A stretch of 63,288 nt of DNA, counting the filler, from Reclinomonas americana ATCC 50394 (lineage: Eukaryota): the NCBI GenBank assembly GCA_048213135.1. It is 7 parts of 7 records of this genome, joined end to end, with 100 filler letters (N's around TTAATTAATTAA, not from the genome) between each part and the next. Parts side by side here need not be neighbours in the genome. Positions count along the whole stretch, not along the records: positions 19,055 to 46,906 come from AFZH01018702.1; 6 more parts are not named here. One strand, written 5' to 3'. Shown in pieces: positions 1 to 63,288 of the stretch. A program made the position numbers and the translations under genes. The notes below the pieces were generated by a model that did not search any database, was not told where the DNA came from, and worked only from the letters and a program-made list of their open reading frames with translations. Each line of letters starts with the position of its first letter. Positions within the stretch are counted from its first letter, which is position 1.

Positions 1-2
1 TT

Positions 3-1657
3 GGGTCTGACGCAATCTCGCTGACGTTTGGGATCATTGCACGCCGATCAGACGCGCCTGGAGAAGATCGATCTTTCCGCGGCCGTACATTTGGCGCTTA
101 ACGAGCTTGAGACGGGTGATCTGGCCCTCGGTTTGACCGTTTGACCAAGTCGAGAGGATAGCTGCTCGCACAGCGGCCTCGTCTCGTCGGACGCCATTCG
201 ACAATGAGGCGACCAGGCTTTGGGAGGCGCGCTCGATCCAGGAAGCCAAAGGCTCGGCCCGCCTCGCTCTGATCATGGCATGGAAGTCCGCGACGACCTC
301 GCGAGCCTCGACCAAGGGCGGGACGCCGTTCTCGATCGCCGCGATCGTAACAGTTTCGGCCTTCGTGAGATTGTCGCGACCAGTGGTCATCAACCTCGCG
401 ATGGTCCGGGCCGATGGGACGCGAGCAAGGCTGCTTGCGTCCGTTTTCTCGGCGCGCCGTCGGCGTGTTGCCCATTCCGAGACGACTCTAAGGCTTCCTC
501 GGAAGCCGTTCCTTCGCATTGCGCGCCAAAGGGCTGATGCATTGCGGGCGCCTGCATCCCATTGGGCATCAAGCCAGGGTAGATGCGCTTCCAGAGAACT
601 CTGGCGAGGTCGGAAGACGTCGCTCCGCTCGCCACGGACGATCCGCCGGACGGTCTGGCGGTGATGGCCCGTGCGCCTGACGATCTGTTTGATCGGCACG
701 CCTTCCTTCCAGAGGGCGAGGACCGCTGCGCTTGTCTCCTCGCGCCGCAAATATCCGTCATATTGCAGCTTCTCGGCTGCCGTCAGCAAAGCGGGATTGA
801 TCTCAGTGGCGCCGATGGCGCCGCGGATCTGACGCATCGACTTGCGCACGGCGTCGAGGAAAGCGTGGCTGGCATTCTCCATCAGGTGCCAGCGGTCGGC
901 AACCTGGACGGCCTGCGGCAGGGCTCGCGCCACCGCCTCTCCGTAGCCCCCGCCACGGTCACGGGCGACTGTGTGGACAGCGGACTGATGCCGGAGCCAG
1001 GCTTCCGATGTCGCCGGCTCCCGGTCAGGAAGCAGGACGACCGGCCGGCGGCGTTCGAGGTCGCAGACGATGGTGCCGTAGCGGTGATTGCGCCGCCACG
1101 CGAAGTCATCGATGCCGATCACGCGCAACGGCTCCCTCGGCACCCGGGCACGCTGCCGGACCACGCGCAGCAGCGTGTCGTTGCTGACCGGCAGCATCAT
1201 CCTGGCGGCAAAACTCGCTCCAGGCCGGCCGCCCAACGCGAGCCCGAGATGCTGGACGATATGATCGAGACGATCGGTCCGGCGTGCTCGCGGAGCAAGG
1301 ACACTGTCACCAAAGCGCTCCGCGAAGATCTGGCGGCCGCATAGGACCGCATCGCACCTGAAGCGCCGGACGAGGAGCTGGAGTTCGACGCGTCGGCCGC
1401 TGAGCGGCAGGTCCTTTGCTCGCCGGAAATACCGGCTCTGGATCCGTTGCGAGATCGCCCCACAATCAGGACATGGACCGGCGCTGACGGCCGCCCGAGC
1501 TCGGACAACAACAAGATCGCCTTCGATCGCGATCTCGTCGACCATCAATCCTGAAGGAACCAAGCTGGCTGGCCGAAATCGCTGCTTCATCATGCTGATT
1601 CCTTCTGGAAACCAGCGTCAGAACAGCCCCAACGTGCAGCGAAACTGAGTCAGACCC
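3..1657 (-). mobile_element. ISL3-family insertion sequence
   Basis: Imperfect terminal IRs GGGTCTGACGCAATCTCGCTG (from 3) and CAGCGAAACTGAGTCAGACCC (to 1657) flank one transposase ORF. The TSD cannot be checked because only 2 nt lie to the left. Confidence 0.9.
34..1593 (-). CDS. ISL3-family transposase
   Basis: 519 aa with zinc finger CPDCG...RRFRC, IGIDDFAW, VADRWHL and C-terminal SNGQTEGQITRLKLVKRQMYGR. Confidence 0.95.
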   Translation of the reverse strand: MMKQRFRPASLVPSGLMVDEIAIEGDLVVVRARAAVSAGPCPDCGAISQRIQSRYFRRAKDLPLSGRRVELQLLVRRFRCDAVLCGRQIFAERFGDSVLAPRARRTDRLDHIVQHLGLALGGRPGASFAARMMLPVSNDTLLRVVRQRARVPREPLRVIGIDDFAWRRNHRYGTIVCDLERRRPVVLLPDREPATSEAWLRHQSAVHTVARDRGGGYGEAVARALPQAVQVADRWHLMENASHAFLDAVRKSMRQIRGAIGATEINPALLTAAEKLQYDGYLRREETSAAVLALWKEGVPIKQIVRRTGHHRQTVRRIVRGERSDVFRPRQSSLEAHLPWLDAQWDAGARNASALWRAMRRNGFRGSLRVVSEWATRRRRAEKTDASSLARVPSARTIARLMTTGRDNLTKAETVTIAAIENGVPPLVEAREVVADFHAMIRARRAEPLASWIERASQSLVASLSNGVRRDEAAVRAAILSTWSNGQTEGQITRLKLVKRQMYGRGKIDLLQARLIGVQ

Positions 1658-1710
1658 AAAGTTGGACGCCGATCCCCCGCCTCACGGGGTCAAACTTGCA
1701 CGCCGAAACA
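1658..1710. mobile_element. IS21-family terminal end, interrupted by the ISL3 element
   Basis: AAAGTTGGACGCCGATC...GGGGTCAAACTTGCACGCCGAAACA ends in CA and carries the same repeat type as the IS21 end at 46884-46906 (GGGGTCAACATTGGACGCCAATC). Confidence 0.75.
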
Positions 1711-3636
1711 CACTTTGGCGGAAATCTCGGCGAGCTGGCTTGTCACCGCCGTCGCATCGTCCAGGATGCGCTTGGCTGCCTTGCTGTAGTCGATCATCCC
1801 TGACGAACGGGAATAGAAATTCTTGTCGCTTCGGAATGAGCCGCCGATCGAGGGCACCTCGACCTGTATGTCGACATTGCCGCCGTCGCCGATCTCGTAG
1901 GAGAGTTTAAGGTCGCTCCCGGCCGGGATTACTCCCGTGTCGAAGTCACCCCCCTTGATCTCGAGCAGGCCCACGAACGTGTTGTCCTCGACGGGGTGGT
2001 CGATGTCGCCTTCCCAGATCTTAAAGTTCAGTGATCCCGGAGCTCCCGCGCGCAGCGACTCCGCGGCCTTGAAAACCTCGTGCCCCTTCGCGGGAAGCTG
2101 GTCCCCTGCCCTGACCAGATAAAACAACTTACTGAGGTTGCTGACGGCATCCCGTACCTCGACGCCGATGGAATGCGACGCTGGGATCGCATCCACAGTG
2201 GCCGCCGTCCTTGTGATAACGATGCGATCCATCTCCAGCGCCAGCGGGCCGCCAGCCGGATCGAATACGAAGACTTTGAAGATGTTCTCGCCCTGCTTCG
2301 GGAGAGGAACCTCAATGATTGCTCCGCTCTTGATCTCAGCTCGCCCAGAAGACCAGCCGGTGTCCAAGCTGTCGACTTGGAACGCGGAGCCGGGAGCCAC
2401 CGGCGCTCCAGGCTTGAGAGCTATCTTGGCCTTCCCGTCCGGCGTCCTGGCAGCGTAGTTCAGCGTGAGATCGATGGCCGAGCCAACGCTGACAGTGCCC
2501 CGCGCGCTCTTTCTGCCCCTGCTATGGCTGCTCCAGTCGATCGCCTCGGCGAAGATCGCCGCGCCCGTAGCGACGGCGGTCATCGGATTGACGTCGGTCG
2601 AGGGAGCGATGCCCAGTTCGAACGCGACTTTCTCGCGCAGCGGCTTGTACTGCGTCGGTCCTCCGACGAACACGATCCGCTCGATGTCATGTGGCGTCAG
2701 CCCCGCATGCTCAATCGTGCGACGGGCAGCCTGGACTGATTCGTTGATTTTCTCGCTGATCAGGTTCGCGAGCTGCTCACGAGTGATGTTGATGTCGAGG
2801 TAAATGTCCGTGCCCGAAATGTCCTTCGTCGCGCACTCACTTTCCTCAGCACTTATCACCCCCTCCTCTCGGCTGGACAGGAGGATTTTCGCATTCTCGA
2901 CCGCCCGCCCCGCGACGCGGCGGAGCTGCTGGTATTCCGGTTTGGCCGAGAAGCCCTCGGGGAGGTCGAACGTTTTATCGAGCCACGGGATAACCAGGTT
3001 GTCGAGAATTAGGCGGTCGAAATCGCGACCGCCGCACATCTCAATCCCGCCCTGTCCTAGCAGGCTGACGCGACCGCCGATGCTCTGGGCGATCGCGATG
3101 TCGAGCGTGCCTCCGCCCAAATCGTAGATCAGGAAGATGCCGTCACCTTGGCGGCTCCGCATGACGCTCATCACGGCCGCGACTGGCTCTTGCATCAGGG
3201 CGACCTTGCCAAGCCCTGCAGCTCGAGCTGCTTCGATGGTCGCATCCTTCTGCATCTGATTGAAGGCGGCCGGGACCGTGATGACCGTCGCGACGTTCTC
3301 GTCGTTCCGGATGTTCTCGGGCAGGTATCCAAAGAGCGTGCGCAGAATTTCCGACGAACACTCCTCAGGGGTCATCGTGATGCCGACCGCCGGGAGGTTT
3401 ATAGGCGTGGACGAACCGATATGCCGCTTAAACAGCATCGCGGTGCTGCTGAAATTCCTCGGTGCATTTTCATAGGCCCGCTGACCGACATAGCGATTAC
3501 CCCGGCGATCGATGGCAATGGCTGATGGCGTGACGTCGTTTTGCTCGGGGCTCTTGTAGAGGTGAACCGTCTCGCCGTCGTAGGAGCAGATCGCGCTGTT
3601 CGTGGTTCCTAGGTCGATGCCGACATAGTGGCTCAT
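1690..3636 (-). pseudogene. Atypical Hsp70/DnaK-family protein, C-terminally truncated by an IS21 end
   Basis: Hsp70 motifs VGIDLGTTNS, VITVPAAF, EPVAA, YDLGGGTLD, GGRDFD, VFVGG; the region after the ATPase domain is non-canonical. The last residues CFGVQV and the stop come from the IS end at 1690-1710. Confidence 0.85.
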
Positions 3637-4001
3637 CACTGTACCTTCTTCACCGTGACCCTGCCCATGCGAAGTAGGCCGGAGGAGCTCATCACAATTG
3701 GATCGATCGTCTCTGCCACGACCAGCACGTCGTCGGGGCCGAACTCGTCGATATTGATCGCCGTCGCTGCCGCGCCCGTGTCATATGGCTGACCATCCAA
3801 GTTCACAAACCGCATTCCCGAGCTTTCAAGGCAGCTCTCGACCTTGCCAAGAAAGAAGCGATGCTGGTTGGTGAATCGCGTCGCCTCCATCGGATCCAGC
3901 TTCGACAGCGCCCTGCCGAAGAGACGCTGGAACCGCCAACTTTCGAGCGCGAGCTCAAGAAGAGCTTCCTCTACCTTGTTACCCGGAACGATTGGGTCCA
4001 T
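3636..4001 (-). CDS. Small GrpE-like protein (121 aa)
   Basis: RBS GGAG before ATG 4001. Helical N-terminus followed by GQPYDTG...VVAETIDPIVM...LLRMGRVTV, resembling the GrpE beta domain. Its TGA overlaps the Hsp70 ATG (TGATG). Confidence 0.65.
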   Translation of the reverse strand: MDPIVPGNKVEEALLELALESWRFQRLFGRALSKLDPMEATRFTNQHRFFLGKVESCLESSGMRFVNLDGQPYDTGAAATAINIDEFGPDDVLVVAETIDPIVMSSSGLLRMGRVTVKKVQ

Positions 4002-4317
4002 CGGCGCTCCATAAGAAAGAAAAATCTGGAACCAGGTGACTGCCGGGATTTTAAGCAGCAATCCCACTGGGGCAATGCCTCGTGAAAATTATCGATTTCG
4101 GCAACCCTGGTCTTCAGATCTTCCACGTCATTCTCCGCATGATTTCCGTCTTTCAACGAACCCAAGCGAAGTGCGCGTCTCAAAAACTTCTTTCCTGGCT
4201 GGGTCGACGGTGGCTCAGGGCACGGTCGACCCACCGGGCGGGAAGACAGTTATTTCTTGAAACGCCAGCACGCGACCTTGTTCAGTTCCGCTGGCCTCAA
4301 CCTGCACGCCCATCCCG

Positions 4318-4554
4318 ACTCGGCATCGAGCCTATGCAGGCGCGCGCACGCCGCCGCCGTCGCCAGCGTACCCATTACGGCGAGGCGGTGAGCATTGCCG
4401 AGACGATACGCACCGGCTCCTCGCCAGCGCCCGCAATCATGACGCCGACGCAGTCGACGAAGCCGAGCTTAGCGGCCTCGACGCAGCGATCCGGCAGATC
4501 CGCGTGCTTTATGCCTGCGACGAAATGGGCCGACCGCCGGGTGATGTCGAGCAT
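4318..4554 (-). pseudogene. MmgE/PrpD-family remnant
   Basis: N-terminus MLDITRRSAHFVAGIKHADLP...FVDCVGVMIAGAGEEPV is joined out of frame to the internal segment MGTLATAAACARLHRLDAE, indicating internal deletion plus truncation. Confidence 0.75.
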
Positions 4555-4564
4555 GGCCGCGTCC

Positions 4565-5767
4565 TTAGTAAGATCGGGGAAGACCGAGCACGTGCTGCGC
4601 GACATAGGCGAGCACCATGTTCGTCGAGATCGGTGCGGTTTGGTATAGACGAACCTCGCGCCATTTGCGCTCGATGTCATATTCGGCTGCGTATCCAAAG
4701 CCTCCATAGGTCTGCATCGTTGTGTCGGCCGCCTTCCAAGTCGCTTCTGAGGCGAGCAACTTGGCGATGTTGGCCTCAGTGCCGCATGGCCTGCCGGCCT
4801 GGAACACGGCCGCAGCCTTGCGGCACATCAAGTCAGCCGCCTCGAGCTCGGCATAGGCCCGGGCGAGCGGAAACTGGATGCCCTGGTTCTGACCAATGGG
4901 TCGACCAAAGATGCGCCTCTCGTTGGCGTAAGCGACGCCCTTCTTGAGAAGCCAGCGTCCGTCCCCGACGCATTCCGATGCGACGAGAATACGTTCTGCA
5001 TTCATGCCGTCGAGGATGTAGCGGAAGCCCTTGCCCTCCTCGCCGATAAGGCTTTCGGCCGGAATCTTGAGATTCTCGATGAAGATTTCAGTCGTGTTAT
5101 GATTTATCATCGCCTTGATCGGGCGGATGTCCACACCATTGCCCTTGGCATCGCGTAGATCGACAAGGAAGACCGAAAGCCCGTCGGTGCGCTTGGCGCA
5201 CTGGTCGAGCGGCGTCGTACGGGCCAGCAGCAGCATGAGGTCAGAATGCAGCGCCCGGGAGGTCCAGACCTTCTGGCCGTTGACCAGATAATGGCTGTTG
5301 CCCTGCTTCTCCGCCCGGGTCTTCAGCTGCGTTGTGTCGGAGCCGGTGTTGGGCTCTGTGATACCGAAAGCCTGCAAGCGCAGCTTGCCGGAGGCGATCT
5401 CGGGCAGGTAACGCTGCTTTTGCATCTCGCTACCATGCCGGAGTAGTGTGCCCATGATATACATTTGGGCATGAGCCGGGCTGGCAACACAGCCATTCGA
5501 GTTGATCTCTTCCAGAATTACTGCAGCCGCGCGCAGCGGCAGGCCAGAACCGCCATATTCCTCAGGGATCAACGCACCGAGGAAGCCGGCCTCGGTCAGC
5601 GCGTTGACGAATTCGGTTGGGTAGCCGCTGCGGTCGTCGAGATCGCGCCAGTACTCGCCCGGAAAGCCGGCGCAGATTCGGCGGACGGAATCCCGTAGCT
5701 CCGGAAAGTCTTCACCGAGCTCCATGGTGATCTCTCCCTCGGCGAGAACGTCGGCGTGATGGGTCAT
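4565..5767 (-). CDS. Acyl-CoA dehydrogenase
   Basis: IPEEYGGSG, FGITEPNTGSD, NGQKVWTS, FGRPIGQNQGIQF, YGGFGYAAEYDIER. Confidence 0.95.
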   Translation of the reverse strand: MTHHADVLAEGEITMELGEDFPELRDSVRRICAGFPGEYWRDLDDRSGYPTEFVNALTEAGFLGALIPEEYGGSGLPLRAAAVILEEINSNGCVASPAHAQMYIMGTLLRHGSEMQKQRYLPEIASGKLRLQAFGITEPNTGSDTTQLKTRAEKQGNSHYLVNGQKVWTSRALHSDLMLLLARTTPLDQCAKRTDGLSVFLVDLRDAKGNGVDIRPIKAMINHNTTEIFIENLKIPAESLIGEEGKGFRYILDGMNAERILVASECVGDGRWLLKKGVAYANERRIFGRPIGQNQGIQFPLARAYAELEAADLMCRKAAAVFQAGRPCGTEANIAKLLASEATWKAADTTMQTYGGFGYAAEYDIERKWREVRLYQTAPISTNMVLAYVAQHVLGLPRSY

Positions 5768-5782
5768 ATGTGTCGATCCTTC

Positions 5783-6718
5783 TCAGGCGGCGGCGTCGAG
5801 ACGCGCGCAATAGGTCTTGGGCAAGCCAGCACGGGCGATCGCGCCGTAGAAGTGTTCGCCGGGGAGCCAGGTCTCGACCTCGCGGCGCAGGGCAACCAGT
5901 TCTTCGACTTCGATGCCAGTGTCGAGACCGAGCTGCTCAAGCAGGTACACAGTGTCCTCAGTGTTGACGTTGCCGGTTGCGCCAGGTGCGAAGGGGCAAC
6001 CACCGAGCCCGGCAAGCGAAGCGTCGAAGGCTCGCACGCCGGCTTCTAGCGCGGCGACGACATTGGCAAGTCCGAGCCCACGCGTGTCGTGGAAATGGCA
6101 GGCAACCGGCAGTTTTCCGACGGCCTCAACCACCCGGCGCGTCAACCGGCGCACTTGTAAGGGATCACCATAGCCCACAGTGTCGGCAATGATGATCTCG
6201 TCTGCCCCGGCACGGGCCAACCGCTCGGCGATCGCGACGACGCGATCTTCCGAAACGGCGCCCGAAATGGTGCAGCCGAAGGCGGTCGCGATGCCGGCAC
6301 CGAGCGCGATGCGCGGGCTCGTCTGGGCATCGCGCGCGGCGACGATGCGTTCGAAATCGGCCAGGGACTCCTCGGTCGTGCGCCGGACATTGGCGAGGTT
6401 GTGCTCCTCGCTGGCCGACAGCACGTAGTTGACCAGTGGCACGCCGATGGCGAAGGCGCGCTCGGCCCCTTTCAAATTCGGCACAAGCGCCGAGGCCTTG
6501 AGGCCGTCAATCGCGATGGCGCCGCGCGCAACCTCTTCGGCGTCGACGAATTGCGGCACCACTTTCGGCGGCACGAAGGAGGTGACCTCGATATCCCTGA
6601 CGCCGGCAGCGACAGCGCCGCGGCACCAAGCCAGCTTCCGCTCGGTCGAGAGGATTGTCTTGACCATCTGGATGCCGTCTCGCGGGCCGACCTCGCGGAC
6701 ATGTACTTGTTCACGCAT
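5783..6718 (-). CDS. HMG-CoA lyase family protein
   Basis: EVGPRDGIQ, IEVTSFV, ADTVG, HFHDTRGLGLAN, GLGGCPFAPGATGNV; RBS GAGGAG before ATG 6718. Confidence 0.93.
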   Translation of the reverse strand: MREQVHVREVGPRDGIQMVKTILSTERKLAWCRGAVAAGVRDIEVTSFVPPKVVPQFVDAEEVARGAIAIDGLKASALVPNLKGAERAFAIGVPLVNYVLSASEEHNLANVRRTTEESLADFERIVAARDAQTSPRIALGAGIATAFGCTISGAVSEDRVVAIAERLARAGADEIIIADTVGYGDPLQVRRLTRRVVEAVGKLPVACHFHDTRGLGLANVVAALEAGVRAFDASLAGLGGCPFAPGATGNVNTEDTVYLLEQLGLDTGIEVEELVALRREVETWLPGEHFYGAIARAGLPKTYCARLDAAA

Positions 6719-6728
6719 GATTTGCTCC

Positions 6729-7523
6729 TCAGCGGCCCTTGAAATCGGGTTTGCGCTTCTCATTGAAGGCGAGCACGCCTTCGTGCCGATCCTGCGACGG
6801 GATCATCCGATTGTAGGCTTCGATCTCGAAGGCGAGCCCGTCCCAGAGTGACATCTGCAGGCCACGATGGATCGACTGCTTGGCCTGGCGCACCGCGATC
6901 GGGCCATTTCCGGCGATGCGTTCGGCGATGCCCAGGGTCGCCGCTACCAGTTCGTCGGGCGCGAGCACCCGGTTAACCAAGCCCCACCGCTCGCCATCCT
7001 CGGCCGAGAAAGGCAGACCCGAGAGGATGAGCTCCTTGGCGCGGCGCTCGCCCACGGCGCGGGCGAGGTTCTGCGTGCCGCCGGCACCTGGCATGATACC
7101 GAGCGTGACCTCGGTCAGCGCGAAACGGGCATTTGTCGAGGCATAGACGAAGTCCGCGGCAGCCGCGAGCTCACAGCCTCCGCCATAGGCTACACCGTTG
7201 ACCGCCGCGATAAGCGGTAGTGGGCAGCCCATGATAGCTCGCACCATACGCTCGAAGATGGCGTGCTGGCTCTGCCACTGCTCATCGGTCATGCCCTTGC
7301 GCTGCTTCAGATCGCCGCCGGCGCAGAAGGATTTTTCGCCGGTGCCGGTCAGGACGAGCGCCCTTAGCCCCTGGGTGTCGATGGCAAAGCTCTCGAACAG
7401 CTCCATCAGATCGAGGCCCATCTGGGTGTTCATCGCGTTGTAGACTTCAGGCCGGCTCAGCGTGATCAGCAGCACATGCTCGCCCTTGCGCTCGACCGAG
7501 ATAGTCTCGAACTCAGCGCGCAT
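6729..7523 (-). CDS. Enoyl-CoA hydratase/isomerase
   Basis: FCAGGDLK, IAAVNGVAYGGGCEL, EVTLGIMPGAGGTQ, AFNEKRKPDFKGR. Confidence 0.95.
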   Translation of the reverse strand: MRAEFETISVERKGEHVLLITLSRPEVYNAMNTQMGLDLMELFESFAIDTQGLRALVLTGTGEKSFCAGGDLKQRKGMTDEQWQSQHAIFERMVRAIMGCPLPLIAAVNGVAYGGGCELAAAADFVYASTNARFALTEVTLGIMPGAGGTQNLARAVGERRAKELILSGLPFSAEDGERWGLVNRVLAPDELVAATLGIAERIAGNGPIAVRQAKQSIHRGLQMSLWDGLAFEIEAYNRMIPSQDRHEGVLAFNEKRKPDFKGR

Positions 7524-8676
7524 CGGCGGCCTCCATCGCCTCGATGGCGAGGATGTCGTTGTGCTCACCCAGCTTGGGCGCCCTTATCCGGGCACGCGGG
7601 CGTTCCCCGTCGAAGGAGAGCGGTACTCCCATCAGCTCTATGTCGTCGGCTGAGCATCGCACGCTCATGCCGAGCGCATGGGTCTGTGGGTGGCTCGATA
7701 CCTGGTCGACCGTCAGCAGCGGGGCATTAGGCACGCCCGCCTCGTCGAGCTTGAGGCCAAGCTGCTCGCTCGTGAGCAGCGCAGTGACGGCCGAGATTTG
7801 CGGGATGAGCCGATCTCTGTTTATGACGCGAGCCTTGTTGGTGGCGAAATCCGGATCGTTGGCGATGGCCTGCAATCCGAGCGCGCCACAGAGCTTGCGG
7901 TAGAGGTTGTCGTTGCCGGCCGCGACCATCAGCCAGCCGTCGGACGTTTCAAAGCACTGATAGGGCACAATTTCAGCCGTGCCGGAGCCGAAGGGCTTTC
8001 GCACCTCATGCGAGGCCTCGTAGCCGGCAAGTGGCACCGTCATCCAGGCGAGGCCGGTTTCGAATAGGGAGGTCGCGACCGTGCGACCCTCGCCGGATTC
8101 CTTGCGCGCAACCAGCCCGGCAAGCAGGCCGATGACCGACCACATGCCCGATCCCATATCGATCAGCGATACGCCAACGCGGACAGGCGGACGCCCCCCC
8201 TCCCCGGTCACGCTCATGATGCCCGTCGAGGCTTGCGCCAGCGGATCGTAGCCTGGCTTCTTCGCCAACGGACCGACGGCACCGAAGGCGCCGATATCGC
8301 ACCAGATCAGCTCGGACTTGACCTTGCGCAACGCCTCCCCGGTGAGGCCGAACTTCTCCAGGATCCCGGGCCTGAGGTTCTGGATCACAGCGTCTGCCTC
8401 AGCGATAATCAGCGAGCGCAACGCCTCTATCTGGGCGCCATCGGTAAAATCCACGGCGAGCCCCTCCTTGCCGCGATTGAGCGCGTGGAAGGCACTGGCC
8501 GTGTCGTGGAAGAAGGGCGGGCCCCAACCTCGGGCATAGTCGCCGGCACCCGGATTCTCGACCTTAATCACCCGCGCGCCAAGATCGGCGAGGATCAACC
8601 CTGCATAAGGCGCTGCCACGCTGTGGCCCAGTTCGACCACGGTGATGCCGGCCAGCGGCTTGTCTACGTCACTCAT
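7513..8676 (-). CDS. CaiB/BaiF (family III) CoA-transferase
   Basis: LAGITVVEL, ADLGARVIKVE, LNRGK, PGYD, APKLGEHN. Confidence 0.95.
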   Translation of the reverse strand: MSDVDKPLAGITVVELGHSVAAPYAGLILADLGARVIKVENPGAGDYARGWGPPFFHDTASAFHALNRGKEGLAVDFTDGAQIEALRSLIIAEADAVIQNLRPGILEKFGLTGEALRKVKSELIWCDIGAFGAVGPLAKKPGYDPLAQASTGIMSVTGEGGRPPVRVGVSLIDMGSGMWSVIGLLAGLVARKESGEGRTVATSLFETGLAWMTVPLAGYEASHEVRKPFGSGTAEIVPYQCFETSDGWLMVAAGNDNLYRKLCGALGLQAIANDPDFATNKARVINRDRLIPQISAVTALLTSEQLGLKLDEAGVPNAPLLTVDQVSSHPQTHALGMSVRCSADDIELMGVPLSFDGERPRARIRAPKLGEHNDILAIEAMEAADAR

Positions 8677-8714
8677 AAGACCTCCCGACCGCGCAGCCGA
8701 CCACGCAGCGCATA

Positions 8715-8728
8715 ATGAAACGTTTCAT
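8715..8728. promoter_or_regulatory. LacI-type operator (perfect palindrome ATGAAACGTTTCAT)
   Basis: Palindrome with central CG typical of LacI operators, upstream of the CoA-transferase operon; a related site ATGAAACATTTCAT lies at 9000-9013. Confidence 0.75.
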
Positions 8729-9030
8729 ATTATGCCGTCAAGCACATTCGAAAATGGGCATGCCGCAAACTCATCTGGGAATTGCTGCAATGACCACCGC
8801 ATCGCCGCCAAAACGGCAAATCAAGCCACCGCATAGATGATGAGGTTGGCAAGCTCGCTGCGATGCTGTCCAGCCCGCCGCAATCACGCTTGGCGAGCGC
8901 ATTCACCTATAAACTTCATCGATCTCCAGCGACCTCAAGCCACGCGCGTTATGCAGGTAGCCTTTATACAGAACGTATGTTAATCACCGCCTGCGGTCAA
9001 TGAAACATTTCATTGTGAATGGTAGGTCGA

Positions 9031-9501
9031 ATGACCAGAGCGAAAGGTATCAACTGGGCTTCGGATTTCGCCGTGCTCGCGCATCGGTACGAAGAACGCA
9101 TCGCTGTTTCGGACAGGCACGGTACCGTGACGTATGGGGCGCTGTTCGCGCGGGCCACGAGCATAGCACAGGCATTGTCGCAGCGGGGCATCGGCCCCCG
9201 CAGCGTCGTCGCGACCATGTTCCGCAATGACCGCCACGCAGTTGCGGGAATGTTGGCTACAATGTTGACCGGCTCAACCGAAGTGCCCCTCAATCCGGCG
9301 CTCAGCCAAGCTGACCGAGAGCATTGCTGCTCTGTGGCAGGCGTCGAAATGGTACTTACCAGCGAGACATTAGCGGACAGTTCATTGAACGATCTCGGAG
9401 CCGTGATGACGGTGGAGGCAATCAGCCCTGCGATATCGGACGTCATCATGCTTCCCAATTGCGATCCAAACTCCCCTGCTCGGATCGTCTTCACTTCAGG
9501 C
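9031..9501 (+). pseudogene. Acyl-CoA synthetase (AMP-binding) N-terminal fragment
   Basis: IAVSD..GTVTYG, LSQRGIGP, VPLNPAL; it breaks inside the AMP-binding motif (ARIVFTSG) and runs into IS3 sequence. Confidence 0.85.
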
Positions 9502-9790
9502 GCGATAGCCGATCGCTGGCCACCGCCCTTGGGCAGGCTGCGACGACGCGGTCTGGCACGCAATGCCTGGGCACGCATCAGCCTCTCGATGCGATGCAGG
9601 CCGCAATCGATGCCTTCCGCCAGCACATCCCGCCAGACACGCCTGGCACCATAGGTTCGATCAGAACCAAGGAAGCTTACCCGGTCCCTGTTGCCGATCT
9701 CCTCGTCGTCGCGTGCTCGACGACTTCTCTCGCTCTATCGTCGCATCAGAGCTCTTCGCCCGGAGCGGATGACGTCACCGCCTCGCTCGA
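9500..9790 (-). mobile_element. IS3-family transposase (orfB) remnant
   Basis: SFLGSDRTYGARRVWRDVLAEGIDCGLHRIERLMRAQALRARPRRR. Confidence 0.85.
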
Positions 9791-9799
9791 TCGCTGTTC

Positions 9800-10786
9800 T
9801 CAGGCCACGGCCTTGAGCGGCTCGGGCGCATAGGCCCATGGCAGGAGCTCGTCGAGTTGGCTCTGCGGATGTCCGGCGACGATGCGGGCGATGACGTCGG
9901 AGAGGTAGACTTGCGGGTCGACGCCGTTGAGCTTGGCGGTTTCGACGAGCGAGGCGATGACGGCCCAGTGCTCGCCGCCGCCGTCGCTTCCCGCGAACAG
10001 TGCATTCTTGCGATTGAGGGCGATCGGTCTTATGGCGCGCTCGACGACGTTGGAGTCGATTTCGACACGGCCGTCGTCGAGGAAGCGGCTGAGGCCAGCC
10101 CATCGCGAGAGGGCGTAGCGGATGGCCTCGGCGAGTTTGCTCTTCTGGCTGACGAGGGCGAGCTTCGCCTTCAACCACGGTTCGAGGGCATCGACGATCG
10201 CGCGGCTTCTCGCCTGGCGGCTGTCGCGGCGCTCCTCGACGGAGCGGCCACGGATTTCGCCCTCGATACGATAAAGCTCGGCGATGCGCGCGAGTGCTTC
10301 CGTGGCGATCGGCGCGGGACCACCCTGCGCGAGGTCATAGAACTTGCGCCGGACATGGCTCCAGCAGAACGCCAGGCTCACGGCGTTGCGGTCGGCCAGG
10401 ACCTTGTAGCCCGCGAAGCCATCGACCTGCAGCGTGCCGACGAAGCCCTGAAGATGGCGGACCACCTGCTCGGCCTTGCGGTCGGGCGCGTAGAGATAGG
10501 CGACGCCGGGCGGATCGACGCCGCCCCAGGGCCGCTCGTCGCGGGCGTAGGCGAAGAGCTGGCCGGTCTTGGTCCGGCCGCGACCCGGGTCGAGCACCGG
10601 CGCCGTGGTCTCGTCGGCGAAGAGTTTTGTCGATGCCTTCAGACGCTCGAACAGCCGAGCATGGACGGGCCGTAGCAGGAAAGCCGCCTTGCCGACCCAG
10701 TCGGCCAAGGTCGAGCGATCCAGGTTGACGCCCTGCCGGGCGTAGATCTGCGCCTGGCGGTACAACGGCAGATGATCGGCGTATTT
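9800..10786 (-). CDS. tnpC: IS66-family transposase TnpC, 3' part (5' lost in assembly gap)
   Basis: HLPLYRQ, LFADETT, LQVDG, CWSHVRRKF, EIDSNVVERAIRP, SLVETAKLNGVDP, DELLPW. Confidence 0.95.
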   Translation of the reverse strand, partial: KYADHLPLYRQAQIYARQGVNLDRSTLADWVGKAAFLLRPVHARLFERLKASTKLFADETTAPVLDPGRGRTKTGQLFAYARDERPWGGVDPPGVAYLYAPDRKAEQVVRHLQGFVGTLQVDGFAGYKVLADRNAVSLAFCWSHVRRKFYDLAQGGPAPIATEALARIAELYRIEGEIRGRSVEERRDSRQARSRAIVDALEPWLKAKLALVSQKSKLAEAIRYALSRWAGLSRFLDDGRVEIDSNVVERAIRPIALNRKNALFAGSDGGGEHWAVIASLVETAKLNGVDPQVYLSDVIARIVAGHPQSQLDELLPWAYAPEPLKAVA

Positions 10787-10886
10787 NNNNNNNNNNNNNN
10801 NNNNNNNNNNNNNNNNNNNNNNNNNNNNNNTTAATTAATTAANNNNNNNNNNNNNNNNNNNNNNNNNNNNNNNNNNNNNNNNNNNN
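10787..10886. other. Artificial contig spacer (also 14853-14952, 18955-19054, 46907-47006, 50958-51057, 54902-55001)
   Basis: Identical 100-nt N-run/TTAATTAATTAA/N-run linker with stops in all frames. Confidence 0.99.
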
Positions 10887-11069
10887 CTCGCGGTTATGTA
10901 TTGCGAGGTGGTCAGATTCGCCGAAGCGGGACCGTCGCCGAGATTAAGGAAATGGCGCTGGCGGACGAGTATCTCTGAGTACGATGGGCTCCTGATATTG
11001 ATCCGTCATCCATGAGATCCATCTCGGGATTTCGGTGATCTCCCGTCGAGTTGCGCCGCGTTCTTTTCC

Positions 11070-11215
11070 GAACAACCGAGAAGGCCCCAGCTTTCTTGCT
11101 CGCGACGGCATCGGCCCGGATCCGCTCGGCGCCGTGGCCGCGGCCCCCGGAGGCGGTAACATCCAAGGCGTTCACGGCCTGCGGCGTCAGCTAGACGTGT
11201 GCCATCACGGGCAAT
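11070..11215 (-). pseudogene. panB: Degenerate ketopantoate hydroxymethyltransferase fragment
   Basis: PVMAHV*LTPQAVNAL...GRGHGAERIRADAVASKKAGAFSVV matches the PanB pattern PVMAHVGLTPQ...AGAFSVV, with an in-frame stop and indels. Confidence 0.7.
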
Positions 11216-11332
11216 TTGAGTCGTGCAGTTTGAGCGAGCGGAGGTGAACTTGAACCGGGTAGGATGGTTGATTAACGAGCTGCCGAGGCATTCCAACTTG
11301 CTGATCGTTTTGATCACGCGGATCCTGAGAGA

Positions 11333-12382
11333 TCACGTCTGCGAGAGGCGAGCGCTTGGCGGTGCGCATGAGTCCCGCATGATGAATTCAGTTGGGACTG
11401 TCAGGCGCTTTGGAGCGTCTTTAGCAGCTCCGCGGAGTCTCTCGAGAGCGAACCGCGCGGCTAGCCTACCGACATCGGCATAGTTCCACGTGATGACACT
11501 AATGGGAGGCTCGTGAAGCTCGACCAGGTCGGAGTTCAAAGTTGCTACAATTGAAATGTCGCGAGGAATGACAAGGTTCTTGAGGCGAAGTGCTTTCAAT
11601 ATTCCAGGCAGCATGTCAATGCCGCCAGCCAAGATCGCGGTCGGTCGGCCTGTTGACGAAACGAGTAGGGAAGTTTGCTCAAACCCAAATTCGGCCTGGA
11701 ACGAGCCGGAGCGGATTAAGGTACCGTCAATCGGTAAGCCAAGGGCTTCATGAGCGCTACGGTAGCCGGCAATCCTCTCCCGTGCGGGAAAAAGAGCCTC
11801 ATCTCCGGTAATCAATGCGATGCGGGTATGTCCCAGTTGCGCCAGCCGTTCGATCGCTCGACGCATGCCACCCCGGTGATCAACCATCACGGCATCTGCC
11901 CAAACGGGATGCTCGCGATCGAACAGAACAACGGGAATTCCCGCTTTTGACATTGCGGTCCGAAGTTCTAAGTCGGTTTCAGAGCATTGGGCAATAAGGA
12001 GGGCATCAGCTCGGCGAGCCGCCATGACAGAGATCAATTGGCGCTCGCGCTCAATTTTGCCCTCTGAGTTCGAGAGCAGAAGCGCGTAGCCAGCTTCGAG
12101 AAAGACGTCATGAGCTGCGCGCACAAAGGTTGCCAACCCGGGTATATCAATATCACGGATCACGCACCCGACAGTCCTTGAAACCATGCTGCGCATGCTC
12201 TGCGCTGCCGCATTGGGCCGATAATCGAGTTGGGCAATCGCTTCCTGTACTTTCCTCTTTACTGCCCCCGTGACGGACGCCTTCCCGTTCAAGACGCGCG
12301 AAACGGAGCCCACTGAGACCCCGGCGGCGCGGGCGACGTCAATGATCGTTGGCTGAGTCGGCGGGAGCTTCGCGTCAGGCAT
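11333..12382 (-). CDS. LacI-family transcriptional regulator
   Basis: HTH/hinge TIIDVARAAGVSVGSVSRVLN...YRPNAAAQSM followed by a periplasmic-binding-type effector domain. Confidence 0.97.
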   Translation of the reverse strand: MPDAKLPPTQPTIIDVARAAGVSVGSVSRVLNGKASVTGAVKRKVQEAIAQLDYRPNAAAQSMRSMVSRTVGCVIRDIDIPGLATFVRAAHDVFLEAGYALLLSNSEGKIERERQLISVMAARRADALLIAQCSETDLELRTAMSKAGIPVVLFDREHPVWADAVMVDHRGGMRRAIERLAQLGHTRIALITGDEALFPARERIAGYRSAHEALGLPIDGTLIRSGSFQAEFGFEQTSLLVSSTGRPTAILAGGIDMLPGILKALRLKNLVIPRDISIVATLNSDLVELHEPPISVITWNYADVGRLAARFALERLRGAAKDAPKRLTVPTEFIMRDSCAPPSARLSQT

Positions 12383-12766
12383 TTCAAGGCGATTCTTTGT
12401 GGTCGGGGGCAGGATGCTCGGGATGATATCGTTTCAGATGCGCGCAACGCAAGCTCCATTGATATGGACGCCTACCAAGACCGCTACTCGGCCATTTACT
12501 TGCATCATCTTCGGCGGCTCCTCTGCACGGTATAATACTGCCGCCGGTTGAGCCTCAGAGGCATCCGTCGCCTTTCCAACGAGGGCTCGCGCGACGACCG
12601 GGACTGTCGCCCCCAACTGCATGAAATGAAATGTTTCACACTGGCAGGGCGCGGCGCCGGCGCCGCCCCCCCCCCGAATATTGGCTCGCATCGCGCCAGA
12701 AATGCACTCAATGCACTCCGGCCGTGGTCGCTCGCCGCTGAGTGGTCGCCGAACTCCGCCACCTAA

Positions 12767-14089
<1,323 letters not shown>

Positions 14090-14116
14090 AATTCAAGTCG
14101 TGAAAGGATTGAAACT

Positions 14117-14848
14117 ATGAACGCCGTGGTTCAAGCGCCCACAGTATCGCCCGTCAAAATCAACACGCGGACGTCTGACGATGTGCCGGATATCCTTGAT
14201 AGCGACCTTCCGTTGGTCAAGGAATCCGTCAAGTTGATTGAACGCCTTCGAGCTCGCGAACTGACGCCGGACCGCTATCAGGAAGCTGTCAAAGTGCTTC
14301 ACGAGAAACTTGACCTCGTGAAATCGCTTGCGCCGTGGATTGAGAAAACACTGCAAGCGAAGGAAGATATCGTCTTGTATCGCCGCACCGGCAAAGAGCA
14401 TCGAGAGACTATCCAGCTCTTCTACCTCGATGCGAATGTTTTCCATCCCCCGCACTGTCACCATAACATTCTTTCAACCCAGCTAATTCTAAAGGGGACA
14501 GCGCATCTACGAGAATTCGATCGCGTAGCACGCCTGAGCGAGGATACCTTGCTTCTGCGGCTCAAGCGCGACATCTTGGCTGGACCCGGCTCGGCTTTGC
14601 GGGCCTCTGAACTTGACGCGAACTGTCACTGGTTTGGCGCGCTGAACGAGCCGGTCGTTATGTTGAACTTTAATGCTTACGGCTATCAAGATTGGACCTT
14701 CAATCCCAACGGACCACTACGACGCAAGTTGGTCGACCCGACTTTTGGCCGCAGCCCCGACGGCCTGATAATCGCCAAGGAAGTTAGTGTGGAGGACGCA
14801 TACGCCAAATTTGGAGGAAGGCCTCTCTCGGACTTCCCGATGGACTGA
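14117..14848 (+). CDS. Cupin-fold protein, thiol (cysteine/cysteamine) dioxygenase-like
   Basis: PPHCHH...LILKG...NCHWF pattern resembles the 3-His metal site of CDO/ADO-type enzymes; operonic with the aminotransferase. Confidence 0.55.
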   Translation: MNAVVQAPTVSPVKINTRTSDDVPDILDSDLPLVKESVKLIERLRARELTPDRYQEAVKVLHEKLDLVKSLAPWIEKTLQAKEDIVLYRRTGKEHRETIQLFYLDANVFHPPHCHHNILSTQLILKGTAHLREFDRVARLSEDTLLLRLKRDILAGPGSALRASELDANCHWFGALNEPVVMLNFNAYGYQDWTFNPNGPLRRKLVDPTFGRSPDGLIIAKEVSVEDAYAKFGGRPLSDFPMD

Positions 14849-15254
14849 CTAGNNNNNNNNNNNNNNNNNNNNNNNNNNNNNNNNNNNNNNNNNNNNTTAA
14901 TTAATTAANNNNNNNNNNNNNNNNNNNNNNNNNNNNNNNNNNNNNNNNNNNNCAGCCTGCTAGGGTTGCAAAGCGGTAGTCCGTGTCGAAATTGCCGATG
15001 AGGCAAACGGTATCAAAAGAATACCGATCCTGAGGGCGGTTCTCAGCCCTCAGCATTGCCTTTATCGGTTTTATCGGGACCAATTGTTGTCGAGATCTGC
15101 GCTATGCGGCACCCCCCCCCGATTCGGTAGGTCGGCCAGGCGAGAAAAGTGTTTGCGGCAGCCCATTGCCACGAATTTTCGGAATGGATGATTTGTGCTG
15201 TATGACCGTGCAGTCTGACGGCGTCATAGGCACGATATTGGGCGGCACCCAGCG

Positions 15255-16577
15255 ATGAGCTACAGTCCTTTATCGGATCACCCGCATCTGGCGCAAACCG
15301 TTTATGATGTCGGCGTTTTAGAGGCCCCCCCGACAGCGCCGCAATCAGGGGAAGCGTTTGCTGACGTCGTGATTGTTGGAGCTGGTTTCACGGGTCTCTC
15401 AGCCGCGCTTCATTTGGCAGAGACGGGTGCTAACGTGATAGTTCTTGAGGCCAATGAGATCGGCTGGGGTGCATCAGGTAGGAATTTTGGACAGGTGGTC
15501 CCTTATCTCAGGCATGAACCGGCGCACGCAATCCGCCGCTTCGGCTCTCATTACGGTGAACGCCTAATCCAGGCTGCAGCAATAGCACCAGCTCTCGTCT
15601 ACGACCTGATTGGGCGGCACCGCATCGCCTGTCAGGAGCGACGAAATGGCCTGTTGTTCGCTGCCCATACATTTCACTTCTTGAAAGGGCTCGAACGGCG
15701 CCAAGCCTACTGGGCAAAGAAGGGAATAGCGCTGAATTTGCTCGATCGCCAGCAAGCCAAGGACTTGATCGGCGGGGGAAGTTATTTGGGCGCCTTGCTA
15801 GACCCCCGCGGGGGAACGCTGAATGCACTCTCATTCGCGCGAGGCTTGGCGGCATGCGCAATCAAGGCCGGCGCAAGGATTTTCACGCGCAGTGCTGCTA
15901 CCGGCCTAACGCAAGTGGGCGGGACGTGGCACGTATCGACCCGACAGGGTCTTATCCGCGCTCGATCTGTCATTCTTGCAACCAATGCCTACAGCGATCG
16001 GCTTTGGCCGGGACTTGCTGCATCAATAGTTCCGATGCGTATTCACCAGCTAGCGTCGCAGCCAATTGCCGAGAGCCTGCGGCGCACCATTCTGCCAGGG
16101 GGCCATGCTTTGACGGATACTCGTCGAATGGCATCTGGTGTCCGCTTACACGATAGCGGTCGTCTGCACGTCTCCGCAGACGGGCCTTACTTTACCGCTT
16201 CCGAGCAGGCCGATTGTGATGGAGCTCAGCAACGCCTGCTCGCACTGTTTCCGCAGATCAAGTCCCTTGAGTGGGAGTATTCTTGGAGCGGTTGGATTGC
16301 GGTAACGCCGGACGAATACCCTCGTCTGCACCAGCTTGCCCCGTCACTGTTCGCTGCACTGGGCTATAGTGGGCGTGGGATCGGCCTTGCAACGGTACTT
16401 GGAAGAGAGATTGCGCAGCATATTTCAGGCAAACCGCGGGATAGTTTGTGTCTGCCTCTCACCACACCGCGGCGTATCGGCTTCGCACCTGTCAGTCAGA
16501 TCGCGGTGAAAACAGTTGTCGCATTTAAGCGCTTGCGGGACCGTCTCGATCAGCACAGACTCGATAGGAGCGGATAG
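15255..16577 (+). CDS. FAD-dependent oxidoreductase (DAO / PuuB-OrdL-like)
   Basis: DVVIVGAGFTGLSAA, GASGRNFG, ATNAY, GYSGRGI. Confidence 0.92.
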   Translation: MSYSPLSDHPHLAQTVYDVGVLEAPPTAPQSGEAFADVVIVGAGFTGLSAALHLAETGANVIVLEANEIGWGASGRNFGQVVPYLRHEPAHAIRRFGSHYGERLIQAAAIAPALVYDLIGRHRIACQERRNGLLFAAHTFHFLKGLERRQAYWAKKGIALNLLDRQQAKDLIGGGSYLGALLDPRGGTLNALSFARGLAACAIKAGARIFTRSAATGLTQVGGTWHVSTRQGLIRARSVILATNAYSDRLWPGLAASIVPMRIHQLASQPIAESLRRTILPGGHALTDTRRMASGVRLHDSGRLHVSADGPYFTASEQADCDGAQQRLLALFPQIKSLEWEYSWSGWIAVTPDEYPRLHQLAPSLFAALGYSGRGIGLATVLGREIAQHISGKPRDSLCLPLTTPRRIGFAPVSQIAVKTVVAFKRLRDRLDQHRLDRSG

Positions 16578-16628
16578 CGAACGCCGAGATTGGAAGGCAA
16601 AGTTGGCGGACAGTTGGCGCACCACCAT

Positions 16629-16855
16629 CTGAGCCCATGAAAAAACATCGCTTTGATCGGAGTTTTCCGTGTCGTTTCTCCTAGGCTGAGAGTAGCGGAA
16701 GGCGATGACGAATTCGAAGTTTTTGGACGCCCAGAAGGAGTTCATCCTGACGCAGGGCGCGGATGGGATTCCGTTGGGGGATATCTGGTGACCGCGATGC
16801 GCCGGATTACGCCGCTCGCTGACGAGAACGTCGGGCTGCAAGATGCCGCAAGATC
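16629..16855 (+). mobile_element. IS3-family orfA remnant
   Basis: From ATG 16705, MTNSKFLDAQKEFILTQGADGIP then MRRI..LADEN, resembling IS3-family orfA; degenerate. Confidence 0.65.
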
Positions 16856-17190
16856 CGGCTCCTGTCGGTAGTTGATACCTTCTCGCGCTTCTCGCAGGCT
16901 TATCCGCGCTTGAGCTGCTGCATTGAGCTTGCTGTGCAATTCGCCCTTTTGGCCGAAGCTGCTCTCGAATGCGATTCTCCTAGTGTTACAACATCGAGTT
17001 GAAATATCGTTTCATCGCCTACTCGCTGAAGAGATGAGTGGCCCTCAGAATTTTGTGCTGAAAATACGGTAACATCGGCGATCTAAGATCCCTGGCTGCC
17101 CGCGAAATTCTCGGGTGCCCCACAATTGATTGACAACGTTTCATTGCGGCCATATCGTTTCCCGCGTTGGTTAATAACGGGAGCAGCGAC

Positions 17191-18171
17191 GTGAAGGTTT
17201 GTATCTACGGAGCAGGCGCGGTGGGGTGCTTCTTGGCCGCGAGGCTTCACAAGGGAGGGGCCGACGTTTCAGTGGTTGCGCGCGGGGCTACCCGGGAGGC
17301 CATCGCCGCAAATGGCATTCATGTCCATACTCCAGACTACAACATTTCAGCGCGGGTCAAAGTGGCCGAAAGCGCGAGCGATCTTGGGGTTCAGGATGTC
17401 GTCATTGTGACGGTCAAGTCCCCCGCGCTTCCTTCAATTGTCGATGGGCTAAAGCCGCTTCTAGGGCCAGATACAGCGGTCGCATTCGTCATGAATGGTA
17501 TTCCCTGGTGGTACTTTCATGACTTTGGCGGAGAACTCGCTGGTCGCCGTCTCGAGAAACTCGATCCTGGCGGCTTTCTTTGGGAAGCCGTTGGGCCTCA
17601 GCGCGCCTTGGGTGGCGTCATCTTCTGCTCTTGCGATGTCGTTGAACCTGGTGTCATCCACGCTGAGACCGCCGGGCCGAAGCTTCTTCTGGGAGAACCT
17701 AGCGGACAAATCTCTGAGCGCGTTGAAAAGCTCGCTGCACTGATCCGGGGTGACACGCTATCTGTCGACGTCGTCGACAACATTAGGACTGTCATCTGGT
17801 CAAAATTGCAGATGAATATGAGCTCAGGATTGCTTGGGTGCCTGTCCAACAGTCCTCCGCGGGAGATCTATCCCGATCCCGCGTGTGCTGATGCGGTTCG
17901 GCGAATTGTCCACGAGGTTGGTGCCGTTGCACGCGCTGTTGGTTGCGAAACGACAGTCGATGCTGACCAGATGTTGGCTAGAACACGTGATCAGGGCCAC
18001 CGGTCGAGCATCGTTCAGGATCTCGAAAAAGGTCGCGCGATGGAAATTGATCCGATGTTTGAGCTTCCGCTTGAAATGGCGCGGATGACAAACACTCCTA
18101 CGCCAACTCTCGACTTCCTAGTTTGTCTCGTCAAAGCTCGAGCCCGCCGTGCGGGTGCATATACAGGCTGA
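17191..18171 (+). CDS. Ketopantoate reductase (PanE/ApbA) family protein
   Basis: IYGAGAVG, VTVKS, VMNGIPWW, IWSKL, SSIVQDLEKGRAMEID; GTG start with RBS GGAG. Confidence 0.92.
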   Translation: MKVCIYGAGAVGCFLAARLHKGGADVSVVARGATREAIAANGIHVHTPDYNISARVKVAESASDLGVQDVVIVTVKSPALPSIVDGLKPLLGPDTAVAFVMNGIPWWYFHDFGGELAGRRLEKLDPGGFLWEAVGPQRALGGVIFCSCDVVEPGVIHAETAGPKLLLGEPSGQISERVEKLAALIRGDTLSVDVVDNIRTVIWSKLQMNMSSGLLGCLSNSPPREIYPDPACADAVRRIVHEVGAVARAVGCETTVDADQMLARTRDQGHRSSIVQDLEKGRAMEIDPMFELPLEMARMTNTPTPTLDFLVCLVKARARRAGAYTG

Positions 18172-18208
18172 CGGCTCTTCCGAACAATCTTCTGCAGCAG
18201 CCAGTAAC

Positions 18209-18222
18209 TTGACGCAGGTCAA
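18209..18222. promoter_or_regulatory. Possible FNR/FixK box TTGAC-GCAG-GTCAA
   Basis: Perfect TTGAC-N4-GTCAA palindrome in the intergenic region; the regulated gene is unclear. Confidence 0.4.
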
Positions 18223-18586
18223 TCGCGGGAGCGATCAGAATTGGTGAACTCGGTCTGTGCCCTTGGCGTGCTGGAAGTTTCCGCGACATTCCAGCGCGTT
18301 CTAGGTCAGCATCCCGCGGCAAATGCCTGTCCTGCGTCGATCGTGATGAAAGCCTGACGGGCGGTAGAAGGGCAACACCTGATTGACCAGTATCTCTCGG
18401 AACGAAGTCGAGGCCAGTTCTGGCAAGATGTGCAGGCGGTCCTCCGCCCAGTGCAGGCGCATGCAATCTGAAATTCAATGAATCCTGAATTTGGGACAAG
18501 ACGCTCCCGGTCGAAGACTAAGACCCAGATTGCGGCCGCTGGCGAGGGATTTGACGACAACCCTCTTTGTACCGGAGCAAATGCTT

Positions 18587-18954
18587 ATGAGGATCTTGGT
18601 GCCCGTGAAGCGGGTTGTTGACTACAACGTGAAAATTCGCGTGAAGGGTGACGGCTCCGGCGTCGAGCTGGCCAACGTCAAGATGTCGATGAACCCCTTC
18701 GACGAAATCGCCGTCGAGGAGGCGCTGCGCCTGAAGGAAGCCGGCAAGGCGAGCGAGGTCGTCGTCGTCTCGATCGGGCCGGCCCAGGCCGCCGAGACGA
18801 TCCGCACCGGCCTCGCCATGGGCGCCGACCGCGGCATCCTGGTCAAGGTCGACGGCCCGGTCGAGCCGCTCGCCGTCGCCAAGCTCCTGAAGAAGGTCGT
18901 CGAGCAGGAGAGCCCGCAGCTCGTCATCCTCGGCAAGCAGGCGATCGACGACGA
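18587..18954 (+). CDS. etfB: Electron transfer flavoprotein beta subunit, 5' part
   Basis: [20 protein letters not shown]...[12 protein letters not shown]...LGKQAIDD, running into the gap. Confidence 0.97.
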
Positions 18955-19054
18955 NNNNNNNNNNNNNNNNNNNNNNNNNNNNNNNNNNNNNNNNNNNNTT
19001 AATTAATTAANNNNNNNNNNNNNNNNNNNNNNNNNNNNNNNNNNNNNNNNNNNN

Positions 19055-19306
19055 GATGCCGGCTACGCCCCGAACGACTGGCAGGTCGGCCAGACCGGCA
19101 AGGTCGTCGCGCCGGATCTGTACATTGCCGTCGGCATCTCCGGCGCAATCCAACACCTCGCCGGCATGAAGGACTCGAAGGTCATCGTCGCGATCAACAA
19201 GGACGAGGAGGCGCCGATCTTCCAGATCGCCGATTACGGCCTCGTCGGCGATCTCTTCACCGTCCTTCCCGAGCTCGACGCCGAACTCGCCAAAAGCGGC
19301 AAGTAG
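19055..19306 (+). CDS. etfA: Electron transfer flavoprotein alpha subunit, 3' part (not in ORF track)
   Basis: [68 protein letters not shown]...stop. Confidence 0.97.
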
Positions 19307-19407
19307 GAACAGGGTTACACGGAGACCACTCTCTATGACTTCAGTCGAAGATCCCAGGCCGCGCGCAGGCGGCCTGAACGATCCCTTCTGCGTGGACCGC
19401 CCTCATG

Positions 19408-22400
19408 ATGACCCCCATAAACAAAATCCTCGTCGCCAACCGCTCAGAGATCGCCATCCGCGTCTTCCGTGCCGCCAACGAACTCGGCCTGAAAACGGTA
19501 GCCGTCTGGGCCGAGGAGGATAAGCTGGCACTCCACCGCTTCAAAGCCGACGAGAGCTATCGCGTCGGCCGTGGCTCGCATCTGGCGCGCGATCTCGGGC
19601 CGATCGAGAGCTACCTTTCGATCGGCGAGATGATCCGTGTGGCGAAGCTCTCCGGCGCGGATGCTATCCATCCTGGCTATGGGCTGCTCTCCGAGAGCCC
19701 GGAATTCGCCGAGGCCTGCGCCGCCAACAACATCACCTTCATCGGGCCGACCCCTGCCACGATGCGCCAACTCGGCAACAAGGTCGCTGCCCGAAATCTC
19801 GCGGTCGCGGTTGGCGTACCGGTGGTCCCGGCGACCGCGCCGCTCCCGGACGATCTCGACGATGTCGCGACGATGGCCGAGGCCATCGGCTATCCGGTCA
19901 TGCTCAAGGCCTCCTGGGGCGGTGGCGGGCGCGGCATGCGCGTCATCCGTCAGCGCGCCGACCTCGCTCGCGAAGTGATGGAGGCAAAACGTGAGGCTAA
20001 GGCGGCCTTCGGCAAAGATGAGGTCTATCTGGAAAAGCTGGTCGAGCGCGCCCGCCATGTCGAGAGCCAGATTCTCGGCGATCGGCACGGCAACATCGTC
20101 CACCTCTACGAGCGGGACTGCTCGATCCAGCGGCGCAACCAGAAGGTCATCGAGCGCGCCCCCGCCCCATACCTGACCGAGGCCCAGCGCGCCGAACTCG
20201 CCGAATATTCGTTACGCATCGCAAAAGCCACGCATTATGTCGGCGCCGGCACGGTCGAGTACCTGATGGATGCCGATAGCGGGCAATTCTATTTCATCGA
20301 GGTCAATCCCCGCATTCAGGTCGAGCACACTGTCACAGAGCTCGTCACCGGCGTAGACATCGTCAAGGCGCAGATCCACATCCTCGAAGGTCATCCCATC
20401 GGTACGGAGGCCTCGGGCGTGCCGCAGCAGGCCGAGATCCGCCTCAACGGCCACGCACTTCAGTGCCGCGTGACTACCGAGGATCCCGAGCACAACTTCA
20501 TTCCCGACTACGGCCGCATCACCGGCTATCGCGCAGCGTCCGGCTTCGGCATCCGGCTCGACGGTGGCACGGCCTATCCCGGCGCGGTGATCACCCGCTA
20601 TTACGACCCTCTGCTGGAGAAGGTCACAGCCTGGGCGCCGACACCGCGGGAAGTGATCGCGCGCATGGACCGCGCGTTGCGCGAGTTCCGCATTCGTGGC
20701 GTCGCGACGAACCTGACCTTCCTTGAGGCGATCGTCGGGCACCCTGCCTTTGCCGAGATGAGTTATACGACGCGCTTCATTGACACTACGCCGGAACTCT
20801 TCAGGCAGATGAAGCGGCAGGATCGCGCGACCAAGCTCCTAACCTATCTCGCCGACGTTACGGTAAACGGCCATCCAGAGGCGCGCGACAGGGCGCGGCC
20901 GCCGGCCAACGCGGCGGCTCCGGTCGTGCCAAGTACGGACATGCCAATCGTCCCAGGTACGCGTCAGAAGTTGGACGAGCTCGGCCCACACGGCTTCGCC
21001 CGCTGGGTGCGCGAGCAGAAGCCGGTGCTCATGACCGACACCACGATGCGCGATGCGCATCAATCGCTGCTGGCGACTCGGATGCGCAGCTTCGACATCT
21101 CCCGTATCGCGCCGGCTTATGCGCGCGCTCTGCCGAACCTGTTCTCGCTCGAATGCTGGGGTGGCGCGACCTTTGACGTAGCCATGCGCTTCCTGACGGA
21201 AGACCCATGGGAGCGCCTGACGAAAATCCGCGAGGGTGCGCCAAACATCCTCCTGCAGATGCTGCTGCGCGGCGCGAACGGCGTCGGCTACAAGAACTAT
21301 CCCGACAACGTCGTGCGCTATTTCATCCGCCAAGCGGCAAAGGGCGGCATCGACCTGTTCCGGGTCTTCGACTGCCTAAACTGGGTCGACAACATGCGTG
21401 TCGCCATGGATACTGTGATCGAAGAGGGCAGGCTTTGCGAAGCGGCGATCTGCTACACAGGTGACATCCTCGACTCCGCCAGGCCCAAATACGATCTTCG
21501 CTACTATGCCGGCCTCGCCGGGGAGCTTGAAAGAGCTGGCGCGCATCTGATCGCGCTCAAGGATATGGCCGGACTGCTCAAGCCGGCAGCGGCGCGCGTT
21601 CTGTTCAAGGCACTGCGCGAAGCCAGTGACCTGCCGATTCATTTGCATACCCACGACACCTCCGGCATTGCGGCCGCGACCGTGCTGGCCGCCGTCGAGG
21701 CCGGCGTCGATATCGTTGATGCGGCGATGGATTCGGTCTCGGGCGGCACCTCACAACCCTGTCTCGGCTCGATGGTCGAAGCACTCAACGGGTCCGAGCG
21801 TGATCCGGGGCTGGATCCGGCTTGGATCCGGCGGATCTCCTGCTATTGGGAGGCGGCGCGCAACCAGTACGCCGCCTTCGAAAGCGACCTGAAGGGGCCT
21901 GCCTCCGAAGTCTATCTCCACGAGATGCCGGGCGGACAGTTCACCAACCTAAAGGAGCAAGCTCGCTCGCTGGGATTGGAAGCACGCTGGCATGAGGTCG
22001 CGCAGGCCTATGCCGATGCTAACCGGATGTTCGGTGACATCGTTAAGGTGACGCCATCCTCGAAGGTCGTCGGCGACATGGCGCTGATTATGGTGAGCCA
22101 AGAGCTGACGGTCGCTGATGTCGAGAACCCGGACAAGGACATCGCCTTCCCGGAATCGGTCGTCTCAATGCTCCGCGGAGATCTCGGCCAACCACCGGGC
22201 GGCTGGCCCGAGGCACTACGGAAGAAGGTGTTGAAGGGCGAAGCTTCCTACACCGTGCGGCCTGGATCGCTTCTCCAGGAAGCGAACCTCGACGCGGAGC
22301 GTCGGGAGATCGAGACGAGACTTGCGCGTGCTGTAAGCGATACGGAATTCGCTTCTTACCTCATGTATCCGAAGGTCTTCACCGAGTTCGCGCTGACTGC

Positions 22401-22866
22401 CGAAACCTACGGACCGGTCAGCACCTTGCCGACCCCGGCTTATTTCTATGGCCTTTCGGTCGGCGAGGAGGTCCTGCCGGAGATCGAGACGGGCAAGGCC
22501 CTGGTTATCCAGCACGTCGCCACCGCCGAGCCCGACGAGCAGGCCATGGTCAAGGTCTTCTTCGAACTCAACGGCCAGTCGCGGATCATCAAGGTTCCAG
22601 ACCGCATGTGTGTCGCCAGCCGGGCTGTCCGGCGGAAGGCCGAGCCTGGTAATCCTGACCAAGTCGGTGCTCCAATGCCCGGCATGATCTCTATGGTCGC
22701 TGTTGCGCTCGGGCAAGCGATCAAGGCCGGCGACGTGCTGCTCTCAATCGAGGCCATGAAAATGGAGACTTTTCTCCACGCGGACCGCGATGGCACCGTT
22801 ACGGAGGTGCTCGTCGTGGTAGGCGACCAGATCGACACCAAGGACTTGCTCGTTTCACTGGGTTGA
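19408..22866 (+). CDS. pyc: Pyruvate carboxylase
   Basis: Biotin carboxylase (ANRSEIAIRV, ERDCSIQRRNQK), carboxyltransferase (DTTMRDAHQS, HEMPGGQ) and biotin carrier (EAMKME) domains. Confidence 0.98.
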   Translation: MTPINKILVANRSEIAIRVFRAANELGLKTVAVWAEEDKLALHRFKADESYRVGRGSHLARDLGPIESYLSIGEMIRVAKLSGADAIHPGYGLLSESPEFAEACAANNITFIGPTPATMRQLGNKVAARNLAVAVGVPVVPATAPLPDDLDDVATMAEAIGYPVMLKASWGGGGRGMRVIRQRADLAREVMEAKREAKAAFGKDEVYLEKLVERARHVESQILGDRHGNIVHLYERDCSIQRRNQKVIERAPAPYLTEAQRAELAEYSLRIAKATHYVGAGTVEYLMDADSGQFYFIEVNPRIQVEHTVTELVTGVDIVKAQIHILEGHPIGTEASGVPQQAEIRLNGHALQCRVTTEDPEHNFIPDYGRITGYRAASGFGIRLDGGTAYPGAVITRYYDPLLEKVTAWAPTPREVIARMDRALREFRIRGVATNLTFLEAIVGHPAFAEMSYTTRFIDTTPELFRQMKRQDRATKLLTYLADVTVNGHPEARDRARPPANAAAPVVPSTDMPIVPGTRQKLDELGPHGFARWVREQKPVLMTDTTMRDAHQSLLATRMRSFDISRIAPAYARALPNLFSLECWGGATFDVAMRFLTEDPWERLTKIREGAPNILLQMLLRGANGVGYKNYPDNVVRYFIRQAAKGGIDLFRVFDCLNWVDNMRVAMDTVIEEGRLCEAAICYTGDILDSARPKYDLRYYAGLAGELERAGAHLIALKDMAGLLKPAAARVLFKALREASDLPIHLHTHDTSGIAAATVLAAVEAGVDIVDAAMDSVSGGTSQPCLGSMVEALNGSERDPGLDPAWIRRISCYWEAARNQYAAFESDLKGPASEVYLHEMPGGQFTNLKEQARSLGLEARWHEVAQAYADANRMFGDIVKVTPSSKVVGDMALIMVSQELTVADVENPDKDIAFPESVVSMLRGDLGQPPGGWPEALRKKVLKGEASYTVRPGSLLQEANLDAERREIETRLARAVSDTEFASYLMYPKVFTEFALTAETYGPVSTLPTPAYFYGLSVGEEVLPEIETGKALVIQHVATAEPDEQAMVKVFFELNGQSRIIKVPDRMCVASRAVRRKAEPGNPDQVGAPMPGMISMVAVALGQAIKAGDVLLSIEAMKMETFLHADRDGTVTEVLVVVGDQIDTKDLLVSLG

Positions 22867-23614
22867 AAAGAACAGGCGTATCATTTCGTCACAACTCGTG
22901 GACGTGCCCATTGCGGCAGGGAGGCTAGCTGTGGCTAGACCAGGTCGGGGCTATCCCGTCTTATTCATGAGGGCACTGGATCGAGAGTGGCGAGCGTAGC
23001 GTAAAGCACTGATTTGGCTTAGGGATTGGGTGCTGACGCCAACATCCTTCACCTGATCGAGCCCGCCACGCCCGCCATGTCCGATGCTACAGCGCTGCCG
23101 TTCGCGTTTCCATCCGTCCGGGGCAAGAAGCTCACAGCCGCCTTCGACGGCGGACGCCTGACCTCGGACGGTGGTGTCTTGCTGCTTTCACAGGCCGCCC
23201 GGCGGTTGCGCATTGCCGAAAAGCTCGCCGCCGTGATCCCCGATCGGCGCGATCCGAGCCGGGTCTTGCACCCTCTGCCCGAGATCCTGCTCGCCCGTAT
23301 CCTGGCCATCGCCTGCGGCTACGAGGATGCCGACGACCTCGATCACCTGCGCGCCGATCCCGCCTTCAAGCTCGCCTGCGGCCGCCTGCCCGAGAGCGGC
23401 CTCGAGCTGATGAGCCAGCCCACCGTCTCACGGCTGGAGAACACGCCCGGCCTGCGCGATCTGATCCGGCTCGGACGGGTGATGGTCGAGCTGTATTGCG
23501 CCAGCTGTGCACGGCGGTGAGAAAACCATCCAGTGAAGCGCCTGCGTTTGTGCGGGCGCGGGCGGCGTAAAAGTCGTCCACTGGATAGGCTGATCCCTTT
23601 CGGGGTCGGCGGGG

Positions 23615-25114
23615 ATGTTCGCTGTGGAGGTCTACGCGGCGGTTCGCGATTTCGTTTTCAATCAGAAGCAGAGCCGACGGGAAGCGGCTCGCGTGTTCGG
23701 GCTGAGCCGCGAAACGATCGCCAAGATGTGCCGGTTCTCGATCCCTCCGGGCTACACGCGCACGAAGCCGGTCGAGAAGCCGAAGCTCGGTCCGCTGCTG
23801 CCGGTGATTGAGGCGATCCTGGACGGAGACCGGGCGTCTCCGGTGAAGCAGCGCCATACGGCGAAGCGGATCTTCGAGCGGCTGCGGGACGAGCACGGCT
23901 TTGCCGGCGGCTACACGGTGGTGAAGGACCATGTGCGGCTCTGCCGGGCGCGGGGCCGCGAGACCTTCGTTCCGCTGGCCCATCCGCCCGGTCACGCCCA
24001 GGTGGATTTTGGCGAGGCGCTGGCGGTGATCGGCGGCGTGCGGCAGAAGATCCACTTCTTCTGCCTGGACCTGCCACAGTCGGATGCCTGCTTCGTGAAG
24101 GCGTATCCGCGCGAGACGACGGAAGCGTTCCTGGACGGTCACGTCTCGGCTTTTGGCTTCTTCGGCGGTGTGCCGCTGTCGATCCTCTATGACAACACCC
24201 GCATTGCGGTGGCGAAGATCTGCGGCGATGGCCGGCGCGAGCGGACGCGGGCCTTCACCGAGCTGGTGAGCCACTATCTGTTCCGGGATCGGTTCGGGCG
24301 CCCGGGCAAAGGTAACGACAAGGGCAAGGTCGAGGGGCTGGTGAAGTATGCCCGCTCGAACTTCATGACGCCGATCCCTTTGGCGGCGAGCTTCGCCGAA
24401 CTGAACGCGATGTTGGCCGAGCGCTGCCGCCGCCGACAGGACGAGCGGGCCGGCCGGCATGGCCAGACGATCGGGGAACGGCTTGTTGCCGATCTCGGGG
24501 TCTTGCGCCCTTTGCCGGCAGTGCCGCTGGAGCCGTGCGAGAAGCGTGGTGCGCGGGTCTCGTCGACGGCGCTGGTCCGATATCGGTCGAACGACTACTC
24601 GGTCCCGACGGACTATGGCTTCCAGGACGTGGTGGTGAAGGGCTTCGTCGAGGAGGTCGTGATCCTGTGCCGGGGCGAGGAGATTGCCCGCCATCCCCGC
24701 AATTACGGGACGGGCGTGTTCGTCTCCGATCCGCTGCACTATCTGGCGCTAATCGAGGAGAAGCCGAACGCCCTCGACCAGGCGGCGGCCTTGCAGGGCT
24801 GGGACCTGCCCGAGGCCTTCCAGCACCTGCGCCATCTCCTGGAAGCGCGCATGGGCAATCGCGGCAAGCGCGAGTTCATCCAGGTGCTGCGGCTGATGGA
24901 GGCCCTGCCGCGCGACATCGTGAGCTTCGCCGTCGGCGAGGCGATCCATCTCGGTGCGATCGGCTTCGATGCGGTGAAGCTGATCGCGCTGGCGCGGCTG
25001 GAACGGCGCCCACCGCGCCTCGACCTCGCGGCCTATCCGCATCTGCCGAGAACGGCGGTGAAGACGACGTCGGCCTCCGATTATGCCGTGCTCCTGCCGG
25101 GAGCGGCGGCATGA
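23615..25114 (+). CDS. istA: IS21 transposase IstA
   Basis: AQVDFG, ILYDN, KGKVE form the DDE motifs. Confidence 0.96.
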   Translation: MFAVEVYAAVRDFVFNQKQSRREAARVFGLSRETIAKMCRFSIPPGYTRTKPVEKPKLGPLLPVIEAILDGDRASPVKQRHTAKRIFERLRDEHGFAGGYTVVKDHVRLCRARGRETFVPLAHPPGHAQVDFGEALAVIGGVRQKIHFFCLDLPQSDACFVKAYPRETTEAFLDGHVSAFGFFGGVPLSILYDNTRIAVAKICGDGRRERTRAFTELVSHYLFRDRFGRPGKGNDKGKVEGLVKYARSNFMTPIPLAASFAELNAMLAERCRRRQDERAGRHGQTIGERLVADLGVLRPLPAVPLEPCEKRGARVSSTALVRYRSNDYSVPTDYGFQDVVVKGFVEEVVILCRGEEIARHPRNYGTGVFVSDPLHYLALIEEKPNALDQAAALQGWDLPEAFQHLRHLLEARMGNRGKREFIQVLRLMEALPRDIVSFAVGEAIHLGAIGFDAVKLIALARLERRPPRLDLAAYPHLPRTAVKTTSASDYAVLLPGAAA

Positions 25115-25965
25115 CAAAAGAGACGATGCCGGCGGGCACGACCGCGGGAACGCCGCAGGTTCTGCTGGCGCACCACCTCAAGCAACTGAAGCTGCCAACC
25201 GTCCTGCGCGAGTACGACAAGGTGGCACGGGAATGCTCCCGCGACGGCGTCGATCATCCCCGCTACCTGCTACGGTTGGTCGAGCTCGAACTGATCGACC
25301 GGGAGCGGCGCACGGTCGAGCGGCGGATCCGGGCGGCGCGCTTCCCAGCGGTGAAGAGCTTCGACACCTTCGACTTCACGGCGATCCCGAGCCTGAACAA
25401 GATGCTCGTGCTGGAGCTGGCGCGCTGCGGCTACATCCTGCGCCGGGAGAACATCATCGCGCTCGGCAACAGCGGCACCGGCAAGACCCATGTCGCCCTC
25501 GCGCTCGGGCTGGCCGCTTGCCAGAAGGGCTTCTCCGTCGCCTTCACGACGGCGGCTTCGCTGGTCAACCAGCTTCTCGAGGCCCGCGACGAGAAGCGCC
25601 TGCTCCGGCTCCAGCGCGAGTTGCAGGCGGTCAAGCTGCTGATCGTCGACGAGCTTGGTTATGTGCCGCTGTCACCGACCGGCGCCGAGCTCCTGTTCGA
25701 GGTCTTCTCGCAGCGCTACGAGCGCGGCTCGACCATCGTCACCTCGAACCTGCCCTTCGAGGACTGGACGTCCGTCCTGGGATCGGAACGGCTGACCGGC
25801 GCGCTGCTCGACCGCCTGACCCACCACGTCAGCATCCTCGCCATGAACGGCGACAGCTACCGCCTCAGGCAATCCGCCGGTCGCCGGCGTGCCGCCGCCG
25901 CGGCGGAGCAAAACCAGGCCACCCCAGACGAAGCCGATCCCGAAACCGGGGAGATCATCGCCTGA
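25111..25965 (+). CDS. istB: IS21 helper ATPase IstB
   Basis: [33 protein letters not shown] overlap with istA. Confidence 0.96.
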   Translation: MTKETMPAGTTAGTPQVLLAHHLKQLKLPTVLREYDKVARECSRDGVDHPRYLLRLVELELIDRERRTVERRIRAARFPAVKSFDTFDFTAIPSLNKMLVLELARCGYILRRENIIALGNSGTGKTHVALALGLAACQKGFSVAFTTAASLVNQLLEARDEKRLLRLQRELQAVKLLIVDELGYVPLSPTGAELLFEVFSQRYERGSTIVTSNLPFEDWTSVLGSERLTGALLDRLTHHVSILAMNGDSYRLRQSAGRRRAAAAAEQNQATPDEADPETGEIIA

Positions 25966-25981
25966 TCAACACCGGCAGTGC

Positions 25982-26019
25982 GATATGGCAAGGGCCCCGA
26001 TCGGGGCCCTTGCCATATC
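25982..26019. repeat. Perfect 38-bp palindrome in the IS21 right end
   Basis: GATATGGCAAGGGCCCCGA-TCGGGGCCCTTGCCATATC with no spacer. Confidence 0.95.
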
Positions 26020-27540
26020 CGCCGCTCCCCAACGCCAGTGGCCTGCTTTTACTCCGCCACGATGGCCTGGAATCCGACCGCCGTTGACAGCCAGCTATGC
26101 CGCGCCGCCCAAAGCCGTCACCCTGGATATCGACGACACCTGCGACGTGGTGCATGGCCACCAGCAGCTCTCGCTGTTCAACGGCCATTACGATGAACGC
26201 TGCTTTCTACCGATCCACGTCTACGACACCGCCACCAGCCGTCCCGTCGCGGTCATCCTGCGGCCGGGCAAGACGCCCTCTGGACACGAGGTGTGCGGCC
26301 ATCTGCGCCGCCTGGTCCGCGCCATCCGCCGCCACTGGCCGGACACCGCGATCACGCTGCGTGGCGATGGCCATTACGGTCGGCCCGAGGTCATGGATTG
26401 GTGCGAGGACAACGCCATCGCCTACGTCTTCGGCCTGACCGGCACCAAGGTATTGGCCGCCAAGGTCGAGCCGACCGCCGATCCTATCCGGGTCGAGCGG
26501 GCGATCGGCAACAAGGACGTGGTGCGCGGCTTTGCCGAGGCCACCCACGCGGCCAAGTCCTGGCGGCAGAAGCGCCGCGTCGTCGCCCGCATCGAGGCCA
26601 CCCGGCTCGGGCTCGACATCCGCTACGTGGTCACCAACATCGCGACCGGCACGCCGGAATGGCTCTATGCCGACCTCTATTGTGCCCGAGGGCAAGCCGA
26701 GAACCTGATCAAGTTGCACAAGAGCCAACTCGCCTCCGACCGCACCTCCTGCCGGAGCCCCGCCGCCAACCAGATGCGGCTTGTGCTGCACACTGCCGCC
26801 TATTGGCTGATGCTCACATGGCGCGACGCCATCCCGAAAACCCACGGCCTCGCCAAGGCCGAGTTCGCGACGATCCGCCTGCGCCTGCTCAAGCTCGGAG
26901 CCCGCATCCGCGAGACCGCTGCTCGTGTCCGCCTCGCCTTCGCCGCTGCCTGCCCCGAGGCTGATCTGTTGCGCCTTCTCGCCGGTGCACTCGCCCCGGC
27001 TCCTGCCTGAACGACGGGGCCAAGACGCCCCGAAAATCCGATCCCGTCCCTCTCGCCATCGACCAAACAATCCAGATTAGCCAACGACGCACGACCAATC
27101 AGGACGGCGCTCGACAAGGCACGCTCGCAGCCAAAAACCTTGGCCGTCCACAGACGTCGTGAATAAGACGGGCTATATCGCCAACTGCATCGTCGCGAAT
27201 GTTGCTGATGTCGAAAGCCTGCAGAGCAAAAAATCCTAAGATCGCCGCCCGCTTGCGATCGGCGCGGACAGCTGGCTCGATGGGCCTACATGCGCTCGCT
27301 ATGAAACGTTATTGCTTGCAGCTCCTCCGCCGTTTGATGCGCTATATGCTAACTAAAATACAGAGAAATCAGCCCAGTATGACACGAAAGTCGCGATTCC
27401 CGCACGCGAATTCCCGCCATGAACTGTAGATTTCGACAGTTTTTGTGAAACGTTTTCTTGACTCATTGAGCGCAAGGCGAGATTGTGGATGGGAAGTGAC
27501 GCTCTGCGTCCTCCAGGAATTAGACTTCACAGGAGAGGTA

Positions 27541-28674
27541 ATGGGTCCGCTGGCCTCGGTTAGAATTATTGAGTTCGCGGGCATCGGTCCGGCGCCTATG
27601 GCGGCGATGATGTTTGCCGACCTCGGCGCTACTGTTCTCCGGATTGAAAGACCAACCGCGGTCGAGGCTGGCATACGCAGGCCACTGGCGTTTCAGCTCA
27701 CAATGCGCGGGCGGAAAGCGATTGCCCTGGACCTGAAGAATTCCGCGCATGTGGAGTTGGCCTTGAAAATCATCGGTTCTGCCGATGGGCTTATCGAAGG
27801 GTTCAGGCCTGGTGTGATGGAGCGTCTCGGACTTGGTCCGGACATTTGCCTCGCCCGCAATCCGACATTGGTCTACGGCCGAATGACTGGTTGGGGGCAG
27901 ACCGGTCCACTGGCGCAGGTTGCGGCGCACGATTTGAATTACATCGCCCTCACCGGCGCACTGCACGCCATCGGCCGAAAGGGGCAGCCGCCAACGCCGC
28001 CCCTGAACCTCCTCGGTGATCTAGGAGGGGGCGCGACCTATCTTGCGTTCGGAATGGCCTCCGCAATGCTCCATGCTCGGCAAACCGGCGAAGGTCAGAT
28101 CGTTGACGCAGCGATTGTCGATGGCGTCGCCCATCTTATGACAAACGCCCACGGTTTGCTTGCTGCCGGCGTTACGACCGAGGCCCGAGGTGAAAACATC
28201 GCTGATTCAGGTGCGTTTCACTATGATTCCTATCAATGCAGCGATGGGGAATGGATCTCGATCGCTCCGTTGGAGGACCGATTTTACGGCAGGTTCATGG
28301 ATGTAATCGGTTTGGCTAGGAGCGATCTACCCCCGCCAGACGACCGAGCGCGGTGGGATGAGGGGAAGTTAAAGCTGGCCAAGCTTTTTCGTACGAAGTC
28401 GCGCGCGGAATGGGTCGAACTACTGGAGGGAACCGACGCCTGTTTCGCGCCGGTCTTGAAGGTCTCTGAAGCGCCGGATCACCCTCACATGCAGAGCCGC
28501 GGCATCTATGCTGATATTGGCGGAATCACTCAGCCACTGCCAGCGCCACGGTTCAGCCGAACGGTACCGGCGACGCCGACCCCGCCCGCTGGTGCATCCT
28601 TGGCTACGGACGCTGAAGCATTGGCCGGGTGGCTGGCCCCCGACGAAATAGCCCGCTTTATAGCGGCGAGATGA
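27541..28674 (+). CDS. CaiB/BaiF family, alpha-methylacyl-CoA racemase-like
   Basis: EFAGIGPAP, IEGFRPGVMERLGLGP, GWGQTGP, HDLNYIAL, PAPRFSRT. Confidence 0.93.
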   Translation: MGPLASVRIIEFAGIGPAPMAAMMFADLGATVLRIERPTAVEAGIRRPLAFQLTMRGRKAIALDLKNSAHVELALKIIGSADGLIEGFRPGVMERLGLGPDICLARNPTLVYGRMTGWGQTGPLAQVAAHDLNYIALTGALHAIGRKGQPPTPPLNLLGDLGGGATYLAFGMASAMLHARQTGEGQIVDAAIVDGVAHLMTNAHGLLAAGVTTEARGENIADSGAFHYDSYQCSDGEWISIAPLEDRFYGRFMDVIGLARSDLPPPDDRARWDEGKLKLAKLFRTKSRAEWVELLEGTDACFAPVLKVSEAPDHPHMQSRGIYADIGGITQPLPAPRFSRTVPATPTPPAGASLATDAEALAGWLAPDEIARFIAAR

Positions 28675-29759
28675 GGCGGCAGCGCGAACTGTTGATGTCA
28701 GGCAGTCAGGACACGCACAGCACGATGGACGACTGGATACATTCCGTCGAGGGTGCCGACGATATTCTTCGTATCAGTTTGCCGATTCCGTATGCACCGG
28801 GGCAGGTGAATGCGTGGCTGATTGAAGATGGAGATGGATGGGCGGTTATTGACGTCGGCGCTCAAAACGGACCCACGTACGCGTTTTGGCGGAGGGCCAT
28901 CGAAGCCCCGCTTCGGGGCCGCCCCATCCAACGCATCATCGCGACACACCATCACACGGATCATATCGGTCCGGCGGGCTGGCTGTGCGGTCTGACGGGC
29001 GCGTCCTTCAGCGCGAGCCGTAGCGGTTATCTGGCAGCGCTTGCGCTGCGCTCGGATATGGATGGGACCCGGCTCGCTAGTGAATGTTCCCGCTTTCGTG
29101 CTGCCGGATGCGACGAGGGATGGATCGAGACGCTAGCTCGGCAGCCATCTTATCGTGATCACGTCGGATCGCTGCCACCGGCCTACATCCGGATTTCAGA
29201 CGGCGATGAAATCACAATCGGTGGGAGTGCATGGCGGGTGATCGCCACGGAGGGGCACGCGGGTGATCAACTGATGTTTTTCAGTTCCTCCCGGAATCTT
29301 CTGCTCTCCGCCGATCAGGTGCTCGCCACCGCGCAACCGATGCTGATTACCACTCCACTAGATCCATCTGCTGACCCTTTGGCGGATTTTGCAAGATCGT
29401 TGCGACGGCTCACGGCACTTCCTGAGAGCGCGACAATACTTCCCGGGCACGGAGCGCCGTTCGTCGGGCTTCATGCTGAAATCGCAAGGCAACTGGGAAG
29501 CCGGGCTCGGCGCCTAGTCCGTCTCGCAGAGGCTTGTCGCGAAGAGGCTACGGCCTACGAGATCGCGACAGCGGTTATGCGTCGCACCGTCGAGTACTCC
29601 GAGATGACTGTGGTCATTGGTGAAACCCTGTCTCACCTTGATTTCCTGGTCAGAAGGGGAGCGATTGAGCGTACGACCCATCCTGGCGGCCCGGACCGAT
29701 ACCGCGCTTTGGCCCAACTGGAAGTTAGCGACGCCAGCAGGCTGCTTGCAACAGCCTAA
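28671..29759 (+). CDS. MBL-fold metallo-hydrolase (start 28671 or 28695)
   Basis: THHHTDHIG, GHA, SADQV, PGHG motifs. Confidence 0.9.
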   Translation: MRRQRELLMSGSQDTHSTMDDWIHSVEGADDILRISLPIPYAPGQVNAWLIEDGDGWAVIDVGAQNGPTYAFWRRAIEAPLRGRPIQRIIATHHHTDHIGPAGWLCGLTGASFSASRSGYLAALALRSDMDGTRLASECSRFRAAGCDEGWIETLARQPSYRDHVGSLPPAYIRISDGDEITIGGSAWRVIATEGHAGDQLMFFSSSRNLLLSADQVLATAQPMLITTPLDPSADPLADFARSLRRLTALPESATILPGHGAPFVGLHAEIARQLGSRARRLVRLAEACREEATAYEIATAVMRRTVEYSEMTVVIGETLSHLDFLVRRGAIERTTHPGGPDRYRALAQLEVSDASRLLATA

Positions 29760-29850
29760 AGACCGCAAGATCGATCGGACTACGCCCCGCAATTGCAATG
29801 CCAGTCTAGACAACATCGTTTCTCAGGAAATCCAAGATGGGACAGAATCA

Positions 29851-31074
29851 ATGAGGTCGCCTGAATTTGGCGCCCTTGCCGGGCTGAGGGTGCTCGATCT
29901 GACGATGGTACTCGCGGGCCCATTTTGCAGCATGCTGCTGGCCGACCACGGCGCCGATGTTATAAAAATCGAGCCCCCGTCCGGTGATATGACCCGGAAA
30001 CTTGGACCGTTCTTTGCGGACGATGCTGAGCGGGCATATGGCGGCTATTTTCAAAGCGTCAATCGAAACAAGCGCAGCATCGCGCTCGATCTGAAATCGC
30101 AGGCCGGCAAGGATGTATTCTTACGCCTTGCCGAAACCGCGGACGTGATCGTGGAGAACTTTCGACCTGGAGTTATGGACCGGCTGGGCCTAGGTTACGA
30201 ACTTCTGTCAGCTCGAAATCGGCGGCTCGTCTACGCGGCACTGCGCGGTTTTGGAGATCCCAGAACGGGATCGAGCCCGCTTGCCGACTGGCCCGCATAC
30301 GATGTCGTGGCGCAAGCCGTCGGAGGCATCATGGGTGTTACGGGCCCATCGCGCACCCAACCTCTCAAGGTGGGGCCCGGTGTCGGCGATATGGTCCCGG
30401 GTCTCTTTCTGGCGTTCGGACTCCTGGCAGCAGTTCGTCATGCGGAGCGAACGGGACAAGGACAGTTCGTCGATGTCGCGATGTATGATGCGGTGCTCGC
30501 GCTATGCGAACGGATCGTCTACCAGTTCGATCACCACGGTAAGAGCCCAGGGCCCGAAGGAAACCATCATCCCCTGCTCTGTCCATTCGGCATTTTCCCA
30601 ACTTCGGATGGCTGGGCCGCGATCGGGTGCCCCGAGGACGCGTTCTGGGTTGACCTTTGCGCAGCCATGGGTCGGCCTGAGATGGCAAGAGATGCAGCGT
30701 TTGCGACAACTCGTGATCGCGTGGCTAACAGTGATCGCGTAATCCGTGCCGTAACAGATTGGAGCTCGCAACTCACGAAAGCGCAGATCGCGGCGCTGAT
30801 AGGGGGGCGAGTGCCATTTGGCCCCGTCCATACTGCCGAAGACATCTTTACCGACCCCCACGTGGTGGCCCGGGGTATGCTCGCCACGCTTGACCATGCT
30901 GGCTCCAATTCGCGCGCCACCGTAGCCAACACCCCCATCCGCATGACGCGGACGGAGGGAGGAGCCCGGAGCAGAGCGCCGCGCCTCAGTGAGAATGCCG
31001 TCACTATCCTCGAGGAGGTGGGTTACACTCAGATTGAGATAGCATCGCTGCGGTTGCAGTCCGTCGTTGGTTGA
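29851..31074 (+). CDS. CaiB/BaiF (family III) CoA-transferase
   Basis: LAGLRVLDL, AGPF, VNRNKRS, ENFRPGVMDRLGLGY, PAYD. Confidence 0.95.
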   Translation: MRSPEFGALAGLRVLDLTMVLAGPFCSMLLADHGADVIKIEPPSGDMTRKLGPFFADDAERAYGGYFQSVNRNKRSIALDLKSQAGKDVFLRLAETADVIVENFRPGVMDRLGLGYELLSARNRRLVYAALRGFGDPRTGSSPLADWPAYDVVAQAVGGIMGVTGPSRTQPLKVGPGVGDMVPGLFLAFGLLAAVRHAERTGQGQFVDVAMYDAVLALCERIVYQFDHHGKSPGPEGNHHPLLCPFGIFPTSDGWAAIGCPEDAFWVDLCAAMGRPEMARDAAFATTRDRVANSDRVIRAVTDWSSQLTKAQIAALIGGRVPFGPVHTAEDIFTDPHVVARGMLATLDHAGSNSRATVANTPIRMTRTEGGARSRAPRLSENAVTILEEVGYTQIEIASLRLQSVVG

Positions 31075-31271
31075 CCCGTGTTGGCATCTTCAATTGACGA
31101 TCTTGTAAAAAATTTGACTCTAGCGGTTTGTCAGGCGCAGATGCGGACGATTCGGAGCTCGAACGATCTGGCGCTCGGTATTGAGTCGACAACTGCGGTC
31201 AAGAACCCGTTTGTCATCGCCGTGAAAGTTCTTGCGCTTCGGCTCGACATCGCTCTTCAGCAGGCACGCCG

Positions 31272-32183
31272 ATGACGGTGCCGACTTGGAACTTGGGCGG
31301 CTTGGTTCTAGCCATTGTCGGTGGTGACAGGCGCGAGCAGGAAATCGCGCGTGAGGCAGTTCGATCCGGCGCGACTGTGCGCATTCACGGCTTCCCTGTC
31401 CCGGCTGAGGGAATTGCCGGCGCCACGCTTGCCGATTCTCCACAGGAGGCAGCCAAAGACGCGGACGTCCTGTTACTGCCTCTGCCGTCCATGATCGGTT
31501 CGACCGTTTTCTCTCCCGAGGCTACTGGCGCAGTCGTCGTCGATAATAAAGTCCTTTCGGTGATGCGCGCAGGCGGCGTGGTGCTGGGAGGTAGCGCCGA
31601 TGCTGCATTCGAGAAGCTGATCGTCACTGCAAACCTGGCGTTCATCGGATATGAGCACGACGAAGAAGGCCGCATCGCGCGGGCTCCGGCGATCGCCGAG
31701 GGTGCGATTGCTCGTATAGTGAGCGAAACTCAAAGGACGATCAACGGCGCAAACATCGTCCAGATCGGTTACGGAGTCGTCGGGCGGCAACTTGCCGACA
31801 CTTTGCGCGCTCTTGGTGCTCACACAGCCGTCTCAACGCGAGACCCCATCAGGCAGGAAGAGGCGCGCGCTCGCGGTCACCTTTGTATGAGCAATATCGC
31901 AGTTACCACCTATCTGGCCGATGCCGATCTGCTGATCAACACAGTTCCCGCTCTCGTCGTAAACGAGAGACTTTTATCGGCAATTCCGGAAGGCTGCCTC
32001 GTGATCGACCTGGCGTCGCCTCCCGGCGGCGTCGATCGAGAAGCTGCGGTCCGGCTACGACGTCGCGTTGTGTGGGCGAGGGGGATGGGAGCGACTTCCC
32101 CGGTATCTGTAGGTCGAACTCAATGGGCAGTCGTAGCCAAACTGATAACTAAGTACGTGGCTGATGGCCGTGGGTTGCGGTAG
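31272..32183 (+). CDS. Dipicolinate synthase subunit A (DpaA/SpoVFA)-like NAD(P)-binding protein
   Basis: AIVGGDRRE, LLLPLP, AIAEGAI, IGYGVVG, INTVPALVV, IDLASPPGGVD, WARGM match DpaA hallmarks (GGD.RQ, PTAEG, NT.P, IDLASKPGG.D). Confidence 0.75.
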   Translation: MTVPTWNLGGLVLAIVGGDRREQEIAREAVRSGATVRIHGFPVPAEGIAGATLADSPQEAAKDADVLLLPLPSMIGSTVFSPEATGAVVVDNKVLSVMRAGGVVLGGSADAAFEKLIVTANLAFIGYEHDEEGRIARAPAIAEGAIARIVSETQRTINGANIVQIGYGVVGRQLADTLRALGAHTAVSTRDPIRQEEARARGHLCMSNIAVTTYLADADLLINTVPALVVNERLLSAIPEGCLVIDLASPPGGVDREAAVRLRRRVVWARGMGATSPVSVGRTQWAVVAKLITKYVADGRGLR

Positions 32184-32259
32184 CGGGATCGGAACAATCC
32201 CTAGCCAATGGGGCATTCTTGGTGCAGCATCTCGTAGTCATATCTCTGACCTTTGAATC

Positions 32260-32660
32260 CAAGCAGGAAGCCGGCAATGATGTGAACGAGTTGCGCTGTG
32301 AGGCGCGGGCGCTGCAGGAGGCTGTGAACGAATTCCGCCTGCTCAGAAATGCATGCCTGCATTAGGAACGTCGGCACATGAACCAGCCCTCAACCGACAC
32401 AGCCGAGATCACCCGGCTCGTTGAGGCCTCGGATCTGACGACGCGGGCACGCTACACAGGCTCGGCATCCCGCGCGCTACGTTCAGCCCCGGAACCATCG
32501 CTATCTCGAAGGCGGAATCGAGTTACTTTGCAATTGCCACTCACGGTTCGCCTGCGACTGGAACCGGATCCCCCGCATGAACCCTGGCCAAAATTGTCGC
32601 GTTGGCGTTGCGCGAGACGGACCTCAGAATGCACTGGGTTGCGATGCGCTATCTCCGTCG
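32260..32660 (+). mobile_element. Highly degenerate IS3-family transposase remnant
   Basis: Fragments LRCEARALQEAV, AEITRLVEAS, LGIPRATF, RYLEGGIE, WNRIP and KIVALALRETDL in shifting frames. Confidence 0.7.
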
Positions 32661-32663
32661 CAT

Positions 32664-32905
32664 CGTGGATCGCGTGGTAGATCGGGCTGGCATGGGGCTT
32701 CACCGCGACCCTGTCCTCCGGCCGCAAGCCCGAGAAATACAAAGCCGTCAGGATCGTGGAGAGAGGCCGAGGAGGCCTGGTGCCCGCCGATCTTCAACCC
32801 ATCCTCGTTGGGACGCAGGTGATTGGCATTATGGATCGTCCAGGTCGACAGCCAGAGCACCTTGCGCTCGAGTTCCTTCAAGATGCCCAGGTGTGTATTC
32901 ATCAC
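32664..32905 (-). pseudogene. Transketolase-like / pyruvate dehydrogenase E1 N-terminal fragment
   Basis: LERKVLWLSTWTIHNANH...KIGGHQASSASL, a frameshift, LYFSGLRPEDRVAVKPHASPIYHAI, then truncation at the IS remnant. Confidence 0.85.
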
Positions 32906-32912
32906 TGGTGCC

Positions 32913-33653
32913 TCACTTTAGCGGAGCCGTAGAGGCGGGATCGTGGCAGCCTAATCTATGCAGAGCTTCATTGACCCACGACCGGTCTAGCCGCCCTTCC
33001 CGAATCGCGGCCAGCATCTGTTCTTCCACTCGCTGCTTCTCGATAGAGGCAGAATAGACCGCTTCGACGTCAGCATGAGCGATGCAAACAACACCGTCCT
33101 CATCGCCGATGATCAAGTCGCCAGGCTCTATTCTCATCCCGTCGATGATGATTGGTCCATTTATCTCACCAGGGCCGTTCTTCGCCGGCCCTCGATGAGT
33201 GACGCCCATAGCGAAAACGGGAAAATTCCGCGACGCAACGTAAGCCGAGTCTCTCACTGCACCAAAAATAACTACGCCCGCAAAGCATTTTGCCTCTGCG
33301 TAACTCAACATGATCTCACCCATCGTCGCAATCGTGCTGCCACCGCCCGCGTCAACAACTAAGACATCTCCTGCCTGACCTCGATCAAGAGCAGCATGTA
33401 CCATTAGCGTGTCGTCAGACGGGACACGCACCGTCAGAGCCGGCCCGGCAAGACCACCACCCGCGTGGAACGGACGGAGTCGCGCCAGCCCCCTCGCGTG
33501 GGCCGGCAAACTGTCGCTAACGTTGGCAACAGGAAGCCGACGAAACTTATCGACAATCAACCGCTCGACCGCTCTCGGTCGGTCCCTGATCTGAAGAGGA
33601 ATTGTTGATGGCTCGTCCGCCTGCAGGTGCGGAGGTTGCTTGGCAGACTCCAT
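32913..33653 (-). CDS. RraA family protein (HMG aldolase / oxaloacetate decarboxylase-like)
   Basis: ANVSD, GPALTV, GDVLVVD, MGEIM, GAVRD, PGDLIIGDEDGV. Confidence 0.9.
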   Translation of the reverse strand: MESAKQPPHLQADEPSTIPLQIRDRPRAVERLIVDKFRRLPVANVSDSLPAHARGLARLRPFHAGGGLAGPALTVRVPSDDTLMVHAALDRGQAGDVLVVDAGGGSTIATMGEIMLSYAEAKCFAGVVIFGAVRDSAYVASRNFPVFAMGVTHRGPAKNGPGEINGPIIIDGMRIEPGDLIIGDEDGVVCIAHADVEAVYSASIEKQRVEEQMLAAIREGRLDRSWVNEALHRLGCHDPASTAPLK

Positions 33654-33699
33654 GGTGACTTTTGCTCCAGCCAATTACTGTTATTAGGATCGTGAAAGG

Positions 33700-34578
33700 C
33701 TACTTTGCAGTCCCGAGAATTCCGTGTGGCCTAAAGAAAAGGAAAATCAGGAGGATTGCGAGCGCCGCACCGCTTTTGAAGCCCGAGCCGAGGGCCACGA
33801 CCGCCCCCGCCTGCGTCACGCCAAGCGCAAGCCCGCCGAGAAATGCCCCGAACGGTCGCCCGAACCCGCCAACAATTGCGGCGATGAAGCCGGAAATCGC
33901 AAAGGGCAGGCCGACGTTGAACGCGGTGACCTGCGTAGGCGTGACCAGAATGCCCGCCACGGCGCCTAGAGCGGCACTCAAGGCGAATGACAACATCAGC
34001 ATCGTGGATACATTAATACCTTGGAGAGCTGCCGCCTCCCGGTTGATAGCGCAGGCTCGCATGGCCTTGCCTACTTGGGTACGTCCGAAAAAGGCAGCCA
34101 AGCCTAGGATGATGGCGCCGGATGCGGCGGCAATCCATAGGAGCTGATAGCTGACGGCTACGCCGGCGAGCCGAAGTGGCGGAAGGTCGGTAAACATCGG
34201 GAGTGTTTTCGGCTGGTCACCGACCATTAGCAGCGTCGCTCGCTCGATGACGATCTGCACGGCGAGCGTGGCAAGGATCATCACGAATGTACTGGCGTTG
34301 CGATCCCACAAGGGGCGCACAACGATCCTCTCGATGATGATGGCGAGGACGACCACAGCGACAACCGCCAGGGCGCCGGCAGGCAATAGGGGAATTCCAT
34401 AGTTCAACAGCAGCACGTGCGTGATCATGCCACCTAACATAACAAAGGCACCTTGGGCGAAGTTCACGATCCCGCTGGCGTTGTAGATGACGCAGTAACC
34501 GATCCCTATCAGGCCGTAGACGCAGCCCAGCCCCAGTCCGCTGACCAGGATCTGGGTAATATACGAGAGATTGCTCAT
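33700..34578 (-). CDS. Branched-chain amino acid type ABC permease (LivH-like)
   Basis: GIVNFAQG, GKAMRA...AAALQGIN, IVGGFG; hydrophobic. Confidence 0.93.
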   Translation of the reverse strand: MSNLSYITQILVSGLGLGCVYGLIGIGYCVIYNASGIVNFAQGAFVMLGGMITHVLLLNYGIPLLPAGALAVVAVVVLAIIIERIVVRPLWDRNASTFVMILATLAVQIVIERATLLMVGDQPKTLPMFTDLPPLRLAGVAVSYQLLWIAAASGAIILGLAAFFGRTQVGKAMRACAINREAAALQGINVSTMLMLSFALSAALGAVAGILVTPTQVTAFNVGLPFAISGFIAAIVGGFGRPFGAFLGGLALGVTQAGAVVALGSGFKSGAALAILLIFLFFRPHGILGTAK

Positions 34579-35381
34579 CGAACATCGCTTTCTTTCATGG
34601 ACACTTCTGCATGCAGCGCCTCTACCCCACCCAAATAAGCCTCAATTACTGCTGGATTTATGCGGACGGCTTCGGGCGCGCCCTGGGCGATCTTGCGCCC
34701 GAAATCGAGAACGACGACTGTGTCGGCGGTATTCATCACCAGTGTCATGTCATGCTCGATCAGGAGAACGGTGGTGCCGCGCTCCGCAACCCGCCGAATT
34801 ACGCCCGAGAGGCGCTGCGTTTCCTCACGGTTCAGGCCCGCTGCGGGCTCGTCAAGGAGCAGAATCTTTGGCTCGGCAGCGAGTGCCCGTGCGATCTCCA
34901 GCAGACGTTGCTGACCGTACGGGAGAACCGAGGCGGAGATATCCGCAAGATCGCTGAGACCCACGAAGTCGAGGAGCTCATGCGCGACGCGTTCCACCAC
35001 CCGCTCCTCAGTCCGGGCCCACTTCGGGCGGAACAAAGCCGCGATCACGCCTCCCCGGGTGTGGAGATGACGACCGACTTTGACATTTTCCAGCACCGAT
35101 AGGTTTTGGAAGAGCTGAACGAGCTGGAAGGTACGAACCAGGCCCTGTGCCGCCACTTTTTCCGGCGGCAGACCTGTGATGTTCAGCTCCTCGAACATCA
35201 CCCGCCCGCTAGTGGGGGGGAACGTCCCGGAAATTAAGTTAAACAGCGTCGTCTTGCCTGCGCCGTTCGGACCGATCACGGCGGTGACGCGCTGCGCAGT
35301 GACCTCGAAGCTAACGGAATCCACTGCCAAAAGACCGCCGAACCGTTTAGTAAGACTCTCGACCCGCAGGATGCTCGTCAT
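34575..35381 (-). CDS. ABC ATPase (LivG-like)
   Basis: FGGLLAV, GPNGAGKTT, RTFQ, LPYGQQR, LLDEPAAG, IEHDM. Confidence 0.95.
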   Translation of the reverse strand: MTSILRVESLTKRFGGLLAVDSVSFEVTAQRVTAVIGPNGAGKTTLFNLISGTFPPTSGRVMFEELNITGLPPEKVAAQGLVRTFQLVQLFQNLSVLENVKVGRHLHTRGGVIAALFRPKWARTEERVVERVAHELLDFVGLSDLADISASVLPYGQQRLLEIARALAAEPKILLLDEPAAGLNREETQRLSGVIRRVAERGTTVLLIEHDMTLVMNTADTVVVLDFGRKIAQGAPEAVRINPAVIEAYLGGVEALHAEVSMKESDVR

Positions 35382-36376
35382 CCCCGTACCCCCCGATTCC
35401 AGAGATCCGAGAGCGAGGCGAGGCCCCGCGGCGCATAGATGAGGAGCACGATCAGAGCCGCGCCGTAAGCGAGGTCCTGATAATCCTTGAGGTTGCGGAA
35501 GCTCTCCGGGAGCAGGATGATAATAATAGCCCCGATCAGCGGCCCTCCGATTGTACCGATGCCGCCTACGTAGAGCATGGTGAAGGCGAGATTCACCATG
35601 TGCAGCCCGTAGACCTCCGGACTCACGAAGCCGACCACGTGGACGAAGAAGGAGCCCGCTAGTGCCGCATAGACCGCCGCGATCAAGAACGCGATAAGCT
35701 TGTAGCGCGCGACATCGATCCCCAGCGCCCGCGCTGCATCCTCACTGCCGGCGACCGCCGCCATCGCTCGCCCCAGGCGGGAGTGGCGAATGAGCGCTGC
35801 CGCGGCCAGGCCGAGTCCCGCGATAACCGAGAGGAAGGTGAGATTGCCTCGGTCCGATGTGATCTCATACCCGAAAATCCCGATTGGTGGGATGCCTGAG
35901 ATACCCATGTAACCTTGCGTGACCGACTGCCATTGTACCGCCACTTCATAGGTGATGAGGCCGATCGCCAGAGTTGCCATGGCAAGATAGTGTCCCTTGA
36001 GCCGCAGCGCCGGGTAGCCCACGATGAGCGCAACAAGGAGCGCGCTGGCGAGGCCGACCGCGAGGGCAGGGGCAACACCCCAGCCATAGGTCGTAGTGAG
36101 GACTGCCGACATGTAGCCGCTGATGGCAGCAAAGGCGTTCTGTCCGAAAGAGACTTGGCCCGTATAGCCCATGAACAGGTTTAATCCCGTGACGAACAGG
36201 ACATAGATCAGGCCAAAGGAGACTACCGAGGTGAGATAGCCTCCACCGATATAGGCGTAGGCCACCAGCGCTACGCCAATCATGCTTGGCAACCAGTCCA
36301 GCCTGCGCCGCACGTGGTCTGGCTGAGGAGTTGGCTTCGCCTCAAGTGGCGAAGTAGTAGCGTGCAAGCTCGTCAT
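35378..36376 (-). CDS. Branched-chain amino acid type ABC permease (LivM-like)
   Basis: GYTGQVSFG, LRLKGHYLAMATL, AARALGID. Confidence 0.93.
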   Translation of the reverse strand: MTSLHATTSPLEAKPTPQPDHVRRRLDWLPSMIGVALVAYAYIGGGYLTSVVSFGLIYVLFVTGLNLFMGYTGQVSFGQNAFAAISGYMSAVLTTTYGWGVAPALAVGLASALLVALIVGYPALRLKGHYLAMATLAIGLITYEVAVQWQSVTQGYMGISGIPPIGIFGYEITSDRGNLTFLSVIAGLGLAAAALIRHSRLGRAMAAVAGSEDAARALGIDVARYKLIAFLIAAVYAALAGSFFVHVVGFVSPEVYGLHMVNLAFTMLYVGGIGTIGGPLIGAIIIILLPESFRNLKDYQDLAYGAALIVLLIYAPRGLASLSDLWNRGVRG

Positions 36377-37052
36377 GTGATCGGACCTCGCGAGGATTAA
36401 CTTCGGCTACAATCCGCCCGAGCGAGAGCAGATAGGCGCGATTTGCGAGCTTGAGCGCCAGCGGCGCTTTCTGCTCCACTAGAATGATTGAGAGACCCTG
36501 CCGGTTGAGCTCTCCCAAGGCCTCAAGGATCTCGGCAGTGACCCGTGGGGCGAGGCCGAGGGAGGGTTCGTCGAGAAGAAGAATGCGTGGCGCCGCCATG
36601 AGCGCCCGCCCGACCGCAAGCATCTGTTGCTCGCCGCCGGACAGAGATCCAGCAGTCTGGGCGAGCCGTTCCCGGAGCCTGGGGAAGATGCCAAGGACCC
36701 GTGACCAGCGTTCCTCGAACTGGGCACTGCCCTTGCGAATAAGATAGGCACCGAGCTCGAGGTTCTCCTCAACGCTCATCGGCCCGAAGATGCCCCGCCC
36801 TTCCGGCACGAGGATGATTCCACGAGCTGCCAGCGCAGCCGGATTGCGGCGGGGCAGGGCCTCGCCGCGAAGGCGGACCTCGCCCCGGTTCGGGACGAGG
36901 CCCATGATCGCCCGCATCAGCGTGGATTTCCCCGCGCCGTTCGGCCCGAGGACGGCGATAAATTCGCCATCCTCCACGCGGATCTCAGTGGGCTTCAGAG
37001 CTTCGACGTGCCCATAACGTGCACTGAGGTCAACCGTCTCGAAGAGAGCCAT
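36342..37052 (-). CDS. ABC ATPase (LivF-like)
   Basis: GPNGAGKST, VPEGRGIF, LSGGEQQMLA, LDEPSLGLAP, VEQ. Confidence 0.95.
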   Translation of the reverse strand: MALFETVDLSARYGHVEALKPTEIRVEDGEFIAVLGPNGAGKSTLMRAIMGLVPNRGEVRLRGEALPRRNPAALAARGIILVPEGRGIFGPMSVEENLELGAYLIRKGSAQFEERWSRVLGIFPRLRERLAQTAGSLSGGEQQMLAVGRALMAAPRILLLDEPSLGLAPRVTAEILEALGELNRQGLSIILVEQKAPLALKLANRAYLLSLGRIVAEVNPREVRSHDELARYYFAT

Positions 37053-37060
37053 GACAACGC

Positions 37061-38200
37061 CTAACGCGCAAGAGTGACCAGGCCATCTTTGATCTGGGCG
37101 AGATAGAGAGAGTTCTCAGTCAGGCCCTGATGATTGTCCGGCGAGAAATTGTAGACACCCGTCGTGCCTTGATATCCTGTGATCCTCTCCAAGGCGTCTC
37201 TTACCTTTGGACCTTCAAACGACTTGCTGTCCTCAATCGCCCGCTTGGTCAGCATCAATGCGTCCCAACCGCGGCCAGCCCAGTTCGGATCACGCTCGCC
37301 GTATTTTGCGCGCCAGGGTTTGCGAAACCGATCGATCTCCGTCTTTAGCGGTCCTTCCGGAAGCGCCTCATAGACTTGTGAGGGCGCTGCGACGAAGAAG
37401 AACTTGTCGCCGAGCACCTCGGCCACTGGACGGAATACAGTGACGTCTTCAAGGCTAGTCAGCATCAGCAGATCGAGGCCGAGTTGCGTGATGTTTTTGG
37501 CAGCGGTAAGGGTCGTTCCGCCCACGCCCATCTTGAGGATTGCCTGAGCACCTGCCGCATTCAATTTGCTTAGTTGCGCCGACAGATCGGCTTCGTCCTG
37601 CCTGTATTGCTCTATCCCTACGACCTCAAGGCCGAACTTTGCTGCATCCTTCTCAGCAATTGTCTTTTGCAGCGTAGCGTAGGGTGATGGATCGTATATC
37701 ACCCCGATCTTTTTGATTGGCGTCTTCTCCTGCAAATATTTCAGCCGCGTCTCGACCTCGAAGCGAGGGGGTGGGATTGTGGTAAAGGCCCATTTTACGT
37801 GGTCTGGCTGCTGAGGTAGGATTGAGCAGAGGACCATTGGCAATTGCGCTCGCACGACGAGTCCAGCCGCGGCAAAATTACCTGCCGAAACACATCCGGA
37901 AGTGAAGATCTTAACGCTGTCGGACGAGATCATCTTCCGGTAGGTGGTGACTGCCTCCTGCGGTTCAGACTTGTTGTCTTCGAGGAAGATTTCGATCTTC
38001 CGCCCCATGATCCCGCCTTGGGCGTTAAGTTCCTCCGCCGCAATTTTGACTGCGTCCGACCAAGCACGGTCGATCGTCGCAACATACCCGGTCAGTCCAG
38101 CCGAGATACCAACCTTGTATGTTTCGGAAGCATTCCCTGCGCTAACGGGGACTGCAACCGACAAGACCGCGATTATGTTAGCTAACTGTAGCTTCTTCAT
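37061..38200 (-). CDS. ABC substrate-binding protein (Leu/Ile/Val-type)
   Basis: Signal peptide MKKLQLANIIAVLSVAV..., LNAQGGIMGRKIE..EDNKSEP. Confidence 0.92.
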   Translation of the reverse strand: MKKLQLANIIAVLSVAVPVSAGNASETYKVGISAGLTGYVATIDRAWSDAVKIAAEELNAQGGIMGRKIEIFLEDNKSEPQEAVTTYRKMISSDSVKIFTSGCVSAGNFAAAGLVVRAQLPMVLCSILPQQPDHVKWAFTTIPPPRFEVETRLKYLQEKTPIKKIGVIYDPSPYATLQKTIAEKDAAKFGLEVVGIEQYRQDEADLSAQLSKLNAAGAQAILKMGVGGTTLTAAKNITQLGLDLLMLTSLEDVTVFRPVAEVLGDKFFFVAAPSQVYEALPEGPLKTEIDRFRKPWRAKYGERDPNWAGRGWDALMLTKRAIEDSKSFEGPKVRDALERITGYQGTTGVYNFSPDNHQGLTENSLYLAQIKDGLVTLAR

Positions 38201-38248
38201 AGCGCTTCCCTCCGTTGTCACCGCCTATTCTCAGGCGGACTTATTTTC

Positions 38249-39799
38249 TCAGGCAACCTTCCCGAAGCCACCTCCGCCAGGTGTGACGAGCAGCACCCGA
38301 TCCTCCGGCGACATCACGAACTTCCGCGGATCGGTGACGGAGTTGCCGTTGATCTCGAACTTACCGGGTGCACCCGCCTCAGCTCCCCCGAGCCCGTCCG
38401 AGTGATGGGCAGTCCGGCTCACGATTGCGTTCAGCAACCACGGCTTGTCAGTTTCCAAATGGAATTCGACGATTTGTCCATCGCCTCCGCGGAATTGACC
38501 ATCTCCGCCCGTTCCGCGAACGAGTTCCTTTCGGTCAAAAACGATCGGCATCTCAGCTTCGAGTACCTCGATGGGAACCGCCGAGATTCCGGCTGGATAA
38601 CAGGTAGCCGACAAGCCGCCCTTGTTAGCGCGAGCACCCATTCCTCCAGAGAAGTTGAACATGGAACTCGCAAATGGGCGTTCACTCTGGTCGCGGCCGA
38701 ATATTTGCAGCGACCAAAGGCCACCGGCACTCTCGGCCAGAACCGTGTCGGGGGTAATTTGGTAAAGCGCCTTCATCAACGGCATAGGAACGTGCATTCC
38801 GACGACATGGCGCGCACTTACTGGCGACGGATACTGTGCATTGAGGATCGAGCCCTCAGGAGCGATAACCTTGAAGGGCTCCATGCTTCCATTGTTGTTC
38901 GGAATTTCCGGGGTAAGACAACAATGCATCGTGAATGCATTGTAAGCAATCGTATAGTTGAGGCATACGTTGATCCCAAGGGGACTGGCGCCCGAGCTCC
39001 CCGTAAAGTCGGTGACGATTTCCCCCTTGACGTTATCGATGGTCACGGCAGTACGAATGACAATCTCTTCCGACCCGGGGATATCGAAGCGCGTCTCTCC
39101 ATGGAAGGTGCCGGCCGGGAGCTGTCGAATCCGCTCGCGTGTTGCTACCTCGGAACGTTCAATGATCGCATCGGATAGCTCCTGCAAATCCTCCAGCCCG
39201 TACCGTTCCATCAGGCTGACGATTCGCTCGCCCCCGATACGGCCGCACGATACCTGCGCAGCAATATCTCCGAGGACGTGCTCTGGCTCGCGCGTGTTCC
39301 GCCTGATAATGGCGTGAAGCGTCCGGTCCGGATCACCACCATCGTAAAGCTTGAGCGGAGGAATCCAAAGACCTTCCTCATGGATGTCCCGCGCACCTGC
39401 ACCCATCCCGTATCCGCCGATGTCGGTATGATGGATGCAGCTTCCGATAAAGCCGACAAGGTTCTCACGATAAAAAATCGGTGAGAGGATAGTGATGTCG
39501 AAGAAGTGCGAGGCCGCAAGCCACGGATCGTTCGTGATGAGATGGTCGCCTGGCCGTAAAGTCTCGACGGGGAATGCTTCCGTGAAGCATTGGCCAGCGG
39601 TACGCATCGTGTTGATGTGTCCCGGCGCCCCTGTCACCGCATTTGCGACGAGCCTCCCGTTCCGGTCGAGTACAGCAACCGCCAAGTCGCCAGCCTCTCG
39701 CACCACTGGGCTAAAAGCGGTCCGGCGAAGCGCTCGGGCCTGCTCGTTTGAGATGCTAATGAGATTGTTCCAGAGCACGCGAAGATGTACGTTGTCCAT
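38249..39799 (-). CDS. Hydantoinase B / oxoprolinase family protein
   Basis: RTAFSPVVREAGD, TNDPW, HHTDIGG, EEGL, TPGGGGFG. Confidence 0.95.
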   Translation of the reverse strand: MDNVHLRVLWNNLISISNEQARALRRTAFSPVVREAGDLAVAVLDRNGRLVANAVTGAPGHINTMRTAGQCFTEAFPVETLRPGDHLITNDPWLAASHFFDITILSPIFYRENLVGFIGSCIHHTDIGGYGMGAGARDIHEEGLWIPPLKLYDGGDPDRTLHAIIRRNTREPEHVLGDIAAQVSCGRIGGERIVSLMERYGLEDLQELSDAIIERSEVATRERIRQLPAGTFHGETRFDIPGSEEIVIRTAVTIDNVKGEIVTDFTGSSGASPLGINVCLNYTIAYNAFTMHCCLTPEIPNNNGSMEPFKVIAPEGSILNAQYPSPVSARHVVGMHVPMPLMKALYQITPDTVLAESAGGLWSLQIFGRDQSERPFASSMFNFSGGMGARANKGGLSATCYPAGISAVPIEVLEAEMPIVFDRKELVRGTGGDGQFRGGDGQIVEFHLETDKPWLLNAIVSRTAHHSDGLGGAEAGAPGKFEINGNSVTDPRKFVMSPEDRVLLVTPGGGGFGKVA

Positions 39800-41873
39800 A
39801 GCCGAAGCCCTCTTTAATTGCATAGATGCACCCGTTGTGGTCGACCTCGGCATTCCACCCTGGCAGAATGGCGATAGTCGTCTCACGTTCTTCAATGATC
39901 AGTGGCCCACGCAGTTGCTCTTGCTTGTTGAGAGCGGCTCGCGAGTAGACCGGTACTTCCACCTTGCCGGTGGGAAACTGGACGCTGCGACGTTGATTCC
40001 GAACCGAGGTTGCCTGTCTTTCTGGCTGAACCCGGGTTCTATCGTGTTCGGGGCCGTTGGCGGTGACACGCCACGCGACAATTTCAATCTCTAGCTCGTC
40101 CAGCTTCACGCCGTAGTTACGGTCATAGCTTTCCTCGAAAAGTTGCCGCATGGCAGACTCGTCACGCGAAGCGATTACCTTCGTAGGAAACGGTATCGTG
40201 AGTTCGTTGTGCTGGCCACGGTAGCGCATGTCGGCGAGCACTGAAATGGTAAGAGCATCGGAGGAGCAGCCAGCCTTGACCAAGGCTGATTTCGCTTCCT
40301 CGCTCATGGCCTCGATATGCGCTACCGCGACTTCCCAGTCCAATTTGCCGAGAAAACTCAATTCGCTCTGGACAAGGTCTAGCCGCAGCGGAGTCACTAG
40401 AGTGCCGAATGCCGACAGAACGCTCGCCATAGGTGGGTAGATCACGGTGCTACTCTCGAGGAGTTCCGCGACATAGCAAGCATGGACGGGTCCCGCACCG
40501 CCGAAGGCGAGAAGCGGAACTCCTCTCCAATCGATACCCCTCTCGGTAGCGTGAGCCCTGACAGCCGCCGCCATTGACTCGCCGACAAGCTCGTAGATGC
40601 CGAGCGCGACTTGGTCCTGATCGATGCCAAGTTCCTCGCCTAGAGACGCAAGGGCGCGTCGTGCACCTACCTCATCGAGCGCTATCTCCCCTCCTAGGAA
40701 GCGCTCGGGATCAAGCATTCCCAATACCAGATCGGCATCGGTGACCGTGGGCTTTGTTCCACCACGCCCGTAGCAGACTGGCCCTGGGTTGGACCCAGCA
40801 CTCTGGGGACCGACCGTCAAGAGATTTAACCTGTCCTTCGAGGCGATGCTGCCTCCCCCCGCTCCGATCTCGATCATGTCGATGCACGGTAGCGTCACGG
40901 GAAGGCCGCTTCCTTGCTGGAAGCGATAGATGCGATCGACTTCGAATGTGCCGGTTACAAGTGGTGTTCCATTCTGAATGAAACAGGCTTTGGCGGTCGT
41001 TCCTCCCATGTCGAACGAAAGAAGGGCATGAAGATCCAGCAGCTTTGCGTAGTAAGATGCTGCAAGCGCACCGGCGGCGGGACCAGACTCGATCATTCGC
41101 ACAGGGTTCGTGGCCGCCACATCCGCGCCAATCACGCCCCCGCTGCTCATCATGATGAGCAGGTCCTGACGGAACCCAGCGCGATGAAGCCCACCCTGAA
41201 GCGCCTCAAGGTACGGCTTCACTATTGGAATTGTGTAAGCATTCAGTGCGGTCGTCGAAGCGCGTGGATACTCCCGCATCTGAGGTGCGACGTCGGAGGA
41301 AAGCGAAACTAGGATACTGGGAATTCTCTCTTTCAAGATATCCCTAATCAGCCTCTCGTTCGCCGGATTCTTATAAGAGTTTAGGAAACAAATGGCGACA
41401 GATTTGACACCTGCCGCGGCGAGCTCACTCGCAGCCGCTTCAACGCTTTGCCGGTCTACCTCGTGAGCAATGCTTCCATCCGCGCGGGTTCTCTCAACGA
41501 TTTCGAATGTCAGTTCAACAGGAATCAGAGGCTCCGGGACTTCCAGCTGGTTGTCGAAAATGTCCGATCTACATTCATCTCGAATAACCAATACGTCGCG
41601 AAAGCCCGATGTAACGAGCAAGGCAGCCTTAGGCGCTTTCCGCTCAATCACCGCGTTCGTCACGACGGTTGTGGCGTGAACGACCACGTCGTCGATCATG
41701 GCCGGGGTTGCGCCGGCTTTCTTGAGTACGGCGTCGATGGCGCCAAAAAACCCTTTGGTAAGGTCCTCGGACGTGGTCAACGTCTTGTCAACCCAAAACC
41801 GACCGTCCGCATGCCGGAGGACCACGTCGGTAAAGGTACCTCCAATATCTACTGCGATGGAATATTCAGCCAT
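39756..41873 (-). CDS. Hydantoinase A / oxoprolinase family (ATP-dependent subunit)
   Basis: VDIGGTFTD, HATTVVTNA, ESGPAAG, FDMGGTT, GAGGGS, SAGSNPGP, FGGAGP. Confidence 0.95.
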   Translation of the reverse strand: MAEYSIAVDIGGTFTDVVLRHADGRFWVDKTLTTSEDLTKGFFGAIDAVLKKAGATPAMIDDVVVHATTVVTNAVIERKAPKAALLVTSGFRDVLVIRDECRSDIFDNQLEVPEPLIPVELTFEIVERTRADGSIAHEVDRQSVEAAASELAAAGVKSVAICFLNSYKNPANERLIRDILKERIPSILVSLSSDVAPQMREYPRASTTALNAYTIPIVKPYLEALQGGLHRAGFRQDLLIMMSSGGVIGADVAATNPVRMIESGPAAGALAASYYAKLLDLHALLSFDMGGTTAKACFIQNGTPLVTGTFEVDRIYRFQQGSGLPVTLPCIDMIEIGAGGGSIASKDRLNLLTVGPQSAGSNPGPVCYGRGGTKPTVTDADLVLGMLDPERFLGGEIALDEVGARRALASLGEELGIDQDQVALGIYELVGESMAAAVRAHATERGIDWRGVPLLAFGGAGPVHACYVAELLESSTVIYPPMASVLSAFGTLVTPLRLDLVQSELSFLGKLDWEVAVAHIEAMSEEAKSALVKAGCSSDALTISVLADMRYRGQHNELTIPFPTKVIASRDESAMRQLFEESYDRNYGVKLDELEIEIVAWRVTANGPEHDRTRVQPERQATSVRNQRRSVQFPTGKVEVPVYSRAALNKQEQLRGPLIIEERETTIAILPGWNAEVDHNGCIYAIKEGFGYGQRTSSRALEQSH

Positions 41874-41887
41874 GTTCCCGATCCAAG

Positions 41888-42691
41888 TTAGAGATCCTTA
41901 GAAATTTCCTCTGCCGCGGCCAGAAGAGCGTTTACGTCCGCCGGATCTGGTACTCGTGGCAAAGTGTCAGCGGGTGCAAACAGCCCGATCGACCCTTCGT
42001 AGCCTCGTCGAGACACGATTGGCGCGGCGATGGTGCTCATTCCACTCACTGATTCCTGCGAAGCAGAGGCCCATCCTTGAGCCCTGATGCCCTCAATTTC
42101 CCGCGTGAGAGCGAGAGGGTCCGTGATTGTAAACTCCGTGTGCTTCGGTAGCCCCGCGGCGATAGTGGAACCGAGCAGATGCCGCGGACCAAAGGCAAGG
42201 GCTACTTTACCATGTGCCGACGCATGCAGATCGAAACTTGCCCCGACCCTCAAGATGTACTGTACAGTCTTTCGGCCTGCTTCACTCTCGACGATCGTTA
42301 TTCGATGATCGCCCACCAAGCGGGCGAGTGTCACCGTATGTCCTCGTTCATCGCGAAGTCTTTCCATGACCCGGCGCGCGCTTCGAACGAGCCCGTCTCC
42401 GACTTGGATGCTCTGAAGAAGATCATAGGCCCGTCCGTCTAATCCAAACCGTTCCGTCTCTCTGTTTTGCGTGAGGAAACCAGCGTCCCGGAGTGTGTGG
42501 AGATGGCGGAATATTTGAAATTTCGTTAGCCCGAGTTCCTTTGCTAGTTCGGAGACGCCTCTATCGCGTCCGCTCTTTGCTATTGCCTCGAGGACGCTCA
42601 AACCCACGAGGAGTGAACGGATCGAGTACCCACTATCGGAAGAGTTGATCTCGCGTTTCTCTTCAGGAATCTTACTTACGGTTTTCTTCAT
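41888..42691 (-). CDS. IclR-family regulator
   Basis: HTH GVSELAKELGLTKFQIFRHLHTL, LHASAHGK, IRAQGWA, IAAPI; RBS AAGGAG. Confidence 0.93.
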   Translation of the reverse strand: MKKTVSKIPEEKREINSSDSGYSIRSLLVGLSVLEAIAKSGRDRGVSELAKELGLTKFQIFRHLHTLRDAGFLTQNRETERFGLDGRAYDLLQSIQVGDGLVRSARRVMERLRDERGHTVTLARLVGDHRITIVESEAGRKTVQYILRVGASFDLHASAHGKVALAFGPRHLLGSTIAAGLPKHTEFTITDPLALTREIEGIRAQGWASASQESVSGMSTIAAPIVSRRGYEGSIGLFAPADTLPRVPDPADVNALLAAAEEISKDL

Positions 42692-43269
42692 ATGGGAACT
42701 CCTTATGGTTCGCCGAGCATCAATTACTGGATGCTTGGCCGCCGCGCTCCCGGTTGGACAGAACTCTACAATTGAGGAATGCGCCAACCACCGATGGTGG
42801 ACCTCCGACACGACTTGGTCGACTCGACTAGTTGGTCGGAGGGATGACATTCAGCACTTGCCTCATGTTTCGCTATCCGCAACGTCGTTTTATATGTTCT
42901 CAATCGGGAATGGAAGTCAAGCGGCATTTCGAACGACGGCTTGAGCGCCCGATTTGACCAATTTCGCAGGCGATTTCTGGCTAGTAATGAAAAATGTAGC
43001 AACTTATGACCGGGAACTTGCAATATATTCATAGACAACAAGAACAAATGTTAGTGATGTTGTCTAACTATGGTTCATTAGATCATCTAGATTTGTAAAT
43101 AATATAGGCATGTAATTTGCGCATTGTATATTATTTAATCTCTATATATTTCATCAAGCCAGTTCGTAGTGAATCATCCCGTACGCCAGCTATTGACAAA
43201 CGGTTAAAGTTCTAGCGGAATAGGTGTCCGAAACGACGTTGCGGATTGCGCAACGAGCAGGGAGCACGG

Positions 43270-43659
43270 ATGATGGACGAGAACAACGCTGTTCCGCAAT
43301 ACAACTGGGAATCGATTCCTGAGCGCGAATTGCGCAAAGGCGTGACACAGAAGGTATTCAGGGGGGATGATGTGGTTGTTGGCCAGACGACGTTATGGCC
43401 AGGTATGCAAACTGCTCCACACAGCCACCCGTGGGAGCAGATTTTTATGATCCTCAAAGGGCGGGTTACGCTTCATGTGGGAAATCAGACATACGATTGC
43501 CCTGCAGGTACCGTCATCAGAATTCCGCCAAACGTTGAGCATTGGGCTGATGGTCCTCGTCCAGAGGACGGACCCGCGCTCAACCTCGATATCTGGACCC
43601 CTCTTCGTCCGGACTACGCGAAGTTTACTGATTACCAAACGGACAAATTCAGTAAGTAG
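43270..43659 (+). CDS. Cupin domain protein
   Basis: PHSHPWEQIFMILKG...IPPNVEH. Confidence 0.9.
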   Translation: MMDENNAVPQYNWESIPERELRKGVTQKVFRGDDVVVGQTTLWPGMQTAPHSHPWEQIFMILKGRVTLHVGNQTYDCPAGTVIRIPPNVEHWADGPRPEDGPALNLDIWTPLRPDYAKFTDYQTDKFSK

Positions 43660-43859
43660 AAGTACCGGCTGTGAGTTACGACCCTGGCCTCTTCTGGCAG
43701 GCCAGGGTCTTCCCGGGCGTCGTTGTGTCCGCAGGAGTGGATATCCGCGCGAGAGCCAGGAGATGGTCTTCGATGCCCATGACCGGGCCTTCGCCTTCTT
43801 CAAGGGCGCCTGCACGCGCGGCATCTACGACAATCTATGGACGCCTCCCGCTGCAAGGT

Positions 43860-44085
43860 AGTTCTGTGGGCAACGTCGGCTTGGGTTGCATGAATCTATC
43901 CGGCCTATCGCTGGAGCGATCATGCTCCTGGCCTTGATGGGAGTCCGCTGCTTCTCGCCTCATAACATGATCGGCCTCGACGGCCTTGTCGTAGATCAGG
44001 CTTGGAAGCGGCGATCCTTGCCGTTGCACCATCAGTCTCCACCTCGCATTCACCGCCGCATCAGCGGCGATCCGGTTAGCCAACT
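43860..44085 (-). ncRNA. Predicted bridge RNA / seekRNA (ends approximate)
   Basis: Target guides 43986-43996 and 43964-43970 match the flanks; donor guides 43934-43942 and 43893-43899 match the element ends; each pair brackets a GGCC/GGCC stem. Confidence 0.88.
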
Positions 44086-44088
44086 TGA

Positions 44089-45093
44089 TTAGGCAGGTAT
44101 GTAGCTCTCCTTCCTCGCCATCAGCACCCAGGCGATCCGCGCGGTCTTGTTGGCGAGTGCGACTAGCGCCTTGTTGAATCCAGCTCGCGCCACGATGCCC
44201 TTCAGCCAAACCGACCGCCGATCATCGCGGCCGGCCAATCGGCTGATGACGGCACGGGCGCCATGGATCAGTTGGCGCCGCAGATAATGATTAGCGCGGC
44301 GACCGATGCCGCCGAGTCGGGGCTTGCCGCCGGTCGTGTATTGGCGAGGAACAAGACCGATCCATGCGGCGAGTTCGCGACCCGAGCGGAAGTGGCGGCC
44401 ATCATCGACAGCGGCAACAAGCGCAGTGGCGATCACTGGCCCTACACCGGGCAACGCAGTGAGCCGGCGACAGGCTTCGCGCTCACGGCAGAGCGTCACG
44501 AGCTTTGCATCGAGCCTAGAAAGCCTGGCTTCAACGTCGTGCAATTGGTCGAGAAGGTCTGTGAACAGCTCACACGCAAGTTCAGAAAGACCTGCGTCGG
44601 CGATCATCGCGGGCGCCCGCTCGCGGAACCGCCACGACCCCTTCGGTAGCACGACGCCGTATTCAGCGAGCAGACCTCGCGCGTGATTGATGAGTGAGGT
44701 GCGCTGGACGACAAGCCGCTCGCGCACCCGATGCAGTGACTGCAAGTCCTGCTGCTCGGTCGTCTTCACCGGCACGAAGCGCATGGTGGGCCGCGATGCA
44801 GCTTCATAAATTGCCTCGGCGTCGACTGCGTCGTTTTTCGAACCGCGCACGAACGCCTTCACGAACCGTGGGTTGATGAGCATCACCCGCCTTCCATCCG
44901 CCTCGAACCGCCGGCCCCAGTGGTGCGCGCTCGCGCAGGCTTCCATCGCAACGACGGCGGGGGAAAGCTCGGCCACAGCGGCATCGAGCTTAGCGCGGCC
45001 GACCTTACGCGAGATCACCACACCTTCCGCATCGATCGCGTGCAGGTGAAACGACTGTTTGCCAAGATCGATGGCCAACAACTGAGTTGTCAT
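44089..45093 (-). CDS. IS110-family DEDD recombinase/transposase
   Basis: AIDLGK, MEAC, KNDAVDA (DEDD RuvC-like); LPGVGP, FRSGRELAAWIGLVPRQYTTGGK, LIHGARA, VALANKTARIAW; RBS AGGAGG. Confidence 0.96.
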   Translation of the reverse strand: MTTQLLAIDLGKQSFHLHAIDAEGVVISRKVGRAKLDAAVAELSPAVVAMEACASAHHWGRRFEADGRRVMLINPRFVKAFVRGSKNDAVDAEAIYEAASRPTMRFVPVKTTEQQDLQSLHRVRERLVVQRTSLINHARGLLAEYGVVLPKGSWRFRERAPAMIADAGLSELACELFTDLLDQLHDVEARLSRLDAKLVTLCREREACRRLTALPGVGPVIATALVAAVDDGRHFRSGRELAAWIGLVPRQYTTGGKPRLGGIGRRANHYLRRQLIHGARAVISRLAGRDDRRSVWLKGIVARAGFNKALVALANKTARIAWVLMARKESYIPA

Positions 45094-46062
45094 CGCTTTC
45101 CTCCTTCTGGTGAGGCACCCAAGGTGGCCGGAAAGCGGGAGGCGTCCATCCCATAACATGAAGACGGCGGTGGAGACGATCTTCGTCGGCAAGGAGCGGG
45201 CCTATAACCGCCGCTTCCAGCAGATGTGCAGCCATTACCTGGTCGATCCCGTCGCCTGTACGCCGGCCTCGGGCTGGGAGAAGGGGCAGGTCGAGAACCA
45301 GGTCGGGCTCGTGCGCGAGCGCTTCTTCGCTCCCCGCCTGCGGGTCAAGAACTACGACGAGTTGAACGCCTGGCTGCTGGATCAGGTGCTCCGTTATGCC
45401 AAGGCACACCGCCATCCCGAACAGCGTGACCGCACGATCTGGGAGATGTTCGAAGCCGAACGGGCAAGCCTCGTGCCTTACGCCGGGCGGTTCGATGGCT
45501 TCCATGCACTGCCGGCCTCGGTGTCGAAGACCTGTCTCGTGCGCTTCGACAACAACAAGTACTCGGTCATCGCGAGCGCGGTCGGGCGTCCCGTCGAGAT
45601 CCGCGCCTATGCCGATCGGATCGAGCTGCGCCAGGACGGGCGTATCGTCGGCGAGCATCCCCGCTGCTATGGCCGCGACCAGACCATCTACGATCCCTGG
45701 CACTATGTCCCGGTACTGGCTCGCAAGCCGGGAGCCCTGCGTAACGGCGCGCCCTTCAAGGATTGGGTCCTGCCCGGTGCGATCGACCGGGTCCGACGCA
45801 AGCTTGCTGCCGTTCAAGACGGCGATCGGCAGATGGTCGAGATCCTCGCCGCGGTGCTCAGCGACGGGTTACCTGCCGTCGAAGCTGCCTGCGCGGACGC
45901 CCTTCGGCAGGGCGTCCACTCCGCCGACGTGATCATCAACATCCTGGCCCGGCGCCGGGAGCCGGCGGCAGCGATCACGATCATGACGCCCGATGCCTTG
46001 CGGCTGCGCCATGAGCCCGCCGCCGATTGTGCCCGCTACGACAGCCTCAGGAGAGCCGTGTG

Positions 46063-46791
46063 ATGGAACGCTCGGAGATTCTCGCCACCATGGGCGAGCT
46101 CAAGCTCTATGGCATGAAGGCCGCCTTCGACGAGATCATCGCCACAGCGGTGAAGCGCCAGCACGAGCCGCAGCGCGTCGTCGGCGATCTGCTCGCCGCC
46201 GAGATCGCCGAGAAGCAGGCCCGTTCGATCAAGTATCAGATCACCATCGCCAAGCTGCCGCTCGCCAAGGATGTCGCCGACTTCGCCTTTGACGGCACCC
46301 CGATCAACGAGACCCTCGTTCATGATCTCGCCGGCGGCAACTTCCTGGCGCACCAGCGCAACGTTGTCCTCGTCGGCGGGACTGGGACCGGCAAGACCCA
46401 TCTCGCCATCGCGATCGCCCGGGCCTGCATCCGTGCCGGTGCTCGCGGCCGCTTCTTCAACGTCGTCGATCTCGTCAACAAGCTCGAGGCCGAAGCCCGC
46501 GCCGGCCGCCAGGGCCGCATGGCCGATTATCTCGCCCGCATGGACTTCATCGTCCTCGACGAACTTGGCTATCTGCCCTTCGCACAGTCCGGAGGACAAC
46601 TGCTCTTCCACCTGGTCAGCAGGCTCTACGAGCAGAGCTCCGTCATCGTCACCACGAACCTCGCCTTCGGCGAATGGCCGTCCGTCTTCGGCGACGCCAA
46701 GATGACCACCGCGCTCCTCGACCGGCTCACCCATCACTGCGACATCGTCGAAACCGGCAACGAGAGCTGGCGCTTCAAGAACAGGCTCTGA
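46063..46791 (+). CDS. istB: IS21 helper ATPase IstB
   Basis: [31 protein letters not shown]. Confidence 0.96.
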
Positions 46792-47006
46792 GCCTCCCCG
46801 AGACCCAACGATCCGGAGCCGGCGCGGCTGCGCAATCCAGACCAGCTCCGCCGCGCCGCCTCCTCGCCGCGAAGCATACTCAAGGGGTCAACATTGGACG
46901 CCAATCNNNNNNNNNNNNNNNNNNNNNNNNNNNNNNNNNNNNNNNNNNNNTTAATTAATTAANNNNNNNNNNNNNNNNNNNNNNNNNNNNNNNNNNNNNN
47001 NNNNNN

Positions 47007-47437
47007 AACTCCCGCTCGTAGCCATTGGCGACCATGCCACCGATCAGCTTCTCGCCGAATTTGCTGACCCCGCCGGTGTGCTTGAAAGTCGCCATGGCGC
47101 GGCGAAGCTGGTCGGCTTCGCCAGGCGTGAAGCCGGCGCATTCGATGGCGACCCGCATCGCCTGTTCCTGGAACAGCGGCACGCCGAGCGTTTTGCCGAG
47201 CACGGCTTCGAGCTCGGGCTTGGGATAGACGACGTCCTCCTTGCCTTCACGCCGGCGCAGATAGGGATGCACCATGTCGCCCTGGATCGGGCCCGGCCGC
47301 ACGATCGCGACCTCGATGACAAGATCGTAGAAGGTGCGAGGCTTAATCCGCGGGAGCATCGCCATCTGCGCACGGCTCTCGATCTGGAATGTGCCAAGCG
47401 TGTCGGCCCTGCAGATCATCGCGTAGGTGCGCGGATC
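47007..47437 (-). pseudogene. dnaE2: Error-prone DNA polymerase DnaE2 (ImuC) internal fragment
   Basis: [55 protein letters not shown]; the 5' part is replaced by the KAP gene and the 3' part runs into the gap. Confidence 0.92.
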
Positions 47438-48303
47438 TCCGGAGCGAGGACTTCGTGGAACAGATTGAGCACATGCACCCCCAGCTCCTCGCTTGGTTCA
47501 CCCGTCAAACCAAAGAGCTGCACCTGGAGATGTCGCTGCAGGTCGGCAGGAGCGGCTGAAGGCAGCTCAAATGACGCCTGCACGATCTTTTCGAGATAAT
47601 GCGGCCCTTCGCTCGGGAACCGCTCTTGCACAACCTTCTCCGCCAAGCGGCGATCGAAGGCCAGCACATAGATCACATTGGGAAGGCGTCCGACGGATTT
47701 GACCAGCCGAAACATCGCGAGCGCCTCATCGGGCGCGAGCCGATCGATGTCGTCGATCAGGATGACGAAGCGCTTCTTTTGCTCGGCAAGTGCATCGGCG
47801 AGTTCGCGATGCAGCTTCTCGACGCTGTCGCCATCGGAAATCAGGCCGCTCAGCCACTGCATAGTGCCGGATGCAATTGCACCAGCGCCGCCGGCGCCGA
47901 GCGCGTCAGCAGTCGGGGCAACCACGCTTCCCGCTTTCAGGAGCCGCGCGCCAAGCTTTGGAAGCAATTGCTTGGCTTTGGCTGCAAGACTGGGATCAAG
48001 CGCCGCGTTCAGCTCGCGGAAGAATGCCAAAACCAGCGCCTCCTCCCCACGAAACCACCAGGGATTGAAGGAAACGACCGCCAGCTCGTCAGCGGCCACC
48101 GCATCCGCCAGGCTCAGCCTCAACAGATTCATCGCGCTGCTTTTGCCAGAGCCCCAAGGTCCGTTCAGACCGATCACAACGCCTTGCGGCGTCTTCATCT
48201 GACGGACGCTGCGGCCCAGCGCCTGCACAAATGGCATGATGCCGAACAGATCCTGCTCGGGGTTGCTGATTGGCAGATCGCCGTAATCCAGCTCGAGTGT
48301 CAT
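47416..48303 (-). CDS. KAP-family P-loop NTPase, probably C-terminally truncated
   Basis: [42 protein letters not shown]; its stop lies inside dnaE2-derived sequence. Confidence 0.9.
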
Positions 48304-48313
48304 CGGTTGAACG

Positions 48314-48844
48314 TCAGGCCTTGGGCCAGGAGGATTGATCTTTGGGAAGGCTCTCGTCTGGATCGTGGACTGCGACGGAATCAGAAGCGCTCAGGTTTGC
48401 GCCGAAAACGACCAGATTAGTTCCACCCGGATGCCGGAGTGAGGGGAACAAGATCCCCCCGTAGCCCGCGGAAATCACAGCATCCGCAAGCAGCCAGGAT
48501 GGCGGGATCTTGCCCAGGATGTTGTAGATTTTCCGCCAGTCACAGTCCCATGACGCCCAGGCCGCTGCCCAGATATTCGGATCGTATCCCGCTGAGAAAT
48601 CGACGACTTGTTGAAGGTCGATCTTGTATGCAGCAAGCGTCGCGGGTCGAGTCAATGACGAACCCTGGCGATATTCCTCCAGCGCAGTCTGCGGCGCGCG
48701 CGAAAGATAAAGCGCCTCGACACCAATTCGATTGAAGCGGCCGCCGACCATAGCAGCGCCCGCTCCGCTTGTCGGCACGAAGGCCCACTTTGGCGTCAGA
48801 TAGCGATGGAAGACCTCGTCCGGTCCAAGCCGGACAAGCTTCAT
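48314..48844 (-). CDS. RES-domain toxin
   Basis: SGAGAA..GGRFN, ALYLS, TALEE, GILFPS, GGTNLVVF; ATGA-coupled to the upstream antitoxin. Confidence 0.92.
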   Translation of the reverse strand: MKLVRLGPDEVFHRYLTPKWAFVPTSGAGAAMVGGRFNRIGVEALYLSRAPQTALEEYRQGSSLTRPATLAAYKIDLQQVVDFSAGYDPNIWAAAWASWDCDWRKIYNILGKIPPSWLLADAVISAGYGGILFPSLRHPGGTNLVVFGANLSASDSVAVHDPDESLPKDQSSWPKA

Positions 48845-49227
48845 CCGCTCGCTCCGATTTCGAGGGCTTGCAGGTACCTCAATACAGCTTCGCTGTGACC
48901 TTCGGCCACCAGCTCCGCAGCCGTTTTATGATCATAGTCGGAAATCGGTTCATTCATGAACCAATAAATTGCCTTGTCGAGATCGCCCGCGAGCTCAGCA
49001 GCGGCCGTTATGACCTTTGCCATCTCGCGAAACCGACCTTGAAGCCTCTCGGAGCTGGGCTTGCGCAGCGTGTTCCGATGAACACCTGTCATTTTCGCCA
49101 AGCTCGAAACCTGGATGCCTAGCACCTTCGAGAGGCGCCCTGGAGAAATATAGGGGGTCTTCGGTTCCTGCAGCTTCTGCATAAAGCCCGACACAATCGC
49201 CGGACCAAGTCTCTCAGCATGTGCCAT
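48841..49227 (-). CDS. Xre/MbcA/ParS-type antitoxin
   Basis: HTH LAKMTGVHRNTL plus AIYWFMNEPI..YDHKTAAELV.EG...VLRYL. Confidence 0.9.
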   Translation of the reverse strand: MAHAERLGPAIVSGFMQKLQEPKTPYISPGRLSKVLGIQVSSLAKMTGVHRNTLRKPSSERLQGRFREMAKVITAAAELAGDLDKAIYWFMNEPISDYDHKTAAELVAEGHSEAVLRYLQALEIGASG

Positions 49228-49441
49228 GGTCAAACTCCGCTACCACTTCCGCACAATATATGCACACCCCCGCGCACATCAAGCGCTGTGTAACGAGCAC
49301 ACCGGACTCCAACGGGACGAGAGCATCCAACGGCACGGCACGATGAGCGTTGATTGGGGCGTGCGTCGCAGCACCGCGCTCGGTATCGGCGAAATGAAGC
49401 CACCAGTACATACCAAGCCTATGGGCCTTGCCGTCCCGGGT

Positions 49442-50089
49442 TTAATCAAGCTGCCCAGGGAAATTCACGCGGCGCCCTGTCTCCAGGTTACGCACCATAT
49501 TCTCGATCGCGATAGCGTAGAACTCGCCGACGTGGAAGCCGACGATGTCATTCAAATTGCGCTGATGGCTCGCGATGATATCGATCACACAGTTTACCAG
49601 CGCAATGACCGCCTTCGCGCTCAAAGGATAGTCTACATAGATTGCTTTGGGGTCATTGAAATAACGCTTATCAAGATGGGCAAAAAATTTATCGCGTCGC
49701 GCCATGATCATCGTGATTGTAGGTCGGTGCGCCTCGAGCTCATCCATCTGGGCTTGGATTATATTCTCGTCCGGCGCGGCCGCGCTCCACGAAATGTACT
49801 CTCGGTTCTTCAGGCAAAACTCGAGGAACGTGAACAAGCTTCGATCGCTGCGGTTCGACTTTTCAAGCAACTTGGCCGTCGCGAGATGAAGATCAATTTC
49901 GACAGAATGGATCATCGCGGCAAGCATGGGCTCGATTTTCCAAAGCTTTTCGCGACGTGTGGCGTGCTCCTGCAGCAAGGTCGAATAAATTGCGAGCTTC
50001 GGAACTAGCCCCGGCGGCTCATTTCCGTGAATGAGCTCCGCGTAACGCGAAAGACGTTCTTCGTAACTTGCCTGAATCTGAGCTTTCAC
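49442..50089 (-). CDS. HEPN-domain protein (AbiU2-like)
   Basis: Helical 215-aa protein with an R-x5-H motif (RRDKFFAHLD) and an AKL.E...RSL segment; visibly lower GC than its neighbours. Confidence 0.65.
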   Translation of the reverse strand: MKAQIQASYEERLSRYAELIHGNEPPGLVPKLAIYSTLLQEHATRREKLWKIEPMLAAMIHSVEIDLHLATAKLLEKSNRSDRSLFTFLEFCLKNREYISWSAAAPDENIIQAQMDELEAHRPTITMIMARRDKFFAHLDKRYFNDPKAIYVDYPLSAKAVIALVNCVIDIIASHQRNLNDIVGFHVGEFYAIAIENMVRNLETGRRVNFPGQLD

Positions 50090-50169
50090 GATTGTATCTG
50101 TTCTTTAGCACGCGCTACCTAAATTATTCTGCGGCTTGCCCTCGGGCACAGCCTGATAGGCTTCACATT

Positions 50170-50957
50170 TTACAGGATTCCCCAAGCGCGATAGCTGCCC
50201 CTCCCCGTCAACTCCCGCACTCCGAGCTCGGCAATTAGATTGAGCGCACCGCGGGGCGTCACATCGGCAGCCTTCGCCACCATGGCAGCCGAAATAATTG
50301 GGCGAGAAAGGATCAGCTCGATCGTGGCCGGAAGGCTGCTGGTCGACCGGCGACCGCGGAGCTTGCGCTCCATGAGCTGGCGAGCCTGATCCAGCCGGGC
50401 GATCTCCTTCATCCCCGATTCCGCCGTCAGGCACATCGCATCAAGGGAGGCGAGCAAACGCTTTGTCCGATCATGAGAACGCCGCCGTTCGCGAGTTACC
50501 GCTTTCAGGCCGAGGTTGAGTGCTGGCAGGTGCGAAACGACTTTGCCTCGCGCCCGCAAACAGGCGGCGGCCAGCTGCCCGCCCAGCCAATGCTGCCGCT
50601 GCAACGGTTGAATGGTTTCCCACGCATCGAGGAGGAGCGCGGCCGACAGCACAGGCGGCAAATTAGCTGTATCCCTCCTGACTTCATGCCATTCGGACAG
50701 CCGCTCCTGCTCGTCCCACCCCGCATCGCGGATAACGAGCTCGCCGACGACGAGCGACAACTTCTCAGAAGCCACCGTCGGCGCCGGCGTGGCGACCCCC
50801 TCGAGAGCACGCCGCGAGCGTTCGAGCACCGCATCGATGTGTGCGAGCTCGCGAGAGAGCGGATCATTGTCTTCATCGGGAGGCTCGTCATCCCCTCCTC
50901 TCCCCTCTCATCAGCAACGCCTGGTGCTTTCGATTGGCTGACTGTCCGCCGTCAGCG
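50170..50957 (-). CDS. DUF1612/HTH (RHE_PE00001-like) protein, 3' part
   Basis: WDEQERL.EW, LPPVL.AA...DAW, RRSTSSLP, ELTGRGSYRAWGIL; family common on rhizobial plasmids; 5' part in the gap. Confidence 0.8.
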
Positions 50958-51098
50958 NNNNNNNNNNNNNNNNNNNNNNNNNNNNNNNNNNNNNNNNNNN
51001 NTTAATTAATTAANNNNNNNNNNNNNNNNNNNNNNNNNNNNNNNNNNNNNNNNNNNNCCTCAATATGCGATATAAAACTGTTCTATGAGTTTTTCTCG

Positions 51099-51998
51099 AT
51101 GATTGACCTGCAACAGCTTAGGGTGTTCGTACGCATCGCGGAGCTGAGCAGCTTTACCAAAGCGGCGTTGGCACTCGGCATCACCCAGCCCAGTGTTAGC
51201 TACACGGTCAAGGAACTCGAAAGAGCGTGGGGGAGCCCGCTATTCTATCGAACGGGGCGCGGGGTCACGCTGTCCGAATTCGGTGAGTTGGCGCTCCTGC
51301 GGACGCGAGCCCTAATCGCGGAAGCCGATCGCGTCTTTGAGGAATTGCGAGCCCATAGCAAACTGCCGAGCGGCGATGTATCGCTGGCCCTCCCTCATTC
51401 GCTCGTACCGAGCGTTCTTCCGGAGCTACTTAGTCAGTTGCGACGAGAAGCTCCCGGCATTCATTTGAAGGTGCGTGAGGCCTTCAGCGACCAGATTGAG
51501 CGCTGGTTGTCGGAAGGCGTCGTCGATGTCAGCATCTCGAATTGCTACGGTGAGGGGCCGATGGCGATTGATGGGGCCTTTGCATCGCCGCTGGTTTTAA
51601 TCGGTCCGCAGCGATTTGCGCCGTTCCCCCCGGAAATCGCTTTCCAAGATCTGCCGCGCTATCCGCTTGTCTTGCCGGCGGAGCCGAATGGGCTTCGGCT
51701 CTTCCTTGAAGGCATCGCGCGGCGGCTTCGCATCACCCTCAACGTTGCCGTTGATGCCGACACGATCTACGCTCAGAGGCAGATGTGCGAAGCCTGCGGT
51801 TTCTGCATGATTTCAGCGCCGCTCGCGTTTGCCGATGACGATGGCGTCTCCCCACCCAAGAGCCTGATCGTGGGACCAAATCTTCACCGCCATGTGGCCA
51901 TAGCCACCACTCAGGTCCGACCGCTCGGCCGAGCGGCGCGCGACGTCACAAAGAGGCTTGAGAGGCTCGTGAGAACCGCGCTCGCTCGCACTCCCTGA
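51099..51998 (+). CDS. LysR-family regulator
   Basis: LQQLRVF, SFTKAA..LGITQPSVS, LFYRTGRGV. Confidence 0.95.
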   Translation: MIDLQQLRVFVRIAELSSFTKAALALGITQPSVSYTVKELERAWGSPLFYRTGRGVTLSEFGELALLRTRALIAEADRVFEELRAHSKLPSGDVSLALPHSLVPSVLPELLSQLRREAPGIHLKVREAFSDQIERWLSEGVVDVSISNCYGEGPMAIDGAFASPLVLIGPQRFAPFPPEIAFQDLPRYPLVLPAEPNGLRLFLEGIARRLRITLNVAVDADTIYAQRQMCEACGFCMISAPLAFADDDGVSPPKSLIVGPNLHRHVAIATTQVRPLGRAARDVTKRLERLVRTALARTP

Positions 51999-52455
51999 CC
52001 TATGTGAAGTTTGAGGGAGCATCTGAACTGTGGCTACGGGGTTTATTCCATTTCTCCTTTTATTGACGCAGATTGAGCCTATATAATCCTAATATTATAG
52101 TAAAATGGCAGGTATATCTGTATGTCGAGTGTGTGTCGCATAAGGTTTGTTATGGAACGGCCCGGCGGTTTCGCTGTGTCAGAAGATGGCGACGGCGCGG
52201 CGACCGAAGCTGGCCCATTCCTGACTTCCAAAACGTCCGGTTTCGGGCAGTTCAGTTTGGAGGTATCCTCGCGGCCAGATCCGACCAATTTCTGACGCTA
52301 GCCATATCCGTTTTCGGGTTCTTCGTCTGACCCTATCGAATTGCTCTGCGGTGACGGCTTCGATCGGTTGCTGGGCTACTGGGCTGCTCGCAGGCCGGCA
52401 CTGATCCTTGTTTCACAAGTGCATCAACCAGCTACATGACTGGAGAGAGCGACGG

Positions 52456-53415
52456 TCAGCTACGGCCTGCGATTTCGCTCTTTGGGCAGGCATCAATCTC
52501 AATTCCGAGCATCCGCGCCGCGTTCGACGACACCATCTTGCGGATCTGCTCGTCGTCGTAGCCGAGATCGATGCAAAGCCTGATGCCCCTGCGCAATCCC
52601 TCGAGCGGCGTGATCGTCCCGGTCTGGCCCAGATCCGAACACAGCACGGTCTGATCGACGCCGGCTGCATCGATGTGCTGACGCAGGTCCTCGGACGAGC
52701 ATGTCTTGAACTTAGACCCCTCCACGAACATGCAGAGCGAGTGCTCGACAAAGGCACCCATCGCGGCCATCCCCTGCACGTCATTCAGGGAGGCGTCGAC
52801 AATATCCTCGGGGTGGGTCAGCACGAGCCTGGTCACGCCGCGCCGCCTGGCCTCTTCGAAGACCAGCCACGTCTCGCTCACGTGAAGATGGCCGCTGGCC
52901 AGCACCATGTCGTTCTTGGCGACGATGTCCAGCACTTCCTTGACCTCGTCCCGCACGGCTCCGTTGTTGTCGAGAACCGGGACGCCGACTGCCGGCCGCA
53001 TTTTCTGGGTGGAGGCCGGGTGAACCCAATTCGACGTCTTTTCCCAGCGCAGGTGGTTCTCTGCCGCCAGGGTCGGCATCCACACGACCTTGCCACCCAT
53101 CGCTGCCGCGTGCTCGACGGCGTATGGGTTGAATCCTCCCACCACATTGTTCAGCACGATGCTGGACAAAATCTTCGTGCGCAGTTCGGGATGGTGCTTG
53201 GTGATGAGAGCAGCCGTCATCACGCCGCTGTAATCATGATCCTTTGTCACGACGGCGGCGACGCCCGCGGCGGAGTACTGCTCGAGCAGTTCCAGATGGT
53301 CGACGCCGCGGGGCGCTATCGACGGGCCACTGTGAACGTGCGGGTCGATCGCTCCCTGCAAGAGGTCGGCGATCCGCTCGTCAATCGATTTGGTTGTGCT
53401 GGCAGCTTGCGTCAT
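52456..53415 (-). CDS. Amidohydrolase-superfamily metal-dependent hydrolase (DUF6282-like)
   Basis: IDPHVHSGP, KDH, VWMPT, SGH, THP, SDLGQ, NAARMLG. Confidence 0.8.
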   Translation of the reverse strand: MTQAASTTKSIDERIADLLQGAIDPHVHSGPSIAPRGVDHLELLEQYSAAGVAAVVTKDHDYSGVMTAALITKHHPELRTKILSSIVLNNVVGGFNPYAVEHAAAMGGKVVWMPTLAAENHLRWEKTSNWVHPASTQKMRPAVGVPVLDNNGAVRDEVKEVLDIVAKNDMVLASGHLHVSETWLVFEEARRRGVTRLVLTHPEDIVDASLNDVQGMAAMGAFVEHSLCMFVEGSKFKTCSSEDLRQHIDAAGVDQTVLCSDLGQTGTITPLEGLRRGIRLCIDLGYDDEQIRKMVSSNAARMLGIEIDACPKSEIAGRS

Positions 53416-53472
53416 GGCTTTCCGGCTCCTTGATTGCGCGCCTGTCCGGGCTCTCGTCGTAGGCCGCAGGCG

Positions 53473-54393
53473 TTACGCGGCCGAGGCTGGCGGGATCGGC
53501 ATCGGATAGTCGTCGGCGTTCAGCACCCAGCCGGGCTTGGCGGAAAAGTCGAGCCGCGGCGGTGAGAAGATGTCGACCAACTGGTTGATCCCCGCGTCCA
53601 TGCCGCGCGACGTGTGGATCGCCGGGGGCGGGATCACCGTCAGCGACGGCGAAGCGAGGACGGCATGTTCGTCCTCGCGCCAATGGTTCATGTTGGGGGT
53701 CCAGGGCCAGCGCAGGTGGTGGGTGAAGGTGCCTTGCAGCGCCAGCGAACCCTGCTCGAAATCGTCGTGGTGATGCGGCGACAGCTTTGTCACGTCGCGC
53801 GGACCCTCCTGCGGATCCAGCACGTTCACCATCAGCGTGGTGCAGCGGAAGATGCGCCCGAAACGGCCGGGCTCGCCCGCCACGTCTAGGCTGTAGGAGC
53901 GGATGTGATAGCCGTCAGGCGGCGCGGGCCACGCCTCGAAGGGCGGGATATTGGCCCGCGGATTGATATAGGAGTCCGCATTGGCGCATTTGGCCGCGAG
54001 ATCCGCCGAGCGTGAGGTAAACAGGCGGACGATCTCGCCGCCCTGCGGCACGACGATGCGGCTTTCGCCTGGCGGCAGGATAATCAGGGAATGCCCCTTG
54101 ACCGTCCTCGCCTCTGTGCCGGCGCTCACCTCGACCGTCGTTTCGGCGCGCGGGATCAGCGCCATGTATTCGTCTGGCTGGCTCGGGCGGCTGAGCACGG
54201 CGCCCGGTTGAGCCAGGGTGTAGGCGACTATGAAGTTCTGGCCGCGCAGATACCAGGTCCGTCCCTCCGGAGTGTTCTCCTGCGGCGCCTTGTCATAGAA
54301 CTTGCCATATTCCGCCGCCGCGTACTCCCCCGGCAGCGCAGTCGGCGGAGACGATAAATTGAGGCTGGCGCGTGGATCGGTTGGATCAAACAT
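53473..54393 (-). CDS. Hypothetical protein, likely cupin-fold metalloenzyme
   Basis: LSPHHHDDFEQGSL...IPPPAIHTS resembles cupin motifs 1 and 2; good RBS and codon usage. Confidence 0.65.
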   Translation of the reverse strand: MFDPTDPRASLNLSSPPTALPGEYAAAEYGKFYDKAPQENTPEGRTWYLRGQNFIVAYTLAQPGAVLSRPSQPDEYMALIPRAETTVEVSAGTEARTVKGHSLIILPPGESRIVVPQGGEIVRLFTSRSADLAAKCANADSYINPRANIPPFEAWPAPPDGYHIRSYSLDVAGEPGRFGRIFRCTTLMVNVLDPQEGPRDVTKLSPHHHDDFEQGSLALQGTFTHHLRWPWTPNMNHWREDEHAVLASPSLTVIPPPAIHTSRGMDAGINQLVDIFSPPRLDFSAKPGWVLNADDYPMPIPPASAA

Positions 54394-54452
54394 GTCGCTC
54401 TCTCCGTGTATGATCGCTCGCCGTGCCGGCGAGTGCCTTGTCGTGACTTGGC

Positions 54453-55056
54453 TCAGGCCGCCAAGGCCGCAAAATCGGTTAGCGCCTTGGCTGCCGCCTG
54501 ACGCAGAAAGCTCTGGTCGGACGCGACGATGAAGGCGGTCACGCCCAGCGCTTGCAACGCTGCGGCGTCGGCGGTGTTGCCTGCCATGGCACAGATCGGC
54601 TTCCTCGCGGCCCGGGCCGCTTGCGTCACCCGCTCGATCGCGGCACGCACCATCGGCGCATCCATTGCATCAGCACCGAGAGCGACCGTCAGGTCACCGC
54701 GCCCGAGAAAAATTCCATCGATCCCCTCGACGGCCAGGATCGCGTCGATGCAATCGAGGGCTTCTGGGTCCTCGATCATGGCAATGACCGTCGTCGCGGC
54801 GTCGGCGGCGTCGACATGGGGCCACATTGGCAGGGCGCCGTAGCCTCCGGAGCGCGGCGAGTTGGAAAAGCCGCGGCGGCCGCCGCGGTAACGGCAAGCC
54901 GNNNNNNNNNNNNNNNNNNNNNNNNNNNNNNNNNNNNNNNNNNNNTTAATTAATTAANNNNNNNNNNNNNNNNNNNNNNNNNNNNNNNNNNNNNNNNNNN
55001 NCGCCGCTCAGCAGGCGACGACGGAACGTGTCAGAGGCAGATGCGGCCGGCGTCAT
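54453..55056 (-). CDS. HpcH/HpaI aldolase family, spanning an assembly gap
   Basis: Start MTPAASASDTFRRRLLSG (55056); after the gap CRY.GGRRGFS, IAMIED, IDAILAVEGIDGIFLGRGDL. Confidence 0.9.
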
Positions 55057-55075
55057 GGCTGTCCCGTCCCGTTTA

Positions 55076-55114
55076 TGTTTCGTCTAAAGAAACAACGTAT
55101 TGATTATCGAAACA
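55076..55114. promoter_or_regulatory. Tandem putative IclR operators
   Basis: TGTTTCGTCTAAAGAAACA plus CGTATTGATTATCGAAACA at a 20-bp period; same architecture at 57932-57970. Confidence 0.7.
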
Positions 55115-55218
55115 AATAGGCCTAGCCTCCCCGAGAGTCAAGCCTTGCGTGCTTGACCTTGGCCTCGCATTGGGCGCGCCTACGCGAGTGTTGGGTTGGA
55201 CAGAAAAGGAGATTGAAG

Positions 55219-56007
55219 ATGCCGCGTATCCGCGGAGAGGCTAACGGAGACGGCGTAAAAGCGGTCGTGCTCGCGTTGCGGATTCTTGAACATCTGGCGG
55301 AGCAGGGCACCGCGGTCGGCGTGACCGCATTGGCGCAGGCGCTGGGAACGACCAAGAGCCGCATCTACCGGCATCTGCGCACGCTGGAACAGCAGGGCTA
55401 CATCCAGCAATCGGCCGACTCGGACCGCTACCGCGTGGGAACGCGGCTGATGACGCTGGGGCTCTCGGTGGGCGAGAATTTCGATCTCACCAAGGCAGCT
55501 CAGGGCGCCCTCCGCGAGCTGCGCGACGCTCTGGGGCTTTCCTGCGTTCTGTCGCAGGTGGAAGCGGCGGGGGTCAGGGTGTTGGCCACCCTTCCTGGGA
55601 AATCGGCGATCGAAATCGGCGTCAAGCCGGGCTCGCTGTTGCATTTCCACAGCTCTGCCCAAGGCAAGATCGCGCTGGCCTTCGGTAGCGATCAGTTGCG
55701 TGTCGCGGCACTTGGGCCGCACCTGGAAAGGATGACGCCGCAAACCATCGTCGATCCGGAGGCATTGCAGAAGGAAATCCAGCGGGTGCGGACGCGGGGC
55801 TGGGCAATTGCCCCGAACGAGGCCGTCACCGGCTTGAACACGCTGGCGGCACCGGTCTTCGATGCCTCGGGAGATCTGATCGGCACCGTCGGTATCGTCG
55901 ACTCGATCCAATTCGTCTCCGAGCGCCCCTCGGACGAGCAAATCCGCCACATCGTAGCCACTGGCCAAGCCATCTCGCATGCGCTCGGCTATTCCGTTCA
56001 CCGCTGA
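55219..56007 (+). CDS. IclR-family regulator
   Basis: GVTALAQALGTTKSRIYRHLRTL, HSSAQGK, VRTRGWA, LAAPVFD. Confidence 0.95.
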   Translation: MPRIRGEANGDGVKAVVLALRILEHLAEQGTAVGVTALAQALGTTKSRIYRHLRTLEQQGYIQQSADSDRYRVGTRLMTLGLSVGENFDLTKAAQGALRELRDALGLSCVLSQVEAAGVRVLATLPGKSAIEIGVKPGSLLHFHSSAQGKIALAFGSDQLRVAALGPHLERMTPQTIVDPEALQKEIQRVRTRGWAIAPNEAVTGLNTLAAPVFDASGDLIGTVGIVDSIQFVSERPSDEQIRHIVATGQAISHALGYSVHR

Positions 56008-56043
56008 CGCGATATCAGGCACGGACCGCGCCAACACCACCAA

Positions 56044-56292
56044 TCACGCAACGGCAATCAGAGCCAACGCCAGGACCACTGCAGCGACGGCCAGGGCAGC
56101 CCATCCCATCTGCTCTGGCCAGGCCGGGGGCTGTTCGGGGCGCGATCGGGGATAGTTGTCCGGGACGGCTCCGTAATTCGTAAGCTGAGCGAACCGCAGG
56201 TCATCGAGTGGAAGGAGATTGCCGTTCGTCGGCGGGCTGTCCGCACGACCCGGCGGCTCAGGCGGTGGAAAAGACAGGGATGACTGTCCCAT
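56044..56292 (-). CDS. Small hypothetical protein with C-terminal transmembrane helix
   Basis: Pro-rich N-terminus then GWAALAVAAVVLALALIAVA; start uncertain. Confidence 0.35.
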   Translation of the reverse strand: MGQSSLSFPPPEPPGRADSPPTNGNLLPLDDLRFAQLTNYGAVPDNYPRSRPEQPPAWPEQMGWAALAVAAVVLALALIAVA

Positions 56293-56442
56293 GGCCCGCG
56301 GGCTCGCCGACTTTTCGCCACCCGGCCAGGCGCGGCAGGAATGGCCGTAGGGAGGATGGGTTGCTGCTCTCGGCATGGCTGGGGCTTTCCAATGAAGCGG
56401 CCAGCCGGCGGAGTCCGGCTGGCGCGATCGGCTCGGGATGCC

Positions 56443-57780
56443 TCAGGTGGTGGCGACCGGGGTGGCCACGACGGCGGCACCGCGCGATTTGGACAGGAGC
56501 AACATCAGGACCGAGCCTGCGAGCATGGCTGCGGCCATGGTGTAGAGCCCGTATTCGAGGTGACCGGTCGCCTGCTTGACCAAGCCCAGCGTGATCGGCG
56601 CGATATAGCCGCCGAGGTTGCCGATCGTCGCCATCAGGGCGATGCCGGCGGCAGCCGCGGCACCCGCAAGGATCGTCCCCGGGAGCGCCCACATGACGGC
56701 CAGGCCGGCCAGCGCCCCTGTCATGGCAAGCGACAGGCCGAGCAGCGAGATGATCGGCTGCTGTGCGAAGACGCCACTCAACACGAGCCCGACAGCCCCC
56801 AGCACCCCGCAAGCCGCCGTGTGCCACTTGCGCTCGCCGGTGCGATCCGAGTGCTTGCCGATGAGAACCATGCCCACGCAGGCCACAGCATAGGGAACGG
56901 AGGTGACAATGCCGTTCGTCAGGAGATCCTGGACACCGAGATCCCTGATGATCTGCGGCATCCAGAAGGATACGCCGTAGACGCCGGAGAGCAGCGCGAA
57001 GTTGGCGAACGCCAGGAGCCAGACGTTCACGTCCTTGATGGCGTGACTGAACTTGTGCCCGACGCCGGCGGCAAGCTTGCGCTGGTTCTCGTCTTCCAAC
57101 TCGCCGACCACCAGTGATTTCTCGTCCGACGTTAGCCACTTTGCTTGAGCCGGGCCGTCATCGAGATAGAAATAGCTCACGACCCCGAAGATGATCGCCG
57201 GCGTACCTTCGAGCAGGAACAGCCACTGCCAACCGTGCAGGCCATAGAGACCGCCGAACGTGTTCATGATCCAGCCGGACAGTGGTCCGCCGATGACCCC
57301 GGACAGCGCAATGCCGAGGAAGAAGATGGCGCAGATTTGCGAACGCAGTCGCGCCGGGTACCAGTAAGTCAGATAGAGAATGATGCCGGGATAGAAGCCG
57401 GCCTCCGCGATGCCGAGCAGGAAGCGCATGCCGTAGAACTGCCATGGCGTTTGGACGAACAGCATCGCTGTCGAGATGATGCCCCATACCACCATGATGC
57501 GGGCGATCCAGAATTTTGCGCCGAAGCGCTGCAAGAGCAGGTTGCTCGGTATCTCGCACAGGCAATAGCCGAGAAAGAAGATCCCGGCCCCGATCCCGTA
57601 AGCAGCATCGCTCAAGCCGATATCGGCTGCCATTTGCAACTTGGCAAAGCCGACATTGACACGATCGAGGAATGATATGATGTACAGCAGAAGCAAAAAT
57701 GGCATAAGACGCCAGGCGATCTTATTGTAAACGCGCCATTGTTCTGCATTTGCGAAGTTGCTGAGCGGAAGAAAGCTCAT
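56443..57780 (-). CDS. MFS transporter, anion:cation symporter (ACS) type
   Basis: RLMPFL, FLDRVNVGFA, EIPSNL, AEAGFYPG, GWQWLFLLEG, SDRTGERKWH. Confidence 0.95.
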   Translation of the reverse strand: MSFLPLSNFANAEQWRVYNKIAWRLMPFLLLLYIISFLDRVNVGFAKLQMAADIGLSDAAYGIGAGIFFLGYCLCEIPSNLLLQRFGAKFWIARIMVVWGIISTAMLFVQTPWQFYGMRFLLGIAEAGFYPGIILYLTYWYPARLRSQICAIFFLGIALSGVIGGPLSGWIMNTFGGLYGLHGWQWLFLLEGTPAIIFGVVSYFYLDDGPAQAKWLTSDEKSLVVGELEDENQRKLAAGVGHKFSHAIKDVNVWLLAFANFALLSGVYGVSFWMPQIIRDLGVQDLLTNGIVTSVPYAVACVGMVLIGKHSDRTGERKWHTAACGVLGAVGLVLSGVFAQQPIISLLGLSLAMTGALAGLAVMWALPGTILAGAAAAAGIALMATIGNLGGYIAPITLGLVKQATGHLEYGLYTMAAAMLAGSVLMLLLSKSRGAAVVATPVATT

Positions 57781-57931
57781 GAACGCCTCCTTTTATAGCG
57801 AATTCGACCCTAGTTAATTACAGTTGCGGCGCCATGATTGCCGCTTGTCCGTAGTCTTTTACTGTCTGAACCGCTTCAGTGGGTGCCTTGGACGCCCGCG
57901 CCGTACCGCGGCGCGTCTTGGTTGTTTTAAT

Positions 57932-57970
57932 TGTTTCGATTAACGAAACACTGTATCGATAGTCGCAACA
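57932..57970. promoter_or_regulatory. Tandem putative IclR operators upstream of the MFS gene
   Basis: TGTTTCG-ATTAA-CGAAACA (perfect arms) plus TGTATCGATAGTCGCAACA. Confidence 0.72.
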
Positions 57971-58047
57971 GTAATGGAATTGAAGCGAACTTGTCAAGTG
58001 GGTGGTCGGCCGTCGGGATAAGCAGCGCATAGCCTGCAAGGAGCCAT

Positions 58048-58180
58048 CCGGAGGACCGCGCTCCAGGTCATCCTGTCCTTTGCCTGGCTGTCCCTCTTCA
58101 GTGACGCCAAGACGACCGCCGCGTTCCTCGGCCGGCTCACCCATCACTGCGACATCGTCGAAACCGGTAACGAGAGCTGG
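58048..58180 (+). mobile_element. istB remnant
   Basis: [28 protein letters not shown], closely similar to istB at about 46675-46770. Confidence 0.8.
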
Positions 58181-58272
58181 TGAGACGACTAGCTCGCGGG
58201 CTCGATCGGAAGGTTCAGCAGATCTTGTTGGAGAGCGCGCGACGTCTCAGTCTTTCGCAGATGGCGCGGCGC

Positions 58273-58386
58273 TTATTTTAGGGCGACAACGACACAAAGA
58301 ACCGCTAGTCCCGCCAGCGCCGTCATCGTGACCGGATAGTCGTGGCAAGCGCGGCGGAACGCCTGGGCGATCGTTTGATAGGTCAT
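58273..58386 (-). CDS. 37-aa membrane microprotein
   Basis: RBS GGAG, then MTYQTIAQAFRRACHDYPVTMTALAGLAVLCVVVALK. Confidence 0.45.
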   Translation of the reverse strand: MTYQTIAQAFRRACHDYPVTMTALAGLAVLCVVVALK

Positions 58387-58495
58387 GACGTTTCTCCGCC
58401 CGCCGGCGCGAGCCAGCGGATCATTTGTCGCAAGGCACTGGTCAGGCTCATCGTCTGGCAGCACGATTCGGCCGCGCTGCGCCCTTGGCTTTCGG

Positions 58496-59305
58496 CTATG
58501 ACAGAATGAAGGAACGCATCGAGATCGAGGCCATATCGAAGGAGGCGTTGAAGACGCTGAGCTCTTCGCCGGGATCGGCCGTGCCAACCGCATAGAGCGC
58601 GGGAAGGAAATGCTCCGGCGTCGGGTGCGCGAGCTGCGCGATACGGCCGAGCGATGCAGCGTCGACTATGGAGCCGAAGTCGCGCCGCTCGAGCGCATCT
58701 GCAACATGCATGTCGAAGCTCTCGGCCCAGTCATAGGGCTTCGCCTCGGGCGCGAGCGCATGCAGGTTATGGACGATGTTGCCGCTAGCGACGATCAGGA
58801 CGCCGCGCTCGCGCAGCGGCCTGAGCTCGCGTGCGAGATCGAAATGAGCCCGTGGCGATTTGCCGAGATCAAGAGAGAGCTGGAAAACGGGGACATCCGC
58901 CTGGGGAAACATCTTGATCAGGACCGACCAGGCACCATGGTCCAGCCCCCATTCGACATCGGGCTGCACATGGCTGGAGCGGACGAGATCGATCGTCGCC
59001 TGCGCCAGGTCAGGAGCGCCGGGTGCCGGGTATTGTTGCGCGAAGAGTTCGGCCGGAAAGCCACCGAAATCGTGAATCGTCCGGGGCCGGCGTCCGACAT
59101 GGACCAATGTGGTTCCCGAGGTCATCCAGTGCGCCGAGACGCACAAGATGGCTGAGGGCGTCGGCAAGGCCTGGCCGACGCTATGCCACGACCGGCTATA
59201 GGCATTGTCCTCGATGGCGTTCATCGGATTGCCATGGCCGACGAAAAGCACGGGCATCCGCGGGGTCGGTCGCAAGCTGCTGAAAGCGGAGTTCAGATCG
59301 GGCAT
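58496..59305 (-). CDS. ygiD: 4,5-DOPA extradiol dioxygenase (YgiD/LigB family)
   Basis: PVLFVGHGNPMNA, SAHW, TIHDFGGFP, WGLDHGAW, SGNIVHNL, AHPTPEHFLP. Confidence 0.93.
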   Translation of the reverse strand: MPDLNSAFSSLRPTPRMPVLFVGHGNPMNAIEDNAYSRSWHSVGQALPTPSAILCVSAHWMTSGTTLVHVGRRPRTIHDFGGFPAELFAQQYPAPGAPDLAQATIDLVRSSHVQPDVEWGLDHGAWSVLIKMFPQADVPVFQLSLDLGKSPRAHFDLARELRPLRERGVLIVASGNIVHNLHALAPEAKPYDWAESFDMHVADALERRDFGSIVDAASLGRIAQLAHPTPEHFLPALYAVGTADPGEELSVFNASFDMASISMRSFILS

Positions 59306-59403
59306 GGACGATCTCCAGAACTGTCGTTGTCGGGACACGAGCGTGCTTGCCTTCCGGAGCGGCACGGCGCGCGCCGGCGGCAGGCGCCGATTCTCGGATA
59401 GCG

Positions 59404-59982
59404 CTATTTCGACAGGCCGATCTGCTTCATGAAATCGAGATTGTCCCAGAAGAGGTACTCTTCGACCATCACGCCGTCCTTGTTCCAGCGTCCAATCGTG
59501 GCCATCGAAAGCTTGAAGGCCTTGCCGGTCGGCTCGATGCTCTTGCCGTCCGCGAGCGGCATCGGCTTGGTGAAGGTTCCTTCCAGGACGCCGATCACGC
59601 CGGTCCATTCCCCCGAACCGAATCTGACGGGATGAGAATTGATGCGGGTATCAGGGGCGAAAACGAACATCGGTTTCAGGGCCGCGATATGTGCGTCGAG
59701 CCCTTTGGTGGTGCTGCCGTCGGGGTAATGGACGAGGATGTCGTGGGCGTGGCTCTCGTGCAGCCGGTCCCATTTTTGATGGGTGTAGACGTCGAAGTCG
59801 AGGGTGTCGAAGGTCTCGAGGTTCTTCTTGATGGTTGCCTCGGCATCCTGATGTTTGGCCAGTTCCTGCATCAGGGCTGGCACGACCTTGTTCAGATCCT
59901 TCGGCGGATCGTCGGCCAGCGCGACGCTGACGGTCAAGCCGATTGCGGTGGCGGCGAACAGGGACTTCAACATCGTCTTCAT
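59404..59982 (-). CDS. Exported SnoaL-like ester cyclase family protein
   Basis: Signal peptide ending ALA-DD; FDTLDFDVY, HESH, VHYPDG, FAPDTRI, GTFT.PM, PTGKAF, EEYLFWDN. Confidence 0.85.
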   Translation of the reverse strand: MKTMLKSLFAATAIGLTVSVALADDPPKDLNKVVPALMQELAKHQDAEATIKKNLETFDTLDFDVYTHQKWDRLHESHAHDILVHYPDGSTTKGLDAHIAALKPMFVFAPDTRINSHPVRFGSGEWTGVIGVLEGTFTKPMPLADGKSIEPTGKAFKLSMATIGRWNKDGVMVEEYLFWDNLDFMKQIGLSK

Positions 59983-60137
59983 GGCCGTGGCTTTCTTTTG
60001 CCGATGCCAGCGCGCAGAGCCAGGCTCCAGTCGCTCGGACCGATCGGTCATCCATCGCGGACTCTGCCGAACGATCGCGGTCGGAAAAATGAGGTCGGGC
60101 GCACATCATTTTTACGATTTGCGTAAGAATGGTGGTC

Positions 60138-61037
60138 ATGGACCTGATCCACGCCATGCGAACCTTTGCCGCCGTCGTCGATGCCGGCAGCTTCACGGCT
60201 GCCGCGGAGCGTCTCGACACATCGAGTGCCGCGATCTCGCGCCAGGTCGCTGCCTTGGAGGAGCATCTCGGCGTCCGCCTGCTTCACCGCACGACCCGCA
60301 GCCTCTCGGTCTCCGAGCCGGGGCATGTCTTCTACGAGCGCGCGCAGCAGATTCTCGGCGACGTGGCCGAAGCCGAAGCGGTGATGGGGCAGCACATCGC
60401 CCAGCCGGCTGGCGTGTTGCGCATCAGCGCTCCGCTCTCCTTCGGGATCAGCGAACTGGCGAGCGTCCTGCCTGTCTTCAGGGAACGCTATCCGGCCCTG
60501 CGACTCGATATCGACCTCACCGACCGCATCGTCGATCTCGTCCATGACGGCGTCGACGTCGCCCTGCGGATCGCGCGGTCGCCGAGCCAGAATCTGATCG
60601 CCCGCAAGATCGCGCCGGTCGAGATGATCATCTGCGCCGCGCCGGCCTATCTGGCCAGGCATGGCAGGCCGAAGGTGCCATCGGACCTCGAACGGCATGA
60701 GATCCTCAGCTACTCATACCTGTCATTCGGCGACATCTGGGATCTGCGTAGCACCGAGGGGAGGGAAACCTCCGTTCGCCTTCGCCCCGGCGTGCACGCC
60801 ACCAATGGCGATCTGCTGCGCGAAATGGCTCTCGCCGGCTGCGGCGTCATCGTTCAGCCCGATTTCATCGTGGCTCGGGAGATCGCAGCCGGTCGGCTCG
60901 AGCCGGTGCTGCAGGATTGGCACATGGGCGATTTTCATCTCTACGCCGTCTATCTCAGCCGCAAATTCCTGTCGGCGAAGGTCCGACTGTTCATCGACTA
61001 TCTTGTCGAAACAATTGGAAGGCGCCGTTTGAGGTGA
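60138..61037 (+). CDS. LysR-family regulator (CrgA/DmlR-like)
   Basis: GSFTAAA, LEEHLGVRLLHRTTR, DRIVDLV.DGVDVALR; upstream TTAC-N7-GTAA box. Confidence 0.96.
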   Translation: MDLIHAMRTFAAVVDAGSFTAAAERLDTSSAAISRQVAALEEHLGVRLLHRTTRSLSVSEPGHVFYERAQQILGDVAEAEAVMGQHIAQPAGVLRISAPLSFGISELASVLPVFRERYPALRLDIDLTDRIVDLVHDGVDVALRIARSPSQNLIARKIAPVEMIICAAPAYLARHGRPKVPSDLERHEILSYSYLSFGDIWDLRSTEGRETSVRLRPGVHATNGDLLREMALAGCGVIVQPDFIVAREIAAGRLEPVLQDWHMGDFHLYAVYLSRKFLSAKVRLFIDYLVETIGRRRLR

Positions 61038-61121
61038 TCCCGTAAAAACGGACCGGGTTGAGTGCAGAGAGGAATGTCAGCTTGCTGGCGAAGAGCTGGA
61101 GTCTCCTCCTGGCGCGTTCGT

Positions 61122-61784
61122 TCACTTAAGAGCTGCCGGCTGCGCGCCGTCCCGGCCAAAAATCAGCACTGCTCCGATCGAGAGCATCACAAGACCCAGT
61201 ACGCCCTCCTGCATACGCAGAAACCATCCGTTGCCGGCTAGCCAGCCTCTGATCTTCGACGCGCCGCCGGCGAGCATCAAGCTGACGATGAATCCGAGAG
61301 TTTTCGAGATTGAGGCAAGGATCAGCAGCTGGAGCCAGATCGGGCCGATCGCAGGATCAGTGAACTGGGGTAGGAAGGCGGTCATGAAGAGAAAGACCTT
61401 GGCGTTGAGCAGATTGGTGAAGAAGCCCTGCCAGAAGATGGCCTTCGGAGAGGGTGCATTCTGCGGTGCGGTCGGGTTCGGCGGGCGATAGCAACGCCAG
61501 AGCGCGCGGCCTCCGAGATATCCGAGGTAGATCGCCCCCGCAAACTTGACGGTGGCGAAGAGCATCGGGGATTGCCGGAAGACGGCGGCCAAACCGAGCA
61601 CGACAAGCGGGATTTGGACCAGTCCCGAAGCCCAACTTCCGGCAACACTGAGCGCTGCGGCGCGGAACCCCTGTGTGACGCCGCGCGTCAGCGTCAGGGC
61701 CATATCCGGGCCCGGTGTCATGATGAGCGCCAGGGACGCGAAAACGAACAGGATCAGCACTGAAGTATCGGGCATCGCGGTCAT
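61122..61784 (-). CDS. LysE-family translocator
   Basis: TPGPDM, GAIYLGYLG, QGFFTNLLNAK, FLPQF. Confidence 0.93.
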   Translation of the reverse strand: MTAMPDTSVLILFVFASLALIMTPGPDMALTLTRGVTQGFRAAALSVAGSWASGLVQIPLVVLGLAAVFRQSPMLFATVKFAGAIYLGYLGGRALWRCYRPPNPTAPQNAPSPKAIFWQGFFTNLLNAKVFLFMTAFLPQFTDPAIGPIWLQLLILASISKTLGFIVSLMLAGGASKIRGWLAGNGWFLRMQEGVLGLVMLSIGAVLIFGRDGAQPAALK

Positions 61785-61847
61785 CCCGGTAAGAATTGAG
61801 TCTCGCCCAAGCGTCGAGCGAGCGAAGTTAACTGCGAACGAAGCTGC

Positions 61848-62174
61848 TCAACTGGAGAGCTTCAGTCCCGCGATCCCGACCGCGGTGACGCCGATGAAGA
61901 ACAGCCGTGCCGTCGTCGTCGGTTCCCCCAGGAAGAGAATGCCTACGGCCAGCGAGCCGATTGCCCCTATACCGGTCCAGACGGCGTAGGCTGTGCCAAG
62001 CGGAAGGACCTCCAGCGCTTTCGCCAACATGCCGATGAAGAGCGCCAGCAGGACGAGCGAGACCGCGCTCCAGGCGACGTCCGTGAAGCCATTCGACCGT
62101 TTGGTTGCCAAGGCCCAGGCAACGTCCGTGATCCCGGAGATCACCAGCAGGACCCATCCGAGAGCCGGCGTCAT
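61848..62174 (-). CDS. SMR/DMT transporter (SugE/Gdx-like)
   Basis: WA...K.SNGFT, LPLGTAYAVWTGIG, GILFLGE, GLKL. Confidence 0.92.
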   Translation of the reverse strand: MTPALGWVLLVISGITDVAWALATKRSNGFTDVAWSAVSLVLLALFIGMLAKALEVLPLGTAYAVWTGIGAIGSLAVGILFLGEPTTTARLFFIGVTAVGIAGLKLSS

Positions 62175-62815
62175 GCCGCGCTCCTCAGAAAGGTTTCTGC
62201 CAGAGAGGCCAGGCGTCCGACCGCCTCCTTACGCGCGCCCGCAACCCGCTCCGGCGGCCCCGCGCTCGGTGCGGCAGCAATGATCTCCCCGCCATCGAGG
62301 CCGATGAACCTCAGGGCGGCTTGCAGGTAGCTGCTGGCGAGGTCGGGCCTGCCGTAGCTCAAGCCGCTCGAAAAATCGCCAGCGCTGGACAGGATGATCG
62401 CGAGCGGTCTCCGTCGCAGCAGTGGCGTATAGCCCGTTGCGGGGTCGAAGGTGAAACTCAGGCCCGGCTGGGTGATGAGGTCGATCCAATGCTTCAGGCG
62501 ATAGGGAATGCTCAGGTTCCACATCGGCGTGGACAGCACGATCGCGTCGGACGCCTCGAGGCGAGCGACCATCCCAGCGATCCCGTCCCAGGCATCTCGC
62601 TGAGTCCGATCAAGCTCGCGGCCGGCAAGTCGAGCATATTTCGCGTCGATTGCAGCTCCGTCGAAGGCCGGAAGCTCCTCCGTCCAGACATTCAGGCGGT
62701 CGATCGAAAGTGCCGGGTTCAGCTTTGCGAGATGGTCGAGAAAGACGCCGGCCAATTCGCTTGAAAGCGAAGCCGTCGACCTCGGCGATGCTTCGATGAA
62801 AAGAAGGCGCGTCAT
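62171..62815 (-). CDS. azoR: FMN-dependent NADH-azoreductase
   Basis: LLFIEASPR...SLS, TPMWNLSIPYRLKHWID, PGLSF, FIGL. Confidence 0.9.
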   Translation of the reverse strand: MTRLLFIEASPRSTASLSSELAGVFLDHLAKLNPALSIDRLNVWTEELPAFDGAAIDAKYARLAGRELDRTQRDAWDGIAGMVARLEASDAIVLSTPMWNLSIPYRLKHWIDLITQPGLSFTFDPATGYTPLLRRRPLAIILSSAGDFSSGLSYGRPDLASSYLQAALRFIGLDGGEIIAAAPSAGPPERVAGARKEAVGRLASLAETFLRSAA

Positions 62816-62901
62816 GGAACTCTCTTGCGAATGATCTTCGCCAAAGATAATTCGCGAAGGAAGGAAGTCTTTGAGTATCGATACGAAATGGATTCGCAAA
62901 A

Positions 62902-63288
62902 ATGAGAAGCGCGCCTCGCCCCGGCTCGATCTCTTACGATGATATCCGCCTGGTGGCCGCGATCACCGAAGCGGGAACTATCCGCGGTGCCCAAAGGGTC
63001 GTGGGAGGGCACCTCTCGACGCTTTATCGACAATTGCGGGATCTGGAGGCCCGCGCCGGCGGCGCGCTCTTCGAAAACAGGCAGAACCGCCTATTGCCTA
63101 CATCCAGGGCTGCACCGATTGTCAATGCTGCGAACGACGTGCTCGACAGACTCGCGGACATCGAGCGTGGCTTCGCAGCGCAGGACGATCGTGTTTCGGG
63201 TCCTCTCCGGGTAACCACGGCCGACTCGCTCCAGCCCGTGGTCTGTGGCTGCCTGCTTGCCTTTCAGGAACTGCACCCGGGTATCGCG
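62902..63288 (+). CDS. LysR-family regulator, 5' part (runs off the window; not in ORF track)
   Basis: SYDDIRLVAAITEAGTIRGA...STLYRQLRDLE...LFE...SGPLRVTT...FQELHPGI; divergent from azoR. Confidence 0.88.
   Translation, partial: MRSAPRPGSISYDDIRLVAAITEAGTIRGAQRVVGGHLSTLYRQLRDLEARAGGALFENRQNRLLPTSRAAPIVNAANDVLDRLADIERGFAAQDDRVSGPLRVTTADSLQPVVCGCLLAFQELHPGIA

Follow-up and report, generated by a model that had tools for sequence, protein, structure and literature searches.

In the window, i.e. the whole stretch of 63,288 nucleotides that was analysed, a recombinase gene accompanied by subterminal inverted repeats (sTIRs) and by a long downstream non-coding region (NCR) was found inside an IS21-family element. 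The features of both elements are listed in Table 1.

Table 1. Features of the element and of its IS21 host, in order of position in the window
Feature	Position	Strand	Details	Basis
istA 5'-part remnant of IS21 family	43742..43833	+		ISMdi27 alignment; blastx aa 167-197
Target arm in left flank	43823..43833	+	core AA at 43832-43833; istA codons I-Y-D-N	junction and ISMdi27
Whole IS1111-group element	43834..45156	-	1323 bp, one AA (TT) core copy at 45155-45156 counted	junctions read, empty site
Right-end sTIR	43837..43852	-	AGCGGGAGGCGTCCAT; 3 nt in from core	
Predicted bridge/seekRNA domain	43853..44047	-	195 nt, bounded by the two strands of outer stem P1	fold, consensus structure, covariance model
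Donor guide B	43893..43899	-	ATAGATT (after GGCC-GG)	7/7, equal to last 5 nt of right end and core
Donor guide A	43934..43942	-	TCCCAT-C-AA (TCCCATCAA, then GGCC)	8/9 to left end and core, extra C
Target-binding arm	43940..44017	-	stems P3-P6, 78 nt	size and content like relatives' short seekRNA
Target guide 2	43964..43970	-	TCATGTT	7/7 reverse complement of 45155-45161
Target guide 1	43986..43996	-	ATCTACGACAA	11/11 identical to 43823-43833
Recombinase gene	44089..45093	-	334 aa and stop	PF01548, PF02371, NF033542
Left-end sTIR	45134..45149	-	ATGGACGCCTCCCGCT (element orientation); 5 nt in from core	
Second AA core copy and target arm	45155..45161	+	CATGA; istA codons (N)-M-K	junction and ISMdi27
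Remainder of host IS21	45157..46791	+	istA 3' part to 46063; istB 46027-46791	

The junctions, sTIRs, recombinase profiles and downstream NCR all agreed with the delimitation of an IS1111-type element in the original prediction. The left junction reads ...GGCATCTACGACAA/TCTATGG and the right one ...CATCCCATAA/CATGAAG, and the dinucleotide core is duplicated at the two junctions; it is AA, as had been proposed, on the strand shown, and TT in the element's own orientation. The reconstructed empty site was confirmed twice: uninterrupted istA of ISMdi27 reads GGGATCTACGACAACATGAAGACC over the junction, with AA present once, and one contig from public sequencing runs links 43831 directly to 45155, omitting 1323 bases. 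The two sTIRs form a perfect 16-bp inverted repeat with short terminal extensions (5 nt and 3 nt), as expected of group IS1111, for which sTIRs of 7-17 bp are given in sections of PMC11208160. The NCRs measure 255 nt 3' and 63 nt 5' of the recombinase gene, and a longer NCR downstream is likewise an IS1111 trait (PMC11187229, main text). The length of 236 nt given previously is correct as the distance between stop codon and inverted repeat, the distance to the element end being 255 nt. A specific insertion site, with a core that is single when empty and flanks the element on both sides once inserted, also fits the group. No second copy of the element was detected within the window by repeat search, nor any orphan RNA by covariance model search, which returned a single match there (43875-44025, 169.5 bits). 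The 20-nt empty site had no occurrence within the window with up to 3 mismatches, and the best matches to the 16-nt target elsewhere reached only 12/16. A second, intact IS21 site in the window matches the two target guides at 9/11 and 4/7.

The host is about 80% identical to ISMdi27 at the DNA level. The 3' part of its istA matched positions 185-292 of 294 of profile NF033546 as well as PF22483, and its istB matched IstB_IS21 with 253.6 bits. The insertion splits istA between the codons for IYDN and MKTAV. The programmed target is coding DNA, namely that for the conserved IYDN/MK motif of the IstA integrase core in the IS21 family; in consequence, the insertion interrupts the transposase gene of a second transposon. 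The host istA is itself truncated at its 5' end: homology begins at ~43742, everything before IstA residue ~167 is absent, and contigs of IS21 relatives assembled from public sequencing runs start aligning at 43742-43748. The region has therefore been rearranged.

The NCBIfam model NF033542 ('IS110 family RNA-guided transposase'), whose cut-off is 140 bits, matched the recombinase with 323.4 bits. An N-terminal RuvC-like DEDD domain (PF01548, E = 5.8e-18) is followed by a C-terminal Tnp domain with the Ser/Thr-Gly loop (PF02371, E = 4.5e-22). Residues D9, E51, D88 and D91, whose IS621 counterparts are D11/E60/D102/D105 according to portions of PMC11208158, were invariant in 66/66 relatives. 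T254-G255, within the motif GLVPRQYTTGG, aligned with S241-G242 of IS621, and position 254 was T in 61/66 relatives and S in 5/66. A search of 5.8 billion protein clusters returned a closest recombinase that was 87% identical, and the closest plasmid and genome records had 86-87% recombinase protein identity. RNA-guided IS110/IS1111 elements have been described before as a class (Durrant 2024; Siddiquee 2024), and no protein found exceeds 87% identity to that of the present copy; the copy is therefore probably a new element of an established class. The suggestion that both the element and its specificity might be new is thus probably right for the element, but the IS21 specificity is not peculiar to it, the site being common to 19 other loci found.

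Both target guides were recovered exactly where they had been placed in the NCR, with their complete flank matches. By our own arithmetic, the chance expectation in 255 nt and two strands is ~1e-4 for an 11-mer and ~0.03 for a 7-mer. The top-strand match comes first and the bottom-strand match second, the two overlapping at the core, which is the order of IS1111. Judging from their sense, guide 1 would pair, in element orientation, with core and right flank on the top strand, and guide 2, in the same sense as left flank and core, would pair with the bottom strand. The proposed second loop was also found as described, with one full match and a left-arm match carrying one extra C. Donor guide A consists of TCCCAT, which is the complement of the left end's initial 6 nt, of the extra C, and of AA, which is complementary to the core; positions C111, A112, T113 and C114, which include the extra C, were invariant in 35 aligned sequences, and GGATAGATT, in the region of donor guide B, was conserved in the alignment. 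Distant relatives whose left end is ATGGAA carry the donor guide TTCCAT. The first 3 nt of donor guide A can pair alternatively in stem P3. A 9-nt donor guide pairing discontiguously with 7 donor bases is on record for the bridge RNA in passages of PMC11208160. No handshake-guide rule on the model of IS621 is proposed: a comparison of the core-proximal bases of donor guide A with those of guide 1 gave agreeing tails for certain groups (AA/AA, AT/AT, AG/AG) but disagreeing ones for the rest.

The NCR folds with a minimum free energy of -107.7 kcal/mol (z = -4.13) into two loops, one holding the target guides and the other the donor guides. The target-loop scaffold, GCTTC-CAA-GCCT-G-[guide]-GGCC-GTCGA-GGCC-GA-[guide]-ATG-AGGC-GA-GAAGC, has exactly the sequence given in the original prediction. 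The domain is closed, as had been anticipated, by a stem; this is an outer 7-bp stem GCGAGGT/ACCTTGC (44041-44047 / 43853-43859), which is better conserved than the one named earlier. The target-binding arm may be compared with the seekRNAs of 82-96 nt that hold both target matches (Siddiquee 2024, PMC11187229, main text). The covariance modelling suggested for homologues was carried out: a consensus and manually adjusted structure comprised 44 pairs, of which 15 showed compensatory (both-side) changes among relatives, and 89.8% of cells were paired, versus 30-48% when the structure was slid along the alignment. The stem covariation score was 0.134 versus 0.103 and was reached by 0/500 shuffles. 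Nine helices around the guides were kept through compensatory changes, as expected of a folded RNA.

The resulting model (R1) gave full-length matches 3' of the recombinase gene in 32 further loci among the best 80 of at least 301; these extend to relatives of 44-51% protein identity, so that the same RNA is seen down to ~44%. At locus L019 the match is cut at the 3' end, and low-scoring matches without the target arm were obtained at L067 and at L036, the latter occupying the same IS21 site and yet devoid of a target loop. No Rfam 15 family matched the NCR; a hit to Hrs13 (E = 0.23) lies inside the coding sequence and was discarded as chance. A scan for a sigma-70-like promoter and a terminator of the RNA found none, apart from one terminator-like site on the wrong strand, and is uninformative as to the RNA. 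None of the public sequencing runs contained more than 0.06 of the sampled words of the query; contigs of four runs consisted chiefly of IS21 flanks, together with four short stretches within the recombinase gene, and one contig of a related element (X1) covers 43742-43959, which includes part of the RNA region.

Covariation of guides and flanks was analysed on 81 sequences, namely the best 80 of at least 301 related loci and the window. Ends were found by pattern in 44 of the 81, and the target loop was readable in 43 of these 44. Flank families were assigned by blastx against six reference pieces, since choosing the longest ORF gave wrong frames in GC-rich DNA, and a haplotype test was used instead of single-linkage clustering of the guides, which merged distinct targets into 4 classes. 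Among these relatives, 19 guide haplotypes matched their own flanks at 230/266 non-core positions; shuffled guide/flank pairs gave a mean of 131 and a maximum of 191, and 230 was reached in 0/100000 shuffles. Homologues whose flanks fail to covary with the guides had been named in advance as counting against a bispecific guide RNA; the flanks do covary, as do the stems, and that reading is upheld. Agreement per position was 0.77-1.0 in guide 2. For guide 1, assessed on 31 distinct guide/flank combinations, the last, core-facing base agreed in 58% and position 1 in only 39%; the conserved target is therefore nearer 15 nt than the 16 nt originally proposed. Among loci outside the model, the best guide-1 match lay directly after the right end in 23/30 and the best guide-2 match abutted the left end in 21/29. 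A Sphingopyxis plasmid copy provides a case of joint change, its variant guide ATTTTCGACAA adjoining a variant flank with 11/11 identity. In relative L016 the match depends on allowing for 1 inserted nt in the flank.

Taken as a whole, these data make it very probable that positions 43834-45156 hold an intact insertion sequence of family IS110, group IS1111, which chooses its insertion site by means of a self-encoded RNA. By analogy with experiments on relatives, this RNA would be made, bound by the protein and used to direct recombination, with a circular intermediate being formed. The RNA encoded 3' of the recombinase gene would act as a bridge RNA/seekRNA, in which the two guides of one loop may pair with opposite target strands (8-9 nt right of the core plus the core, and 5 nt left plus the core), the second loop carrying two guides for the joined ends of the element. 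The DEDD/Thr-Gly recombinase would bind this RNA, as suggested by IS621, ISEc11 and relatives, and join the excised circle junction (..CCATAGA-TT-ATGGGA..) to the target (TCATG-TT-GTCGTAGAT); strand exchange is expected at the TT core, and would leave the element with one TT on each side.

The element might alternatively be an intact-looking, immobile relic, whose RNA domain and matches were inherited from an active ancestor and which is neither expressed nor mobile. The single copy in the window, the lack of RNA support from the public sequencing runs and the truncation of the host IS21 at ~43742 in a rearranged region are compatible with this scenario. However, the reading frame is open with every catalytic residue present, the 16-bp inverted repeats are perfect, and the guides match the flanks without any mismatch, unlike many relatives, which have 1-3; this speaks for recent insertion without decay, and a relic is considered unlikely. 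Much less probable still is recognition of the target by the protein, or by DNA-DNA pairing with the NCR, the matching segments being DNA-level signals. Guide-flank covariation would look the same whether the guide bases act as RNA or as single-stranded DNA, but the compensatory changes that keep the nine helices do argue for an RNA. Moreover, for four IS1111 members and one IS110 member an NCR-derived RNA co-purified with the transposase and proved essential and reprogrammable, as described in the main text of PMC11187229, and RNA-DNA pairing is visible in the IS621 structures presented in PMC11208158. Finally, a chance origin of the matches, or their descent from a captured target fragment, has a negligible probability: only the shortness of the 7-nt match speaks for it, whereas the two matches are oppositely oriented, occupy fixed places in a conserved scaffold and change with the flanks across relatives in five other kinds of site.

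ISfinder treats elements as the same IS at about 95% protein identity. The closest ISfinder-named relative in the records searched was ISAtu1, an IS1111-group member of the IS110 family from the Agrobacterium Ti plasmid, whose ~70-73% protein and ~73% DNA identity lies well below this level. Its left end, the one end within the stretch compared, has the sequence ATGGGATGGACGCCTCCC, and 3' of its gene the RNA model scores 139 bits; its left junction is CT where the present element has TT. It shares a cluster with IS1111A in the supplementary table of Durrant 2024. Closer relatives, all unnamed IS110-family elements with 86-87% protein identity, were found on Sphingopyxis sp. FD7 pSFD01, where the copy adjoins istB, on a Sphingobium yanoikuyae plasmid and on 10 contigs (L001-L010). 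They agree with the window element in their ends and in the IS21 istA site occupied, and are separate ISs by the usual naming rule; the IS21 elements that host them reach no more than 40-60% identity to the ISMdi27 reference. The seekRNA-guided IS1111 members described by Siddiquee and co-workers reportedly target REP sequences and attC sites.

Among the experimentally characterised systems, ISEc11, ISPa11, ISKpn4 and ISPst6 are the most comparable: as described in the main text of Siddiquee 2024 (PMC11187229), they possess a downstream NCR, sTIRs, a top-strand match located 5' of the bottom-strand match and a short structured RNA, as does the present element, and their motif GL-P----S/TG resembles its GLVPRQYTTGG. 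These four were tested at the bench; the comparison of the window element with them is one of described features. According to the same text, ISKpn4 and ISPst6 share one target, and the seekRNA is both required and reprogrammable in IS1111. IS621, in the parts of Durrant 2024 and Hiraizumi 2024 concerned with it (PDB 8WT6), has in common a two-loop bispecific RNA, a dinucleotide core, a composite active site of DEDD and Ser/Thr-Gly, and one donor guide that pairs discontiguously. It differs in belonging to group IS110, with the RNA 5' of the gene and the guide order reversed, an STIR of only 2-3 bp, a CT core and a Ser nucleophile, and its C-terminal domain alone aligns by sequence with the window recombinase (E = 8e-7).

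Among the best 80 of at least 301 loci, 37 of the 44 relatives with readable ends were hosted by other mobile elements, with guides matching each; the most distant readable member was L065, with 44% protein identity. The insertion sites were the IYDN/MK codons of diverse IS21 istA genes (20/44 loci; hosts 40-85% identical to one another's reference), the stretch that separates the ribosome-binding site from the ATG in IS3 orfA (12/44), the YDN/AM codons of IS3 orfB (2/44), the ..Y/NM codons close to the C-terminus of IS5-family transposases (2/44) and the LYD/KI codons of a group II intron reverse transcriptase (1/44). A guide pair for an IS21 'YDNTK' site was also seen in relatives. Several of these sites have the string TA(C/T)GACAA or TACAACATG in common, so that few guide mutations would be enough for a jump. 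We lean slightly towards the view that the window element belongs to a clade of IS1111-type elements that parasitise other mobile elements and have hopped between them by rewriting about a dozen guide bases. Judging from titles cited in PMC11208160 and PMC11208158, certain IS1111-group elements with targets in other mobile elements use non-coding terminal repeats, unlike the window element, whose target is a conserved coding motif inside a transposase gene. Text searches of the openly accessible literature gave no description of IS1111-type elements directed at coding motifs of IS21, IS3 or IS5, or at group II introns; target logos for more than 300 ISs are contained in the supplements of PMC11187229.

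A single further element adds little as such, as RNA-guided IS110/IS1111 recombination is established and RNAs have been predicted for most catalogued IS1111 elements (a bridge RNA in the right end of 93% of those in ISfinder, according to sections of PMC11208160). Its value lies in being a clean and fully readable example: the guides match perfectly, the empty site is verified, and the enzyme, with its Thr nucleophile, is compact at 334 aa. From an ecological viewpoint, the lineage inserts in the transposase genes of rival transposons and in a group II intron. Were this behavior to hold generally, the codons under the strongest constraint in rival transposons would serve RNA-guided insertion sequences as landing pads that are safe for the host, multi-copy and horizontally travelling, and insertion would disable the rival. 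The close relatives constitute a natural reprogramming series, with the same protein, ends and RNA scaffold and with different guide pairs for five kinds of site in other mobile elements; for a single scaffold, this supplies a collection of reprogrammed guides that evolution has already tested, and it reveals which guide positions tolerate mismatches.

Direct reading of the window delimited an element of 1323 bp (43834 to 45156) in minus-strand orientation, and all strings quoted in the original prediction matched the window sequence. Its sole long intact gene codes for a recombinase matching the Pfam profiles DEDD_Tnp_IS110 and Transposase_20, as well as the NCBIfam equivalog 'IS110 family RNA-guided transposase' (323 bits, cut-off 140). 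A perfect 16-bp inverted repeat (ATGGACGCCTCCCGCT) was located 5 nt inside one end and 3 nt inside the other, and the non-coding DNA consisted of 63 nt upstream and 255 nt downstream of the gene. Subterminal repeats and the layout of the non-coding regions are reported as defining features of IS1111 (PMC11187229, Siddiquee et al. 2024; PMC11208160, Durrant et al. 2024); since the ends, repeats and non-coding lengths display these features, the element fits the IS1111 group. The repeats, the downstream region and the IS110 profile match were in agreement with the IS1111-type assignment proposed earlier.

The flanks of the element are two pieces of a single IS21-family istA gene. Uninterrupted ISMdi27 from Methylorubrum extorquens (about 80% DNA identity) reads GGGATCTACGACAACATGAAGACC across the site, where the window reads ...ATCTACGACAA, the element, then CATGAAGAC...; as ISMdi27 is uninterrupted at exactly the same position, the empty site reconstructed in the original prediction is genuine, with one copy of the AA core before insertion and two after. 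In a public RNA library from soil, one contig passes directly from 43831 to 45155, leaving out 1323 bases; its source is a related IS21 that is uninterrupted. The site codes for I-Y-D-N/M-K, at IstA residues 197/198, within the Pfam rve (integrase core) match (residues 129-235). The host IS21 is a remnant: homology starts only at about 43742, preceded by an unrelated cupin-domain gene, and the 3' part and istB are retained. About 500 bp of istA and the IS21 left end are absent. A 220-nt contig (record 1) from the public sequencing run X1 matches 43742-43959 with 17 differences and 5 gaps; it continues from IS21 flanking DNA into a related element's right end, so that in another sample this IS21 site holds a relative.

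On the minus strand, the non-coding region that follows the recombinase gene folded well, with a minimum free energy of -107.7 kcal/mol (z = -4.13), equalled by 1 of 200 shuffles. The closing helix named in the original prediction (P2) was present, but an outer stem (P1) had been overlooked. Read in element orientation, TCATG-TT-GTCGTAGAT forms the target; over core and right flank, guide 1 shows complementarity to its top strand (11/11), and over left flank and core, guide 2 has the top-strand sequence itself (7/7). Because guide 1 precedes guide 2, the order is top-strand-first, as reported for IS1111 seekRNAs (PMC11187229). In the second loop, donor guide B agrees with the final 5 nt of the right end followed by the core (7/7); donor guide A, apart from a single additional C, shows complementarity to the core and to the initial 6 nt of the left end. 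All of these matches, previously announced, were reproduced. The extra C was unchanged in 35 of 35 aligned relatives and resembles a case described by Durrant et al. (PMC11208160), in which 7 bases of the donor pair discontiguously with a donor guide of 9 nt. For bases 1-3 of donor guide A, pairing in stem P3 is an alternative.

Coordinates of the recombinase gene, predicted RNA features and neighbouring genes in the window
Feature	Position	Strand	Remarks
Recombinase gene	45093..44089	minus	334 aa
P1 outer stem	44041-44047 / 43853-43859	minus	GCGAGGT/ACCTTGC, predicted
P2 closing helix	44020-44031 / 43867-43880	minus	predicted
P3-P6 arm	43940-44017	minus	internal loop with guides 1 and 2 around GGCC-GTCGA-GGCC hairpin
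Guide 1	43986-43996	minus	ATCTACGACAA, in P3-P6 loop
Guide 2	43964-43970	minus	TCATGTT, in P3-P6 loop
Donor guide A	43934-43942	minus	TCCCATCAA, beside P7-P8 hairpin
Donor guide B	43893-43899	minus	ATAGATT, beside P7-P8 hairpin
Cupin-domain gene	43246-43659		before host IS21 remnant
Second IS21, istA	23615-25111		intact, 499 aa
Split IS1380-family transposase gene	23026-23517 and 25889-27007

Comparative analysis was based on a scan of genome contigs that yielded 510 candidate stretches and 301 confirmed relatives, the best 80 of which were analysed (44-87% protein identity). Among these 80 loci and the window, both ends were found by end pattern in 44 of 81 sequences, and the target loop was readable in 43 of the 44. 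The exception, L036 (1400-1552), occupies the same IS21 site and has lost its whole target-binding arm (about 64 nt), its donor loop and ends being kept; in this natural deletion, target choice should be impossible. Across the relatives the RNA scaffold and donor loop were near-constant, and the two target guides varied in step with the flanks. The covariation test suggested by the original prediction was run on 39 loci with both flanks complete (19 guide haplotypes, core positions left out). Agreement between guides and their own flanks extended to 230 of the 266 non-core positions; when flanks were reassigned among haplotypes, it averaged 131 and never exceeded 191 (0 of 100000 shuffles reached 230). 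Homologue flanks therefore covary with the guides.

Over 31 distinct guide/flank combinations, per-position match was 0.77-1.0 for guide 2 and 0.68-0.94 at positions 2-10 of guide 1, falling to 0.39 at its position 1 and 0.58 at its last, core-facing base. The two guides fit the 16-nt target initially described in the window, but the poor match at the guide 1 ends indicates a conserved target of about 15 bp in the relatives. The core-facing base is A, T, C or G depending on lineage, and no rule for it was found across lineages or classes. In L020 and L021 the two junctions differ, the right one being TC and the left one TT. In 14 distant relatives (44-51% identity; L053-L056, L061, L062, L065, L066, L070, L073, L075-L078) guide 2 ends in G and the corresponding base of the left-junction DNA is A; wobble pairing (G-T) to the bottom strand, or a core that is not the same at both junctions, could account for this. 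A Sphingopyxis plasmid copy carries a variant guide, ATTTTCGACAA, beside a variant flank (11/11), and L016 is exceptional in that its guide matches only if a 1-nt insertion is allowed in the flank.

The predicted RNA structure was supported by the relatives. Its nine helices (44 pairs) were preserved in 89.8% of cells of a 35-sequence alignment, compared with 30-48% when 3' partners were slid; the structure being derived from the window, it is favoured over such controls. Fifteen pairs had changed on both sides, and the covariation score (0.134) exceeded the shuffle mean (0.103), with 0 of 500 shuffles as high. A covariance model built on 151 positions gave a single match in the window, at the expected RNA (169.5 bits). 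In 32 additional loci a full-length match followed the recombinase on its 3' side; L019 gave a match cut at its 3' end, and L036 and L067 gave low-scoring matches lacking the target arm. Matches reached relatives of 44-51% identity, at 20-66 bits. In loci outside the model, the best guide-1 match lay immediately beyond the right end in 23 of 30 cases and the best guide-2 match abutted the left end in 21 of 29. Single matches were often weak there (shuffled guides equalled them in 0.4% to 100% of trials), and the signal is the placement of the matches. Among the relatives of 44-51% identity, a left end of ATGGAA goes with the donor guide TTCCAT, so that covariation extends to the donor loop.

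Six reference pieces, whose own identity was established with Pfam and NCBIfam, served in blastx comparisons to sort the flanks of the 44 loci in which the ends were readable. Thirty-seven of these loci were situated in other mobile elements at conserved motifs, each with matching guides, and each target-site class had its own guide pair. Twenty loci, including the window, were in IS21 istA between residues 197 and 198 (ISMdi27 reference); their host IstA proteins were 40-85% identical to the reference, indicating independent insertions in different IS21 elements. Twelve lay between the ribosome-binding site and ATG of IS3-family orfA, two in IS3 orfB (..GDAYD/NAM.E.. codons, Pfam rve end / rve_3 start), two near the C-terminus of IS5-family transposases (..Y/NM..) and one in a group II intron reverse transcriptase (..LYD/KISRN..; TIGR04416, partial, E = 3e-33). 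Seven (L016, L021, L033, L034, L040, L047, L065) fell into no reference class, some flanks being too short. Two of these, the near-identical L033 and L034, carry guides of the IS3 orfA type matching 10/11 and 7/7 at the ribosome-binding-site/ATG region of an unrelated gene, their right junction reading AT and their left junction TT; the pair probably represents off-target insertion in nature, with a mismatched core. In L021 (966-1127), the first 13 IS3 orfA codons run into a fragment resembling an IS110-family recombinase in its C-terminal domain (..AAWLGLTPRQNSSGGK..), which suggests nested or rearranged elements.

The homologous site of a second IS21 in the window, CTCTATGACAA / CACCC, matches the element's guides at only 9/11 and 4/7 and is unoccupied; the guides of L012 fit this IS21 subtype. 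This IS21 sits inside a split IS1380-family transposase gene. Reference titles in PMC11208160 and PMC11208158 indicate precedents for IS1111-group members that target other mobile elements, namely IS1383 in IS1384 inverted repeats and IS4321/IS5075 in Tn21 repeats. Neither conserved IS21, IS3 or IS5 transposase coding motifs nor a group II intron was found described as a target in mostly open literature, the target-logo supplements of PMC11187229 aside. This natural reprogramming series, together with the transposon-in-transposon habit of the clade, constitutes the main interest of the element.

Residues D9, E51, D88 and D91 were unchanged in all 66 full-length relatives, position 254 being Thr in 61 and Ser in 5. 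The motif GLVPRQYTTGG agrees with the IS1111 consensus GL-P----S(t)G (PMC11187229). Sequence alignment to solved structures (ISCro4, 9T56; IS621, 8WT6) covered the C-terminal domain only (E about 1e-7) and placed the catalytic S241-G242 of IS621 (PMC11208158) opposite T254-G255.

Regarding expression, the best public run contained no more than 0.06 of the sampled words, and four aligned public runs yielded mainly IS21 flanks, one related-element contig (43742-43959) and four short recombinase-gene stretches. A promoter scan found no sigma-70-type promoter for the predicted RNA, and no Rfam family matched the non-coding region. The seekRNAs of four IS1111 members are essential and programmable (PMC11187229); by analogy with experiments on such relatives, the predicted RNA would bind the recombinase, and a circular intermediate would undergo guide-directed recombination. 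The interpretation originally given is very probably correct, its mechanism being assigned by homology.

Of the IS1111 elements in ISfinder, 93% have a bridge RNA prediction in their right end (PMC11208160), and IS1111 bridge/seekRNAs are published (PMC11208160, PMC11187229), so the class was rightly called known: as a class the element is ordinary, as an example neat. ISAtu1, clustered with IS1111A in a supplementary table of Durrant et al. (PMC11208160), was the nearest named relative in the records searched (70-73% recombinase identity). As the nearest sequences of any kind in these records, which do not include ISfinder, were only 86-87% identical, a new IS name would probably be warranted for the element.

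Among the genes seen in the window, none was for drug resistance. Mobile and accessory genes are abundant (37-1593, 9803-10765, 46955-48303, 50173-50829), these regions including ISL3 and IS66 transposases and an RHE_PE00001-family protein, set among CoA-transferase, hydantoinase and ABC-transporter genes. A DNA polymerase III alpha finger-domain fragment adjoins a KAP P-loop NTPase.

Follow-up and report, generated by a model that had tools for sequence, protein, structure and literature searches.

An IS1111-type insertion sequence and its relatives in IS21 istA genes: a probable case of RNA-guided homing to catalytic codons

The seekRNA or bridge RNA mechanism of insertion is already known. 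The RNA-guided recombinases of the IS110 and IS1111 families are under development as genome-writing tools, and little is known about what these elements aim at in nature. In the IS1111 family, the text of the seekRNA study describes subterminal inverted repeats of approximately 11-13 bp or longer with extensions of 7 bp on the left and 3 bp on the right (Siddiquee et al., 2024; PMC11187229). The composite active site of IS621 is reported to consist of D, E, D and D residues and of a Ser-Gly motif that belongs to the Tnp domain (Hiraizumi et al., 2024; PMC11208158). The gene interrupted by the present element belongs to a different family, IS21. In the text on IS5376, the DDE triad of its transposase IstA is given as D124, D187 and E233, with mutational support (PMC10122671).

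Here, an IS1111-type element that interrupts an IS21 istA gene is described from a 63-kb window (the whole stretch of DNA that was analyzed, 63,288 nt). This element and the lineage of its relatives very probably use a seekRNA or bridge RNA to home into istA at the codons of the second catalytic Asp.

The element and the interrupted istA gene

The features of the locus are collected in Table 1. The ends of the element were set by comparison with more than 40 related elements, and its left-end sequence is conserved throughout the clade. The two 16-nt repeat arms are 100% complementary. The asymmetric extensions of the IS1111 family (7 bases on the left, 3 on the right) are present when the common TT is given to the left end. 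The single transposase combines an N-terminal DEDD/RuvC-like domain and a C-terminal Tnp domain, with Pfam matches above the curated cut-offs to PF01548 (DEDD_Tnp_IS110; 5.8e-18, residues 7-145) and PF02371 (Transposase_20; 4.5e-22, residues 208-285). The motifs IDLGK, AMEAC and NDAVDAE were all found. The ISCro4 and IS621 transposase structures are distant sequence matches (E = 8e-07 over the Tnp domain), and the S-G motif of the ISCro4 transposase has its Ser aligned with a Thr here (T254, in YTTGG). The non-coding DNA is asymmetric, with 257 nt 3' of the transposase gene versus 62-63 nt 5' of it. Judged by its sequence, the insert is an ordinary member of the IS1111 family (IS110 superfamily).

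Table 1. Positions of the element, its RNA and the surrounding IS21 genes in the window.
Feature	Position	Strand	Remarks
IS1111-type (IS110-family) insertion sequence	43834..45156	(-)	1323 bp with one AA/TT flank dinucleotide counted
Subterminal inverted repeat, right-end arm (transposase orientation)	43837..43852		3-nt terminal extension after it
Subterminal inverted repeat, left-end arm	45134..45149		7-nt terminal extension before it, counting TT
Transposase gene, 334 aa	44092..45093	(-)	Stop codon 44089-44091
Predicted structured RNA (seekRNA/bridge-RNA scaffold)	43834..44048	(-)	Inside the 257-nt 3' non-coding region 43834-44091
Guide 1 (predicted), RNA AUCUACGACAA	43986..43996	(-)	Left flank matched 11/11; complement of transposase-sense top strand
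Guide 2 (predicted), RNA AUCAUGUU	43964..43971	(-)	7/8 bases match core and right flank (AACATGA, + strand)
Left target half ATCTACGACAA (codons I-Y-D and AA)	43823..43833	(+)	Recognized by guide 1 (predicted)
Right target half CATGA	45157..45161	(+)	
5' remnant of disrupted IS21 istA, 92 nt	43742..43833	(+)	Ends ...ATC TAC GAC AA; translation ends ...GIYDN
3' part of disrupted istA, 301 aa from M-K-T...	45158..46063	(+)	Third catalytic residue region and beta-barrel
istB of the same IS21 copy	46063..46791	(+)	PF01695 (IstB_IS21) 1.9e-75
Unoccupied homologous YDN site of intact second istA (23615-25114)	24185..24200	(+)	CTCTATGACAACACCC; five mismatches to target

The flanks of the element, when joined, give a 16-mer target that reads I-Y-D-N-M-(K) of an IS21 istA. 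The left open reading frame of the split gene runs to '...FFKGACTRGIYDN' and then through nine foreign codons to a stop, and the right one begins with 'MKTAVETIF...'. Because AA is found on both sides of the insert (43832-43833 and 45155-45156), the sequence is compatible with a break immediately behind the Asp codon as well as with one two bases further on, in the Asn codon. The assignment to the IS21 family is given by the gene order, an IstA DDE transposase followed by an IstB AAA+ helper. The 3' istA piece matches PF22483 (Mu-transpos_C_2; 4.1e-23) and shares 79-81% identity with IstA from three loci where the gene is uninterrupted (L119, L122 and L124). The same fragment had no match in the PDB at E <= 0.001. 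On the 5' side, the blastn match to full-length istA relatives begins at 43742, and istA further upstream is missing. The host IS21 copy is thus 5'-truncated, a change that came before or after the insertion and that makes a knock-out effect moot at this locus.

The catalytic residues were mapped by alignment with the intact paralogue and by tblastn break points. In phmmer, D187 (LFDNMKT) of the solved IstA falls on the Asp of YDN in the intact IstA of the window. In tblastn, every split istA breaks at residue 194 (Asn) of that protein. The insertion therefore breaks up the catalytic domain of IstA, with the second Asp on one side of the break and the Glu of the triad on the other. The initial annotation had read the target ATC TAC GAC AAC ATG A as coding for I-Y-D-N-M(-K) and had placed YDN at the second Asp of the triad, and both readings agree with the joined flanks and with the published triad (PMC10122671). 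Its statement that istA is split also stands, and a break right after the Asp codon is one of the two positions that fit. The homologous site in the intact second istA is unoccupied with five mismatches, as it had said. The 63-kb window contains no site that differs from the 16-mer at 3 positions or fewer.

A conserved RNA fold and its two guides

The RNA was aligned and its consensus fold derived from 32 distinct sequences. The fold is conserved with compensatory changes: 97.1% of cells are paired, 10 pairs carry compensatory changes and 0 of 500 shuffles were equally good. Slid controls reached at most 49% paired, and single-sequence folding of the RNA region gave z = -4.07. In Rfam 15, no bridge or seek RNA family was matched, and the sole match was a sub-threshold sRNA inside the coding region.

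Both guides lie in one internal loop, which is bounded by the helices 51-54/93-96 and 67-70/77-80. Guide 1 forms the 5' side of the loop (alignment columns 56-66) and guide 2 the 3' side (columns 82-92), so that guide 1 comes before guide 2 in the minus-strand transcript. The three RNA bases after guide 2 match the start of the element's own end. Within the 63-kb window, the string ATCTACGACAA occurs exactly twice, in the left flank and on the minus strand at 43986-43996, with 0.02 occurrences expected. Likewise, there are two occurrences of CATAACATGA, one at the right junction (45152-45161) and one at 43961-43970, with 0.03 expected. The complementarity between guides and flanks exceeds chance. 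Natural guide-target pairs are often imperfect (8-11 of 11 bases for guide 1, 5-7 of 8 for guide 2), which indicates that the pairing rules are looser than the perfect match at 43823-45161 suggests. The guides covary with their targets across lineages. The codon variants TAT and TTC of guide 1 go with targets that have TAT and TTC, and matches of guides to their own targets average 15.8/19 versus 9.3/19 between target classes.

A guide for the donor (left) end was also considered at RNA ...CUCCCAUCAA... and rejected, as it needs a one-base bulge and the segment forms helix 17-22/115-120 with compensatory changes. No convincing complement to the left end of the element was found in the RNA.

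These features fit a mechanism in which the 3' non-coding region encodes a seekRNA or bridge RNA. The two guides, on opposite sides of the loop, would pair with the two strands of the 16-bp site, one over 11 nt and the other over 7 nt, with a TT/AA core common to both. The DEDD transposase would then recombine a circular form of the element into this core, always in the same orientation and antisense to istA. In istA genes of the IS21 family, the site codes for I-Y-D-N-M-K, the stretch that contains the second catalytic Asp. By analogy with published IS1111 and IS110 elements, the RNA is presumably made and bound by the transposase, with a circular intermediate and cleavage at the core.

Independent insertions at one codon of diverged istA genes

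A survey covered 80 related loci from other genomes, out of 301 relatives. The istA gene was split at the codon of residue 194 in 22 of the 80, always antisense to the transposase. The same guide pair is carried by 22 elements, including that of the window, and 19 of the 21 that could be tested adjoin IstA homology exactly at the junction. The remaining two are found at look-alike sequences, one in an HNH_2 gene (L047), where the site reads FYDNMR, and one in unassigned DNA (L016). Close copies in five genomes adjoin IstA in 8 of 8 cases. Three plasmid matches (of 18 records) were examined, and all three split istA likewise, including the one named ISAtu1 in RefSeq. In one relative (L012), a variant guide pair is found at the homologous codon of a different istA subfamily. 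Among 20 public runs, just one contained more than half of the sampled words. The flanks of the 21 rows fall into 18 distinct clusters. These clusters demonstrate that insertion at this codon has happened repeatedly and independently in diverged istA genes, as do two 100%-identical copies of the element within one genome, whose host istA genes share only 76-78% identity.

A census of the exact 16-mer in 201 genomes found 13 occurrences in 10 of them, 12 within istA homologues, and none for the reversed control. Occupied and empty sites were scored in five carrier genomes reached via the related loci, and the two exact sites found there were both in uninterrupted istA. The initial annotation had proposed that an RNA guide is aimed at this site and that the element homes to a conserved, often multicopy site in istA. 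The first proposal is supported by the restriction of both guide strings to flank and non-coding region, and the second by the tabulated flanks: copies with the same guides are mostly inside istA. The term 'often multicopy' was too strong, as the exact site is present twice in just 3 genomes.

A single ancient insertion into istA, with later spread of a composite IS21::IS1111 by IS21 transposition in trans, by plasmids or by descent, could in principle yield the same split genes. Three pairs do share their flanks (L004/L006, L013/L019 and L018/L027), and the Agrobacterium plasmid matches H7-H17, with near-identical coordinates and identity, may be one event. This explanation is nevertheless already contradicted by near-identical elements in diverged istA genes. 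Besides the two copies in one genome, elements that are 98.2% identical have flanks only 68-71% identical at the DNA level. Further, the C-terminal fragments of host IstA are 37-81% identical to that of the window, and this identity fails to track that of the transposase (68-87%). With 18 flank clusters, and with uninterrupted istA genes holding the exact site in carrier genomes, a single ancient event is extremely improbable. It is also very unlikely that protein or DNA structure picks the site and that the non-coding matches are bystanders, such as captured target fragments or an antisense regulator of istA. A role of this kind would suit the fact that no part of the RNA could be assigned to recognition of the donor end, and end recognition in IS1111 may differ from that in IS110, according to the text of PMC11187229. 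Yet both strings are at fixed places in a conserved, covarying scaffold. They change in step with the target over five classes, while the transposase remains 64-87% identical, and related IS1111 elements are reported to have been reprogrammed experimentally through these segments (PMC11187229).

The mechanism could also be the same with no adaptation to IS21. The guides would specify a 16-mer that is nearly confined to istA, and parasitism of another insertion sequence would be a by-product. Recognition at the sequence level agrees with this, as do the off-istA insertion at FYDNMR in L047 and the small number of genomes (10 of 201) with the exact site. On the other hand, the whole 46-row clade is aimed at mobile-element genes, and the variant guides of L012 lead to the homologous codon in another istA subfamily. 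Without selection for such targets, neither pattern is easily explained, and the absence of adaptation is considered unlikely.

The targets of the clade comprise IS21 istA, IS3 orfA starts, IS3 orfB, an IS5 transposase and a reverse-transcriptase (RT)-like gene. In the IS3 orfB class, the target is Y-D-N|A-x-A-E and guide 1 is almost as in the istA class. In the IS5 class, the target is A-Y-N|M-K and guide 2 is unchanged. The RT-like gene is hit at L-Y-D|K, and the IS3 orfA class at the ribosome-binding site and start codon. Mainly one guide was altered in each retargeting event found. It is slightly more probable than not that the lineage consists of specialized IS1111 hyperparasites of mobile elements, whose RNA guides have moved among conserved codons of mobile-element genes, for the most part with a change to a single half-site in each step. 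The element would behave as a parasite of other mobile elements, since it lies within the transposase gene of another element and its relatives in many bacteria are found at the same catalytic codons. Homing into istA may have been selected because insertion there does no harm and the site is both conserved and carried along by horizontal transfer, a safe harbor in evolutionary terms. With a catalytic domain cut in two at every insertion, the lineage would serve as a self-spreading natural means of knocking out rival transposases.

The choice of target bears on several fields. The lineage aims at catalytic-motif codons of other transposases, which are held constant by purifying selection and are plasmid-borne, and whose interruption would cost the host nothing. 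It offers dozens of pairs of guide and target from nature whose mismatches are known, for example at the Asp wobble base beside the core. If the hyperparasite reading is true, these pairs are a ready natural series for how bridge and seek RNAs are reprogrammed in the wild. The lineage would also be a named example of parasitism of one insertion sequence on another, and may shape the copy number of IS21 and IS3 in Alphaproteobacteria. For annotation, an IS110-family gene between two 'IS21 family transposase' pseudogene pieces represents one event, not three.

Comparison with known systems

The closest described elements are the seekRNA IS1111 elements (ISEc11, ISKpn60 type and IS1111A). As presented in the text of Siddiquee et al. 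(2024; PMC11187229), they share with the present element the DEDD transposase, the subterminal repeats with 7-nt and 3-nt extensions, and the long non-coding region 3' of the transposase gene. In both, the RNA holds two short matches to the target, the complement of the top strand coming first, and insertion is orientation-specific without conventional target duplication. Unlike theirs, the target here is the protein-coding catalytic motif of another insertion sequence's transposase; IS21 and istA are unmentioned in the main text and text supplements of that study. The bridge RNA of IS621 and the IS110 group, as set out in the text of Durrant et al. (2024; PMC11208160) and Hiraizumi et al. (2024; PMC11208158), likewise has guides for both target strands and a 2-nt core, and the recombinases have the same two protein domains. 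The present RNA continues beyond the core for three bases that belong to the end sequence of the element itself, and this resembles the handshake guides of IS621. In contrast to the IS110 group, the RNA is at the 3' end and not the 5' end, the guide order is reversed, and the core is TT and not CT (PMC11208160; PMC11208158).

In sequence, the element resembles ISAtu1, the RefSeq name of an element on an Agrobacterium Ti plasmid (NC_002377). The two have approximately 73% DNA identity over 82% of the element and the same end sequences, and ISAtu1 is in istA at the same site, with partly decayed junctions. It is a different member of the group, with approximately 70% protein identity. The literature searched made no mention of ISAtu1. 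In the openly available full-text papers and text supplements searched, no statement was found of IS110 or IS1111 elements targeting istA, IS21 or the catalytic codons of transposases. Within that literature, the target niche, the catalytic codons of istA, appears to be new. Two cases from the IS110/IS1111 family reportedly home into other mobile elements, at non-coding terminal repeats. Unlike those elements, the present lineage hits conserved or catalytic-motif codons within transposase genes and thereby destroys the gene.

The istA target and the genes around it

The target was proposed in the initial annotation to be the catalytic Y-D-N codons of an IS21 transposase gene, and its coordinates and strings were correct. 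The istA frame runs ATC TAC GAC AA to 43833 and resumes with C ATG A from 45157. istA is indeed split, but the exact point, placed earlier right after the Asp codon, is either there or two bases inside the Asn codon, because AA borders the insert at both ends. In translation, the left frame ends ...FFKGACTRGIYDN and continues through nine insert codons to a stop, and the right frame begins MKTAVETIF.... The right fragment carries Mu-transpos_C_2, with an IstB_IS21 gene next downstream (both Pfam).

The catalytic triad of IS5376 IstA was shown by mutation to be D124, D187 and E233, in the available text of that study (PMC10122671). D187 (LFDNMKT) aligns to the Asp of ILYDNTR in the window's intact IstA (phmmer against the IS5376 IstA structure), where codon counting makes the YDN Asp residue 193 and the Asn residue 194. 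Residue 194 was also the tblastn break point in every split istA found among the best 80 of 301 relatives. The annotation of YDN as carrying the second Asp of the DDE triad is borne out by this alignment and these breaks. The insertion therefore cuts the Glu and the beta-barrel off from the DNA-binding domains and from the two Asp residues of the triad.

In the host IS21, only 92 nt of istA remain left of the insert, and this copy is dead irrespective of the insertion. Homology to istA begins only at 43742; the first ~160 codons and the IS21 left end are missing. Directly before the remnant comes a cupin gene (Cupin_2 in Pfam, 43246-43659) with its perfect hairpin of 11 bp (43680-43709, within 43660-43742). 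Were a full-length IS21 interrupted in this way, its istA would read LWTPPAAR past YDN, nine element codons and then a stop (43834-43861). The predicted truncated IstA would retain its pair of HTH domains along with two residues of the catalytic triad, and could interfere with intact IS21 copies.

A second istA (23615-25114) is intact; its site at 24185-24200, CTCTATGACAACACCC, differs from the target at five positions, as first described, and nowhere in the 63-kb window does the 16-mer have a site with three or fewer mismatches. The DDE_Tnp_1_4 gene around this IS21 has its break at profile positions 133 and 130, a second, unrelated IS-in-IS nesting within the window. Elsewhere, 58085-58180 holds an istB-like relic of 32 aa with 78% identity to the istB at 46063-46791, suggesting that one more IS21 copy has decayed here. 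Past the host IS21, a KAP family P-loop NTPase gene (47416-48303) adjoins a RES-domain gene (48314-48844), both on the minus strand; masked N runs (46907-47006) lie in the region that separates them from istB.

Coordinates of the element, its guides and the intact IS21 copy
Feature	Position	Strand	Detail
Element	43834-45156		1323 bp
Transposase gene	44092-45093	minus	334 aa; Pfam DEDD_Tnp_IS110 and Transposase_20
Guide 1, AUCUACGACAA	43986-96	minus	5' side of loop; equals left flank 11/11
Guide 2, AUCAUGUU	43964-71	minus	3' side of loop; core and right flank 7/8
Intact IS21 copy (istA and istB)	23615-25965		within DDE_Tnp_1_4 (IS1380-type) transposase gene, pieces 23026-23520 and 25889-27010

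Predicted guide RNA and recurrence of the target

An alignment was built from 32 distinct related elements, using their 3' non-coding regions. The consensus fold, scored on the named structure, had 97.1% of cells paired and compensatory changes in 10 of 34 pairs; none of 500 shuffles was as good, and slid controls were 34-49% paired. An internal loop lies between the helix 51-54/93-96 and a GGCC hairpin (67-70/77-80), and its two sides are the sole hypervariable blocks. These hold the two guides, guide 2 running three bases on into the element's own end. Each guide string occurs exactly twice in the 63 kb (0.02-0.03 expected). For the element's left end, no convincing guide could be assigned in the predicted RNA; one candidate segment was rejected because it is engaged in a covarying helix.

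A transposase scan of one genome per species yielded 301 relatives, and the best 80 were analysed. IstA homology was found at both junctions, or at the only one available, in 22 of the 80 loci, with istA always split at residue 194 and always on the strand opposite the transposase. At transposase identities of at least 70%, 20 of 24 loci among these 80 were in istA, as were all three plasmid hits examined from 18 records, ISAtu1 included. Copies with the same guides (22 elements with the window's, at most two mismatches from it in guide 1 and one in guide 2) do not sit mostly outside istA: 19 of 21 testable copies adjoin IstA.

Such a pattern could have arisen if a single composite, the element already in istA, had spread as a unit. 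However, one genome holds two copies that share 100% identity along 1321-1325 nt, in istA genes only 76-78% identical in DNA, and a 98.2%-identical element pair has flanks 68-71% identical. The flanks form 18 clusters among 21 rows (90% identity), and the C-terminal fragments of host IstA share only 37-81% identity with that of the window. The main explanation can therefore not be the spread of one composite, given near-identical elements within diverged flanks and the number of flank clusters. Judged from sequence, the element's aim at the catalytic Asp codons of IS21 transposase genes is genuine, recurs, and is encoded in its guides. An Aminobacter copy (L036:1356-1552) has a ~60-nt deletion that takes out the entire RNA guide loop, and its transposase frame contains one TGA; still within istA, this copy has probably become an immobilised relic.

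Among 201 genomes from the order of one carrier, 10 contain the exact 16-mer, with 13 occurrences in all (reversed control, 0). The YDN site of an istA homologue accounts for 12 of these 13, and in some cases the encoded protein shares only about 40% identity with the window's; the target is thus a near-signature of istA. When occupied and empty sites were scored in five carrier genomes, all eight close element copies adjoined IstA and both exact matches lay in uninterrupted full-length istA, and thus occupancy is not saturating. Sites in these genomes that differ from the 16-mer by one or two bases were retrieved in 18 cases, and not one of the 18 falls in an IstA homologue (15 further sites are outside this count). 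Four loci depart from their class. L047 has istA-type guides, yet lies in an HNH_2 gene whose string matches 14/16 (FYDNMR); L016 is at a look-alike shifted by one base, without IstA homology; L033 and L034, with orfA-type elements, are at the start of an unrelated gene. These exceptions fit sequence-level recognition with some tolerance.

Retargeting in sister lineages

A quick maximum-likelihood tree of 71 transposases placed 46 rows in one clade (SH-aLRT 100) with three groups. Group one (27 rows) includes all 23 istA rows. Group two (16 rows) has guides UAAGGAACGAU and CUCAUCUU, and targets the ribosome-binding site and start codon of HTH_Tnp_1 genes, which are IS3-family orfA (Pfam, two examples). 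Group three (3 rows) includes L041 and L044. In these, and in L080, an orfB-class locus outside the tree, the element interrupts IS3 orfB genes with an rve domain, at (C/Y)-D-N|A-x-A-E. In this class guide 1 (ACCUACGACAU) is near the istA-class form and guide 2 is changed. Two further loci are nested within the istA group. L026 is in an IS5-type DDE_Tnp_1 gene (A-Y-N|M-K), with a new guide 1 and an unchanged guide 2, and L043 is in an RVT_1-like gene (L-Y-D|K; Pfam score under the cut-off), its guides differing from the window's at two positions each.

Guides matched their own targets at a mean of 15.8/19 positions, versus 9.3/19 across classes. Within the istA class, all three elements with UAU in guide 1 are at TAT targets, and 11 of 12 with C at the same position are at targets with C there, a tracking that amounts to about two independent events. 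The window's element mismatches the intact istA at 5/16 positions. The related element L012 is in an istA 74-83% protein-identical to the window's intact IstA, and by reading of alignments its guides would match 24185-24200 at 10/11 and 7/8; the lineage has therefore reached the homologous codon in a second subfamily of IS21 as well. In the orfA class, the right-junction dinucleotide is sometimes AT or TC, not TT (right junction of L033 and L034; L020, L021, L039), and guide 1 ends AU, not AA. These dinucleotides hint that core mismatches may be resolved differently at the two junctions. Beyond istA, parasitism of other mobile elements is a likely habit of the clade as a whole.

Comparison with known RNA-guided elements

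The seekRNA and bridge RNA mechanism has been published (PMC11187229; PMC11208160; PMC11208158). Family members homing into terminal repeats of Tn21-type transposons and IS1384 have also been published, judging by the titles of cited work. In the searched literature, including the text supplements of two 2024 papers, neither istA and IS21 nor the catalytic codons of transposases are named as targets; an earlier description may exist in ISfinder notes, PDF supplements or subscription journals. The transposase loop GLVPRQYTTGG lies at 44332-44364 (residues 246-256). YTTGG is common to 39 of 75 related proteins, and more distant relatives carry STGG or SSGG; the serine of the ISCro4 S-G motif aligns with Thr here. 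The solved ISCro4 and IS621 transposases are only distant matches. A closer relative, ISAtu1 on the Agrobacterium Ti plasmid, is 73% identical and labelled 'IS110-like element ISAtu1 family transposase' in RefSeq.

For the IS1111 family, the accessible text of PMC11187229 lists repeats in subterminal position, extensions of 7 bp and 3 bp, and non-coding DNA on the downstream side, and the window's element has the same. Its subterminal inverted repeats are 16 nt and perfect; in transposase orientation seven bases precede the left repeat and three follow the right one, and non-coding DNA extends about 62 nt upstream of the transposase gene and 257 nt downstream of it. In that text, the top-strand complement comes first in IS1111 seekRNAs, and the guide order here is the same. 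The element in the window belongs, as an ordinary member, to an RNA-guided IS family that is already known.
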